DNA of 64,000 bases from Laetmonice hystrix. Taxonomy: Eukaryota. Shown piece after piece: positions 1 through 64,000 of the stretch (within the stretch, counting starts at the first letter, position 1; each line of letters begins with the position of its first letter). The DNA lies in the NCBI GenBank assembly GCA_965235115.1, contig OZ249436.1, forward strand, positions 57,784,001 through 57,848,000, in the 5' to 3' direction. Made by a program: the position numbers and the translations under genes. The notes below the pieces were generated by a model. The model ran no database searches, was not told the DNA's origin, and saw nothing but the letters and a program-made list of their open reading frames with translations.

Positions 1-240
1 CTCCCCGGCCTGACTGACCCCTACTCCTCGGCCTGACAGACCCCCTACCTCCTCCCCCCACCCCCGGCCTAACAGAGCTCCTCTCCTCCCTCTTCCACGA
101 TCTGACCGACCCCCTACCATCCCTCCCTGGCCTGACTGACCCCTCTCCTCCCTCTTCCCCAGCCGGGCTGACCCCCTCCCCTTCCTCCTCCCTAGCCAGA
201 TTGACCCCCCTCCCGCCGCCCTCCTCCCCGGCCAGGCCGG
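1..240. repeat. Degenerate C-rich minisatellite, about 32-bp unit, truncated by the window start
   Basis: Recurrent GGCCTGAC(T/A)GACCCC...CTCCTCCC at about 7, 30, 66, 98, 129, 161, 194. Confidence 0.6.
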
Positions 241-856
241 CCAGGGCTTGCAGATAGCACGTCCCGGGGGACATGACAGAAAGGCTTCACGGCATCGGTG
301 GCGACTGGCTAAACGTGTTGACACTTCAAACGGGTTGACTCCTTAGCTTAGATCGATTCACTAAGATTCAGACGTGGGATTCCAAGCTAAATATTTAATA
401 TCAGATCTTGCCTGAAACTAATGATATTTTGATTTTAATTTGTTTGTGGATGGATGACAGAGTCGGCCCTCGGGTTGAGTGTAATCCAGTATTGATTGTC
501 GTAATCGTATTATTTAAACGAAATTCCGAGTATTGAAGCATATACGGAGGAGCGCAATTGGAGTGCTAAAAGGTAATTCCCTTTTAGTGTATATATATAT
601 CCGTTTACAGGGAAAGAAATCTGAGAAAGTAAAATGCATGTAGGAAGGTCCCCTGTGCTTTGAAATTCCCTGGTTGCCCATAATGTGGATGCAAGGATTT
701 AGGCTGGATGAAGGCTGGTCCTGGGGGATCGGGTCGGTAGGGGGCTGGTGCCTAGCCTTATCTGTCTATCAGAACGCAAAGGGTTCTCTCTGAAACCACG
801 CCTGGCTTGGAGCAGCCTGAGTCGGCCAAAAGGTATCACGCCAACTGTTCTCCAAT

Positions 857-1788
857 GGCTGAACTTGGACTGGATAGGGCCAGCAGGGAGGAAGGCTGAA
901 CTTGGACTGGATAGGGCGAGCAGGGAGGAAGGCTGAACTTGGACTGGATAGGGCCAGCAGGGAGGAAGGCTGAACTTGGACTGGATAGGGCGAGCAGGGA
1001 GGAAGGCTGAACTTGGACTGGATAGGGCGAGCAGGGAGGAAGGCTGAACTTGGACTGGATAGGGCCAGCAGGGAGGAAGGCTGAACTTGGACTGGATAGG
1101 GCCAGCAGGGAGGAAGGCTGAACTTGGACTGGACAGGGCGAGCAGGGAGGAAAGATGAACTTGGACTGGATAGGGCCAGCAGGGAGGAAGGCTGAACTTA
1201 GACTGGATAGGGCCAGCAGGGAGGAAGGCTGAACTTAGACTGGATAGGGCCAGCAGGGAGGAAGGCTGAACTTGGACTGGATAGGGCGAGCAGGGAGGAA
1301 GGCTGAACTTGGACTGGATAGGGCGAGCAGGGAGGAAAGATGAACTTGGACTGGATAGGGCCAGCAGGGAGGAAGGGTGGACTTGGACTGGATAGGGCCA
1401 GCAGGGAGGAAGGCTGAACTTGGACTGGATAGGGCCAGCAGGGAGGAAGGCTGAACTTGGACTGGACAGGGCGAGCAGGGAGGAAAGATGAACTTGGACT
1501 GGATAGGGCCAGCAGGGAGGAAGGCTGAACTTAGACTGGATAGGGCCAGCAGGGAGGAAGGCTGAACTTAGACTGGATAGGGCCAGCAGGGAGGAAGGCT
1601 GAACTTGGACTGGATAGGGCGAGCAGGGAGGAAGGCTGAACTTGGACTGGATAGGGCGAGCAGGGAGGAAAGATGAACTTGGACTGGATAGGGCCAGCAG
1701 GGAGGAAGGGTGGACTTGGACTGGATAGGGCCAGCAGGGAGGAAGGATGAACTTGGACTGCATAGGGCCAGCAGGGAGGAAGGCTGAA
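857..1788. repeat. 37-bp minisatellite, about 25 units, with a 333-bp (9-unit) higher-order duplication
   Basis: Unit GGCTGAACTTGGACTGGATAGGGCCAGCAGGGAGGAA; variant GGACAGGG at 1131 and 1464, and GGGTGG ending at 1380 and 1713 (both 333 apart). Confidence 0.95.
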
Positions 1789-3105
1789 TCTGCAATCAGG
1801 TGGGTTCAACTAACCAGAGAATATGTGATAATCAGGCCTTGCTTACTTACATTAGGTTTGATTACAGGTGGGGTAAATGAACTGTGCTGATGCGTAGGTG
1901 GAGTGTAATAGTGGGGGGGGGGGATAGCCCAGGGGGACGGTTGATCTAATGGACCATGTCATTGTCAGTTATATAATAATCATCCCCTGGAAGGTAACGC
2001 CTTCCGGCAATAGATTCTTGTCAAGGAATATGAATGCGACCTTTGGTTATCACGAGTTGGAGGCCCTAATCAAAACCCGAGGCACAACGTCAGATATTAT
2101 TTTCATGTCGTTGAAGCCGTATTGGCAGCTCCTCAGTCAGAATGCCCGCAGCGCAGCTTGAGGTTTCAAAATGATTCCTAAAACCACGTAGGCTGTTTTA
2201 GAAAGGGGACATCACAAGTAGGAAACTGTGCCCGTGGTAACTCGAGACGACTGAGCCGCACGATGACAATGGCAGAATTGATCCTGCGCCCCACCTGCAC
2301 ACAAACACCTGGGTCTAGACTGGCTGGGCTGACTGCCTGCAGTTGGGTGGCGCTCAGTCTACAGGTGGGTACAAGTACAGAAAGGGCATGCTTGTCAGGC
2401 ACCAGTTTTATGTAACTGACGCGAGGGTTGAATCGCCGTTAGAACAGGCTGAACTGACATTAGGTTTATCTGCTCGTAGAAATTAGACTAGCCCTACTTT
2501 AAAATTTTATTGAGTGAGTTCTAATACCATTGTGGACCTTTAGATCGAAGATTTAATACTCCACGGAATAAATCCCAGTTTACATTAGGGTAATTCACGT
2601 TAGCTTGTCAATGAGTGAAAAGTAGGAATACGGTAACAGAAAACTCCTTGCCTTTAAACATTAATGTGGCCTACATACTGTCCAAGTAGTACCTAAATAC
2701 TAGTAGGTGCTGTAATATAATTAGGTTAATAGCAAATTACTATACCCAGTCCCACGAGATACTATTTGTCAGTTGTCTCGCAGCCATCCAGGGAATCGAA
2801 CTGAAGCGGAGCGGCTGGAAAGGACAGAGTAATTGTATGTTGACCCACAACAATGTTCTGAGTGGAGGGTTTTCGTGATATATGTGGGTTTCATAGCCCC
2901 CTGGTCCCGATTTTAATATTCAGCGCTTAGTTGAACCTAACTTTCATTTACAACACTCAGTTTAGATTATATCTTCTTGAAAGTCGGTTATTTCTTTATA
3001 ATGACAATACGGGATATTTTCTGGAATAATATTGTAGAATGTAAACAATTACCCTGGCATAGAATTTTCTGATGAAAGGAAACCGGAGTCTGAGCGGGTA
3101 AACTC

Positions 3106-3146
3106 CAGGTGCACCTCTTGCAGGTGCACCTCATGCAGGTGCACCT
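3106..3146. repeat. Three tandem 15-bp units containing palindrome AGGTGCACCT
   Basis: CAGGTGCACCTCTTG CAGGTGCACCTCATG CAGGTGCACCT. Confidence 0.85.
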
Positions 3147-4002
3147 ATGATCCTGTAGACTGACATCATTTCCAGTTGTCACGACAGTCGTCCGAGTCGG
3201 AGGAAGCGTACCGCGCTGGATATTCGACAGTTAAACCTCCCCTGAGATATCAGTATATACTATATCGTATATCACCAGGTTTAATCCCACCAAGCAGTCT
3301 ATTGAGCTGAATAGCTGTTGTATAGCATGCTGAAAGTTGACCAGCATTTATAAACTCCATGGGCCGGTATAGGGGTGCCCCAGTTACTCCACACTTGTAA
3401 ATTGCCTATTGTAATGGGCCAGAACTTTTTTCAGTGTCACAATTGTAATTGACTAAATATAACCGGTGGACGAATAGAGCACACCTGTGTACGTGGAACA
3501 TCTTTACATGCATGCATGGCGCATGTGCTTACCACCATGCACCTGTCTCTTGTTTTGTTCCCAATGTCTTATTGATTACACCCTTGCGGTCCTGGCTCCA
3601 TGGTGGGACAAGCTACTGGCCAGGATGCAGGAAGTTCAATGTAGGCCTCTGGCTATTTAGGATCCACCAAACCTACGCTCCCTTCTACACACGTTCAAAC
3701 ATTCAATGATCGGAAACTTGCATTTTACTAGAACTGACCAGTGAAGAAATCTATGAGAGGATCATTATCAGTAAATATTATTTCGCAAACCGCCAGAAAG
3801 GCTGCAGGAACATTCAGGTCAGGATGACGCACAGACTCGTATGAAAATGCAGTATTTTTGTCTCGTCCTTCCGCTCTACTTGACCTTTATTAAATGAGGT
3901 TTTGCAGTACAATGTTGTTCGAAGTATATATAGGTAGCGGTCGCAGCCCATTGTCGCAGGACGCCGGTAAGCTTGCGCATTTCCACCTCTCAACATTACC
4001 GC

Positions 4003-4040
4003 ACCACCACCGCCAGCACCACCACCACCACTGCCACCAG
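4003..4040. repeat. Imperfect (CAC)n triplet repeat
   Basis: CACCACCACCGCCAGCACCACCACCACCACTGCCACCAG. Confidence 0.7.
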
Positions 4041-7000
4041 TGCCACTCTAGCTGGTGTCAGACCACAGACTCATTTGCATAGACGCACAACAATGACAGA
4101 CAGTTGCCATGGCAATAAGGACAAAGATGAAAGTAATATATAACAATGAGAGGAGACAAACAAAGAGAAGTTCCTGATCTTACGCATTCAAATTGTCTCA
4201 TTTATCAGTCGCCCGTTTTTAAACGAATTTTAAAACTTAACCGAATTACAACAGCTTCCCTGGTTGTATGTGGGTAGCTCTTAACGTTGCAGGAAAATAT
4301 GAAGCGGGAATGATTCTTGCTTATTTGTATGGAATTTTGTTTCAATTGTTATTTGCCAGCTGGCAGGAGATGGACACTATTGATTTGCCAAGCTTAACAG
4401 CAAATTCAGGTCCAATTCTGCGTATTGTCGTAATCAAATGTAGGCATCTGTATTATGAAATACATCCAGCAGTCGTCACAGTTGACAATCGTTTTCTGCA
4501 TTAAGATGACAACATGAAATATTCTTACAATGTAAGAATTGTTTTTCTATTTATTTTTCCATCTTTTGTTTAATTCAGTTGAATGCAAAAGAGGTTGAAC
4601 AGCTGTGTTCAATGAGATGCTTTGAAACCTTTTGGCGCTGGAAATGTATGGTACATACTTGAACCCAATGATAGGAGTCGCGTAACACAATCTGTGTCAG
4701 GTAAAAATCACAAACCGTCACTTGACACACTTGTTTCCTTATTTTACCAGCCTCCTACACACTGACAGCGCTTACGTTTGTTAACATTCACCAGAGATTT
4801 GATCCGATGTATCGGCCAACATCTCAGCAGAAAAATGAAATAGAATATCTCTTATGATTTTCTCAAAATAAATCAAAAGGATGAATCACATAATTGTACC
4901 TGTATATCTTTCGGAAATCGTCGCCATTACAGTGTACATCTGCCTCTAATCTTAATTCAGGTAATATATTTTGGCACATTGTACACAGTGAAACATACTA
5001 TAGTATGTCAGATAGGCATTATGTCATATCAAGAGAACACTATGTACACGAATAGGCCTATTTGTGTCTCCCTGGTCTTGCGAGTCTCCAGCCTCCGCTC
5101 ATATATTCTCCGGCAGTAGAGCTTTCGGCTCGCACAGCTCACCAAAGTTTTTGTACAAAATAACTGCCTACCTTTGGAAAATTGTTAGAAGGTTTCTACG
5201 GGCCCAGTAATTAAAGCAATATCAGACCTGGCTCAGCGCCAAAGTAGCACTCGGTGTGAGCATTTCATATACCGGTAACCGCGTGGATCCTAACTAAGTG
5301 GTTTATGACTTGATTCTGTGCTGTTACGGTATGTCCACAATTAATATTGTATTCGATTTCTATGGTCCTATTTGTACGACACCGTTGAGCACTGATTACG
5401 AGGGATCTAACAGCAGTATACAGCACGGGTTGGCTTCCTAATGTTCACCTGGGGCTGAATCAACTCGCTTCCCGATCAAACTGATTGGATTCATCCACAA
5501 GGGAGTACCTTCCCGCATTCGGTCTCTCTCAATTGTCCCTTTTTTCTATTTACAATCCAAATCGATTTAAAACCTAACGTCTTGGCAAGATTGCCTGATA
5601 AATTGGCCAAACTTTGTAACATCACAGAACCAGCTTTCCAAATTTGGAAGAATCTTCAAAACCTCCCTGAAGATCGAACTTCAGACTCCCAGTCATGAAC
5701 ACAGAAACTCAGAAAAGATAAGATGGACTATGAAGACATCGCTCAGATCCAGATTCTGGCAAATAAATTCGCTTAAAAGCCTTCTGCCAGTAAGATTTAT
5801 CAGGGCCGAGTGTGGTATGGTCATTAAACATTGATTTAAAAGAAGCTTGAGGTCGTTTTTTCGTCACTTAGAATCATTAGGAGGTTGATGGACTGGATGG
5901 TACGGCCGTGGTCACATGCATCATATCATCCCAGGATGGAGGTGCTCTTCAACAATTATCTCCCTTCATGTTCCACACACGGGTAGCAGCTTTTAAAATG
6001 TAACCTCCATAATGTTCTCTTTTACTGCATACCTGAGGGGCAGTAAAATGGAAGAGTGGAGTAGTTGAGGCCGAAAATGTGGTCAAAGAACTATTTTTTG
6101 GTGTATTATTTTGACATGGGGAAGTTTAAATAGGGACTCTTGCGTGAAAATAGAAAGTCTTATGCTATGCAATTATGCTTAGCTTAAATTTTGTTTGAGT
6201 AACTGGAGATTTGAGTAACCAGAGATTTTAAAAGTATAAAATAATCAACTTTCGATATAACGTTGTAGCCATGGCCACTATGTTTCATAGAAAAGGAATG
6301 GCGCAATGCAAAAGCACAATGATGGATGAGGACATTTGTACTATTTTAAACCCAGGTGAAGTTAGTCGGGGAAAGGATAGTAATGTATGCCTCACTGATA
6401 AAATAAAAGGCAATCAAGTGATATTTCTTTCTTGTACCATCAATGTGGAGATGTTTCTTACTGTCTACTCGCATTCCGTAGAAACCCCACTTACCAGACA
6501 TCATTTGTCTCTCTCTCTCACTGAGGCATCAACATCATCCGACTACTGAGGATGAAGAGGAGAGAGACCCAGACAGCCTGAACCACTGACCCAGCTGACA
6601 TGACCTTGGCCAGTTTTCTCTGAGAAAAATGCAAATGTAATAAAAAGAACATGAAGAAGTAAGAATAGTTTTTTTTAGTCAGAGAATGAATATCAGTACT
6701 TATTTCGAGTTTGCCACTTGGTTGCAGTTGATGGGATTCTTTATATTTGATAACCTTGCAGTGAATGAAGTAATCGTAAATGGCAAGCCGTCAAGTATGT
6801 TGAATTCGCATTTTGATGTGGAGAACACTGCATTCACTAATAACATAGTTACCAGTCGAAGTTACCTGATGAAACAAAGCCATGTTAACTACACACACAT
6901 TAATGCAGGGCTCAGGGAGTTGAACTAAATCTCTAAACAGTGCCATGTTTTGGACACTTTGTGCCATATTGACTATGACCCAACGACACAGAGCCGTGCC

Positions 7001-10000
7001 CACGCAATGATAAGTTGATGCAATGTCAAGAACAGATATGTACACGTCTGTATGTTATAAATATTGAAAGGGTTAGGAAGATAAGCAGAGTGAACACTCG
7101 GCATCACGGCGCCTCTACCGATGGGAGCTAAAAACATTGCAGAAACATTTCTATTGTCGAGAACTGAAGCCACATGTGGTTCTCTATAGTGTCGTAGGCT
7201 GTTGCCAAGTTTACCCTCTGGCTCTTCGTTTGGCCCAGTGATGAAAAAAGGGAAAAAGGAAGCAGTGCCCATAAGCAGAATGTCCTTGGACAAGATGAGC
7301 AGGATTTGACATTTTGTTGTTGCCAGTTGTAGAACAGTCCTAGGTCGATGGCGATATTTTGTTATCATTGCCGTCATAGTAAGCAGTAATATTACTGGCC
7401 CTGTTATAACTTTAGATGAGTCATTTTATTCAACTCTTTTTGTTGATGTCATGCAAGGTTAAGTGGCTCTTGGTACTTGAACCTGACATATTTCATATGT
7501 ATCAATACATACAAGGTGTGCACAGCTGGGTGTAATGCGAGGTTAATTGGATGTTTGAAGAGGACAACAAACAGGTTAAGGCGTACTGTGACCCTCAAGG
7601 GCAGAGAGCAGTGCCATCAGATGTTGTTTTTTTATCCAAGACCTTTTCGATAATCCTTTGGTGGCAGTCACCTTAAGGAATATTGAAAGATCAGACAATG
7701 TCCGTCATGATAGCGTGGTGGCGGCCAACCTTTGATGTCCAGGAGTTGGTCTCTACAGTTGATCATCTCTTTCACATCTGGCCATTCTGCGGTGTAGTGA
7801 TAAAAATAACCAGCGATTGATCTTGGCCGCCAAGGCGGAAACATTCCATCCACAGCCAGACTTCACAGCGGCACCGATCGTTATATCTTGCCTTTATAAT
7901 GATGTGTGAATCAGTTCAGTTTGCGAAATTTAGCCCCTGGTGGAGAATGTTGCAATGACGCTCTATTGGTAATAATTTTGGGTGAAGTTGACAACAATGT
8001 AAGATTCCCAAGAAGAAATAACGTAGTGGTCTTTTCGTTGGACTGTTTAGATTTCATAGAAGCGTTCCAAGTATAGCGTCATTCAACATGAGAGGTTTAT
8101 CGTAGACCTATCTCAAGTAAACAACCGAGAAAACCGGACAAAACGCTATGATCTAATTATCCACACAATGCTACAAGTACGACATTGCATGTTTATTCTT
8201 TGTAAATGTTTGAAATGTAAACAACACTGCCGTGGCATTGGGGAAACCCTGAGGTTGAACTTGAAGATATATGAGGATCATTCGGAAACTGGTTTGTTTC
8301 ATATTGGATGATGTCTGTAGTGTCCTGTAACGGGGACAGTAATAAGGTGGGGGTGGGCCGTATACACTTGTGACAGTTGTCGAAAGGGATTGCGCACGTC
8401 ATGAACACATGAGGAATACATACCGGGTATACAGACAATGAAACAACTAGCTCACATTAGTTTGTAACAGTTGGGTGATTAACGTCGTAATGCCGCGTAC
8501 ACTGCATTTTCCTTATGGTATGTGTATAGCATTAATTAAAAGATGCCATCTATAAAGCTAATGAGTAAACCAGCATAAAGGTTACTCCGGGTATCTAAAG
8601 TCGAAAAGAAAATGGAGCTGTTTTGAAAGAAATATTTGGCTAGGCCTACTTGTATTAATCAGGTTAATAGCAAACATTTTGTCGTCATGTGCTGTGACTC
8701 TGTTGACAAACTGAGCTTGGTCGCCTTTAGAACCAAATATGGTTTGAAATAACTGCTCCTCTCTGTAGTAAAGATGGTTAGGTTAAAATACCAAGGTCGC
8801 TGCGAATCTTGCTGTCTGTGTTCAGAAATAAGGGATTGCCACATGGCAGTAGATTGGCAGACCGCTCTGATACTATTTGTTGGGAAGGCGATATACCGTC
8901 AGTCATATTGTATACATGTCCGTGGTCTGTTTTGTTCTGAACCATCCCTCAACATGAGCTGCGTGTCCTCTGTGGCAGAGCGTCTCAGGCAGAGCAGTGA
9001 CTAGTGAAAGATGTCAAACTCGCCACATGATTCACTATCCACACCTTCATCAACTTCAAAGGAAATTGTCACGGGAGGGACGGAAAGAGGGCAAACCTTG
9101 TTTGGCCTCAATGGTAAGGGGCATCGGAAAGCCGGGAAACGTTGGCTGGGTGAACTAAGCTCCTGGCCTTCTGAATCTTCGTCCTATCCCAAGGCTTCTC
9201 TGGAGGGACAAGGAGCCTTTGCTTGGTCTCTCCCGAGGCTCTTTGTTAGTCATGACTTTCATATTCATTCTTTTAAACCCCTCTCATAAATTGGCACTCT
9301 GATTTAGATGATGTACTACCCTTGGAACCATGATATGATACATGAACGTAAAATTCGATCCGGATCTGCATTTGCAACAAGTTAGGGAATTCGAACAGGG
9401 ATATCGTATTACTTCCGGTGAAGATTGAAGAGCGAAATTTTGATTTCTAAAGGTACCTCTTTAAACTGGATATTGCTTGACCCATTCCTTTGACGAGGAT
9501 ATTGTGCCCCCCTCCACAACAAAGACAAATTGGAAGGCAAATAGGAAAGCTGACTTCATTTTGATGGATCGGTAGGTCTTTTTTGTGGATTGCCCAGAAA
9601 AACGCAGCCAGACATTCTTTGACTGGATATTGTCATCCCTCAAGGAACAACGAGGGTGCTATCCCTTGTACAGTGCTTAAAGTATACATTGAAACATGGT
9701 GGCTTAAAACCTATTGCGGTACTTTATGAGGATAACATGAACCATACTTCGTGACAAGTAGGCCTACTTTTGTTGTCGTGAAGATTTTGCTCTGAAAGAA
9801 AACGTCTGAGGAATATTTTATTGGACACTCTTTTCAGCATTCCTTTACTTGAAAGTCTCTTATATAAAGCACGGAACTGTTGGGGCCGTTTACAGTGAAC
9901 AAGGTTACATGACTTTTCTTTTCCAACGCCAGTCCTTTTAATGCGGGCTAAAGGGGATACACAGGAGGAGAGTTATGGTGACTTAGGAGACGCTCCAGGC

Positions 10001-11678
10001 ATTTCCACATGCTTTGATTGGAAGACTGTCGGTATAGAATTTGTCTGGCTAAGGGTAGATACCTTTTGAATCCTGTACTCAATCCGTGTCGGACCCTAGT
10101 AATTAATAATTGCTCATCCCAGCCTGGGCTGAACAGGGCATCAATCAGGACCAGTAGTTAAAAGCCGTATTGATTATTGTGTTCACGGTAGGTATTAAGG
10201 AAGGGCTTTTATTTATAACATGTTAAAATCAAAGTGGAGGGAGTCAAATTAAGCACTTTTTTAAATACACAACTGTCTGTATAGGATGGGAGCCTTTCAG
10301 TTGGTACAAATAGAAGACTGACGTTTTATTAAGAGAAACCGCGGCAAGCTAGTAAAAAATAAAGGAAGAAATATCGCCTGCCGTAACATGGTACTATTAG
10401 TGTAACGTTCCAACCAGCCTCACAGTAAAAGGAGATCGTTATATTAAGATAGAACGCAAGTCGGGGGTTGATTCACAAGGTAACATTAAAGGCGGCAATC
10501 GACGGGCCCTATTCACGTCCAGTTTTTGCTGAACCCGGCGATTTACCTGACAGAAGAACTGGAGGTAAAATGGCCGGTTCTGAAATCGGTAGATCGGGCC
10601 AGTGGATCACGGTAATTGATCTCCAACCATACAGGTTCAAAGGACATGAATACTGGGCCCGGCGTGCGGGGGGCATTGTGTAGTGTAATTGGTCCTTCAC
10701 ACCGCCTGGATGCCATAGTTTACTGATGTACCCTGCAGATCCTGCAGATGGACAGGGATAAGGGCAGGGGACCAATTTACATTTTCAATAATATGCTGCG
10801 GGAGCTCACATCGGTATCTTGGGAGAAAAACGACACCGGAGCTCCTCAAAGATGAATGAAATACATTTGATTTTTTGTTTGAAATGTTCAATATTCCTGT
10901 CCATGCCGAATTAAATTAATAATGCACGAATAATTTTTTTGCTGTGAGGCTGCTGACCACAGGCTTAATGGGTATTTTCTTGGTTTTCTTTGAAGACATT
11001 GTGGGTTACTTGAGTGTCAATTTGTGTGGAGATTGCTTGCATATGTGGCCCCCTGGCGGCACTTCCCAGTAAACTCATCGATACGCGCAGTGCTTGTGGG
11101 TGGCCACAGGACAACAGCGGGCCAGAGCTGCCAGCCAGACGATGGGAGGCTTGGAAGCCCAGGGTGACTTCGGTATACTATATTGTATACGGATGTGTTT
11201 GCTGTTTGATTGAGAAGGTAGGAGTCTGCCCGGCCTGAGCCCACTTGCCCCGCTAGGTGTTAGCCCGATACACCCCGGGGCAGAGCGACTTCACAGACCG
11301 TTGTAGGCCTGTCGGGGTCGACTGCACCCAAAGTATAGGTGTCATAACACGGGCCCAAGGTTGACCTCAGACAGGACGGCGGCCACTGGTCACACCCAAC
11401 AAATGTTTACTCGATCCGTCCTGCTCCAGTATCCAGGATGCCTTTCTCATGACCCCCACACTCGCCTTCCCTCTTTGTGCACCCTTTCCCGTCTCGCCAC
11501 TATCACTCATCTAAAATCAAAAGTTGTCTGTCAACATGAGATTTAGTGGTTATAGCTCCTTATATAATTATTGCAGGCACCTGCAATGTCTCGGTCTACC
11601 AGTAGCGGGCAGTCCTGTTTCCACATCCCTCCTATACTATAGCCCTTACCTATGGGTGACGTAACTTTAAGCATGATG

Positions 11679-12250
11679 TTTTTAGCCCCCAACGCGCGGG
11701 GGGTGGTGCTTCTAATTTGCCCTCCGTCCGTCAGTACGTCGCGCCGTCCCTCCGTCCGTCCGTACGTCGCTCCGGGACAACGATATCTCCATAACGCATG
11801 GACCAAACCTCTTTATATTTTAACACAAGATCAGGTTCCTTCGTGACATGAGGCAGGATTATTTGATATCGTTCAAAATGGCCGCTTGGCAGCCATCTTG
11901 GATATAAACACATTTGGTGCAATAACTCAGACAAAACGATCCCGATTTCTTTCAAATTTAGTGGAAAGAAGGTGCATACTATTATACTATTATTGACAGA
12001 TAGGAAATCTTGTAAGTTTCATTTGGTGCCATTTTCCACGACCTTGAGCGACCTTGAAAGGTCAATTAAGGTCATGCATATTTTAATGGCCTGTACCTCC
12101 AAACCAGTTAAAGATAACATATAATCTTACATGAAACATTACATAATAACCAGGGACAGGACACAGGTCAAACATATCATTAAAAATGGCCGTTTGGTGG
12201 CCATCTTGGATATAAAGAAATTTGAAGCAATAACTCCGACAACATTTTCT
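11679..12250 (+). mobile_element. Probable non-autonomous DINE-1/HINE (Helentron-associated)-like element
   Basis: TTTTTAGCCC start, (CCGT)n microsatellite at 11724-11763, then two copies about 308 bp apart of AAAATGGCCG-TTGG-GCCATCTTGGATATAAA (11875, 12183). Family assignment is by architecture only. Confidence 0.4.
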
Positions 12251-15200
12251 GGAGTTCGTTCTTGGTGACAGAAGGCATGAGAGGCAACCAGCGTGCCAAA
12301 AGTACGCATAGTTCCTGGACAGATAATTAGTCCCTACTCAGTTGGGGGCTGTGACTCCAACGGGGTCTTGTCTAACTGAAAATGGAGAGGTGGCCATGAC
12401 ATAGTTATAGAACACAGAACCCGGGCTTCGTTGCCACCCGCGGTGACTCATTATTCGATGTGAGACCTGCGATTACTTACGGCTAGAGTTGACTGAATGA
12501 ATTGCTTAGTTAACATGCACGAATCAGAGTTCAGGAGAGATGTATGGTCTAGTCCTCGCTGTAATGGTTTGGTACGGAGGCAGAGAGTGCACCTTGGGTT
12601 GTCATCCCCCACAGTTCCGCATTCCAATGGTACTTCCTCCACCGCTGCGTAACACAACCGCACATGAAGAATTTCAGCCTACAAAAGTTCCTTCAGTAAT
12701 TCCTCGTATCGCAGGGAGTTGGTATGGATTCCAGGGTATGTTTGCTCAAGATATTTGCAGGAGCATACTCCAGTATAGGGTTACGAAAGAAATGTACCGC
12801 AGCTGTCCTAAATGTCCTCAACGGAAGCAGCCTTGTTCTGTACCAAGAACGAAAATGCTGAGATTTTAATGGTTTATCGCAAGGCTAATTTATGGGAACA
12901 GTAGGTGGGCCATTCAGAATCTTAGGGAAGTGCTTTACTTCATGCCTAGTGGAATAGTTTATTTTCTAACCGTTTTTTCTTAACAAACCCAACAAGACTG
13001 AATCTGTTTCTTAGAGGAATTTGATGTTTTCAAATTGCATATCAGGATCTTTCATTCCAGGAATGTTACGGTTGTCATAGTTTTTCAGAAGATGTAGGCT
13101 ATTTTTTTCTGGCAAGTTTGGCACTCACCAGACATCCGTGCAAGTTGCCTCACTTGACTGCAAGACAAGTGTTGGGATATAAAAACTGAGGTCGACTCCT
13201 GTTATCAGTAAGACATATATACAGATGTTCTTGGTCTGTTCGGTTTACTGAGACAAAGCCAGGTGTTGTGTATACAGCCTGTAAGCAGGCTGCCTGGAAA
13301 CTACACAAGAATGGAATGGTTCGCCATCGTTTTCCACAAGGCATGTCGAGCAACTGCTCGGACATAAATCTAAATTTTGTACAACCCTGGCCATTAGAGA
13401 CTATTTTCGTCGGGAGATTTCTAGTGTTGCTTACAGTGATTCATCGTTCTAACGTTGTGGCAATCGGAACATTCAGGTTTTGGTCATACCTGCGCTTATA
13501 TTTAGCATGGAACCAAGACGGACCAGTCTCCTACCCTTACCCGTACAAGGAGTTAAAAATTGCCACCCTTATTTAAAAAAGCTTCAGATGGGCATATTTC
13601 GTTTTTTAACATTTTCTCTTGGAAAACAGAAGCATGGACATGAATTTGATACCGAAATCCCCGTTCCTACCCTGTGACGGTAGTTGGAAGAGATACAACA
13701 AGGTGTGCGGACCTCATCCATCACGTTCTGACGTCATAATGCCATGGCTGGCTCCAATCGCCCCCAACCCCCACCCAGCCTGCCGTTGTTGCCTGAGACC
13801 GTGCCGTCTCAATCATCATTACTGTATACAGCGGTCGATCCTATTAATCCTCCTTCCACGTTAATATCTCCTTTTCGCCCCATTGTGCTTGCTGTCTCCA
13901 GCCCTCCACGCCAGGGGGCGTGACCGTCCAACCTCACAGATTACAGCGACGCCGCCCTTGTCCTCGCCAGACCGACCTTCCAGTCTGACGGGCGGCTCTC
14001 GCAAAATACAGCAAATGTCTCAATGCCAATATTTTTCAAGTGGCCTGGGGAAGATGTTCTTGAAGATATGTTTGAAATAATATGTGTCAAATAATTTACC
14101 TTGGTTTGTCGACCGTAGTGGTTGACCGAGCTCATTTGTGGGAATTTAACAGGAAAACACTCTGAAGCATTGCGATTGTCTGATTTTGAAAAGTTTTGTG
14201 TTTGTACTGGTGTAATAATTGTATTCAGTGTTTAGAATTTGGATTCTCAAATGAGTTTAATACGATTTTCTGTTATAGGCCGAACTTATCTCAATACCTT
14301 GTCATAGTTTCATTGAATCCTCATTCTCATACTACTCAGCAAGGAGATCAATATCTTTGAAAAGATGTATTTAGAAAGCATTTATTTTAGTTTTATATGA
14401 AAATACGAGGAATTTTCTTTCAAAGCCTATTGTCGGACCATAAAACTAGTTAAAAGACTGATCATGAATAATGCAAGTATTGAGCGTCACATTTTAAATG
14501 TTTAATGGCAGCTGTGAAATTCTACGCCGATAGCGTATAGTGCAGCTGTGTGATTCCCCCCCCTACCCACTGTAGTCGTGTGTTAGAGAGAGGACAGATA
14601 GGATGAAGACCTTCTTTGATGTGGTTTTTCGGCGAACGCGCCAGATGGGGTGGTCATATTGGCTGTGTGCCAGCTCGCCGCTCCTATGTGTCCAACCAGG
14701 CCACATTGACCTTCCATTGACTGGCCTCCATACACAGCATTATAGAACATGCGAGCGGGGCAGAAATTTGACATCACGTTTTTCAATAGCGGTACATATT
14801 GCACAACAAATATCATGTTGGTGGAGTTGAGAGTTGCACAAGCATCACACGACAGCATTACAGAAAAGATCCAGTATAGCTCCAGCCAGGATAGAAGGCC
14901 TATATGTTAGTCTACTAAGCTATAACATAGAGTATAATAAGCTAATTTATTTAGCTAACTATTCAGGCTTCATTAACATTATTATTGTAAAAATGTACTG
15001 GACGAAACGGGGGCGGAAGGACTGTTGGGTGCTGTTTGTTGGCTTGAGATCAGTTGAAGAGGACATATCTGGCAGCTAATCACCAGTAATTCAGTAACCA
15101 TGTCAGGCGGGAAGCCCAGAGGTTTTGAAGGCCAATAATATTGGTGTTTAGCCTGCAAGTGTAGGCAGAAAACGCGCTATTCATTTGTCAGCTTCACCAT

Positions 15201-16818
15201 TCTCTCCAACCCGGATCGTAGCTGCGATCGTAAGGATCACATTAGGTGTACCAGATAATGCTTTTTGAAATATTGATTGTGGATAGAGTATGAATTGGCC
15301 TGAATAGACAGAGAGGGCAAGTAGAATGGCCTGTCACCATACGACCGTAATGGGAGCGAGTAGTGGGGTAGTTGATGTTAATGGAAACCCGACAGATTAT
15401 TTCAATGTCGTTTCCACCCATGTCTCCACTTAGCTGACGGGTTAACAGGGTCATATCATATTCACATTGTTGTAGGCCTACAATGCACTTCTGTTGAATG
15501 GATAATGACTATTTTTTACCTGGTAAATGTTGATCAGGCTACGGCATATTTTTGTAACAGGTGTTAAGTGAGGAATGTGGGATTTATTCATGCACGCGAG
15601 AGGAAACAACCGATTTTTCAATCACAAAATAATGTCCAAAATTTTAATGCATCAAAGGGCGAAAATTCAATGAAAAACAACGTTTTCAGCCTCCATGCAT
15701 TGATAATTTTGAGATATTGCAGTTGCGTAGTGAGTAAATATTTAAGGCTCTGTATTTAAGTTATGTAGGAATCTGCTGAGATCCACTAATCAGATTGCCG
15801 AATGCCACTCCATCTGGATGATCCATATGATTTTCAAAGGCAAAGAATCTCTCAGCTGCATGTAGGTAATCAGTCAGTACTACAGAGGTTGAATGAACGA
15901 CCTGCCACATATGCCCTGCCTCAGTGCCTGGCCAAGTCTGTAGCACAGATTTCCGCTCATCCAAATAAGCCAAATTCAATTAGCGCGGCTCTTCTCTGAG
16001 GCCTCTGTAGTCTGAGGGTCGTGACCTGATGGGAAGATCACAATAACGCTTTTTTGAAGTCACTTGTAAAAGAAAAACAGTCAGGAGTTTTTATCATGGG
16101 GGGGGGGGTTAACCAAATGTGACCATTTTACCCTAACCGTCTTAAAATGTTTCTGTGAAAGGCAAAATTTCCATCATTTAAACCAATTAAAAATGAATAG
16201 GTTGAGCTAAGAGAAAGGGGGACTCTTCCTGCAGAAATTAGGTGTAAGAACTATTTTGGTATTAAATACCGATTTCTCTGCAAAGGGCAAAAGATGCATT
16301 CATTTAACCAAACCACATCTGGGAATGTGAATTGATTTTCTCGTTATCAGCCAGTCTCTTGGTAAGGAGCTGTTAGGGAACAGCAACCTTGACAAGTAAA
16401 ATAGCGGAAAGCAATACTGGCATTTGTCTGAGCTTCAGTGGAGCAATGATCTAATTGTTCTGCCAGCCAGAGGCAGCTGTGTCAGGTCTGATGGCCCCAG
16501 CAACAGTCTATAAAACGGGGTGAGCCTTGTTTACAGAAACCTTGGTCGTTGCTGGTAGAAGTTGACGGCGTCCCCCCCCCCGTTCGTTCAGATCATCTTG
16601 ACGACAGGAGTGTAAAACACAAATGCCCTGGATTTATTGTCGGATGGAACAATTAATAAAGTTGCTCCTCTGTGTGCTAATGATGATTAAGCACTGTTTT
16701 TAGAGGTGCCTCTACCGTTAGATTTTCGCTCCAGGGTTCGGGGCGAGCATTGTGGTGTTATACAGTGTTGTCTCCCAAAACACAGTGAATGGTATACAAG
16801 CGCAATTATGGCATACCT

Positions 16819-16947
16819 ACTGCATCACAACACACCCACTGCATTACAACACGCCCACTGCATCACAACACACCCACTGCATCACAACACACCCACTGCA
16901 TAACAACACGCCCACTGCATCACAACACACCCACTGCATCACAACAC
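16819..16947. repeat. 19-bp minisatellite, about 7 units
   Basis: Unit ACTGCATCACAACACACCC with minor variants. Confidence 0.92.
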
Positions 16948-18239
16948 AGCCATCAATCGTGATTGATACCAACACTCAACATTTTAAAAACGATCGGTTC
17001 CTCTATATTATTGAGAAAGCGGCCTAACATAAAAGCAATTTTTTTAGACTGTTTTGAAGATTTACTGTAGTTTGTTTATGTTCAGTCGGAGGGTTTCGTG
17101 CCATAGCAGTTGCGACGTATATGTCGTCTTTCTTAGTTATGGGTCGCAGTTATGGTCTAGACATGATCTCAACAGTAAACAATGCACAATTTCTATTCCC
17201 TTCCTCTAAGTTCTAGTCGTTTGAGTCGGATAGCTTAAAAGGAATGTTATAGAATCTATACATTTAATCTGTACTTTGTATATAAGTAGACGCAGTACTG
17301 TTCATGCCGTATGTTTGTTTAGAGAAAAACCAGCATACTTGGCCTGTTGGTAATAGGAGGGATGTCTAGTATTGTGATAATAGCTGGAACCATGTGTGGC
17401 GCTTTGCATGCATTACTGGCAGTTTGTGTAGTTACCCCCACATGTATGGCAGGTGCTGGCCTGTAGACTCTGATTTCACCCTCATCTACACCAAATGTCT
17501 TGCAGTCAGGTATGTTATTGCAGAGGTCATGGTTCCGATGTACCTCAGCCGTAAAACAATTAACACCATATGTCGTAATCAGTCATTCCGGTCAACAACA
17601 CGCTCCCGCCGGCTGTAGGCATTTGTTTGTAGGTGCATTCCGGACGGTAGTTGGGTGTTCCGGCGTGTTCCTTTGACGAATTTGACTTCATCAAGCAAAC
17701 GCTGTTTAATAGTACCATCGGCCGCCATATACCGGGACATGTATTTCAAAGCTCCCGATATTGAGGTTGCGTTTTGTTCTATCGCGAGCAGACAGCATCC
17801 GTTTCTATACCCATAAAGTAGTTGAGACTAAAGGTATACTGTGACTTTCTTTTTAAGTCACCTAACTAACCACAGGTAGTGTATTCCTAGGTTAGTGTAT
17901 TGCAGCATAATTACAACTGATATGGAGTGTCGCTTTCTCGTTAAATTTAAATTATTCTATATTGAAATATAATTGGTACAATAGGCTCCAAAAATATGGA
18001 GGTAAATTATTTCTATGGGGTTTTTACTTGCATCTTAACCTATCACTGAATTTAGCATGAATTATTCAAAGGGATCAACGAGCCATTTTCATTGATTCTA
18101 CATTCACTATGTATTTCTAGAAAGTTAAAATAGATATTCATTAACATAAGAGTGAATAAAAATGACCAAAGGTAATCTGAATCCGATTAACATTAACCAA
18201 GGAGACACAAAGTAAGCAGTTCGGGTTCGTAGGTCGGTA

Positions 18240-18240
<1 letters not shown>

Positions 18241-18313
<73 letters not shown>
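18241..18313. repeat. (GA)n microsatellite
   Basis: GA run of about 72 bp with one GATA interruption. Confidence 0.97.
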
Positions 18314-18315
<2 letters not shown>

Positions 18316-20895
18316 ACATGCCTCATCAGTAGATCTGTACTATCAATATCGTCTAGCCACTGTTGTTCCCGTATTAACATTGGCTAAAGGACCAGTTTGG
18401 GGAGACGTCGGATAAATCCACATCTGTTGTCTCTTTTATCTGGAGAACTGCTTTCAAAAGCCTCAAAATGGACATTGTTGAGCGCTTTAGGGTACCTTCG
18501 CAAGCATGTTCCTTTGTTCACAAGACCTGCGACTGTCTATGTATGCATACTTGGGAGCAGGGAGTTTTATCATGTCTGGTTTTACAGTGGAACAGTAGTT
18601 ATATGGGAAGAAAAACGAGGGGACAAATGGAGTGCGTTTTTTGGGGGGGAGCGTCAAGAGTTAACACGTATGTGGGAACCATGGAAACAAAATGAGATGC
18701 ATTAGAGGAAAAATTACCTCCAGACATTTTTCTTAAAGGCGAGGTAGTAAAGTTAATCAGTGCCTGCACATCTACCTGTGAAGGCCAATGCCAGCCTCTA
18801 TATCAAATCGTATAACCAGGCAATTCCGTTTACTTCGCGACAGAAAATGTTCTTTCATTTCAAGCACACATGTGTGGTCTACACTTCAATATGAATCCAT
18901 GATAATGACCACTGTATCTAGAAATTGACAGCAAGCAGATTGTCTTGCATGAGAGACTAGCACATTATGAAAAGGACACTGGACATCATTTACATTTTGA
19001 TTAAAATAATTCCCCGTTTACTATCCTTCGCAAGGCATATATTCTTCTCCCGACATGATAATGGGCAGACACAAGTGGCTGGGAGGAGAGCGGGTAAGGT
19101 TTTTATTCTGACGAGCCGTGTTCTGTCCTTCATTAATTCGCCTACTAAAGCTTCAATTAAACGAGACTGCCATAGACGTGTAACAACACTCCCACACTAT
19201 TCACTCCTGTGTAGATTCCTTGAATTAACACTAGACAATGATATTAGTAACCAACGCCATTTTTCCTCACCGTGACAATGGGAAGAAGGTCTTTCATGGC
19301 TGGTGGTGAAGAACAGGAAAGGAGCCAATCCCAAACATGGGGCTTTGTGTTCTATGACAGACTTCAGACCTCGAGATGATTCATCCGTTAGCCTCATGTT
19401 AAAAGATAGCGCAGAAACAAGAGATTAGCTGATAATCGATGTTTCATATTTATGTCCACTTGACACTTCATAACGATGGAAGGCGGGGAGATTAGCACAG
19501 TAATTACAGCTTTCCTAGCTGGTAATCGGGTAATGCTCACAGGATATTACCGACGGAGACCTACAAGGTAGAACTATGAGATCAGGATATCTAGTCCTGA
19601 TAGATTACTAAAGTGTTTGGTGGAATCCAAAGTAGAATAGTGAAATAAGTTAAAGTTTAAAATAATTATGGAAGAAATGGATAGAGGTTTGGTGACAGCA
19701 AGGAAATAATTATGGTTGCCTTTTCAAACTAGCATGGGTGTTTTCTTTTCATATTTGGCCACGGCAGTGTCCTCAGGAACAGTTCTGGAGTATTTCTTCT
19801 TTAGGGTTTCCTTGATTTATCCTTCAGAGCAGTTGTTCTTATTGACACAGTTTCTCTGGCCCATCGTTTGTTTGTGGGTTAGGAAAGGTGAGAGTGCACG
19901 TGGCCATCAGTCATTGTTCACCAGCTGTGTCTGTGGTATATCATCTATGATATACGACCGATCAGGTATCCGGGCCAGGCCTGTCTCCTACCACCGTAAT
20001 GGCCCCACCCATAAGAAGATGCCACCTGCCTTTGGCAGGGATTGGCTGCTGAGGACCAAGACGGATCGGGGCCTGGCATGTATCATAAAGATGGATTGCA
20101 AAGATTTCACAACAAAAAAACTGTTGGGGAGTGGGGTACAAGGGGACAGGTCCGTGCCCAATAGGTGGCGCTACAGGTAGAGTGTCGTCACAAGATATAT
20201 GACGTGTCGCGGTACGCTAAGCGCTGAATAAGTTATGATGTCAAGTGACACCTTCCTTCTGATGACAAACGGACGCCTTGCAGCTCTGTGGGCGAAGGCA
20301 TAACGTGACAAAAACTTTACCAGCACCATGACATCTACAGTGTCATATACTGAATTCACAAACGGGGTTGTTGGAAAAATTTGCGAAACTTCTATTTCAG
20401 GACGTTGCCTTGCACCATGAAACTGCACAGAAAACTACGTGTGATCAGAATATGCATGTGTAACTAATTTAAATTGCAAGCAAGGAATATATTTCGGGAA
20501 ATTGGTTGGCGGATCAAAGTGTTATTGATAAATTTATAAAACATGTGAAAGACACACAGGTTACATATGATAAAAGCGGTGGATTACTCCAGGGATATGG
20601 ACCCCACTTAAAGTCGAGGAAAACGTGTTCTTTGGTAACATAATTGATTAGTTTTCAAGACGGCTCCAAGTTGTCTAGAGCAGCTGCGATCATCAGCTGT
20701 AAACCATGTTTGATTTTTGTCAACTTTAAACACATGTTCCTTTTTCTTCAATCATAGTGCACTATACAGAGAACAGCAGCCTAGTGTGTAAAATATGTAC
20801 TGGTTGGAAGGCCTAGACTTAGATCAATATTGTGGAAACATTATGTGTTTATTGATGCTTATAATGTGTGAATTCTGTTTTGCCAAACTGCAATT

Positions 20896-20913
20896 TTCCT
20901 TAACCTTGTACAC
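20896..20913 (+). promoter_or_regulatory. U12-type (minor spliceosome) branch point and AC 3' splice site
   Basis: TTCCTTAAC at 20896-20904, then CTTGTACAC ending in AC at 20912-20913, directly before A-TGG-TTC-GAG (xWFE). There is no AG at this coding boundary. Confidence 0.9.
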
Positions 20914-21159
20914 ATGGTTCGAGCGCATCAGTATGGGAGTAATCTTGCTGAACTGCATCACTCTCGGTATGTACCAGCCCTGCAACGATGACGTATGCGA
21001 CACAATCCGCTGTCGAGTCCTTGAAGGTTTTGACCACTTCATCTTCGCCTTCTTTGCCATTGAAATGTGCATTAAGGTCACGGCAATGGGACTGATCGGC
21101 CGAGACACCTACCTGGCTGAGACTTGGAACCGTCTCGACATGTTCATCGTGTTAGCAGG
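20914..21159 (+). CDS. Cav3: Cav3 exon, domain I S1-S3 (246 nt, phase 2-2)
   Basis: Translates [82 protein letters not shown]; donor GG|GTAAGT at 21160. Confidence 0.96.
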
Positions 21160-23159
21160 GTAAGTCGTTACTTATATGTTCCTTCTTAACTTTACATGTC
21201 ATTTTTAGGCCGGACTTGTTAGATTTTATTTTGTTGATTCTGCCTTGAGTTTGTTTTGTTATGCGTTATGTTATGTTAAATTACATTGTGATTATGACTG
21301 TGAAACTCCACAGGCCTGCCGACATGTGTGGTTGTAGGTTCTTTAAAGCATAGTGCGGCACCGTTGAGAATGATTTTTAATCATGGAAATGACTCCATTT
21401 CTATGCTTGCGCTTAGATCTAAAAATTCTAAATACACTAAATAAACATGGAACCTCAATCATATTACAGATTCATCATTTCTCAACAATTCTCTCAGGAA
21501 TAACTGCAACGTAAGAAAATCTCTAAATTTTAAAGAAATGCAGGGATAGAATTACCTCTGATAGGGCGTGCAAATTTGATTTATTAACTGTCATTAAAGG
21601 AACACATGCTCTGCTCAATCTCTCCCTATTATTAAAAACTTTTCACGTTACTGTTATTGATAATACAATCTGCATACATCCTTCTCATACATCAGTATCA
21701 TATGCGATGGGGATATTGAGAAAATGAATAGAAAACGAATCCAATGGTAGCATATTCTTGGGGACCATCATATTTCTTGAGAGGCACCTATCAGTATAGA
21801 GGCCAGGGAATCTCGACTGCATGATTCATTAAGAATCTAAGGTTCTAGGAACAACTGATAATATGCGGTAATTGATCGTACGTCAAGCCCAAACCCGAAC
21901 AATTTTAAACCCAACCACTGTCGGGTATGGATACTTCTATTAGTAAATGCGACAGTCTATTTTGCAATTTATCTCGGTCCGTTCGAAGGCATCATGAATG
22001 AAAAAATCCATTGAAGCATCCCAAGTGTAAGACCCGTAGTTGCTGTCTTATATGAGCTAGAGAAAATGTTATCTTGGAACCTAAAAGATATTGATATAGT
22101 TTTGCTTAATTCGATTTCCGGTTGTTTCAAGAGTGCATCAAATTTTAATGTTTTTCTTTTTCGTTTCATTTTGTTTTTGATCCCCGAAATCTCAATCCTT
22201 GAAATTGATTTAAGTACCATAAAACCAAAATGTCTAAATCCTTTTTCTAATATGCTTTTTAACTTCACATTTTGTCCCTATGAAGCAGTTTTAGTTTTTT
22301 CTGACAGCAATCGAACAAAAAGAAATCAGTAGTATTTCTTTCATATACATGTAGTCATTGACTGAGAAGAAGGTGTGAAATTCCCCAGTTCAATGTGAAT
22401 CTGGTATTGGTGGAGCCGAGCAGAGCACGGCCAACGCTGACATGGCGGCTGACAGTTTGGTAGGGGACTGAAGGTGTACCCGGCCGCCTCAAAGGCCTGC
22501 CGTTTTCCCGTCATAGTTAAACATGTATGACGCTAGGGACTCGGCAAAAGGTGGGCGCCACGGCCAGGAAGCCTGGCTGTATCCGTGGTTTGACGAGCAG
22601 AGTGAAGTAGAGGTTGGAATGTATGGCTTGGATAACTGTGACATGGTCTCGGTGTTAATGCGTAATGACATGTGTATATTGCCAGGGTGAAGAATTTTAG
22701 AAACGGGGAGAGAGTATGAATGGATGTCGGAATGTGTGCCCCTGTTTGTCTGGATGAAAGCGTGCATGGTTTTTAAAAAAAATATGTATATACTAGGCCT
22801 ATGTATACAGAAAGGTATATGAATAAGAAAGGCCCTTTCAAGGTTCGTTTTGGTGATATTATCAGTTATAATATTTAATATCGATTCTAAATTTCCACTT
22901 GTATACAGCATACGTAGAAATCAAATTACCAGTAATGAGCTTTTGCAAAACTCCAGAATAGCTTGAGATTGTTTATTCCAAGCGATCTTTAGATTAAGGA
23001 TTGTGCCTTGAAGATTGGTCCCCACCTCATTACTGGCAGCAATCCTCGTACATGGTTGTTGAATCTGTACATCTTGCGGGCACTTGTGTCTTTAGAAAAT
23101 TACGATATACACAGTGACAGCTTTTGTGGCAGGGGAGATTCCTCCGAAAGCTGGTATTC

Positions 23160-23307
23160 AATTGAGGATAATTGGAAATTGTCTATAATTGAGAGGAACC
23201 TGCTCCCCCTCCACTTCAACTCAAATGGACTACCCCTACCCTGTGACCCTCACTGCCACGCGGTCACTCAGTCTTCAACTTGTGGGTGGACGGACATTAG
23301 TTTTTAC
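23160..23307 (+). repeat. Split direct repeat A1 (148 bp)
   Basis: Identical by eye to 27995-28142. Confidence 0.95.
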
Positions 23308-23420
23308 TTGGTCCTCGTATTTGAAGCTTCCGGGCCAGTTATCGTTGCCACCTGCAGTTTTTCGTGCCTGCTGGATCTCTCGACTCTGTCTTCACGTCAT
23401 CACCGTTGCACGAATCAGGT

Positions 23421-24590
23421 ATGGGCAAGAAAAAGGCTCAGAGGAGCGACGCGCCGTCGGTCTCGGAGGCCTCTGATGGCCCTGTCCCTGTTGGGCCACT
23501 CCCGGGGCCCTCAAAGCCCACGGTTCGGGCCAATGCCGGTGCCATTACGGACATTCGAGAGCAAATGGAACGTGGGTTTGCGGACGTTAATGCAAAATTT
23601 GACGCCCTTCTGAATACTCTTACCACGAGACAAGGCACAGGTAACCCTGCTATTCATGTGCCTCCGGTCATTCCTGGGGTGGGGGCTGACCCCATTCCTC
23701 AGCTGCCTCGGGACCCCGACCCTACTCCAACCGGGACCGCGACAGCTGCAAGACCTGGCGACTCGATGATTCAGCCCATGACAGATACCCCCCACTCAAC
23801 TTCGGATGCTGTCCACCCGTCGTCTGCGCCCCTTGCCTCGACTGGCCTGTCACCCCAGACACATCAGGACCTCTGGTCGCAGCCGTATCAGCCACGGACC
23901 CCCCGTTACGATAACGCCGTTGATGCAGGGGCCGACGCTGACCTACAGAAGAGGGTTGCCAGCCTTCTCGCAGCACAGCCCGCCTACGATGTCAAACCCG
24001 GTAAGATTGACCTTGAGCATCGCTTTCCGCATTTTTATCTCAGACGAGGTCATAAGCAAGACAGGCCTGGACTGGGTGAACTCTCTTTCCCGGAGTACGT
24101 GTGGGGTATGTTCCAGGTCATGCACAGCAAACTGACCCCCGAGGCTCATAGGCAGCCCATGCTTGACCATACGGAGCATATCGCGGAGGACGCCGCTCGA
24201 TATGACTGGCCCAGGGTCAGGGCCTGGAGTGAGGACCTCATACTCCAGATAAATGAGGGCCGCATCACTTGGCATGACCCCCTTGCCATACAGCTCCTGC
24301 GGATTAGCATGGTCCACGCTGGCCGCGGAGTAAGGGACCAGCAGGGGGCCACTCAACGCTTCCCAGGTGATTTCAAATCCCCGAGAGGGGCCCCGCCCTG
24401 CCAGGATTTCAACCGGGGCACTTGTCAGTATACGAAGGACCATGTGGACAATGGCCTCAAGCGTCTGCATGTCTGCACGTTCTGCTTGGTCAATCAGTGC
24501 AGTTTATTTCCGCATCCTGAGGTTCTTTGCAAGAATAAGCAGTTTCGTACCAGAAAAAACGAGGAGGCGGGGCCGTCCCAGAGGCAGTAG
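23421..24590 (+). CDS. Gag-like ORF1 of the Ngaro element
   Basis: First ATG at 23421 (frame open from 23364). C-terminal Cys/His knuckles CQDFNRGTCQYTKDH...HVCTFC...HPEVLC, as in DIRS/Ngaro ORF1. Confidence 0.85.
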   Translation: MGKKKAQRSDAPSVSEASDGPVPVGPLPGPSKPTVRANAGAITDIREQMERGFADVNAKFDALLNTLTTRQGTGNPAIHVPPVIPGVGADPIPQLPRDPDPTPTGTATAARPGDSMIQPMTDTPHSTSDAVHPSSAPLASTGLSPQTHQDLWSQPYQPRTPRYDNAVDAGADADLQKRVASLLAAQPAYDVKPGKIDLEHRFPHFYLRRGHKQDRPGLGELSFPEYVWGMFQVMHSKLTPEAHRQPMLDHTEHIAEDAARYDWPRVRAWSEDLILQINEGRITWHDPLAIQLLRISMVHAGRGVRDQQGATQRFPGDFKSPRGAPPCQDFNRGTCQYTKDHVDNGLKRLHVCTFCLVNQCSLFPHPEVLCKNKQFRTRKNEEAGPSQRQ

Positions 24591-26890
24591 GCCCCGCACC
24601 CATTTCGGTGGAACGCCTTGTGTCTCACCCAACGCTGGACCAGGAGGCAGCCTCTGCCTCCACCACACTGCCTCTCGACTCTCTCATTCTGGAAGCGGGA
24701 ATGATTCCCCGCAGTGCGCCCACACAGCTGGCAGGTCATAATCCTTGCATCTTCACTACTGGGTCCCATCCCCAACTACATGAGCCTGCCATCCAGGCTC
24801 CCAACGCGACTTCTGACGTGGCGGGAAAATTTCCCCGCGCTCCTGCCGGTCTTCCCTGCGTCCGGACCCAGGCCTGCACGCCCAACTACACACTCCCTCC
24901 CACTCCTCTTGATGGCCACCATTGCCTGGAGGACTACATCCTTCCGTCAGCTGGGGATGATACCACAAACGGGACTACTGCCAGTCATTACGGCCGCGGG
25001 CCCCGCCCTCCGCCCGTACCTCAAGCACTCCCCGCCCAGCTGGCCACCTCGTCGGGGGACGTCGCTCCTGCCCAGCGGACCCTCTCTCCTCCGGACATCA
25101 CGGCCTGTGTCGACAGCTGGGCCACCTCCACAGCTGACGTGCTACCCCTGGATGTCACCCCGTACACCTACGGGATCATTGTCAGGTCAAACTGGCCCTT
25201 CCCCACGCGCGAGGCATCCCTGGATCAACCTAGCCTCATGCAGATATATAACGTTGTGAGGGCCACAGGCCTCCCTAACTACCTTGGTGCCAGGATACCT
25301 ATCGCATCGGGGCTGCATGTCGACAGGTGGGAGCATGCCCTCCTGACCTATGAGGATAATGCCATATGCCAGTTTTTGCGTTATGGGTGGCCTACGTCAT
25401 TTAGTGGCAGCTGCAGGCCCACGCCTGCTACTGCCAATCACCCCACTGCGCTCAAGTTTCAGTCCCATGTTGACGAGTTTGTCGCTCAGGAGGTTGACCA
25501 TGGTGCTCTAGTTGGCCCCTTTCCTCGTCCCCCCTTCTCATGGACTCAAGTCAGCCCGCTGATGACGCGACCCAAGAAGGACAGCATCAAAAGGCGTGTC
25601 ATAGTTGACTTATCTTATCCATTAGGCAGGTCCGTCAACAGTGGCATTGCTAAGAACCGCTTTCAAGGCGATGACTATTCTTTCACCTTGCCCTCAATAC
25701 AGTCTCTTGCCTTGCTGGTCAGACGACATGGTCGCGCCGCGTATATTTGGACGGCGGATCTGGATCGCGCCTACAGACAGTTAAGGCTGGACCCCCTGGA
25801 CCTTCCGCTGATGGGCCTGAAAACGGGGTCAGACTACTATATAGACCTGTGCCCGTCCTTCGGATGCCGGGCTTCCAGTGCAGCGATGACGCGTGTTACT
25901 GCCAGCATGTGTTATCTCATGGAGCAGCGTGGTCATGATGCCCTGTGTTATATTGACGATTTTGCCGGCGTTCACATAAGCCACTCAGCGGCGCAGCAGG
26001 CCTATCAGGCCTTTCTAGAACTTTCTGCATACTTGGGTGTTGGCCTCTCGATGGACAAATGTACCCCACCTTCACAGCGCGTTATCTGGCTTGGCTACAT
26101 GTTGGATACGGTGGCCATGGAGATCACTATACCCCCTGATAAATTGGAGGAGGTTTTGGCCGAGGCCCGACTCTGGAAGAGACGCTCATTGGCCTCCAAG
26201 AATGATATCCAGCGTTTGTGTGGCAAACTTCTTCATATTGCCCAGTGTGTTCTTCCTGCCCGACGTTTCTTGGGCCGCGTATTGGTGACCCTGAGGAATG
26301 CCCCAGATACAGGCACGGTCAAGATAGACCGAGAGTTCAGGCGTGACATTAACTGGTTTGATGCATATGCTCGCTCCTGCAATGGCAAGCTCATCATACA
26401 TACAGACGAAATTCCTCAGATGGTCATTGAGTGTGACTCTTCCCTTCAGGCGGGTGGGGGCCACAACGAGGAGTCATATTACATTGCCCCATATCCCCCA
26501 AATGTGCTCCGGGAAGCGACTCATATCACCCAGCTGGAGGCTGTCAACCTAGTTATCGCCCTTAACACTCTTCTAAAGCCGAACACTGTCAATTGTCGGG
26601 TCCTAGTTTTCACGGATAATGAGGCCTCAGCACAGGTGCTGTCCTCGGGTCGTACGAGGTGCCCTGTGTTAGCACGCTGTGCCAGACAGATATGGCTTAT
26701 CGCGGCCAGACGAAACCTCAATATGTCCATATGTCACAAGCCGGGGGTTCAGATGATTCTCGCGGATGCACTTAGCCGGGTGCACCTTGGTGCCCCGTAT
26801 ACCGAGACGGCGACACGGCTGATCGCTGATAATAGTCTGAGGGAGATCAAGCCTGACCTCTCGGCTCCCATTTTTGACAACTCTCTTTGA
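24539..26890 (+). CDS. Reverse transcriptase / RNase H ORF of the Ngaro element (frame open from 24539; first ATG 24701)
   Basis: RT motifs TADLDRAYRQL, CPSFGCRAS, YIDDF, WLG; RNase H acidic residues in ECDSS, QLEAVN, FTDN, ADALSR. No internal stops. Confidence 0.95.
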   Translation, partial: AVSYQKKRGGGAVPEAVGPAPISVERLVSHPTLDQEAASASTTLPLDSLILEAGMIPRSAPTQLAGHNPCIFTTGSHPQLHEPAIQAPNATSDVAGKFPRAPAGLPCVRTQACTPNYTLPPTPLDGHHCLEDYILPSAGDDTTNGTTASHYGRGPRPPPVPQALPAQLATSSGDVAPAQRTLSPPDITACVDSWATSTADVLPLDVTPYTYGIIVRSNWPFPTREASLDQPSLMQIYNVVRATGLPNYLGARIPIASGLHVDRWEHALLTYEDNAICQFLRYGWPTSFSGSCRPTPATANHPTALKFQSHVDEFVAQEVDHGALVGPFPRPPFSWTQVSPLMTRPKKDSIKRRVIVDLSYPLGRSVNSGIAKNRFQGDDYSFTLPSIQSLALLVRRHGRAAYIWTADLDRAYRQLRLDPLDLPLMGLKTGSDYYIDLCPSFGCRASSAAMTRVTASMCYLMEQRGHDALCYIDDFAGVHISHSAAQQAYQAFLELSAYLGVGLSMDKCTPPSQRVIWLGYMLDTVAMEITIPPDKLEEVLAEARLWKRRSLASKNDIQRLCGKLLHIAQCVLPARRFLGRVLVTLRNAPDTGTVKIDREFRRDINWFDAYARSCNGKLIIHTDEIPQMVIECDSSLQAGGGHNEESYYIAPYPPNVLREATHITQLEAVNLVIALNTLLKPNTVNCRVLVFTDNEASAQVLSSGRTRCPVLARCARQIWLIAARRNLNMSICHKPGVQMILADALSRVHLGAPYTETATRLIADNSLREIKPDLSAPIFDNSL
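24554..24597 (+). promoter_or_regulatory. Candidate programmed -1 ribosomal frameshift signal (gag to pol)
   Basis: A_AAA_AAC at 24554-24560 in the gag frame, a 6-nt spacer, then 8-bp stem GCGGGGCC(24567-24574)/GGCCCCGC(24590-24597). The pol frame is -1 and open across it. Confidence 0.7.
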
Positions 26891-27861
26891 TTTCAGACGT
26901 GCGTGCTTCCCACCTGTTCTCCCAGATGGTGTCTTCAGCAGCAGCAGCCACGGCCCCGGGTACAAAGGCGAATAGACACAGACAGGCGGAGGTCTACCTC
27001 TCCTTTGCCCTTCAATATGGCGTCGACTACCTACACCCGTCACCTACCGACCTCGCCCTCTTTTACCAATATTTGGCTAACTCAGTGAAAAGCTGCGCCA
27101 CAATAAAGAACTACATCTCAGGGACAAAGAATTGGATAACCAGCATGGGTGGAAGCGTCGCAGCTTTCACTTCTCCCACTCCACTTGCCGTGCTTACAGG
27201 ACTCCAAAAACAGTCTACACACGTTCCTTGCCCTGCTCCACCCCTCACGCCAGAGCAAGTTAAATCAATTTTCGCTGTTCTGGCTCACCAAGGTCCGGAT
27301 CCCTACACGGCAGGGACGGCGATACTTTTCACATATTTCACTTCACTAAGACAGTCCAACGTGGTAACTACATACACAGACTGGTGTTGTGAGGGACACA
27401 CCATTAAACGACAAGATATACTTATCCACCCCGACGCGTTAATAATTACAGTGAACTCTACCAAGACAATCTCTCGGGGTCAAGCAGTAACCATGACTGC
27501 ACCTGCCATCCCGGGCTCCCCCTTCTGCCCGGTCATGGCGTATCGGACCATGCTGGCACTCTCTCCGGCTCCACCCACCTCACCAGCCTTCCTTAATCAC
27601 TCATCGGGACGCCCATTAACGGCAGGGCAACTTCTAGCCCATCTGCGCTCAGCCCTCAAAATCCTAAACTGCCCCAACCCAAATTCATTCACGTTGCATT
27701 CTCTCAGACGGGGCTCAGTCCAGGCCGCAGCTGCAGCAGGCGCAGGACTCGAAGAACTTAAACAACACGGCACCTGGACTAGTAACGCAATTTACGCATA
27801 TGTTCCAAGACACATGTTTCCCAACGTCTCAAAACTTATTACTAAACAGTTTGGCGATTAA
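26887..27861 (+). CDS. Tyrosine recombinase ORF of the Ngaro element (first ATG 26926)
   Basis: Catalytic set R (SLRQSN), K (STKT), H-x-x-R (HSLRR), H/W (HGTW), Y (IYAY). Confidence 0.95.
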   Translation: MISDVRASHLFSQMVSSAAAATAPGTKANRHRQAEVYLSFALQYGVDYLHPSPTDLALFYQYLANSVKSCATIKNYISGTKNWITSMGGSVAAFTSPTPLAVLTGLQKQSTHVPCPAPPLTPEQVKSIFAVLAHQGPDPYTAGTAILFTYFTSLRQSNVVTTYTDWCCEGHTIKRQDILIHPDALIITVNSTKTISRGQAVTMTAPAIPGSPFCPVMAYRTMLALSPAPPTSPAFLNHSSGRPLTAGQLLAHLRSALKILNCPNPNSFTLHSLRRGSVQAAAAAGAGLEELKQHGTWTSNAIYAYVPRHMFPNVSKLITKQFGD

Positions 27862-27998
27862 TTTCTCAACGTAGAACCTATGTGTCTTATAACTCTCCCA
27901 ACTCATGTATTCTTTTGTAAGCAGTTATCAGTTACTCTGAATCTAGGTTGTAGTATTAAAAGAGTCCAAAAACCCCCTATATTGTATCCTCGTTAATT
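27852..27998 (+). repeat. Split direct repeat B1 (147 bp)
   Basis: Identical by eye to 28179-28325; contains ATTAAA at 27955. Confidence 0.95.
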
Positions 27999-28142
27999 GA
28001 GGATAATTGGAAATTGTCTATAATTGAGAGGAACCTGCTCCCCCTCCACTTCAACTCAAATGGACTACCCCTACCCTGTGACCCTCACTGCCACGCGGTC
28101 ACTCAGTCTTCAACTTGTGGGTGGACGGACATTAGTTTTTAC
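27995..28142 (+). repeat. Split direct repeat A2 (148 bp)
   Basis: Copy of 23160-23307; overlaps B1 by AATT. Confidence 0.95.
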
Positions 28143-28178
28143 CCACCCACCCGCGCCTTAAACATTTATAACCGTTGC

Positions 28179-28325
28179 TGGCGATTAATTTCTCAACGTA
28201 GAACCTATGTGTCTTATAACTCTCCCAACTCATGTATTCTTTTGTAAGCAGTTATCAGTTACTCTGAATCTAGGTTGTAGTATTAAAAGAGTCCAAAAAC
28301 CCCCTATATTGTATCCTCGTTAATT
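28179..28325 (+). repeat. Split direct repeat B2 (147 bp)
   Basis: Copy of 27852-27998; ends the element at ...CCTCGTTAATT. Confidence 0.95.
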
Positions 28326-31300
28326 AAGCTTTGATGAGCATGTCGCTGCACTGTTCCGACGCCGAAAAATCGTGTATTTGAGAAAAATAATGTTTAAACC
28401 CTTAGTGACTTGCATTGTTGAGGGAATGTATGGCAGTAGGTCAGGGTTGAGGAGGCAGTGGTCAGGGACGGTGAGAATGTGTTCTTATTCTGTGGGTCAT
28501 GGATTCAATCAGACCCTGTCATTACCAATTCATCACGTCCTGAACACAACCCATCAAGATAACAAGACACCGTGCTGTGCCTTCAGGGTCCGGCCAACCT
28601 GAACCCCTCTTAAAGGTTCCACTGAAACGCTACATGGACAATATTACAGTCTCTCGGCACAGAATACACCAAGATTTATCTACGTAATCTACGAAGGAAA
28701 AAGGGCGTTGAACGTCTTTATTGCTGAACTCCTTGAAGGATGGTTTATGTGTGTAATTATTAACGGGATCATTGAAAGGAGTGCGAGTCTGATGAGGAAT
28801 GCAGCGTTGCAAAAAAATATCAGACACTTCTTTTATGCAAATATTATTCATTCAGAAAGTTGTGCCACAAAACACATGTAATTACAGTAAGCCCATTTTT
28901 CATGATCCTATTTTCCTGAGAAAAATGGGCACTGACGAAATTAGAAAAACGAAAAATCCAAATTCATGTGACATCAAAGAGTGATTACCCGGTGCTTGTC
29001 AAATAACATTGTGTATTGTGGATGGATTTACTCGTCTAATCTCACCAGGGAGCAGCTAAGCGAGAGGCAACTTGTTGACATGACTGTCATTCTTGTGGGT
29101 TCGACAAGTAAGGCGACCAGGCAGTGAGCAGACAGGCCGGACGAATCATGAAGGATTTATCGTAATGTTCTACGCATCCTAGTATTTGCAGAGCAGAGTC
29201 AGGGGGCAAACTCGCCATTTTTATAGCTTGATTGCCCAATATTATTAGAATGCTTGTTGCAGCAATTGTAGCTAGAACCCACTGTATTTCACTTGACCTA
29301 AGTGACGGTTTGTGGAGTCAGCCTGACGTGGAACACCCTATACCCCCTGGACAGCAACTGTTTGATTTATGTTACTGTCCTCTACTGATGTCTCATCAGG
29401 TGTGCCAAGTAAAGGACTAGATATTAGGTCTTAATTCAGGCAAGGATCCTTTCATAAAATGTACAACTTGAATCCAGCAGAACATCATTCACGGGCAGAC
29501 ATTGAAAAACAAATATGTGCATGTGCACAAGGGGAGGATATTTGGGACATTTCTCTGATGTCGGTGACTTTCGGTGTGCTCCGAGGCTTGAGGAGAATTT
29601 TCCTACCGGATAGGCCTCTCAGACAGTCTAGGAGTGCCTCTTTTAATTATTCATGACTAAGAATGGATTAAGGCTTAATAAGATGAAATCAGGCCGCCGT
29701 GATGGCGTACATCGCCCAAAAACGGATTTGAAATTGTCATCTCAACATTCCATAGCAGTGGTATTCTGCCGTGAAATGACAAAAGGAAGCGAGTCCAACT
29801 TTTATCAAAATCGACCTAAGTGTAAATTTGGATTCAGGGAAGTAAGCCCTATCTATCAATGGGTGTATTTCTGCCCAACATATATTAGGTAGGTCTGTCG
29901 TGTCACCCCATATAAACGCTCAGTTTACATACATACATGTTGGTCGGAAGTAAGGGAATTTTATGAACGAAGAGATGACGACTGCATTCGTAGAAGAGGA
30001 CTGGTTGGGAATGATGGCTAAGCTCAAGGGCAAAAAGTAGTTGACTGATTGGTTTTGAACGTTGAAAGTTGAGGATTAAGGATGTGGATTGGAAAAGCAT
30101 GATTGAAGGAAGTAGTATATGGAATGTACGGTATGGAGCAGGTCAGTTTGGGCGAAGTCATGTACACGTCAACGTATACTGCCAGTGGCAACAGTGTTGA
30201 AACTTATAGGGTGGTGTGTCATGAATCAATGACAGCAAATTCACGATGTTTTATTCAGCCCCTTCCCTCCGATCAAAAGCAGAGCTTGTTATAAATATAT
30301 TCAAGCATCTAGTACCACAGACAAAATATGAAAAAGTTATTTGTGACTCTTAGTTAGACCTTAAAAATATTTTGTTCCCAGTAAACAAGCCCTATCAGCC
30401 ATTTGGCAGGATTTCAAACTATTATAAGATTATTATAATCGCTATCACAGTTTGGGCCGTTTCTAGGATTAGGTAAAATTAACAATGGCAACAGTGAATG
30501 GAGTAGTGTGAGAACGTAACAATCAAATAGAAAATGGAGAAGAGCAAATTTTTCTTTTGAAAAAATCTCTACGGATTTTTTTTGTAGGGCGTTACTGGAC
30601 ACATTTACTTTTAAAAGGTCAAATTAAGTTCATTATTCTGAGAGAATGTAGAGTAAGGATATACTTTATCCAATTTTGTGATGCTGACATTGAATCAAAA
30701 TCCTGATTGTCCACACAGAACCTCTGAGATGCTGTGGAAAAGGTAACAACTGATGTTACTGTCAGTTCGTCTGACTGTCGGTGATCTGTCACCGTCTGTC
30801 CGTTATGTTTGTCAGTCTCGTTACGCCTCACTTGATGTGCATATATGGGGTGTACATGTTGTATGCATGCAGCCTCTTCTATGATATGTCAGTGATAAGG
30901 CAATGTCATCCTCTGTTGAGGCCAACTCTAGTTTCCCATCCGTCCACCTCACATCCTTGCCCTCCCACGTCTCAATCCCAACCAAACTGGCAATGTACAC
31001 ATGATTGTTACCAAAAGAAACGGACCTTTTCAGTCAAAGGCGTTTCACTACCAAGCGGGGAAAGACGGTCTAAAATGAAATTTTTATTTTTTAAAGTTTA
31101 CTTGATTTGAATGTGGGATTGTCAGGTAACAACAGGATTGGGACAATCCGAGCGTACAGATGCTCCGTACCGCTGTAATGATATGCCTTTGATCTCGTTC
31201 TGGTATGTATGACGAATAAACTACACCTGTACATAGCCCGGTTCATCTACATAATTATCGGTATTATCATCCGGAGTCCATGTCTGTGTGCTGGGTAAAT

Positions 31301-34300
31301 GTTTTTCTTGCACAAAACGTGTGTGGTTTTGTTTTATGGTTTTGTTCGGTAAGCCAGCCTGGATTTGTACGTTTACGGCTGGCAAGCCCACAATATAAGT
31401 GGACCATCCAAACCCCTCCGTACTCTCAGATTGTTTAAATTAACCTGGAACATGGAAACCTAACAGTGTGTCTAGAAACTGAAGGTTCAAGGTTTCCCGT
31501 GTAGATTTAGATTTCACTAAGAGAGGCTGTGGGCCCTGTATCTACAAGTCCAACCCCCCTGTAGAGTTAACTTTTTGCGAATAATCTCATGTCTGCCTAC
31601 CATAAATGATAACGAAAATATATATTCACAGGACAGCACTGAAGAACACAATAATGCATTATTTAATCATTGCGCCCATACTTTCCTAAAAGCTAACTAC
31701 ACACCTGATGACTAAATATACGTATAGATCGACAGGGACCTACCTGCTCGATGATCTGCGGGTTCATGTGGACTAAAACCTTTGAAGATAACATGGGATA
31801 CATAACCTCAGATACATGTCTTACTAGTTTAAGGATACTAATTAGTCGGTGTGAATTATTCACCCCTATTTCCTATCTCTGGGGCTGCTTTCTATCATAA
31901 TCAAGGGGTTTAAAACTTAATTTTGACGAAACTTTTACTCGGCTGTTTCTTAAGGTTAGAAGTTTCTTAGAGCCTTAGAATAGATCTTGTATGGGTATAA
32001 TGCCCATTACTCTTAACTCATAACTATCACAATATATGTAGTTGTTTGATTTATCCCCTTTTGCTTCATACCAGTTTTTATGCTTTTTATGCTTTCAGAT
32101 TTTTGTTAGTTGCAGGGGAGACTTTCTTTAAGTTTACACCAACCGTTTTGTTTAAACAATGCAATGAAATTTTGATAACTAGATTTTCTAGATTTTGTTG
32201 TATATTATAATTGTTCTTCTCATTGACGTCATTTTCTCGTATCTACATATAATTATTTCTGTCAATTCTATCTCACATGTTTTTCTTCCTCGTATGTATA
32301 TTATTTTGACATTCTATGACATCATTTTATATTCTTTCCCTCACGCTCTGGCTTTTTCGGATTTTACACACAAGAAAGAATGTGTGAAAAAGGATTCCAA
32401 ACTCCAAATTACGAAACTAAACTGAACTTCAAGCTAAGACTGCCGAATAATATTTTTATGTGAACAAACCCCGGAGATTTCTAAGCAACCAATGTTGAAT
32501 AATTTACACCAATTTATAAAGCCCAAGCTGGAAGGAAACATTAGGTTGGCGTTCCCAGTTCCAAGTATTGCCAAAATGGTGGCGTTTGCAACAGGTTTTC
32601 GTAGCAGGACACCACCCTGACCTGTCAATCCGCCCTTTACCCTTGCTGGATCCGGACTGGTATTGGAGATACATGTAGTTTCACCGCGAGACGTGCCGTG
32701 CTAGAGGAAGGCTTGCTGTATTGCTTTCCCTGTTGACATTATTCTGTGCTACGTACTTGTCTTTCAGCTTTCATCGTTTGGCGTCGTGTACAGTAGGGAA
32801 TTGGAGGTCAAGGGTTAAAAATAGAAAATAACAAGGAGAACAAGAAGCATTATCTATTGATCCTTTCCGTTTCCGTTCTAACATACTGCATCGGCGAGGC
32901 CATATCTTCCTGGATTTCCATGATATTTAACAAGGTATACCAGCCGGGCTTCCGGCATCTATTCCGGCAGTAGACCTACCTTATGCCGTGAGGAGCTGAG
33001 GGTTTGATCTGAGGCCAGGACAGAAGAATTGAAATGAATGATTAATTTGACAAGAGATCAACATTGAGAGCTCACACTTTATTACTTGGATATAGGATCA
33101 TCCTACGTCTCTCCACCTTTCCACCTCAATAACATGTTTTATCGGCGAATTGAGACAAACAATACTGATTGGATGTTTGTTGTTTGTTGTTGTTTTGTGA
33201 CGCAGGTGACAGTATGGTGTGTCATGAACCTGGATATACATTTATGTAAACCATATACAGTCGGTCCAGTGTCGTGATTTCTTTGGCTCGAGGCTTTTCG
33301 ACTATAGGCCTACCTCCATTCTTTATGTGTTTCTGTTCTGTTCTTTCAAAATTACTGCTACGTTCTCGTTGCATTGGAGACTTCACTTGATTAGTCCGTT
33401 CTGTAAGGATAGTGAAATACTGAATTATGTTAGACCGCAATCAAAGGTGTAGAAAACAGTGCACATGACGAAATACTTATCCATTTATTGCGAATTTATT
33501 ATGTTCATGACTTACTTTAAGCGAATGCCCATGACTACAAAGATAAGGAATGTTAAGGCCATGTCGGATTACGTGATCTTCTTGCTGCCCGAATAATACA
33601 TTGGCACAACATGAACATGTTCCAGAAATAATATATAGTACGGGGATATATTCAAGATTTTATGCACACGATGTCTGGACCAGACATGAGACAATGTATG
33701 CATAATGGTTCATGGCAGACAATAATATACCTGGATATGTGCGAGTGCACGGCTTTACAACTTGATGCCAGAGCGGCAGGTTTGCTCCAGAAACGTGTGA
33801 TGTTATAACGAGTACCCGCCGACCTACTGCAATGTTATTCGACTAGATAGGCACGCATGTCGCCAATTAGTCGGGTTGCCCGTGGATAGTTTTATTCTTG
33901 TGGCAAATTTTTGCAGATATACGACATGTCCCTCACCAAGGCAACTGCAGGTGGCTTCAAATGGTGGTTTAACGTTTCCATTGGTTACCCAACTGAAGAT
34001 AAATAACCTGGGATTTTGTTAGTTTAATTTGCTTGTTAACCTTTTTGTTTTCGCCTGAAGTGGGACAGAATGACGGTAGATGGGGGGACCTCCTGGCTAT
34101 ATATGCATACATAACCATACAGCTGACGCAGAGAAACATATTATGACCAATAGGCGTGTCTCTACTAACAACAGAAGAACATACTGCAACAAAATTAAAA
34201 AAGAACTTCTATACAGAATACAGTAGAAATCCCGTTTGCGCCCCGATATCAAAAACATTACGCACAATCCAGCCAACCACTCCTTCGAGGCAACAGGGCA

Positions 34301-34616
34301 ATTTACAAATTTTATCTAGTTTCTCTAAGCACCTAGTTCTTTTCCACATTCGCACATTTTGGTCACGACATCCTGGAACATTTTCAATAGTCTTATGACG
34401 AATAAGACGGTTTTGTATGATCTCAGGATAAGTGGTTTCCTCTGACACCATGAAACGCATTGGTCTCAGTTCCTCTAAACTCTTGTGGCAAATTTCTCGA
34501 AGGTTGCGTAGTTTCGATGTCTGAATGCAATAGTCCTCAAGCTTCCCTTCAGTTCTCGCCAGTTATCTATATAGTAGTTCTTAAACAAGTTGCGTTTGTT
34601 TTCCTTCCTGTTGCAG

Positions 34617-34637
34617 CGTTTTAGACTATATCAGCAA
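34617..34637 (+). CDS. Cav3: Candidate 21-nt Cav3 microexon at the domain I S3/S3-S4 junction (adds VLDYISN)
   Basis: Acceptor TGCGTTTGTTTTCCTTCCTGTTGCAG, 21 nt CGTTTTAGACTATATCAGCAA, donor AA|GTAAGA. Phase 2-2 matches the flanking exons and there is no stop. No transcript evidence available. Confidence 0.5.
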
Positions 34638-36481
34638 GTAAGATATTTGCCTTTTTTTACTTTGTTGTTGGGTCTTATCTGCTTTTATTCTGGTGCTATC
34701 CTATATGCACGTATATCCTGAAGAATCATACTACTAGTAGTATGCACGCAACCATCAAAGTATTTAGCATGCTCCCCACCCATTGCCTTTTACAAATTAT
34801 GGAAATATGATTGTGTTGCCATGGCAACCATCCCATTTCAATCGAGCATCTATTATTCTTGGAGTCATAGTGATGTTATGACTTAACAAGACCACACATC
34901 ACAATAATTCATATACTTGTAAGTAATAGACCTCTCTAGGACCTAATTTCAGAACGAAGCATACCCTTCTTTTTTTTGTTCTTTTTGAATCCATCAGATT
35001 CCTCCAACGTTCACATAGTTTGACGATATACCTGGAAACAGAATTAGCTTTGGAAGTACGATTGAAAGAGTTCAACGGTTTGTTTTCGGCGGATCCAGAA
35101 TCCGAACGCTGACGACCAAATATCAGGTTTTGTCAAAATCCACGGCCGAGAACAGCAAGTGCCTAGTTCAGGAAATCATTTCGGGTAGCAGCGTCTTTCT
35201 TTGCGAGATATGTTGTAGTCTCCTGACTGATGTGCTCGCAGGGATTTAGGTTGCCATGGCAGCCAGTTGCCAGATATCCGGACATATGTGGCTTCTTGGG
35301 AGTTCCTATATCTGCCTACTATCCTGGTGCCTTAACAATCTCCTGTTCCCCATGTGCCTCCTATTACACATAATTCTACGGCCCCATCAGTTTGGAGTAG
35401 TTACTTCATAATTGAAACATCCCCAAAACTCTTGTACAAACCCAGACTCTGTTAGTGTTATAAGATTTACTGACATCACGCCCACATTATCAACTGGCTT
35501 ATAAAGTGCGACTTTCTGCCATTAATGTACGCTGCGGTGTAGATGTATGAAGATCGATAAGAACTTCTGTACACTAAGGCTCTTTCGGAGTTAAGAATGT
35601 CGGAATAAGCAAATATTTATATTTGAGCTTTCACAATATTGCGCAGCAAGGTGGCTATGTGCATCCACAGTAATTGTAAGCTACAGTTGAATTTGATTGG
35701 GTACGCTTTGACGCTAGACTGACTGCTTGTAGCTTTTTCAAAAGCCCTAAACGCAATAACGGTGTGGGAAAGGTGGAGATGAGATGAGATGAGTGAATGT
35801 TGCTTGTAACAGGAAAATGGTGGCATGTAACGTATTTCAGACAAGTAAATTACCTTACGCTTCCTGATTGCTTATGATAAACGTAACTGTATCGCGAAGT
35901 TATTCACCAGTTGGTTAATCAGGTGGTTAAATCAAGTATGGCAGAATTAATCAGCATTAACGTATTTTCAAAGTATGATTTGAGCATCGCTGTGGTTTTT
36001 GAACACTAAACAAGAGATTTTCGATTTTAAACAGCAAAACAGGATTGACAAGAGTCGTGGTATTATTTGTGTTCCACTAGCTAATGATCGAGGATGATTG
36101 GAGACGTTTGTTCCTGTTCTGTCGTTGTGACGAAAGCTAACCAGCTAACCTACTGACAACCCATGGACTCTTGGACTTTTATAGGATTAATCGCTTCTAT
36201 CCGTCATTTTACCCTAGCCTTCGAACATCAGTCATGATGTTTCGACCCCAATAAGGTCTCGCCTCTTTCTTCTGTCTCCCGTTTTCTTGATTCCGTCGTC
36301 GTTTCTGTTTCCGCCACCTTCCACCGAATCATACTGTGCTTAATTTACTAACAACCTCTAACATCTAACCTGGGGGGAAGGAAAGTGACATGTACCAGTG
36401 CTGGTTGGCCTTGATGTATGTTATTATTTTGGAGATAGATGTACCTACTTTAATTGGTTCCTGTACTTTATCTGTCTCTAG

Positions 36482-36579
36482 TGCTGTGGAGTATGGAGTG
36501 GACAATGAAAACTTGAGTATCTCAGCCATACGAACCATTCGAGTATTGCGGCCACTTCGAGCTATTAATCGAATACCAA
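36482..36579 (+). CDS. Cav3: Cav3 exon, domain I S3-S4 linker and S4 voltage sensor (98 nt, phase 2-1)
   Basis: Acceptor TCTGTCTCTAG; translates (G)[32 protein letters not shown](S); donor A|GTAAGT at 36580. Confidence 0.96.
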
Positions 36580-37285
36580 GTAAGTATTGGTTTTTCATTT
36601 TTCTCACAAAAATACGATTTCATTATGAAAATATTGACAGTTATTTGGCTATTCCGCTTGCTAGAATGACTGATGGTAAGTTTGGAGTGTGTCCAGGATC
36701 TCGTTTGCATGTGGGAACTCGGTTAGCATGAAACTGGACCACGGGCGACATTTAGTCTTTCTCTGCGTGATTCCCTTTATATATCACTTCAATCAATACG
36801 ATTACTATCACAAACGTTCTTCTGAGGGAGTACTGCTTCATTTTGCTCTTAAGTAGGAACTAATGGCGCAGCATTGCGCATGCTATGCAGTCTATGACGT
36901 TCGCGCTGCCATCGAACAGTGGCTGTGCGACTGCGATGTAAATGAAGGATTCGATTGGAATATACCTGGCCAGTCTGCGTGCTATAATTTATGAAACAGA
37001 GTTAGGCCTATTCTAAAACAGGTTTCGTAACTAGACTGATATATTCTAGGGCGCTTCACATGATTATTGACACAACGTTTTGGCCTGGGGACGATTCGAA
37101 GATTTGTTCTTTTTATGGATACCTTTGTGAGTTATTTTGCTCTCAGTTCAGTATATTACACATGTAGGACTATATATGCCAAAATTACGATTGAAGTAAT
37201 GTATTATCTGACAGGCCGGCCGGTCAGCCGACTCCGAACATGTGTGGGTATAGTTGGGCTCATTACAATGCCTGTAGACATAAAT

Positions 37286-37448
37286 NNNNNNNNNNNNNNN
37301 NNNNNNNNNNNNNNNNNNNNNNNNNNNNNNNNNNNNNNNNNNNNNNNNNNNNNNNNNNNNNNNNNNNNNNNNNNNNNNNNNNNNNNNNNNNNNNNNNNNN
37401 NNNNNNNNNNNNNNNNNNNNNNNNNNNNNNNNNNNNNNNNNNNNNNNN
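37286..37448. other. Assembly gap (163 N)
   Basis: Run of n. It is intronic, and the flanking exons join without missing conserved sequence (IP-S-MRIL). Confidence 0.99.
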
Positions 37449-39583
37449 TGTTTACTATGGACTACACAAATTCCTGCATAGTGTCAAAATTGTGGCGCCG
37501 GCCGGTTAGTGGAAACCGCCCTTAATGAAGAATTCTACTACATTGCTCTTACGCCGGTAAAATTCAGATTCAGATTTCATATTATATTGTATAACGTAGA
37601 TTAAGGCGGTGCACTGACTTGAAAAAGGTTTCATGAAGGTGAGAGCTGAAAGAACACCTACGAGATGTTGGTCAGATTGGTCGTATACGTCAGGGGGTTT
37701 GGTTGCCAGGTATGGGATGGAAGTACTGAAATGCGTGTCAAGGGCTGAAACTTATGATGAAGGCAACAAAGGTCAAAGAGGTATTGTAGAGGTGTGGTCT
37801 GGGTAGGGATTGGGGTGTGCAGGAGGTCCTCTCACAGGCCTGCCAGTGCAGGCTCCTAGTGTTCAGCTTAATGATGTAAAAGGTTAACAGAGTGAGAGAT
37901 GCCAGACGGCCCCAGCAATGGGAGCGAAGGCAATTGCTCCAAGGCACATTGGCAGCAGGACATCAGCACACACGCACGCCTTGTGCGGGTTGGTCCTTCA
38001 ACCCGAAATGTTAAACAAAGTAGGCCGCAAGGCTGTTCCAAATCCCTCGGCACCTTTGTCGCTCCCAATAGAGCAGGGTTGACAATGGCTTGCATGGATC
38101 GCATATAGAGTAATCTTTCGATTCTTAATTGCTAGTTCTGACCCGAAAATCGCGGAGTTAATGGGTAGTGAACACGGCTCTATCTGATCCTCGCGTGCCT
38201 TCCGATTCTGGTCACATTGAGATCATTTTCTCTACGTATTTGTCGGCGTACGGATAGTCGAGAGGGGCTGGAGCTGTAGTCTAACAGAAATATGTTAACA
38301 GGCCTCTTAAAATCTATTTATAACAAATTTTCCATAAATATTAATTACTACAGTGGTACACGGATATTCACCTCTACAACAGCTATATTTGATTATTATG
38401 CTTGATCATTTTTATACAAAATTTTACATAATTGCCAATGCCGGATAGAGGTGGAGTTGGTCTTTCCTTTAAAGTCGCCATACAGTTTACAATGGAGGCG
38501 GGTACGATTTGAAGAGGAAAGGTAATACATTATAGTTTATCTCTGTATTGTCATAAAGGCGCATGCAGTGGAACGGTTCCCAGTCTGAAATAGTAGCATC
38601 ATTGGGAGACCGTTTGTTACTGAGGTTATAACGGTCCCACGATGTGGCGGCTCAATCAACAATGGCTGATGAAAGATCATGATAAGGCCTTTGATAAATG
38701 TTCTTTTCACGATTTTAGAATTAGCCCGTGACATTTTCAAGGAGGGAGGCACCTGTAAACTCCAGCGTAATCAATGGTTATTGCTTTACTTTGTAACGTG
38801 ATAAATCTCTTGTTGATTTTCTTGTGGATTAGCAAAGATAAATATAGCTTTTCACTGACATTCTTAGGCAATCATGCCATTCTCAAACACAGTAGCAGAT
38901 GGATGTGGCATTGCCGGAGGTTAATTCAGCACTTATTGCTGATCATATGTCAGGTGGCAAGCCAGCTGATAAAATATTCATCAAATGCCTCAAGAAATGG
39001 GTGGTGCAGGGAAGCCTACCAGGTTTCTCTGCAAATGATTGGCTGATCAACCAACCGCCCCTTTTGATTGGCGAGTTCTGGCGCGTTTTCATCACAGGAC
39101 TGCCCAGGAACACTCGAGATTGCGAGAAAATATTACATCGTACTAAGATTATGCAAAGTACAATGCAAGGTTTCGCAGGTCCGAACAGGTACGGGTATAG
39201 ACTGTCGGGTGACATAACTTTGACTGAAATTTGCACTCATCTGTAAACGTACCTGTACAGACCACATGCATGGGACGTGTGGAGGCGTGTTTACCAGTAC
39301 ATGGAAACGTGTACAAAAAATATTTAAAAATATAAGTTATTAACTTATATTGTACCATCAAAACATACCTGTTGAATTCAAGTGTTTGTTTATATATAAA
39401 CCATGGTTGGATATAAGTGATAAATGAAATTAAACTGAGCACATTCTGCCTGCTCTATCCTAACTAACCTGCCCCAATGCACCTGTGTACCTAGAGCGTC
39501 GGAGGGACTCATAGCAAAACAACTCTGTCTGACGGAACCTGTACGGGTGGTCAGGTCGTGACCTTGCCTCCCAAAACATGACA

Positions 39584-39632
39584 TGATAATAGAGAGGTTT
39601 CGACACATTGTGTCGAAACCTCTCTATTATCA
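39584..39632. repeat. Perfect inverted repeat, 24-bp arms with a 1-nt centre
   Basis: TGATAATAGAGAGGTTTCGACACA-T-TGTGTCGAAACCTCTCTATTATCA. Confidence 0.95.
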
Positions 39633-42600
39633 GGTTGAAGAAAAACTGATACTAGTATATTATAGTTAGGGCATTATAATCTTTACTCCAAATTAGATAT
39701 TGTCAAAAAGGAGTCTTGGGAGGATAATTGAAATGGCTGTCTGTTTGCCCATATTTTAATACGTCACAGACCACACTTATGGAACCGTTATTAGAATGCT
39801 CATTTCTGTCCCGGTCCGAATTCAGCTCATCCAAACAGAAACGTCTGCTACATTTATATATATGCCGCATACAATCCTCCACTCCACAACATTTCTTTCA
39901 ATATGCGCTCAGGATAATAACCCAAATATTTCGAAGATACCGGAAGTGTTTTTCTAAAGCGGTTCACCTAACGTCATTCGGTTCAGAGGTCACCACCACA
40001 GTGTCAGGCTGATGACCTTCTCCCTGTCACCTGCTTCCATGAAAAAAATCCATTTTATCGATATGAATATCTGTCTGAGCTCTTCAGGAAGATAGTCTCC
40101 CTGCTTACAAGTTATCAAGACCCAAATCACCCTTTCAGCTGTCGAGCTGTTCTCTTTTTCGGCCATCCGGTGTGGTCCTTGTAGCTCGGATTGCGAGCGC
40201 TGTATTGACGAAGCCGACAATAAACACCATTAGAATCGGCCAGGAACGGCAGGGCAGGATATACATCTCAGCGAATGATTACAGCAGTTGCCTTCAATTA
40301 AAGCAGGTTCGAGAGCCACTGTCCATCAACGGTTGCAGGGAACTGTACTACTCTGATGTTGGATAACCGTACAGAATTACCGAATGGAGTCGGTGACGTG
40401 TTGTCTGGTTGTAGACCCCCACGTCCACCTCTCTCCCCGCCGCTCGAGAGTTCTAATGTAGAAAACGACCTCATGGCGGACGGATAAAGGACCACAACCG
40501 GGTGAATGTCCGCCAGAACGACTAAGGGTCCAGTCCCTCCTGGAGACCGTTTGCTTAATTATAGGCGATACCGGGGTCTGAGGCTTACTTCGGCGGATCA
40601 TGAGAGCTCGGTGGCTTTCTTATTTAACCATGAAATCACGGGGATATTCTTTATTTGTTCCTTGCTGGTGCGAACGTATTCATGTGTTTAAATTACAGTC
40701 AAATGACACAGATTCGAGAAATTATATCACCGTAAATTCACTCAGCTGGAACTGACGTCATGCCCTCGGGGTTATTGAACCTAAGTGACTAAATACATGT
40801 AAGTCATAATGATGGCCCTATAAGTATATAAACGGCCCTTCTGGCTGGTTCTGCTTTGATAGCAATTGCAAGGCTTCAGTCACGAATTTGAGATAATCTA
40901 ATATAACATTCTTGAAGAATATTAGACTCTTCAAATGTTGCAGGCAGGCATCCATGGCAGGCATCTATAACAAATCCAAGTGTGCCAAATTGAATGTTAA
41001 GTGGTCACTCATTCGTGCCGAATATTTTGGCACCATAAGTTACAGTTGTCGGGGAGCGCCGTGGGTGTTTAGGCAGTTTCATTTCCATTTTGTCTCCAAA
41101 CATCTCGTTCGACCATTCTGTCGGAACGAAAGATGACCGTCAATAAGTTAATATTGATGTTAAATTCTCCTTCCTTCTTTGAAAGTGTCTCTTATAATTC
41201 ATTTTATATGAGAGACGCTGAAAGAAATATCGTGGAGACTTAGGAAGTCACCCGCAGACAGTTGCATTCCTATTTTCTGTCAGCAATAAGACGATTTCTC
41301 TTTCAACTCGCATGCGGTCTCTGACCTTACTGTGAAAATGGAATCCCAATGCCGTCTTCTTTACACTATATATTTGGAGCTTATCTCTTGATCAAACCAG
41401 AAGAACCTGGCTGTTGTGGTCTCTACTCTGGCAATGAAACCAAGTCCTCTACAGGCAATAATATTGTGCAGGCCAGACCTTCACATCACTCTCTGTCGCT
41501 ATTAGGGTCATTGCTAGATGGTACTCTCTCAATTCGTGACAGCTTTCTATTATGTGGAAATATAAAGCCCAGCGATATCGTTCAAGTAAGATGTATACGG
41601 TGTCCAATTCATTACTTCTTGACAGTTTATTTAATTTTTAAGATATATTAGAACCAAATGGTAGCTCGCCAGTGATATCTTGGAAAAAGATGTTGCCTCG
41701 CTCTTATTCTTTCCATTCCCAGCTATGACATCCCCATAAAGATCCCCATAAGTACAGCAAAGTCGCTGTCCCAGAAGTCGATGCCTAACATCATTTCTGG
41801 GCTTATTTTTTTTTAAATAAGTGGGAACATCTTCAATTAATTTATCTTTTTTTCAAATTTTACGAAACATTCTGTATAAAAAGGAGAGAAGATAAGGAGG
41901 ATAGCATTTCTCCATTAACTATTTATCATCAGAAGCCTTCCTGTCGTACATAAACATGTTTTCTCTCTCGACGGGCCGGATGATTGATGATAACTGTGTC
42001 AGAGTTTAAGCAGGAAGACTTCAATGCTCAAATAACCATATTTGTATATACCATGCAGCCACTTTCAAAGGTGTTAGCATTTCATGAACACTGGATAGAA
42101 TTGACGTTGAAAAGTGAAACAATGTTAGAATCTGATATTTACACGAAAATGGCCCCTTTTTGAAAATTTTGCAACCATTAAATTGTTAGCTTTCCCAGCA
42201 TGAGTCTTCGATTCTTGCACATAGACAAACGGTAGACATCTAGATCTCTCGGCCCTCGCCTGTATTGTCGATGCATCACATGAATAAGAATGGGTTCGAC
42301 TGGGTGCAGGTCACCGGGCGACGTGTGTTCATGTAATAAGTGGGCTGGCTATACTCCCCCCTACTTCTTATTCTGATGGTAATATACGGGTTACCATGAA
42401 CCGGTGACGCTAATGCGAAGGCATGAAGGCCATTTCTGAATTAATCATAAAGAATAGAATTACAAAGCCAATCAGGCTTAGAACCGTCTGAGAGCTGCGG
42501 GATATTGTTATGCAGAGGACCTTTCTGGTAAAAAATACTATCAGGCCATTGAGCAAATTAAGCCCTATTTAGCCATATACTTAACAAGTAAGATTGTAAT

Positions 42601-42772
42601 GTTGTAGTCATATGTTTTCCCTTAGACCCGTGCCCATTTTAAATAACCAGGTCTTCAATACTATTGTTTCCGTTTTAGCACACAGTATCAGAATGTTGAA
42701 TTGGTTGAGAACAAACGATTTACAGGGTATTATCGAGCTGTTGGTTTTATTTTTCGTTTTGTCAATTTTCAG

Positions 42773-42953
42773 GTATGCGAATCCTAGTCATGCTGCTCCT
42801 CGACACTCTGCCCATGCTGGGCAACGTCTTGCTGCTCTGCTTCTTCGTGTTCTTCATCTTTGGCATCATCGGCGTCCAACTATGGGCCGGACTGCTTCGC
42901 AATCGCTGCTTCCTCGACATACCCGAAAACATTTCCTACCCACCTGAATCTGT
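42773..42953 (+). CDS. Cav3: Cav3 exon, domain I S4-S5 linker, S5 and start of turret (181 nt, phase 1-2)
   Basis: Acceptor TTTTCAG; translates (S)[59 protein letters not shown](V); donor GT|GTAAGT at 42954. Confidence 0.95.
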
Positions 42954-45900
42954 GTAAGTTTCACTGTTGATTTCACGAAATATTTAAGAAAGAACGGACA
43001 CCAATTTTATTCAGGTTAAAGTACCGGTAGTTTAAATACGGTCAAATGACAAATGTAATTTTCAACTTAAAACCATTTTGGTAAATCGCATTTAAGTAGA
43101 GATGCAGGACTTAAAGATCATGCAATGAAGATTGTTAATTATTGTATCACCTTTCTGCAAAATGTATCTTCCCTATGGTTTCCCTTAAAGCGGTGTGAAA
43201 GAATAGCGACGCTGTGTCGTGTGTACAAAACCTTGAGGGTCAAACTAATACACCGAGCGTGTCCTTCCCCAGCCCCAATTTGGTATTTGTCCCTCAATGG
43301 CAGCGTCACTGATCAGTTGTGAGAAATGATTTATCAAAATCGGATCTTCACAAGGTGAAGGTCCTCAACGAGCTAGGTTAAAGTGATTGGTGCATCGATT
43401 CTGTGGGACCTTCAAATGCCAGGAGAGTGGTAGAAAACGAGTGTGTCTCCGACTCGGAATCTTGAAGCTCCAAAGGCTGACTGGGCTTTGATCGGTGCCA
43501 TCATCCGAGTTTTCATTTTAGAACATATTGATGTATTATATGGAGGAATGTGATTGGATACCAACTGCCTGAGTATCTTTTTTATCATCCTTTCACTGAG
43601 ATGAACCTTTTATGATCGGTGGCGGCACTGATGAAAGCGAAGTGATGATTGGACACTACATGGCCGTTTGAACTGCAATATCTATGGCACTGTTTTCTCC
43701 GCCGAAATGAGGCGGTATTTACCACACGGTATTGAAAGTTCATGCAGGGCCAGTCCCAATCAGCAGACCATCATGATTTTATTTTCCTCTTAACATAAAG
43801 GCTCACTCCATCATCGGTGTCGGTGTGTTAGGGAAGTGCCCAGCTAAAACTGGTTCAGACCATGTCTTGTTTTTGCTTGCTTACCAAGCTGACGGGGGCA
43901 CGTATACTTATTGCCAGGATCAGGTTTGATTTGCTCTTGATAACAACTGATGTTGTTGATCAAACCAGGAAACTCCCGTTGTAGGAAATAGCTATATTAC
44001 AATGAAATGTCCTCGTTTCACCCCAGATTTATTTCTTCTTTCGAAAGCGTTAACCAAATTTAACACTTTCAACATGCAAGCCTCTCAGCATGCATGTTGA
44101 GAGCCGGCAGTGCAACTGTACGACGCCTCCTTTGGTCTGATTACTGTGAGCCCGACCGTGAACTAGTGCGCTGTTCATGTGATAGACAAATCCATAACCT
44201 TCCTTATCCACAAGGCTCACGGACTCCTCACGTCATTCCAATTGATTCAACACATGTAATTTTGAACCATGCATCGACTGATGAGGGCCTTCCAAAATGG
44301 ATCCCAACTGTATGGGCGACCCCCTAGCGTTCGCCGTGTAATTACTGCGTGCAGATATGCATGCCTCATACCGTTACATGACTAGATTCAGGGTAGGCCT
44401 TTCACGGTAACATGTCGGAACTGACGTCAATGCACACATGCAGTCTGTGGGCAGTCAGTGTTCATGCCGTGATTTCAACCAGTATTGTTTGTCCTCTGAG
44501 AAAGACAATAAACATGCTATATTTGGGTCACTATTGATCGGGTCATAGCTGAATAAAAACAGGGAATATTACTAATCGCTGTTCAAAAATACACGGATAA
44601 AATTGAAATATGTGAAAGCATCATCTTGCCCTTGAAAATTTTCATCACAACATCACACTGATGATAAATAGGATTGATTTTGGTGATATTAAAATGTATA
44701 CATGTACTGGGGAAGTTAAATCAGTAACTTGTAACAGGTCTAGATCTAATCAGGATCCGTGAGCAATCAGTTGTGTATATTGTAGAAGTATTTGAGATTT
44801 GAATATAACGGTTCCGCGAGGTCTTAACTTTTGTTGTGTTCCCCGTAAATCAAAGTACTGATCGATTAATTTGAAAGCCAAATGTAATTTAACTTTCTAT
44901 AAACCACCCCTTGACAGATCTGTCTTTTTCAGCAATTAAGTAACAGTGACCATTGTCTGATACTGATGAGTGTGTAACGAGCAGGATTTGCTGTAATATT
45001 GAAAAATTAGAGAATCATTGATAGTAATGTCGTACGGTAATGCTAGTCCTCCACCATTTTATTCGTTAACACCTACTTATCAGAAAAATTCCTTACGCAA
45101 GGTTGTTATGAGAACAGAGATTCTAGGGCGAATATCGGGATATTATCCCAGGTGCGGGTGACGTAACTGATCAACTTGTCATATAATTTCCATTTAATAT
45201 GATGAAGATTTATCTGAGAGCGCCAGCAGTTCACTATTTTTCACCCCCTCGACACATACATTAATTGATGAATTAATGTTAAAATATTGGATTATAAATA
45301 TAAAGCATGCGCTTGCAAATTGATGAAACTTGACAGTAAGAGAAATTAATTTCATCGAAAAAAGCCCACTTCATTGGTGGTAATCTTGATGAAGAAAATT
45401 TACATAATCATGAGCACTTGTAGAGATAGCAATTAAGAGCCTTGGAGATTTTGATGTTCGGTGTGATTAGGGACCATCTTCAGTGAATATTAGAAATTTC
45501 CTTGATTACTAGAAGCGATATTTACATTTGAAAGTTAAATCTAATGCTGAATTTGGACAAGAAAATGGTAGGGGTGTGATGGTAGTTTGAACGAGAGGAA
45601 TTGCACAGTAATTGAACCACAATCCGGTTGCAGAATTTTACAGAATAGATTTTAATCGACGAATGTACTAAAGTTACTTAATGACTGTACACTACTCTCA
45701 AGATCTTCATGAATCAACGCTGCCTAAGTTTGCAACGCCTAATTATTACCAATGTGGTTATAGGCACTGGACAGCGTGGTATGCAGTGGCAGCAGATTCC
45801 ACCAAAATTGAACAAAACATTAATGTCTTGACATAAGGATCATCGTTGCTGTGGTGGGAATTGAAGATAGAGAGGTTCATTATGTGTAGCCATGAACCAA

Positions 45901-47230
45901 CCATATAATTAAAACTCGCGTCCGTAGCTCTGATTTTAATAAATACTTTGGCGTACAACTTCGGTATAGCAATGGCGCAAATCCTTGAAAAGGGACAATG
46001 AATATTGGATGCAATCAAAGCATTGAACTGAATGTAAACATTCACTAATTCGGACCCAATTAGAAGGAGGTCGCAGCTATTTTTCAGTTTAGAATCACTA
46101 TCAGAAAATCTTATTATGCCAACGTAGGTATTCATTAACATAATAACTGCGAGACCTCATTTATCGGATCTTATGGAATGTTTAGACGAAATTGAGGATT
46201 CGTTCCTTGTCAGCAATAATGTCTGCAGCAGGAAGATTTGCCTCCAACGATGTTGGGTTACTCTGCTCGCCTGGCTCTATAATGGTGATGAAGAAATGTT
46301 AGTACAGTGTTACCATAGCAACACCATTTACAGGCAAGGTCCTAACGAGGTTGGCAGAGGGAATTATTGCTGCCCTCTTTTAGCAGCACAAGATGCCAAT
46401 GGTCTTTGTGTACCTTGCGGATATATATTGAAATCTCAAAGCCTACCAGGGGTATATTTTCAAGGGAAACAGAACTTTGAAAATCTCATTTATGGGCTTC
46501 CTTGGGATATCGCTAGGGGGCGCCACTTAACTCTTCAACTGTCGCGCCCTTCTGGCTTACTCGGCGAACAGTTTCTGGTGCAATAATATGAAAATTGTAG
46601 TATTCTGAAAGATTGATGAAAAGGCAGTTCATTATTCGGAGATTTTAGTTTCGATCTAACATCAAATCTTCATCAAAATATTGAAAATATCTTCATCAGA
46701 AATACAGCTTGATACAAGGGCCCTAATATCAGTTCTGACATCAGCTGCCAGCTGTTTTTATGGTCACTTTGGCTACAATCAGCAACAGCATTCACGAAGC
46801 ATCATAAATGAGATCGTAATTTGGTTACCATGGTAATACTTGTTATGGCGTCAAAAATGAGGCAAGTGCTGAGCCACCACACACAACTGGGAGAGCCGGC
46901 CTAACGACCCAAGGCACGTTGTAACCGAAGGTTCAACGAATTTTATGCAGGAAAAAAACCGGATAGGCCTACTGTCCCAATCAATCCCGTCATGGAAACA
47001 ACTTTCTGGGTGGTGAATAATTATGTCACGCCGAATCCCGGCATGCATCACGCAGCAACCGGTTGACGGCCATGACGTTGTCCTTGAATCTGCCCATTTT
47101 CTTCAACACACGCTATAGGTAACTGGTTTCAGTGCCTCGACCGCCCCACCTGCCGCCCAACCTTTTAACACATATTTTTGAACGATAATGTTTAGATTTG
47201 GGAACATAGATATTAATGGTTTCGATACGG

Positions 47231-47510
47231 TGCAGTGTGGGCCTATAGGCGCACTGTCAGGAGAAATATAGGCCTACCAATTCATGGAGATTTACTTACT
47301 GCAGCTGGCGTTAGTTGTAATTTTCTACCATTATCTCTTCCCATGAAAATGCAGTGTGGGCTCATTGTCAAAAATGGGATGGTGACACCCTTTCTGTTCA
47401 GAAATGGCCTAATTGTCCCAAACCTTAAGGCTTTAGGCCTACTTAGGCCTAATGTTGAATAGGGCCTACGTGCAGCGTGGGCTCACTGTCCAACTTATAG
47501 GCCTACTTTT
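47231..47510. repeat. Degenerate tandem repeat of about 120 bp, rich in TAGGCCTA
   Basis: TGCAG(T/C)GTGGGC...CACTGTC-like core at 47231, 47350, 47471; four TAGGCCTA at 47269, 47434, 47444, 47498. Confidence 0.6.
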
Positions 47511-48269
47511 AATGATTATAATAAACGGGTGTTGCCCAAACAACATCTCCCGAGTTTTGCCTGCATAGAAATTATTGTTCCCGTCGGTCTTCCCTTCTTG
47601 TCAATTGTCCAGACGGACAACAGTCTTGATGTTCACACGTGTCACGTTATATGAGGAAAACCTAGTGAACGACAATTTAGACAGCACCAATTCTGAACCG
47701 ATACCCTATACATGTGTACTATAAGAGAAAGCCCATGCAGCTACAATATTCGATTCTTACAAATGTAATCCATCCAAGTTTAGCCTGTTGAAGACACGTT
47801 CTACACGAAACTCTTCACCGTTGGAATTTCCAGTTTGTATTGCCGATGGTGGTTGGTAAGGTAATTAGTCGAACCAAGGGCTTCTCCATCCCGACCGAAT
47901 ACAGATAAGGAGAAGAAACCCAACAACACTAAATGCGTGCCCTTTGATCTGTTATGTTCGTGTCCATTACCAACCGATATGCTCTACGTCCTGCAGTGAA
48001 GATATTTGGCAGTAAGACCAACAAATTAGACCCTAGCCTTCAGTCATTTAGATTTCTAAGTTTGCGCCCGTGGCGCCATATCTCTGGCACGGATATGACA
48101 ATGACTGACTCACAACATGACGCGTGTATACAAACGTGGCCACTGTCAAAGCTAATAACTGAAACTCGCGTGCTCGCATGCTCTACAGAGTCGACATGCA
48201 AATCTGAAAAAAGTAGAGGAGCTCAAGTAATGAGATATCATGATGTAGTGTCAAGCTGGGGTCCACTGA

Positions 48270-48719
48270 CAGAGGCGGATCTAGGGGGGGGTGTCCAGGG
48301 GCCCGCCCCCCCTAAATTTTGGACAAGTAAGGTATAACTTAGGCCCAAATGAAGCCAGCCACCCCTTTCTAGCAGTAAAGTAAGGTCTAACAGTAAACCT
48401 GGAGATTTATGAAGATTGAAATTTCTCACACTCACCTAGTATCTCAGTGGCTAAATGTTAATAAAATATTTAAATATTTTTTACGTCCAAAAATCTATAA
48501 TTGATTTCGTGTAATCATTTCAGTTAATTTGTTCTTTTCTTTTAATTATTTTCAATTTATTTTAGTATTTCACAGGTCTCAGCTTTAGGGTAACCCCCCC
48601 CCCCCCCCCAATGTCCTATGTGAACTTTGATGGATTTGCCAAATATAGGCTAACCCCTTTCCGACTTCGTCCCGGTAGCCCCCCCCCCCTCCTTAGCGAA
48701 AATCCTGGATCCGCCCCTG
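48270..48719. mobile_element. 450-bp MITE with CAG...CTG termini and 6-bp TSD (hAT-like)
   Basis: Left CAGAGGCGGATCTAGG; right reverse complement CAGGGGCGGATCCAGG (14/16). CACTGA flanks both sides (48264-48269, 48720-48725). Confidence 0.8.
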
Positions 48720-49469
48720 CACTGATATTTTAGGATATTGTTGAAAGGATTTTGTTGTTTTGTTTTTTTGCGAAAGAACGTTTTATTTAATAACGCCATA
48801 AAGCTAGAGCCCGAGTGGTGAAGGGGCACCTCTTGCGGCCATTACCCCTGTCTCCTGGCTGACCTTTGTTGAACTCTAGGAATCCCCCATGATCTGCCTG
48901 ACCTTGTAGGCGCCACATCTTGGCCCGCAATATAATGCCTAGCACCTGCAGCAAGGCATGTCTAGTTCCTTTATATATCTGTCTGGCTCGGTTGTCAAAC
49001 CTAAGTCCGTGTCTTTGCGCTGCGCAGTATTTTGAAAATCTCTGGTCAAGACTATTTGTGGACTGGGTCCCAATACGTGAGGGCGAATCTCCCAGACTAC
49101 AAACATCTGCAGTCTGTACAAGACATAAGGTTATGAAATGATGGCATGAAAGACATGTTGTTGAACAGGAACGGATGCATCCTGGCAAAACAAGCTTTTA
49201 AACAAGATGTATGTAATATTTGGATGAATTCGATGCTATCCTGACAGACTCATTGCTTACACAAGGGGATGGACACATACAGCGGCTCATGATAATAAAA
49301 TGCCCTTCTCTTGTAATTCCTTACCTCTAGGATTACTTGTAATATTTGCGTAACATTACAGATTGCAGGTATTGCCCTTCCTGTTTGACTTTGGTCGGAC
49401 AAAACATAACTCACCATACCATTAATAAATTCTGTATTTCTATTTCTGTTTTTTCGGTGACGCCGACAG

Positions 49470-49752
49470 TGTCCGCTTGTCTCAGCATTATATCCCAGCG
49501 GATCATAAAGACTTCATCTGCAGCCGGCCTGACGATGGCGGGATGATGCAGTGTAGTGACCTGCCGCTCTTCATACATAAAGGCATGACCTGCAATCAAA
49601 CGGCCATGCAATTTAGCAATAACACACCTACCAATGACTCGTGTGTCAACTGGAACCAGTATTACACCGATTGCAAAGCTGGGGTCAAGAACCCCTTTTT
49701 AGGGGCGATTTCTTTTGATAATATAGGACTAGCATGGGTAGCAATTTTTCAG
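49470..49752 (+). CDS. Cav3: Cav3 exon, domain I extracellular turret and pore helix (283 nt, phase 2-0)
   Basis: Acceptor ACAG at 49469; translates VRLSQHY...FICS...MMQCSDLP...CVNWNQYYTDC...NPFLGAISFDNIGLAWVAIFQ; donor CAG|GTAAGT at 49753. Confidence 0.94.
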
Positions 49753-52700
49753 GTAAGTGAACTTAATTCTTGTTTGTCTTTTTCCTGCTGCTATATTTGC
49801 TAATACTACATGCAATCATACACACAAACACATTGTATAATTTACTTTCGAATGCACTTCAAATGTTATATAATAAGTATATCCGATAATTGGAAATGAC
49901 AATATGGGCAGTTGGAAAAAGATTCATTCACGATGATGTATCTCTTAGATATTGTATGAAATTTGACAAAATAGCGCACTGGCCCAGATACCGCACCTAG
50001 GACGTAGTTCTCTCGTGTTGCCTGTCGGGAAGAGTAATAATTCAGCGTTAGTAACCCCGATTGACATGGATGAATGTAGTTATCAAAGTAAAGTGATTTC
50101 TTAATTATTTCACGGAGGTGACCCAGAAAGGATCCACAGTGCCTAATGCTAATTAGGCGGGTGTATGTGTGGATACCGAGTATTTCTCTTTGCCTGGATG
50201 AAGGAAGACAACGGAGACATGAGTAATGAAAGGCTACACTTTCCTAATTAGGGAACATGAAAGTTAATGAGCTATCTGTTTGCCCGTAGTCGGTGTGCCG
50301 TCTCCTGGTGCATAACATGACTACAGGCTGCGAGAAAATCCTCTGGCTTGGTTCCTATTCGAGACGGGCATAGCACTAGAAGATTACCAAGTAACAGTGA
50401 TCATGCAGCCATGGAAACACCTGCGAAAATAACGTTCACTCGTTTCCATATTCATGGAGGGCAATTAGGGCAGCACAGCCAGTACAGGCTTTACGGCTTT
50501 CTCTTGTCTTTACGTCAGTCCAACTGAAGTCTGTCGTTGCTGGCCCCTCGGTTAGTCGGTATCGGTGCTGGAGGTAAATGTTAAAATGTTAAAACAATAT
50601 CTAGTTTCACCAGGTGGTTGCCAGGTGAATCGTGTGATTTAAGCCAGATTGTAGCACTGATTGTAGCTCTGCGTCTGAGATAAAAAATGTGGCATGTCTT
50701 GTGTCCGTTCAGCAAGAAACAGTCGGGTTCACATGTACCCTAATTGGCCACATGTGAGGAAATATCTGCAATACCCAGCAGAGGACTCAGAGAAAGAGGT
50801 GATTGTCTTATATTAAAAGAAGACATCAAAGAATTGACAGCGGGTTGAAAAGGAAACTGGTTTTATTCGTCATTTACAATTGATATTAATTGATTAACAA
50901 GGCCTTTAACATTGAAGCCGCATTCTTTCAGGTGGCATCATTTTACACTACATGAAGCCTAGGTATGTGTCTAAGTGGCCATGTCCTTTGTTCACATTGA
51001 CCTTAGATTTAGCCAGTCATCAGTTGGCATTTAGCTCTCTCAGTCAGCCGTTAGTCGCAAGCCTAGATTCAATCAGGACGGTTGACCTCTTATGACGAAT
51101 TCAGTTGTTCTGCCACATGCGGTGTGGGCTCCAATGGTTGCATTTGACATTCAAGTCCTTATCACGTTTCGGAAAAGTTTCACTTAGAAGTTTTATTTTG
51201 CAACAAGAAGTCCTTTAATTTTCCTTTAAATCCGGGCTAAAAGTTATCAATTCTTTTGAACTTAGCCAGGTTGTGTTTTAAGAGTGATTCTACGCCTGGG
51301 TCAGAACGTTCCCCACTGACTGTAAGACCCAAGTTTTGTTAGCACAAAGATTATTATATCTTTGCTTACTTCCTTATTAAAATGGTACCACTAATGCAGA
51401 GGTGTGAGAGGTACAGGTACCGGTATAGGTAAATGACCGTTTATTGCCGATCTGTAGAGGTAGAGCTTGTGAGCATCTCAAAGTCCGGATTCAGTTAAGC
51501 AAAATTGATGCATTCGTAGGAGAGCCAGTGTCCGAGTATAAAGAACTAATTTACAGCTGGATACAGGCAGCTGTCAATTTTACTAGGCTGGTGGTAGTGA
51601 TGGTGGTATGAGGAGCCTTTCGGTCATCCATGTAAACAAAGTAATTAATACACTGGTCACAAGTACAGTGCCAATAATTATCAGGGCTGCCCCATTATCT
51701 ATCTAAATTAAAAATTGATTAAATCTCGAGGAAATAACTGTCCATACAGCAGGCATGCCATTGCTGATCCTAATTGCTTCCCTCTATTGCAAACATCGAT
51801 CAGTTGTGCTGTTTGCTTACAGCTCCAGAGAACTAGTCCTAAATCCAGTATGAGTGGGAAAACCTCGCATTCAGTGAGCCATAAGGGCGGTGGCTGAAGC
51901 AGGAGATGCTACCAAGTGTGGTGGCTTAGTTCCTATCCGCGGCAGAATGAACCATTGACAGGCTATGGATGGAAGGTTGCCACCACACCGTCTACATTTT
52001 TATGAACTGATATTTTTCCAAATTGCGTCTCTACTACGTCATGCGAGGTGACCACGGATTTTTTGGCAAGATTTGTTGAGCTTTTCTGATAATATTCCAA
52101 ATGACGATGTGGGCCCTCCCTTGTAACTATGTTCTAGGTAAGAATCAATCAAGGTGGATGTTGACCTGTATAACCCATCCTTGTACGTTGGAGACTCCTA
52201 CCTTGATTGAATCGAATGGCCATTTTCGTCCTGCTTGTTGGGGAAGTCAGCAACAACAAGGGAAGCGCTTTGGTGTGTCACGCTACTGAACCCAATATTG
52301 CGCTAACCTTGCAAAAAGTTTGGCAGGTAAAGCCCACACATTCTGACAATCTGGAAGGGTAATTGAAGACGGTGTCTGGCTTAACATGTCTGCTGACTTG
52401 TCTTAGACCTCTCCGACCCTTTACATTCGGAGCAGAAAATGAATGCGCTTTTGAAGAGGAGGCCATGAACGTGGATCTGTGAATCATCCGGAACTCGCAC
52501 TCTTTCTCGCGTGGCAAGATTTACAGATAGCGCGTTATCTGGGCTATGGGTGAAAGACACTAGATTATTGGGAGTCTTTTCCTAATTGAAAGATTACCAC
52601 CGCCAATCACCGTTTGATGTACATGACTTGTTAGAACACCGCATCTCGATTTGACAAAAACATTCATGACGACCTCGCACGGAGAACTCATGGTATAGGA

Positions 52701-55659
52701 TCTGTATACTCGATGGCTCCCTTAATGCCGCCCAATGTGACATTCAGTAACAAACATGTAAACTTGAAAAATGCTAATTTTAGTTTTTTAATGAGGTATT
52801 TTTACCATAGTTTGGACTTGTGAAGCCATATTTACAGCGTGTCCTTAATCTTGGTCCAGCAAACCTCAGGCAGGTAATCGTGGTAGAGGAAATCGGTAAT
52901 ATAGCAGGTAGACAGTGAGGGGCGATGTCTCCATGCGTCTACTATACATCATGCTGATATCTGCGCAGGTAAAGATGACGATTGTGGTCTGCCTAAACGT
53001 GCCCAAGCTCATGTGACGGTGATGAAAGGCAGGCTCACAGTCCTTTGATGTCCTCGTCAAATTATCACCGAGATAGTGAGGGTACGCATGGCACTGGCCA
53101 CGGGGTGGGTGAGAAAGGGTTACGAGGGCGGAAATGTCGGGTTCGATAAATCAGCCAGAAGGTAATGAGACAATTAATTAATTAATTAATCAGTTTAAGT
53201 GCAGAGTTGTACCGTATTGTACCAGTAGATGCAATTGAACTGTTTTGTATGTCTGATACCGAGTTACATTAAATATGACAAATGACTTGGCAAGTTTGTA
53301 CAGGAGATTTGATCTAACATGTCCATGTCATGATCCTATCTGCGTCGTTGTGACGTTGTACAGATTTACCGATACAAAAAGTACGGTATCTTGCCAGGAT
53401 GTGTACAACACTAACAAAAGAAAAAGGCAGAAGACAAGTAGAAATAATTTTCCTTAATGCACCAAATGCATAGATTGCCCCACGAAATCTGAAAGTTTCT
53501 GCCGATGTCGGTTAATTGACGCGAGTGACCGCCCTTTGTAATCGAGATGGTGGTGACCCCTACTGGTACCCGTATTAGACGAGATGACCCTGGGCATTCG
53601 TCTCGCCGCCGCACAAGACAGTGGGGTTTGCTTGGCCTTATGGGAGCTTGTCTAGGCAGTAGTCGGCTCCGTCTGTATGCTGGGTCAGCTCCAACACGAA
53701 GAAAACACCACACTGTTGGCTGTCCCTGCCGACCCCGACTATCGCTTTAATTAAGGGTTATCTGTGTGTGGATAGGACCAGCGATGGACAGTTGTCATTC
53801 CAGGCCACCAGGGGGAGCTATTGACGGCAGGGGCCGAGTTTATGGACCATGTGGGTGATGTCTAGACATCAGTGTCTTGGAAAGTCACGGGCTTTCTACA
53901 TTTTTCTAAAATCAGAAGTTCTAACCATATGGGTTAAATAATTTCGATAAGATCTCTGAAAGATTTGCCATTAAAAATTGCGATGGGAAATCACCGTGTA
54001 AGTAATCTTCTATAATTCTGTGTAAGTATAATATTGGTGCTTCGTTAAAACAGGGCCAGTGCATTATTTTGATGTGATGAGTAATTAGTCTTTTGATATT
54101 CAAAGAAATGCATCCATCCATATAAATCAATTTATATTTTCACGATATTAGTATGATTGTATCTGTAGACGATGGTGCCATCTGTATACTAATGATGATT
54201 TCTCTCTATCAAAGCAGTTTGATCCTTTTAAATAGTATATTAGTTAATATTATATGTACTTTCTATAATTCTTACAAAATGGTTTTAAGGCGACATTTGC
54301 ATGATTGGTATACCTTTTGGGCTGTAGAAGTACATTATGGCGTTTTGCATGGAGACATTTTGAAGAATTGTTTCATTTTTTTCTTGACGTGTTTTACACC
54401 CCATCAAGTGAACGTCATCTCATTGTATGGTGATTATGCCAGATCCAATCAAAACAAGCAAACATGTTTGAAATTGTGTATTTTGTGAATTGATGGAGTT
54501 ACTAATATTTGGAATAATAAGAGGGTTTTTTTTCTGTTGAACTTTCATCTGTTCCCTGGGAGCTTTGAAAGACATCGCCTGGTGTTGAGTTTAACGTTAG
54601 GATATGATCTTTGAGGTTGTCCTTATAAAAAAGGATAAGCGGTATATAATTATTGATAATGGCATGAATTGCTTTGTCCTACTGGATTTTTCGCTCATAA
54701 TTCGACGTTCATAATTTGTATGAACCTTCGATATATCTAAAGATATAAGGCGTGTTTAAGTCACTATAATAGCATTGCTATAAACAGGTAATCGTGCAGG
54801 CGCAATGCTCACACTGGCATGAAGACATGGAAACATCGCTTTTGCAGTTCTGAAATATAAGTTTCCTTTTTACCATTCTGAATTGAAATACACCTTCTTA
54901 TAGGTCTAAAATGAAAGGCTTTTTGATCTAAAGTTCTGAGATGAAAGTTACCCGGCATATGAACCTTTCACCAGAAGTAAGATGATGTTGTGATGTCATT
55001 AAGACTCATGTGGATAATGCAAAAGTTGTTTTTTTATTCCTCGTCCTTATCGTGGTGGTTCGATTTTAAGTTATATTTTTAAAAGAAATTTTGAGCCATT
55101 TTTTCCAGGATTTAGAAAGGTAAGCCACAGGCTAAACTTGACCTTGTGGGATTTTCGATTTTTCATCTTCTTTTTAACCACTCAATTTTGGTTTTACTAC
55201 ATATTTTTTCATTTTCAGTTTCCATTGGTCATTGACATGGTGTCCATTCATTGGGAAACAACTGAGTGTCAAACGTTCTGGTTTACTGTAAAAAACTAAA
55301 GAGAATCTAAACCCACACGGCTCTACTGTTTGACAAACTAAACTAAAAATAGAACACTTTAGAAACAGACAGGCAAGACCTGCATTTTATCGAAAGGAAT
55401 TATTTCTCATTTTGAGATGTTTTTAATTGAAATGGTTAGATTCGTTCCTCGGGAAGCCAGAGCTTAGGACAACTACTTCAGCACTGTTTTTCAATGATCC
55501 CTTTACAAAGTGAAGTGTATACTGACGTAGAGTACAATTGCATTACATGTATATAACATAATGTATACCTCGTTGACGATCGTAAACGCCACAGCCTCAG
55601 GCTGTAGCTAATGCGTTTTGACCCCCATTGAAATCCCCGCTTTCTTGTCTCTGTTTCAG

Positions 55660-55752
55660 GTTATCAGCCTTGAAGGTTGGGTAGATATCATGTATTATGT
55701 TCAGGATGCTCACTCTTTCTGGGATTGGGTATATTTTGTCGCACTTATTGTG
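55660..55752 (+). CDS. Cav3: Cav3 domain I pore-loop exon, copy A (canonical filter Glu; 93 nt, phase 0-0)
   Basis: Acceptor CTGTTTCAG; translates [31 protein letters not shown]; donor GTG|GTAAGT at 55753. Confidence 0.96.
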
Positions 55753-55814
55753 GTAAGTACCAAACATCTAGATGTTGATTTTTCATACATTTTATCTACT
55801 TTCCTATTTTTCAG

Positions 55815-55907
55815 GTGATAAGCCTAGCGGGCTGGGTAAATATAATGTATTATGTACAGGATACACACTCATTCTGGGATTGGATATATTTTGTTTCACT
55901 GATTGTG
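55815..55907 (+). CDS. Cav3: Cav3 domain I pore-loop exon, copy B (filter Glu replaced by Ala; 93 nt, phase 0-0); probable mutually exclusive alternative
   Basis: Acceptor TATTTTTCAG; translates [31 protein letters not shown]; donor GTG|GTAAGT at 55908. Same length and phase as copy A; 26/31 aa identical. Confidence 0.88.
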
Positions 55908-56670
55908 GTAAGTAAGGTCTCATGGCATGCCTCAACGCTGCATCCTGTTTTCCGAATCCCCAGTCTATATTACATGCGTATAACAGCACAATTAGAGAAC
56001 TGTAGATATAGCAGCATTCGAAATCGAACTCTGGAGCAATGGAGCGATGCTCGACGCTCTGGAGCAATCATTTCCCATTTGGTCATTTTCAAATCCAGCA
56101 GACGTGGCCCAAAGCCGTGTTGCATAACTTTTGTTTACTCAGTTTGAGTCCTCGACTGAGAGGAAATTCTGGGGGCTGGTGTTAGCTGGGCATCGCTTCA
56201 CAAGTTGTGCTCTAGTAGACGCCTCTTGGTTTGTGTTGTGGACTGTTTTGAATTGATGCACTTGCTGTGGTTTATCGTCTGCCAGTCCACCTTCCAACGT
56301 GCTTGTTCCTCTCCTTATTTGTGTTGCTTCTTTCTTTACGTTGTTATTTTGTTGCTGTTTTTCGTTTTGTTCTTCAGTGTTGTTAATTTCCTTTATTTTG
56401 TCACTAAACCTGCCCGAATCCACGCTCTGGTGGTTTTCTATATTTTGTTGCCTTTAATCCAAATTGCCTCTTTCAATGAGGTATCTAAAGTATGATTCTG
56501 CAAATTACTAAATCAAACACATGTTTATGAAAGTAACACTAACCGTCTGTAATTGTGAAATTCACAATCAAATGTTAATAGAAACCGCAGTTAAACCTTT
56601 TCAAACCATAGCCATATATCCTCTTTTAAACATTATAAAAGAAAAAAAGAAAAAAAGGGTGTTTAAATTA

Positions 56671-56725
56671 CAGAGAGAGAGACAGAGAGAGAGAGATAGA
56701 AAGAGAGAGAGATAGAGAAGAGAGG
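56671..56725. repeat. Imperfect (GA)n microsatellite
   Basis: CAGAGAGAGAGACAGAGAGAGAGAGATAGAAAGAGAGAGAGATAGAGAAGAGAGG. Confidence 0.85.
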
Positions 56726-59700
56726 TGGTGATAAAAAAGCCTGTTTTGCAGTATTCGTATGTTTTTCACTTGGATACGTTTTTCAACTAAGAACTGAATG
56801 AAATATGTATTATTCTGCAGTTTATCCGATATTTCAGGTTATGTTGATTAGACTTGATTTTATTGGCTTTAAAAAAGCGTCTTGCAAGGTCTTTTTATTG
56901 AGTTTTTCCGTACACATTCCTGCCTGTTTCCAGTACTTTCCACCTGTTCCTTCCGGTTCCCATTTTGTTCTGATTTCACCTACCAACATTTAGTTTACCT
57001 TGCATGGTCATAACCCCTCTTGACGTGACCTCTGACTCTGTGACGTCTTAAAGTGACCATGACACCTAAGTTCATTTTCTTGTGCAGAAAAAAAGAGAAG
57101 AAAGCTCCGTATGAAGTAATCCTCTGTGTGAAGATTCATTTAACAGTGGTTGAGTTTTTTTGTCGAATTTTGCTGCCAGAATTCCGTGTCTCTTGTCCAT
57201 AAATTTGACTGAGAAACACGTCGTGACTCAAGAGTTACCTGTGTCCTTCTTGCGTCAAATTTTGAGCCCTGATGGTTTCTTCATTTCATTTTCGTCCAAA
57301 TAAATTCACCAGAGACTTTGTACCCCGTGGCCGGCTAATTATCTTTGCACACTTTTGACCTCTCTGACCTGAGCAAATCTCTCCTTTGACGTCCTTTTTT
57401 TACATTTGCCCTATAGAAAATTTCATACCTTCCTGTCCCAATGTGCATATTTCAAGAACAGTCCACTAATTTCTTAGCAGATGGCTGGTTTGTGCGTCGA
57501 ATGCTCATGATATTCTGGAAAGTTTTGAGCTCTTTTGAACCTGAATCACTTTTAATGGGATGATTATTGTGACCAGCTTGGTCAGTGCTGTGACCTCTCA
57601 GTGACCTCTACTCATCTTTCCTGAGTGGTGCCAATATTGTCCATGTTTTTTGTACTTCCTCTCTTCTCGTCATCGGATCCTACAAAGTGAAAAGATTTTT
57701 GTGATGCCAGTGATGGTCAATCTTGTCTCTCTTCTTACATGCAGTATCAGAGGTACCTCTATCGTGATCGACAGTTTATTTTAACAAAACCCGTATTCTG
57801 CCTGAGTGTGTCAGGATTGGGAATCGTCTCTCGATGGTTGACTGACTGACTGCCTCTCATGTTGAAGTGTTCATTGCTTTGTTGATGTTCAGGGAATTGC
57901 TGTGATGGTTTAGTGACGTTTGTTTTTTGCACGACACGTGCAGTAGTGAGTTAGTCTAGAGAGCGGGGAGAACTGGGCAATGTGAGGGGAGACTGAAACG
58001 GCCACTACAGTCTGATTGAGTCAGTGGTTGTGCATGCCATGTTCCAAGTGTCCCATCTTGAATACACGTTCGCAAGTTACAGAAGGTTGTTACTAGCACA
58101 AGCCACACATACCAGCATACACAAGCATCAGCCAGCCAATCAAAGAAACTGAAAGTTTTTACCGATCATGTTATGCCAATATCACAATATGACGATGATT
58201 AAGCACTTATAATTCAGATAATTCATAAGAATTCATAGCAAAGCCCTGTTTCCTGTAATAAAGTCTGCTTGTTGTTGATAAACATGGCTAAATGGATAAA
58301 TATGGCTAAATGGTAAATTTGAAAGCATCGTTCCACAGACGAAAGAAACACTCCCAATCTGCTTTGACGACACGTATTATTCTCTAGGCGAATTTCATTT
58401 ATGGCTTTAAAATTTTATAGTGTGCTTTACTTTGAAATGCAAAAACTTAGTGTAATATTTGCCAGTATGGCAGAACTGGTCACATTCACTGACTGAGGAA
58501 TATCTCAAATAGGCCGAACCGAGAAATCTGTACTGAATGTAATGCTATGCTTATGTAATAGCTATACCTTGGTTATCCTAGCGCTATATACATAAAATAG
58601 TAAATTCCCATGCTTATGCATTGCACCCACTTCGAGGAAATTTTTTTAAAATATGCTTATAAACTCCCCAGGACATGTAAATCACTTGCTTCTTTCTACA
58701 CTCTTGAAGAGATGCACTTGTAGATGATATGTATGTGAATATCACAGGTCTGTTTAAAGTTCACAGAGAATGAAAAGTCATAACTATTCACAATAACGAG
58801 AATTTTTAATATACAGGGCATGACCTTTTTAAAATTCAAATTGATTCAACAAAAATAAATATCCATATAGGCTAATTATACGAAATTGTTTTTTGATGTA
58901 AAATAATCTTTATCAGCCTATATGTGTACCGATCAGATTTCTACCTGAACGTCTAATATTGTAAGATTTATTATTCTTCTTCCACGGCTTATAGATCGGT
59001 AAGGTCTCCTTAGTGATTTAGTGTGATTACAAGAGTACTGATAACTGACAGCTTTATGCCTGAGACCATAAACAAAGCGTGTCTCTGAGATGTTTCTCTA
59101 GGAAATAAATAAAGGATGTAACGTCCTCGGGTTGGGCGTGTGTGTAAAAGGTGTTCATTTCGTTCATAACGCCCAACAAACTTAGAAGATATAATGGTTT
59201 TTCCTCGGGATATAACATGTGCATGCTTCTCGTGTGCGTGCCATTCCGTCTTATATGAATGGCTGCCTTTACATTAAAAGGATCCGTTCAAAAAATCTCG
59301 TTCACCAAGTCCAGAAGCAAAATGTATATTATCCTAAGATTCATATTTAATATTATCCATCGGAAGTGTTATTACTGCGGTTGAATGGAAATGAGCTTGG
59401 TAGAATTGCTGTGGTTGTGAACAAAGGCAGTATGGTGGGGGGGGGGGGGGGCGTTAGAGGGGGTTAGATAGAACATGTGGAGATATGGCAAACTGAATGT
59501 ATACTTTTATCACTTTATGTTCGGAAGATGGCGAGTTCTTATATGGTAGTTAGAACGTTTTACATAACGGTACATATAAAGCTAAATCTCAAAATGCATA
59601 GTAAATCTATTCAGTTGGCATCTAGTTGTTGTGTGGTTTGCCTGGTATGTCGCTGTATAGCATTGATTATTTTATGTGAATTTTGAAGTTTGAAAATTGG

Positions 59701-60203
59701 AATGATTTGTGTTACAATAGAATACAAAATACTGTTTGGTTCAATTGTCATTAAATAGGGAATTGGTTTAATGTTAAGGATAATCCTCATCATGGTTACT
59801 ATTTTACTACTTTGAAGTGTTGCCTATTTTTTAGAAGTACTTTTTCAAGGAAATTGGTTTTTGAACCGTATACTAATTTAATTGTTATTTGACTCGTTTA
59901 ACTCTAGCACTATTCTTTTTCTTGTCGCATGATTAGTCAATAACTTCTTCAGTGTTTTTTTTTACAGATTTTTTTTTGTTTTAACGACACGATTTTAGAT
60001 TTCAGTTTTGACAACATGCTAACTGAAATGGATTGACCTGATTGACCTTTTCAAGATCTCAAAATAATGGAACTTTTAACGAAAAGGTTGGAGGGATATT
60101 TTTTGAGCAGGGCACATGTCTTATTACTTTTTTCTTTATGACGTTTATAGGGTTCTTGGTCTTGTGCAGATGGTAGTACATGTTTTCCTATTCTGTTTTT
60201 CAG

Positions 60204-61005
60204 ATTGGGGCCTTTTTTATGATCAACCTATGCCTAGTTGTTATAGCAACACAATTTTCAGAAACTAAAAAGAGAGAGACAGAGAGAATGATGCAAGAAC
60301 GGAAACGTTTTCATTCTAGTAGTACTTTAGCGAGCAACTCTGAACCGGGAGGTTGTTACGATGAAATTTTGAAATATGTTGCACACTTATGGAGAAGAGC
60401 AAAAAGGAAAATTAACCGCCTCTGTCGCCGAGCCACAGGCCGACGGCAACGTAAAGTGACACCAGAGCGTGCAATATCTTTACGTAGAAAACGAAAGAAA
60501 AGGCGAAAAGGAGTACCACCGTCATCATTGTACCTTCAACCACCTCATCCTCATCAACAGCAATTCCATATTAGCAGCAATCCTAGCAATGCAGACAATC
60601 AAAACAGCCCCAAAGCACCGCGGGCGAGTCCCGAGGTATCCGACATAGACCCCATATCGTCGCCGCGCAGGCCAAACCATCTGATGGTGCCCGCTGGCGA
60701 GGACAGCGCCAACCCTTCGACTGAGTCCCTTCACATGGTGACCTACATGAACGAGTGCTTGGCGCCCCACGACCCCAACCTGTTGAAGTGTCCCATGCAG
60801 TCTTCCCCCAACCACATGGCGGCCAGCGGCGGCGCCATTTGTCGCCCCGTGAGTCGTACGTCGTCGTTCAACAGTCGTAGTAGTAGCAAGGACTGCCCGG
60901 TTCCGCCACCAGATGTCCTCGTAGCGCACGGTGCTAAGAATGCCAACAACTCGCAGCTGACTGCTGACTATGACAACAACAAACTGCATCCTCACGCACC
61001 TGAAG
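60204..61005 (+). CDS. Cav3: Cav3 exon, domain I S6, gating brake and proximal I-II linker (802 nt, phase 0-1)
   Basis: Acceptor TGTTTTTCAG; translates [29 protein letters not shown]...[31 protein letters not shown]...APRASPE...; donor G|GTCAGT at 61006 matches the phase-1 acceptor at 61193. Confidence 0.92.
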
Positions 61006-61193
61006 GTCAGTGGAAGGTCATTACTATAAGGGTAGAAGTTAAAAAGAAAGCAATGTAGCATAGACTCTACTATCTAGACCCTGATAGGCGTCACAATATA
61101 TATATATTTCAAGCATCGTATTCATATCAGTTCCATGTGCCTCAAAAAGTAAATTTATTAGGCCTAACAAAGAAATATTTTTTGTATTAAAAG

Positions 61194-61328
61194 GAGAGAA
61201 ACGGTTGTCGGCCACCTTTAGTGACTACGAACCTCATAGCCAGTCCGAGTACAACTGGAGCGATAGTGACACGTCTTCGTCGTCTGACTGGAATGACGAG
61301 GACGAAGAACCACGCCGAAAACCATTGA
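61194..61328 (+). CDS. Cav3: Cav3 I-II linker exon, Ser/acidic-rich (135 nt, phase 1-1)
   Basis: Acceptor TTTTTGTATTAAAAG; translates (G)EKRLSATFSDYEPHSQSEYNWSDSDTSSSSDWNDEDEEPRRKPL; donor A|GTAAGT at 61329. Frame-preserving; assigned by splice signals and composition, not recognised homology. Confidence 0.75.
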   Translation, partial: ERNGCRPPLVTTNLIASPSTTGAIVTRLRRLTGMTRTKNHAENH

Positions 61329-62823
61329 GTAAGTCCAGATTAGTACAATCATTTAATATTTCTTCATGTTTTTGTTTTTTTTGTTTTAATTTTTGTTAAG
61401 AATTGAATGTTTCCAGAGGTATAGAAAAAAGGAAAATTGTGTCTTTTATTCCATACGCCCAGGTTGACTAACAATGTGCCTTATTCAACTGCCTGTTGAT
61501 AGTTTGTTTTCTCTTATTCGTGATATACAAGAGGAAAGGGAAATTCTTTTAACGATCCACTGGAGTGATCTTTCTGGACATTATTCACATTATTTTGACG
61601 TTGTAGAAAGTCAGTCTGCGGTAATAGTTAGACCCCTCATTAGACTTTTTAAATCGTCGGTAACTTTATCAGACCAAAGTACACCAAAACTGTTCAAAAT
61701 AAAGTTTAGACAAGTCAGAATTTACTATCAGGATTTCGGTTATTTTTGCAACATTTATCCTTTTTTGAAAGTTCAGAATTACGCACAGGATTTACCAGAA
61801 AACTATAACTCCGAAATGCAACACGATAAGAAAAGGTCACCTAATTGTTACTGTTTTACGTCTTATGTTTGTGTTTCGTGAGCCTTGTTTTCAAAGGAAC
61901 TATCTTTGTGGCCATTTGGTGCAATGTAGATAGCACCAAAGGGTCTGTTCCGTCCAGACTTTGTGTTAACATCATGTTGACGTTTTCCCTGTCTACCCTT
62001 TGTTGGTAAAGTTCTCAGACTGTACTGTACAAAGACAATACAAAACGACCAGGTCATTTTTCTAGTCCCTGTTGCCGATCTTGATGGAGAACCAAAGAAA
62101 AAGAAGATGATGATATCAGTTTTTGGACCTTTGTTTTGTTGTGAATTTCTTGCTTCTGAGTAAAGCTGGCTATGGCTCTAAGAGCTTAAGTATGTGGATT
62201 TGAGAAATGGTCATATGTAATCAATCTATTAACGTGTGTGTTTTTATACGTTAGGGGTGTATACATATTTATAATAATTTTGACAAAAGTATGATTACAA
62301 ACGATTAACGAGGTTTTTGAGCGTTTGTGATTCATAGACAACGTTCAGATAATTTTAAATATCTTCAGTGGGAAGTAAATTTAAGAGACGTAAGTAATAA
62401 AGTGCATACCCGTATACACCCGTAATGTTTCTGACTCTGGTGGTTTAACATCCTGTTTATCAGCCAAAGAAATTGAACTTGATTTATAATAAAGTGATTT
62501 TGGTGTTGGAGAACGTTATTAATTTGAATTTTTGTTTGGCGCTCAATATAACATAAAAGTGGTTCAGTCTTTTTCTTTTCAAGTTTTCTGATCAAAGCTG
62601 GTTGCAGTCGAAATTTACACGGTTTCTCGGTGGTAAAAAGGGAGAAGACCACCAAATAAGATTTATACAGTATCCTTTCTTCACTTCCAAATGAGCTTAG
62701 TCTGTCTACAATCTGCAACATGTCAACTTAGCCTTCTTTTGAAACGAGAGAGGAACTGAACAAATCTGGAGGTTGGCTTGATTTGATAGCTTTGTTGTGT
62801 TTTATTTTTGGTTTTGTCTCCAG

Positions 62824-62910
62824 CATGGAAGGATGTAGACGACGAGTCATCGATCTCACAAACATCCACCAAATGTGGCTGTTGTAGATGTAGAAATCGA
62901 GATGCTCCCC
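62824..62910 (+). CDS. Cav3: Probable Cav3 I-II linker exon with Cys cluster (87 nt, phase 1-1)
   Basis: Acceptor TTTTTGGTTTTGTCTCCAG; translates (T)WKDVDDESSISQTSTKCGCCRCRNRDAP; donor C|GTGAGT at 62911. Phase matches the previous exon; no stops. Confidence 0.65.
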
Positions 62911-64000
62911 GTGAGTAGGGTCTATGTGGGAAACAGCCACTGTTCAGACTCTTCAGAATCACCATCCTATTTTGGTAGAAATTGGCCCAACCAAACAACC
63001 AACCACCACTTGGAAAGAGTACGTTTAAACGTAGTCAGAGCCATCCGGTACATGTTTGAATTAAAGAAAGGGCAATCTCCAGGCGTTATGTTCAATAACA
63101 GTCCAATGTGCATTCCTTATTTCTTCCAAAATAAGGGTGATGGTGTTTTTGAGGGCTGTCCTGGCTATTTTCAAGTTGACCGTAGGACAGTGACTTTCAA
63201 CGCTTCTGCTTCCACAAAGCTTTGTGATTGTATTTCTGGAGTGGGGTGTTTAGAGCTTGTTTAAAAACCCAAATGAGTTATAGCTGGTCGTCAAATCCAG
63301 TAAAATCTGGTTTGGTCTTGTACTGTTTGAATAGTATTGGTTTCTGGGATGCTTGGCCCTTTCATTTTTTTTCAAGTTGGTTTGGAATCTGTAACCCCTC
63401 TCACCAACCCCCTACCCCCACCTCCAAAAACAGATGTTCCACCATGCTGTTAGCCTATACACACATTGATCAATACTGTGTATATCTCAAGTGTATTCAT
63501 ATTGTATGTCTGATATAATTGTAGTGGAAATATTCTGTTCATCTTTTGAAGGAACAATAATTTCAGCCTCAAGCTGGTAGTCAAATACGAATTGAAAGGA
63601 AACCAGGAATCTTTCTGTAATTGCCATGCACATGTAGCAAACATAAAACCCTACTTACATGAATACCAACTTGTTTCCACTCTCAAGATTCGACATTAGT
63701 GTCACAAAAACATAATTTTGTCAGGCTTAGTGGTGGTACCATTATTGAGGAAAAAAATGACCTTGTTCTTTTCCCTAGTGTCTGAGATTATTGTTCGCGG
63801 CAGTAAATTCAATATTGTAAACCTATGGGAATGTGTCTGGCGTAAGTCGTGTCTATGTCTCATATAATAACATTTAATGTTATACGGACATGTATCTGAA
63901 TGTATTGGGAACACTGGTCATCCACTCTTAAATCTGTCCTCATGGCTTTGATGACTTACCAACAAGGTTTTGTCGTGAACGTTACGTGTTGGAGTGACGT

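What the first reader, a model, noticed from the sequence alone, without database searches (positions are those of the whole stretch)
55660..55907. Tandem duplicated pore exon swaps the domain I selectivity-filter glutamate of a T-type Ca channel for alanine (EEDD vs AEDD)
Seen: two 93-nt, phase 0-0 exons with intact acceptors and GTAAGT donors. Copy A reads [31 protein letters not shown] and copy B reads [31 protein letters not shown]. There are only 5 aa differences but 9 purely synonymous codon differences and no indels, the pattern of an old duplicate kept under purifying selection. Two changes remove acidic pore residues: the filter Glu (GAA to GCG, 55827-55829) and the Asp four residues later (GAT to AAT). 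Established: Cav3 filters are EEDD; neutralising filter glutamates in L-type channels weakens high-affinity Ca2+ block and lets monovalent ions through; invertebrate NALCN switches filter residues by mutually exclusive exons; invertebrate Cav3 is known to tune Na+/Ca2+ selectivity via the domain II turret (exon 12a/12b). I know of no report of a Cav3 exon pair that replaces a filter residue itself. Inference: one gene yields both a Ca2+-preferring and a Na+-permeable or non-selective low-voltage-activated channel. The other three filter residues are outside the window and are assumed to be E, D, D.
Basis: partly seen in the sequence, partly recalled or inferred. Interest (0 to 1): 0.93.

Follow-up and report, generated by a model that had tools for sequence, protein, structure and literature searches.

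The report
Alternative pore exons in worm T-type channel
An annelid T-type calcium-channel gene has two tandem versions of the exon that builds its domain I selectivity filter, one with the usual glutamate and one with alanine. Both have been kept intact across annelids, so these worms very probably make a so far undescribed "AEDD" low-voltage channel whose ion preference should differ from the classical EEDD form.

Summary
Two 93-nt, phase 0-0 exons (55660-55752, filter motif LEGWVD; 55815-55907, LAGWVN) lie 62 nt apart, each with AG/GTAAGT. They sit in the only Cav3 gene of a 627-Mb annelid genome. The Glu aligns with Cav3.1 E354. The other three filter residues, found downstream in the same genome, are E, D and D, so the isoforms are EEDD and AEDD.

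The pair is old and selected:
- Capitella teleta has the same E-then-A pair, with a 73-nt intron.
- 21 metagenome worm contigs carry the pair.
- At least 18 other contigs carry Cav3 genes whose only domain I pore exon is the Ala type.
- The Owenia gene model uses the Ala type.
- One annelid gene, a single 1916-codon exon, has the Ala type fixed.
- Between the window and Capitella, exon B shows 17 synonymous and 2 non-synonymous differences.
- A nemertean has a separate Gly/Glu pair.
- Molluscs and a leech have one exon.

No RNA data exist for this species, so mutually exclusive use is inferred, not shown. Lower Ca2+ selectivity of the Ala form is also an inference, from mutagenesis literature. 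I found no published report of this. I rate it a new variant of a known kind, of high interest.

The parts
20933..21159 (+). Cav3 exon encoding IS1 and the region up to IS2. The 5' boundary is approximate.
   Evidence: tblastn of Owenia, Capitella and oyster Cav3 proteins, 68-83% identity. GTAAGT donor after 21159.
36482..36579 (+). Cav3 exon (IS3-IS4 region)
   Evidence: tblastn. AG acceptor and GTAAGT donor.
42773..42953 (+). Cav3 exon (IS4-IS5)
   Evidence: tblastn, 85-93% identity. Splice sites.
49470..49752 (+). Cav3 exon encoding the cysteine-rich domain I S5-P turret and the start of pore helix P1. It ends ..AWVAIFQ in phase 0, with a GTAAGT donor.
55660..55752 (+). Exon A: domain I pore loop and start of IS6, with the canonical filter Glu (GAA at 55672-55674) and Asp at +4 (GAT at 55684-55686). 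It gives an EEDD channel.
   Evidence: Aligns to Cav3.1 residues 350-380, E354. Orthologous E-type exon in Capitella, Helobdella, Tubulanus and 21 metagenome contigs.
55753..55814 (+). 62-nt intron between the two alternative exons (GTAAGT ... pyrimidine tract ... CAG). It is probably too short for A to be spliced to B.
   Evidence: The equivalent intron is 73 nt in Capitella, 65 nt in Tubulanus and 78 nt in L033/L053, but 97-190 nt (one 679 nt) in other worm contigs.
55815..55907 (+). Exon B: alternative domain I pore loop with Ala at the filter position (GCG at 55827-55829) and Asn at +4 (AAT at 55839-55841). It gives an AEDD channel.
   Evidence: Orthologous Ala-type exon in Capitella (L025:17667-17759), the Owenia gene model P0175, the annelid gene P0209/L003 and at least 80 metagenome contigs. 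17 synonymous versus 2 non-synonymous differences against Capitella.
60204..61016 (+). Exon encoding IS6, the Cav3 gating-brake region and part of the I-II linker. Both alternative exons would join it in phase 0.
   Evidence: Best solved-structure matches are Cav3.2, Cav3.3 and Cav3.1, E 1e-25 to 1e-27.

Best explanation
The two exons are alternative, very probably mutually exclusive, versions of the domain I pore-loop exon of the single Cav3 (T-type) channel gene of an annelid.

Joining the upstream exon to A gives the classical EEDD filter. Joining it to B gives AEDD and also removes the Asp four residues further on. The tandem pair arose before the annelid lineages sampled here diverged, and selection has kept both copies intact.

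In some worm Cav3 genes the Ala-type exon is the only one present, so AEDD channels are a normal, functional channel type in annelids rather than a defect.

Inferred mechanism:
- In Cav3.1 the domain I Glu and the domain III Asp form the narrowest ring of the pore.
- Replacing the Glu with Ala removes one of the four filter carboxylates and widens that ring.
- This should weaken high-affinity Ca2+ binding and Ca2+ block of monovalent current. The B isoform should therefore pass relatively more Na+ at low voltages, and may also gate differently.
- The 62-nt intron probably prevents A-to-B splicing, so each mRNA carries one copy.

What is shown: gene identity, filter position, E/D/D at the other three positions, conservation and purifying selection of both exons, and the existence of Ala-only genes.

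What is inferred: alternative use in this species (about 0.85), and lower Ca2+ selectivity of the Ala form (about 0.55-0.6).
For: - Identity and filter position.
- E, D, D in domains II-IV of the same gene.
- Single gene, two copies of the exon.
- Capitella teleta has the same pair, E-type then Ala-type, both with AG/GTGAGT and a 73-nt intron.
- 21 metagenome contigs carry the E-type exon followed by the Ala-type exon, all with AG/GTAAGT.
- At least 18 contigs have upstream exon, Ala-type exon and usually the downstream exon, with no E-type exon.
- The Owenia gene model carries the Ala type with E, D, D elsewhere.
- P0209/L003 is an annelid Cav3 gene in which 1916 codons form one exon, with the Ala type fixed. 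This implies a spliced mRNA that held B without A.
- Purifying selection: window B versus Capitella B shows 17 synonymous and 2 non-synonymous differences. Window A versus Capitella A shows 13 and 3.
- Conservation stops at the exon borders.
- The window species sits inside Annelida, with Owenia as sister.
- The nemertean Tubulanus has a separate tandem pair, Gly-type then Glu-type, with 8 synonymous and 2 non-synonymous differences. This is a second case of a neutralised filter Glu.
- Literature for the mechanism: E354 and D1463 form the 2-angstrom constriction, and neutralising one pore Asp (Cav3.2 D975N) raises Na+ current 6.5-fold (PMC7382465). A domain I E-to-D change alters gating (bioRxiv 10.1101/626069).
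Against: - No RNA run exists for this species, and no transcript-derived protein fragment with the Ala exon turned up. Junction use, tissue pattern and exclusivity are therefore unobserved.
- Including both exons would keep the reading frame, so nonsense-mediated decay would not remove such transcripts.
- The A-B intron is 97-190 nt (one 679 nt) in many worm contigs, so steric exclusion cannot be the universal mechanism.
- No E-to-A mutant at domain I of a Cav3 channel was found in the literature, so the selectivity prediction rests on analogy.
- The taxon of the metagenome contigs could not be fixed from the few exons they hold.
- The metagenome hits were found with a pattern that demands AGWVNIMY, so conservation of those eight residues among them is by ascertainment.
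Confidence: 0.7

Rival explanations
1. Both exons are used alternatively, but the Ala form mainly changes gating kinetics, proton or divalent-metal block, or toxin and drug sensitivity. The Na+/Ca2+ preference stays much the same, because the remaining E, D, D and the domain II +1 Asp suffice for selectivity.
For: A conservative E-to-D change at the domain I filter position of Cav3.1 already slows activation, speeds inactivation and slows recovery (bioRxiv 10.1101/626069). From my own knowledge of L-type channels, the domain I glutamate contributes least of the four to Ca2+ affinity. Mollusc channels that lack the +4 Asp are still T-type channels.
Against: E354 is one of the two residues that form the narrowest ring (PMC7382465). 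Neutralising a single neighbouring pore carboxylate (D975N) already turns Cav3.2 into a largely Na+-passing channel. Exon B removes two acidic residues and adds none.
Confidence: 0.2
2. In this species exon B is a conserved-looking but unused or rarely used relic, or the AEDD product is non-conducting and acts only as a regulator of the A isoform.
For: There is no transcript evidence in this species. The Capitella, Helobdella and Tubulanus gene models use the Glu exon only.
Against: Synonymous sites are saturated while only 2 of about 74 non-synonymous sites differ between window B and Capitella B. Splice sites are intact in every species. Introns beside the exon are unalignable. Ala-only genes, and a 1916-codon open gene with the Ala exon, would be dead genes under this view.
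Confidence: 0.06
3. Both exons are included together, giving a channel with a duplicated domain I pore loop.
For: Each exon is 93 nt, so double inclusion keeps the reading frame.
Against: A 62-nt intron leaves very little room between donor and branch point. No known four-domain channel has a doubled P-loop. The Owenia model, the single-exon gene P0209 and the Ala-only genes each carry exactly one copy. The only database proteins with two copies are low-quality barnacle and salmon models with identical repeats.
Confidence: 0.02

Closest known systems
NALCN exons 15a/15b (and the domain III pair) in invertebrates: mutually exclusive exons that swap a selectivity-filter residue (EEEE versus EKEE/EEKE) (PMC3557258, PMC4436565)
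   Same: A four-domain channel with tandem alternative exons that encode the pore loop. The residue that differs is the filter (high-field-strength) residue itself. Found in lophotrochozoans, including annelids.
   Different: It is a different gene family (a leak channel, not a voltage-gated T-type channel). The swap is in domain II or III, not domain I. It introduces a positive Lys, whereas here a carboxylate is simply removed (Ala, or Gly in the nemertean).
Cav3 exons 12a/12b of protostomes (domain II S5-P turret), which make Lymnaea Cav3 mostly Na+- or more Ca2+-passing (PMC5379919, PMC7382465, PMC9694082)
   Same: The same gene family, with the same presumed outcome: tuning the Na+/Ca2+ preference of a low-voltage channel by mutually exclusive pore exons. 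This annelid gene also has both a 12a-type (CxxC...C) and a 12b-type turret exon.
   Different: Exons 12a/12b lie outside the filter and leave EEDD untouched. The pair described here is in domain I and replaces a filter residue. The cited reviews and papers do not list it among Cav3 splice sites.
Engineered pore-charge neutralisations: Cav3.2 D975N (PMC7382465), Cav3.1 DEDD/EDDD (bioRxiv 10.1101/626069), and, from my own knowledge, L-type EEEE glutamate substitutions
   Same: Loss or change of a single pore carboxylate alters Na+ passage, Ca2+ block and gating. These are the basis for predicting what exon B does.
   Different: They are laboratory mutants at other positions or with conservative changes. 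I found no natural or engineered Glu-to-Ala at domain I of a Cav3 channel.
Sodium-channel filters with an alanine: Nav1 DEKA and Nav2 DEEA (PMC4436565, PMC6259924)
   Same: Four-domain channels that function with an uncharged Ala in the filter ring.
   Different: The Ala is in domain IV. In Nav1 it goes with a Lys, which is the main Na+-selectivity determinant. AEDD has no Lys.
Tandem alternative pore exons in a BK-like potassium-channel gene of the same genome
   Same: The same genome and the same design: two close tandem versions of the pore exon, both conserved.
   Different: An unrelated channel family. I did not re-examine it.

Membership tests
Cav3 (T-type) voltage-gated calcium channel | Closest sequence relatives among solved structures are Cav3.1-3.3, not Cav1/2, Nav or NALCN | tested here: met
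   Exon A: Cav3.1/3.2/3.3 at E 2e-10 to 8e-10, against 1e-6 or weaker for Cav1. Downstream exon: Cav3.2/3.3/3.1 at E 1e-25 to 1e-27, against 4e-3 for Nav1.5.
Cav3 (T-type) voltage-gated calcium channel | I-II linker with the Cav3 gating-brake region directly after IS6 | tested here: met
   Residues 1-87 of the exon starting at 60204 align to Cav3.2 residues 448-535. This is sequence-level evidence only; I made no structure prediction.
Cav3 (T-type) voltage-gated calcium channel | Phylogenetic placement among Cav3 orthologues | tested here: met
   A 1432-residue concatenate of the gene's exons groups with annelid Cav3 proteins, SH-aLRT 96.
Cav3 (T-type) voltage-gated calcium channel | EEDD selectivity filter, said to be common to all Cav3 channels (PMC5379919) | tested here: met
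   Met with exon A: E plus DII E, DIII D, DIV D. With exon B the filter is AEDD. That isoform departs from this defining feature, and this departure is the finding.
Mutually exclusive tandem-duplicated exons | Adjacent homologous exons of equal length and phase, each with its own splice sites | tested here: met
   93 nt each, phase 0-0, CAG/GTAAGT at both, 83% nucleotide identity, 62 nt apart.
Mutually exclusive tandem-duplicated exons | Both copies conserved as coding sequence in other species | tested here: met
   Capitella. 21 metagenome contigs. Synonymous sites saturated with 2-3 non-synonymous differences per exon. Introns not conserved.
Mutually exclusive tandem-duplicated exons | Mature transcripts carry exactly one of the two copies | tested here: inconclusive
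   No RNA run is available for this species, and no transcript-derived fragment was found. The indirect evidence is the Owenia model with B only, the Capitella model with A only, and the single-exon annelid gene P0209 with B only.
Mutually exclusive tandem-duplicated exons | A mechanism that prevents joining of the two copies (for example an intron too short to splice) | tested here: inconclusive
   The intron is 62 nt here and 65-78 nt in Capitella, Tubulanus and L033/L053. It is 97-190 nt (one 679 nt) in other worm contigs. Intron-exon base pairing is no better than for shuffled introns.
Selectivity-filter switching by alternative exons (the NALCN 15a/15b type) | The alternative exons differ at the filter residue itself | tested here: met
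   GAA (Glu) versus GCG (Ala) at the position that aligns to Cav3.1 E354.
Selectivity-filter switching by alternative exons (the NALCN 15a/15b type) | The switch introduces a lysine, giving a sodium-channel-like ring | tested here: not met
   Exon B has Ala and no new basic residue. It works like the NALCN switch in design, but it is neither the same gene nor the same chemistry.

The most novel reading that the evidence does not exclude
Annelids have a so far unrecognised class of low-voltage-activated four-domain channels with an AEDD filter. These are made both by alternative splicing of the Cav3 gene and by dedicated Ala-only Cav3 paralogues, and they conduct mainly Na+ or are non-selective. 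Nemerteans reached a similar state separately, with a Gly-type exon (GEDD). If so, EEDD is not universal in Cav3, and removing the domain I glutamate is a recurrent natural route from a calcium channel to a sodium or cation channel.
Probability: 0.5. Interest if true: 0.88.

Novelty: new variant of a known kind. Interest (0 to 1): 0.82.

Why it matters
EEDD is treated as the signature of every T-type channel (PMC5379919). The only known natural way these channels change their Na+/Ca2+ preference is through extracellular turrets outside the filter. Here a whole phylum appears to switch the filter residue itself.

- It is a ready-made natural experiment on the role of the domain I glutamate, which together with the domain III aspartate forms the narrowest part of the Cav3 pore.
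- The predictions can be tested directly by expressing two isoforms that differ in five residues.
- It adds a third example, after NALCN and Cav3 exon 12, of lophotrochozoans using mutually exclusive pore exons to obtain calcium-type and sodium-type channels from one gene.
- It shows that gene models which pick one copy at random (Owenia the Ala type, Capitella the Glu type) hide this diversity.

Tried and rejected
- **RNA evidence.** Two searches for sequencing runs, one with the 6-kb stretch and one with the 777-nt exon, returned only three DNA runs of one sample. Junction use could not be measured. Laying those runs only confirmed the DNA.
- **Transcript-derived fragments.** A search for protein fragments of 110-350 aa spanning the exon junctions found many arthropod, vertebrate and rotifer fragments, but none with the Ala exon.
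- **Mollusc ESWVN motif.** At first it looked like a second alternative exon. All RefSeq isoforms of seven mollusc species carry it, and the Lymnaea locus has a single exon. It is constitutive in molluscs, not an alternative.
- **Owenia genomic DNA.** Not obtainable: the gene spans 114.6 kb and the record is marked withheld. Whether Owenia also has the Glu exon is unknown. The oyster protein was not on record, and the Pomacea look-up was not sent.
- **P0209 as a plain retrogene.** Softened. The 1916 codons are one exon, but an acceptor-like site and in-frame Cav3 N-terminal sequence lie just upstream, and there is no poly(A) tail. It is an intron-loss or retro-derived gene that still has at least one 5' intron.
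- **RNA structure competing for the exons.** A 15-nt intron segment pairs with the VDIMY/VNIMY codons of both exons. Helix scores across 23 loci were no better than for shuffled introns, z about 0. Dropped.
- **Exon tree.** With 87 columns it is unresolved at the base. It cannot show that all annelid Ala exons are one clade. That rests on the shared GCN and AAY codons and the shared exon order.
- **Host of the metagenome contigs.** Best-hit scoring against annelid, mollusc and nemertean proteins gave near ties; 61 of 80 were best to annelids. I call them worm-like lophotrochozoan contigs, most likely annelid. My recollection that these JGI samples are gutless marine oligochaetes is unverified.
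- **Barnacle and salmon proteins with two copies of the exon.** These are low-quality models with identical repeats, not alternative exons.

Full report
**1. The observation**

The sequence is as described. Exon A (55660-55752) and exon B (55815-55907) are each 93 nt, in phase 0-0, preceded by CAG and followed by GTAAGT. A 62-nt intron separates them.

They differ at 16 of 93 nucleotides. Nine codons differ only synonymously and five change the amino acid: Glu to Ala (GAA to GCG), Asp to Asn four residues later, Ala to Thr, Val to Ile, and Ala to Ser.

The upstream exon ends at 49752 and the downstream exon starts at 60204, both in phase 0. The joined reading matches the uninterrupted sequence of annelid Cav3 proteins. 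Contigs of three DNA runs from one sample reproduce 54800-56665 with no change in either exon.

**2. What gene it is**

- Exon A aligns over its whole length with human Cav3.1 residues 350-380, Cav3.2 and Cav3.3. Matches to L-type channels are much weaker.
- The downstream exon (IS6 plus the start of the I-II linker) matches Cav3.2, Cav3.3 and Cav3.1 at E 1e-25 to 1e-27.
- The Glu of exon A falls on Cav3.1 E354. PMC7382465 names this as the domain I filter residue which, with D1463, forms the 2-angstrom constriction.
- The window holds the 5' part of the gene. The rest runs about 45 kb further on the same chromosome.
- There I found the other three filter motifs: TQEDW, SKDGW and TGDNW.
- The 627-Mb genome has no other copy of this exon.
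- A concatenate of the gene's exons groups with annelid Cav3 proteins, with Owenia as sister, so the window comes from an annelid.

**3. Relatives**

This is where the evidence became strong.

- *Capitella teleta.* Its Cav3 locus has the same arrangement: a Glu-type exon (L025:17501-17593), a 73-nt intron, and an Ala-type exon (17667-17759) that also has Asn at +4. Both carry AG/GTGAGT. Its gene model uses only the Glu exon.
- *Owenia fusiformis.* Its gene model uses an Ala-type exon that differs from the window's exon B at one residue, with E, D, D in the other domains. Its DNA could not be read.
- *Metagenome contigs.* A scan with a pattern for AGWVNIMY hit at least 120 contigs, of which 80 were fetched. 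Nearly every hit is a 93-nt exon with AG and GT at its borders; two are broken copies that lack a donor.
  - 21 contigs have a Glu-type exon 78 to 190 nt (once 679 nt) upstream of the Ala-type exon, all with AG/GTAAGT.
  - At least 18 contigs show the upstream turret exon, the Ala-type exon and usually the downstream exon, with no Glu-type exon or remnant between. These are Cav3 genes in which Ala is the only option.
- *Protein P0209.* This annelid Cav3 has 1916 codons, from IS1 to past IVS6, in one uninterrupted exon (L003:2001-7751). It has the Ala type fixed and E, D, D elsewhere. Intron loss on that scale implies copying from a spliced mRNA that held exon B and not exon A. The long open frame implies that the product is used.
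- *Single-exon taxa.* The leech Helobdella has only the Glu exon. Lymnaea has a single exon. All RefSeq isoforms of seven mollusc species carry one constitutive version with Glu-Ser and Asn.
- *Tubulanus polymorphus (a nemertean).* It has a tandem pair in the opposite order: a Gly-type exon (L027:39181-39273), a 65-nt intron, and a Glu-type exon (39339-39431). They show 8 synonymous and 2 non-synonymous differences, one of which is the filter residue. On the exon tree the two Tubulanus copies are sisters (96/91). The pair is therefore either an independent duplication or one homogenised by gene conversion. Either way it is a second case of a neutralised domain I glutamate.

**4. Selection**

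| Comparison | Synonymous differences | Non-synonymous differences |
|---|---|---|
| Window exon B vs Capitella exon B | 17 of about 18.7 sites | 2 of about 74 sites |
| Window exon A vs Capitella exon A | 13 | 3 |

The same holds when the eight codons fixed by the search pattern are left out.

An alignment of the window, Capitella and the nearest metagenome contig shows conservation confined to the two exons and their splice sites. The introns are unalignable. An unused exon would not survive in this state over such distances.

**5. How it most likely works**

*Alternative use* is inferred from several points:
- the equal length and phase of the two exons;
- the separate splice sites;
- the gene models and genes that carry exactly one copy;
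- the short intron.

With 62 nt between donor and acceptor, and a pyrimidine tract filling the last 25 nt or so, the branch point can lie only some 30-45 nt from the donor of exon A. That distance blocks splicing in the classical steric cases (my own knowledge of alpha-tropomyosin exons 2/3).

The intron is equally short in Capitella, Tubulanus and two metagenome worms, but longer in others. Steric exclusion is therefore plausible here but not general. A test for competing RNA pairing gave nothing above shuffled controls.

*The effect on the channel* is also inferred:
- The Ala form loses one of the four filter carboxylates at the narrowest ring, and loses the +4 Asp as well.
- Neutralising one neighbouring pore Asp in Cav3.2 (D975N) raises the Na+ current 6.5-fold (PMC7382465).
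- Even a Glu-to-Asp change at this very position alters Cav3.1 gating (bioRxiv 10.1101/626069).

I therefore expect weaker Ca2+ binding and block, more Na+ passage, and possibly changed kinetics.

The same gene also has the known 12a-type and 12b-type domain II turret exons. Four pore combinations are therefore possible. The single-exon gene P0209 and the Owenia model both combine the Ala exon with a 12b-type turret.

**6. Comparison with what is known**

In design it works like the NALCN 15a/15b filter switch of lophotrochozoans, and in purpose like Cav3 exons 12a/12b (PMC3557258, PMC4436565, PMC5379919).

It is a member of the Cav3 family by every test except one: the B isoform does not have the EEDD filter that the literature calls common to all Cav3 channels.

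Searches for AEDD or GEDD with T-type channels, for annelid Cav3 splicing and for domain I filter exons found no report. The reviews list only exons 8b, 12a/12b, 25c and 26 as Cav3 splice sites. The library lacks most subscription journals, so a report could have been missed.

**7. Verdict**

- The physiological part remains a well-founded prediction.
- It is a new variant of a known kind, namely selectivity tuning by mutually exclusive pore exons.
- It would surprise specialists, because it breaks the supposed universality of EEDD, and it can be tested at once by expression.

Noticed in passing
G000:C1:57859300-57864900 (locus L149, about nt 1142-1330 and 2700-2930), downstream of the window: The same gene carries both a short tri-cysteine (CxxC...C) exon 12a-type and a longer exon 12b-type domain II turret exon. 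The known protostome Cav3 splice pair is therefore present alongside the new domain I pair. The 12b-type copy has three cysteines rather than the usual five.
   Followed up: partly
L003:2001-7751 (ENA ERZ22147071, contig ctg30217l): An annelid Cav3 gene whose 1916 codons from IS1 to past IVS6 form one exon, where the window gene has more than 20 exons. An acceptor-like CTCCAG and in-frame N-terminal Cav3 sequence lie just upstream, and there is no poly(A) tail. It looks like large-scale intron loss through a cDNA intermediate.
   Followed up: partly
L027:39181-39431 (Tubulanus polymorphus, OZ123229.1): A nemertean Cav3 gene with a tandem Gly-type and Glu-type domain I pore exon pair, in the opposite order to the annelids. 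The RefSeq model uses the Glu exon only. The Gly/Glu difference is a single base (GGA/GAA).
   Followed up: partly
L030, L031, L032, L072, L075, L076, L084, L090-L092, L097, L100 and others (metagenome contigs): Several distinct Ala-only Cav3 loci occur in the same metagenome samples as the loci with the Glu/Ala pair. This suggests that these worms have multiple Cav3 paralogues, whereas most invertebrates have one.
   Followed up: partly
L069 (minus strand, exon copies at about 841 and 933 of the reverse complement): A truncated second copy of the Ala-type exon, without a donor site and with a broken 3' end, lies directly upstream of the intact one. It looks like a decaying extra duplicate.
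   Followed up: no
L028:34632-34724 (Lymnaea stagnalis) and protein P0015: The Lymnaea domain I pore exon reads ESWVI..H where other molluscs, including other pulmonates, read ESWVN..Y/F. The locus has only this one copy.
   Followed up: partly
proteins P0148, P0151, P0155: Database gene models that mishandle this exon. One model skips it, and the barnacle and salmon models repeat it identically. These look like annotation or assembly artefacts.
   Followed up: no
window 37286-37448: A run of 163 N inside the intron between the exons at 36482-36579 and 42773-42953.
   Followed up: no
same genome, another piece (earlier finding s1-322021): The scan has already noted tandem alternative pore exons in a BK-like potassium-channel gene of this genome. 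Pore-exon duplication may be a recurrent theme in this animal.
   Followed up: no
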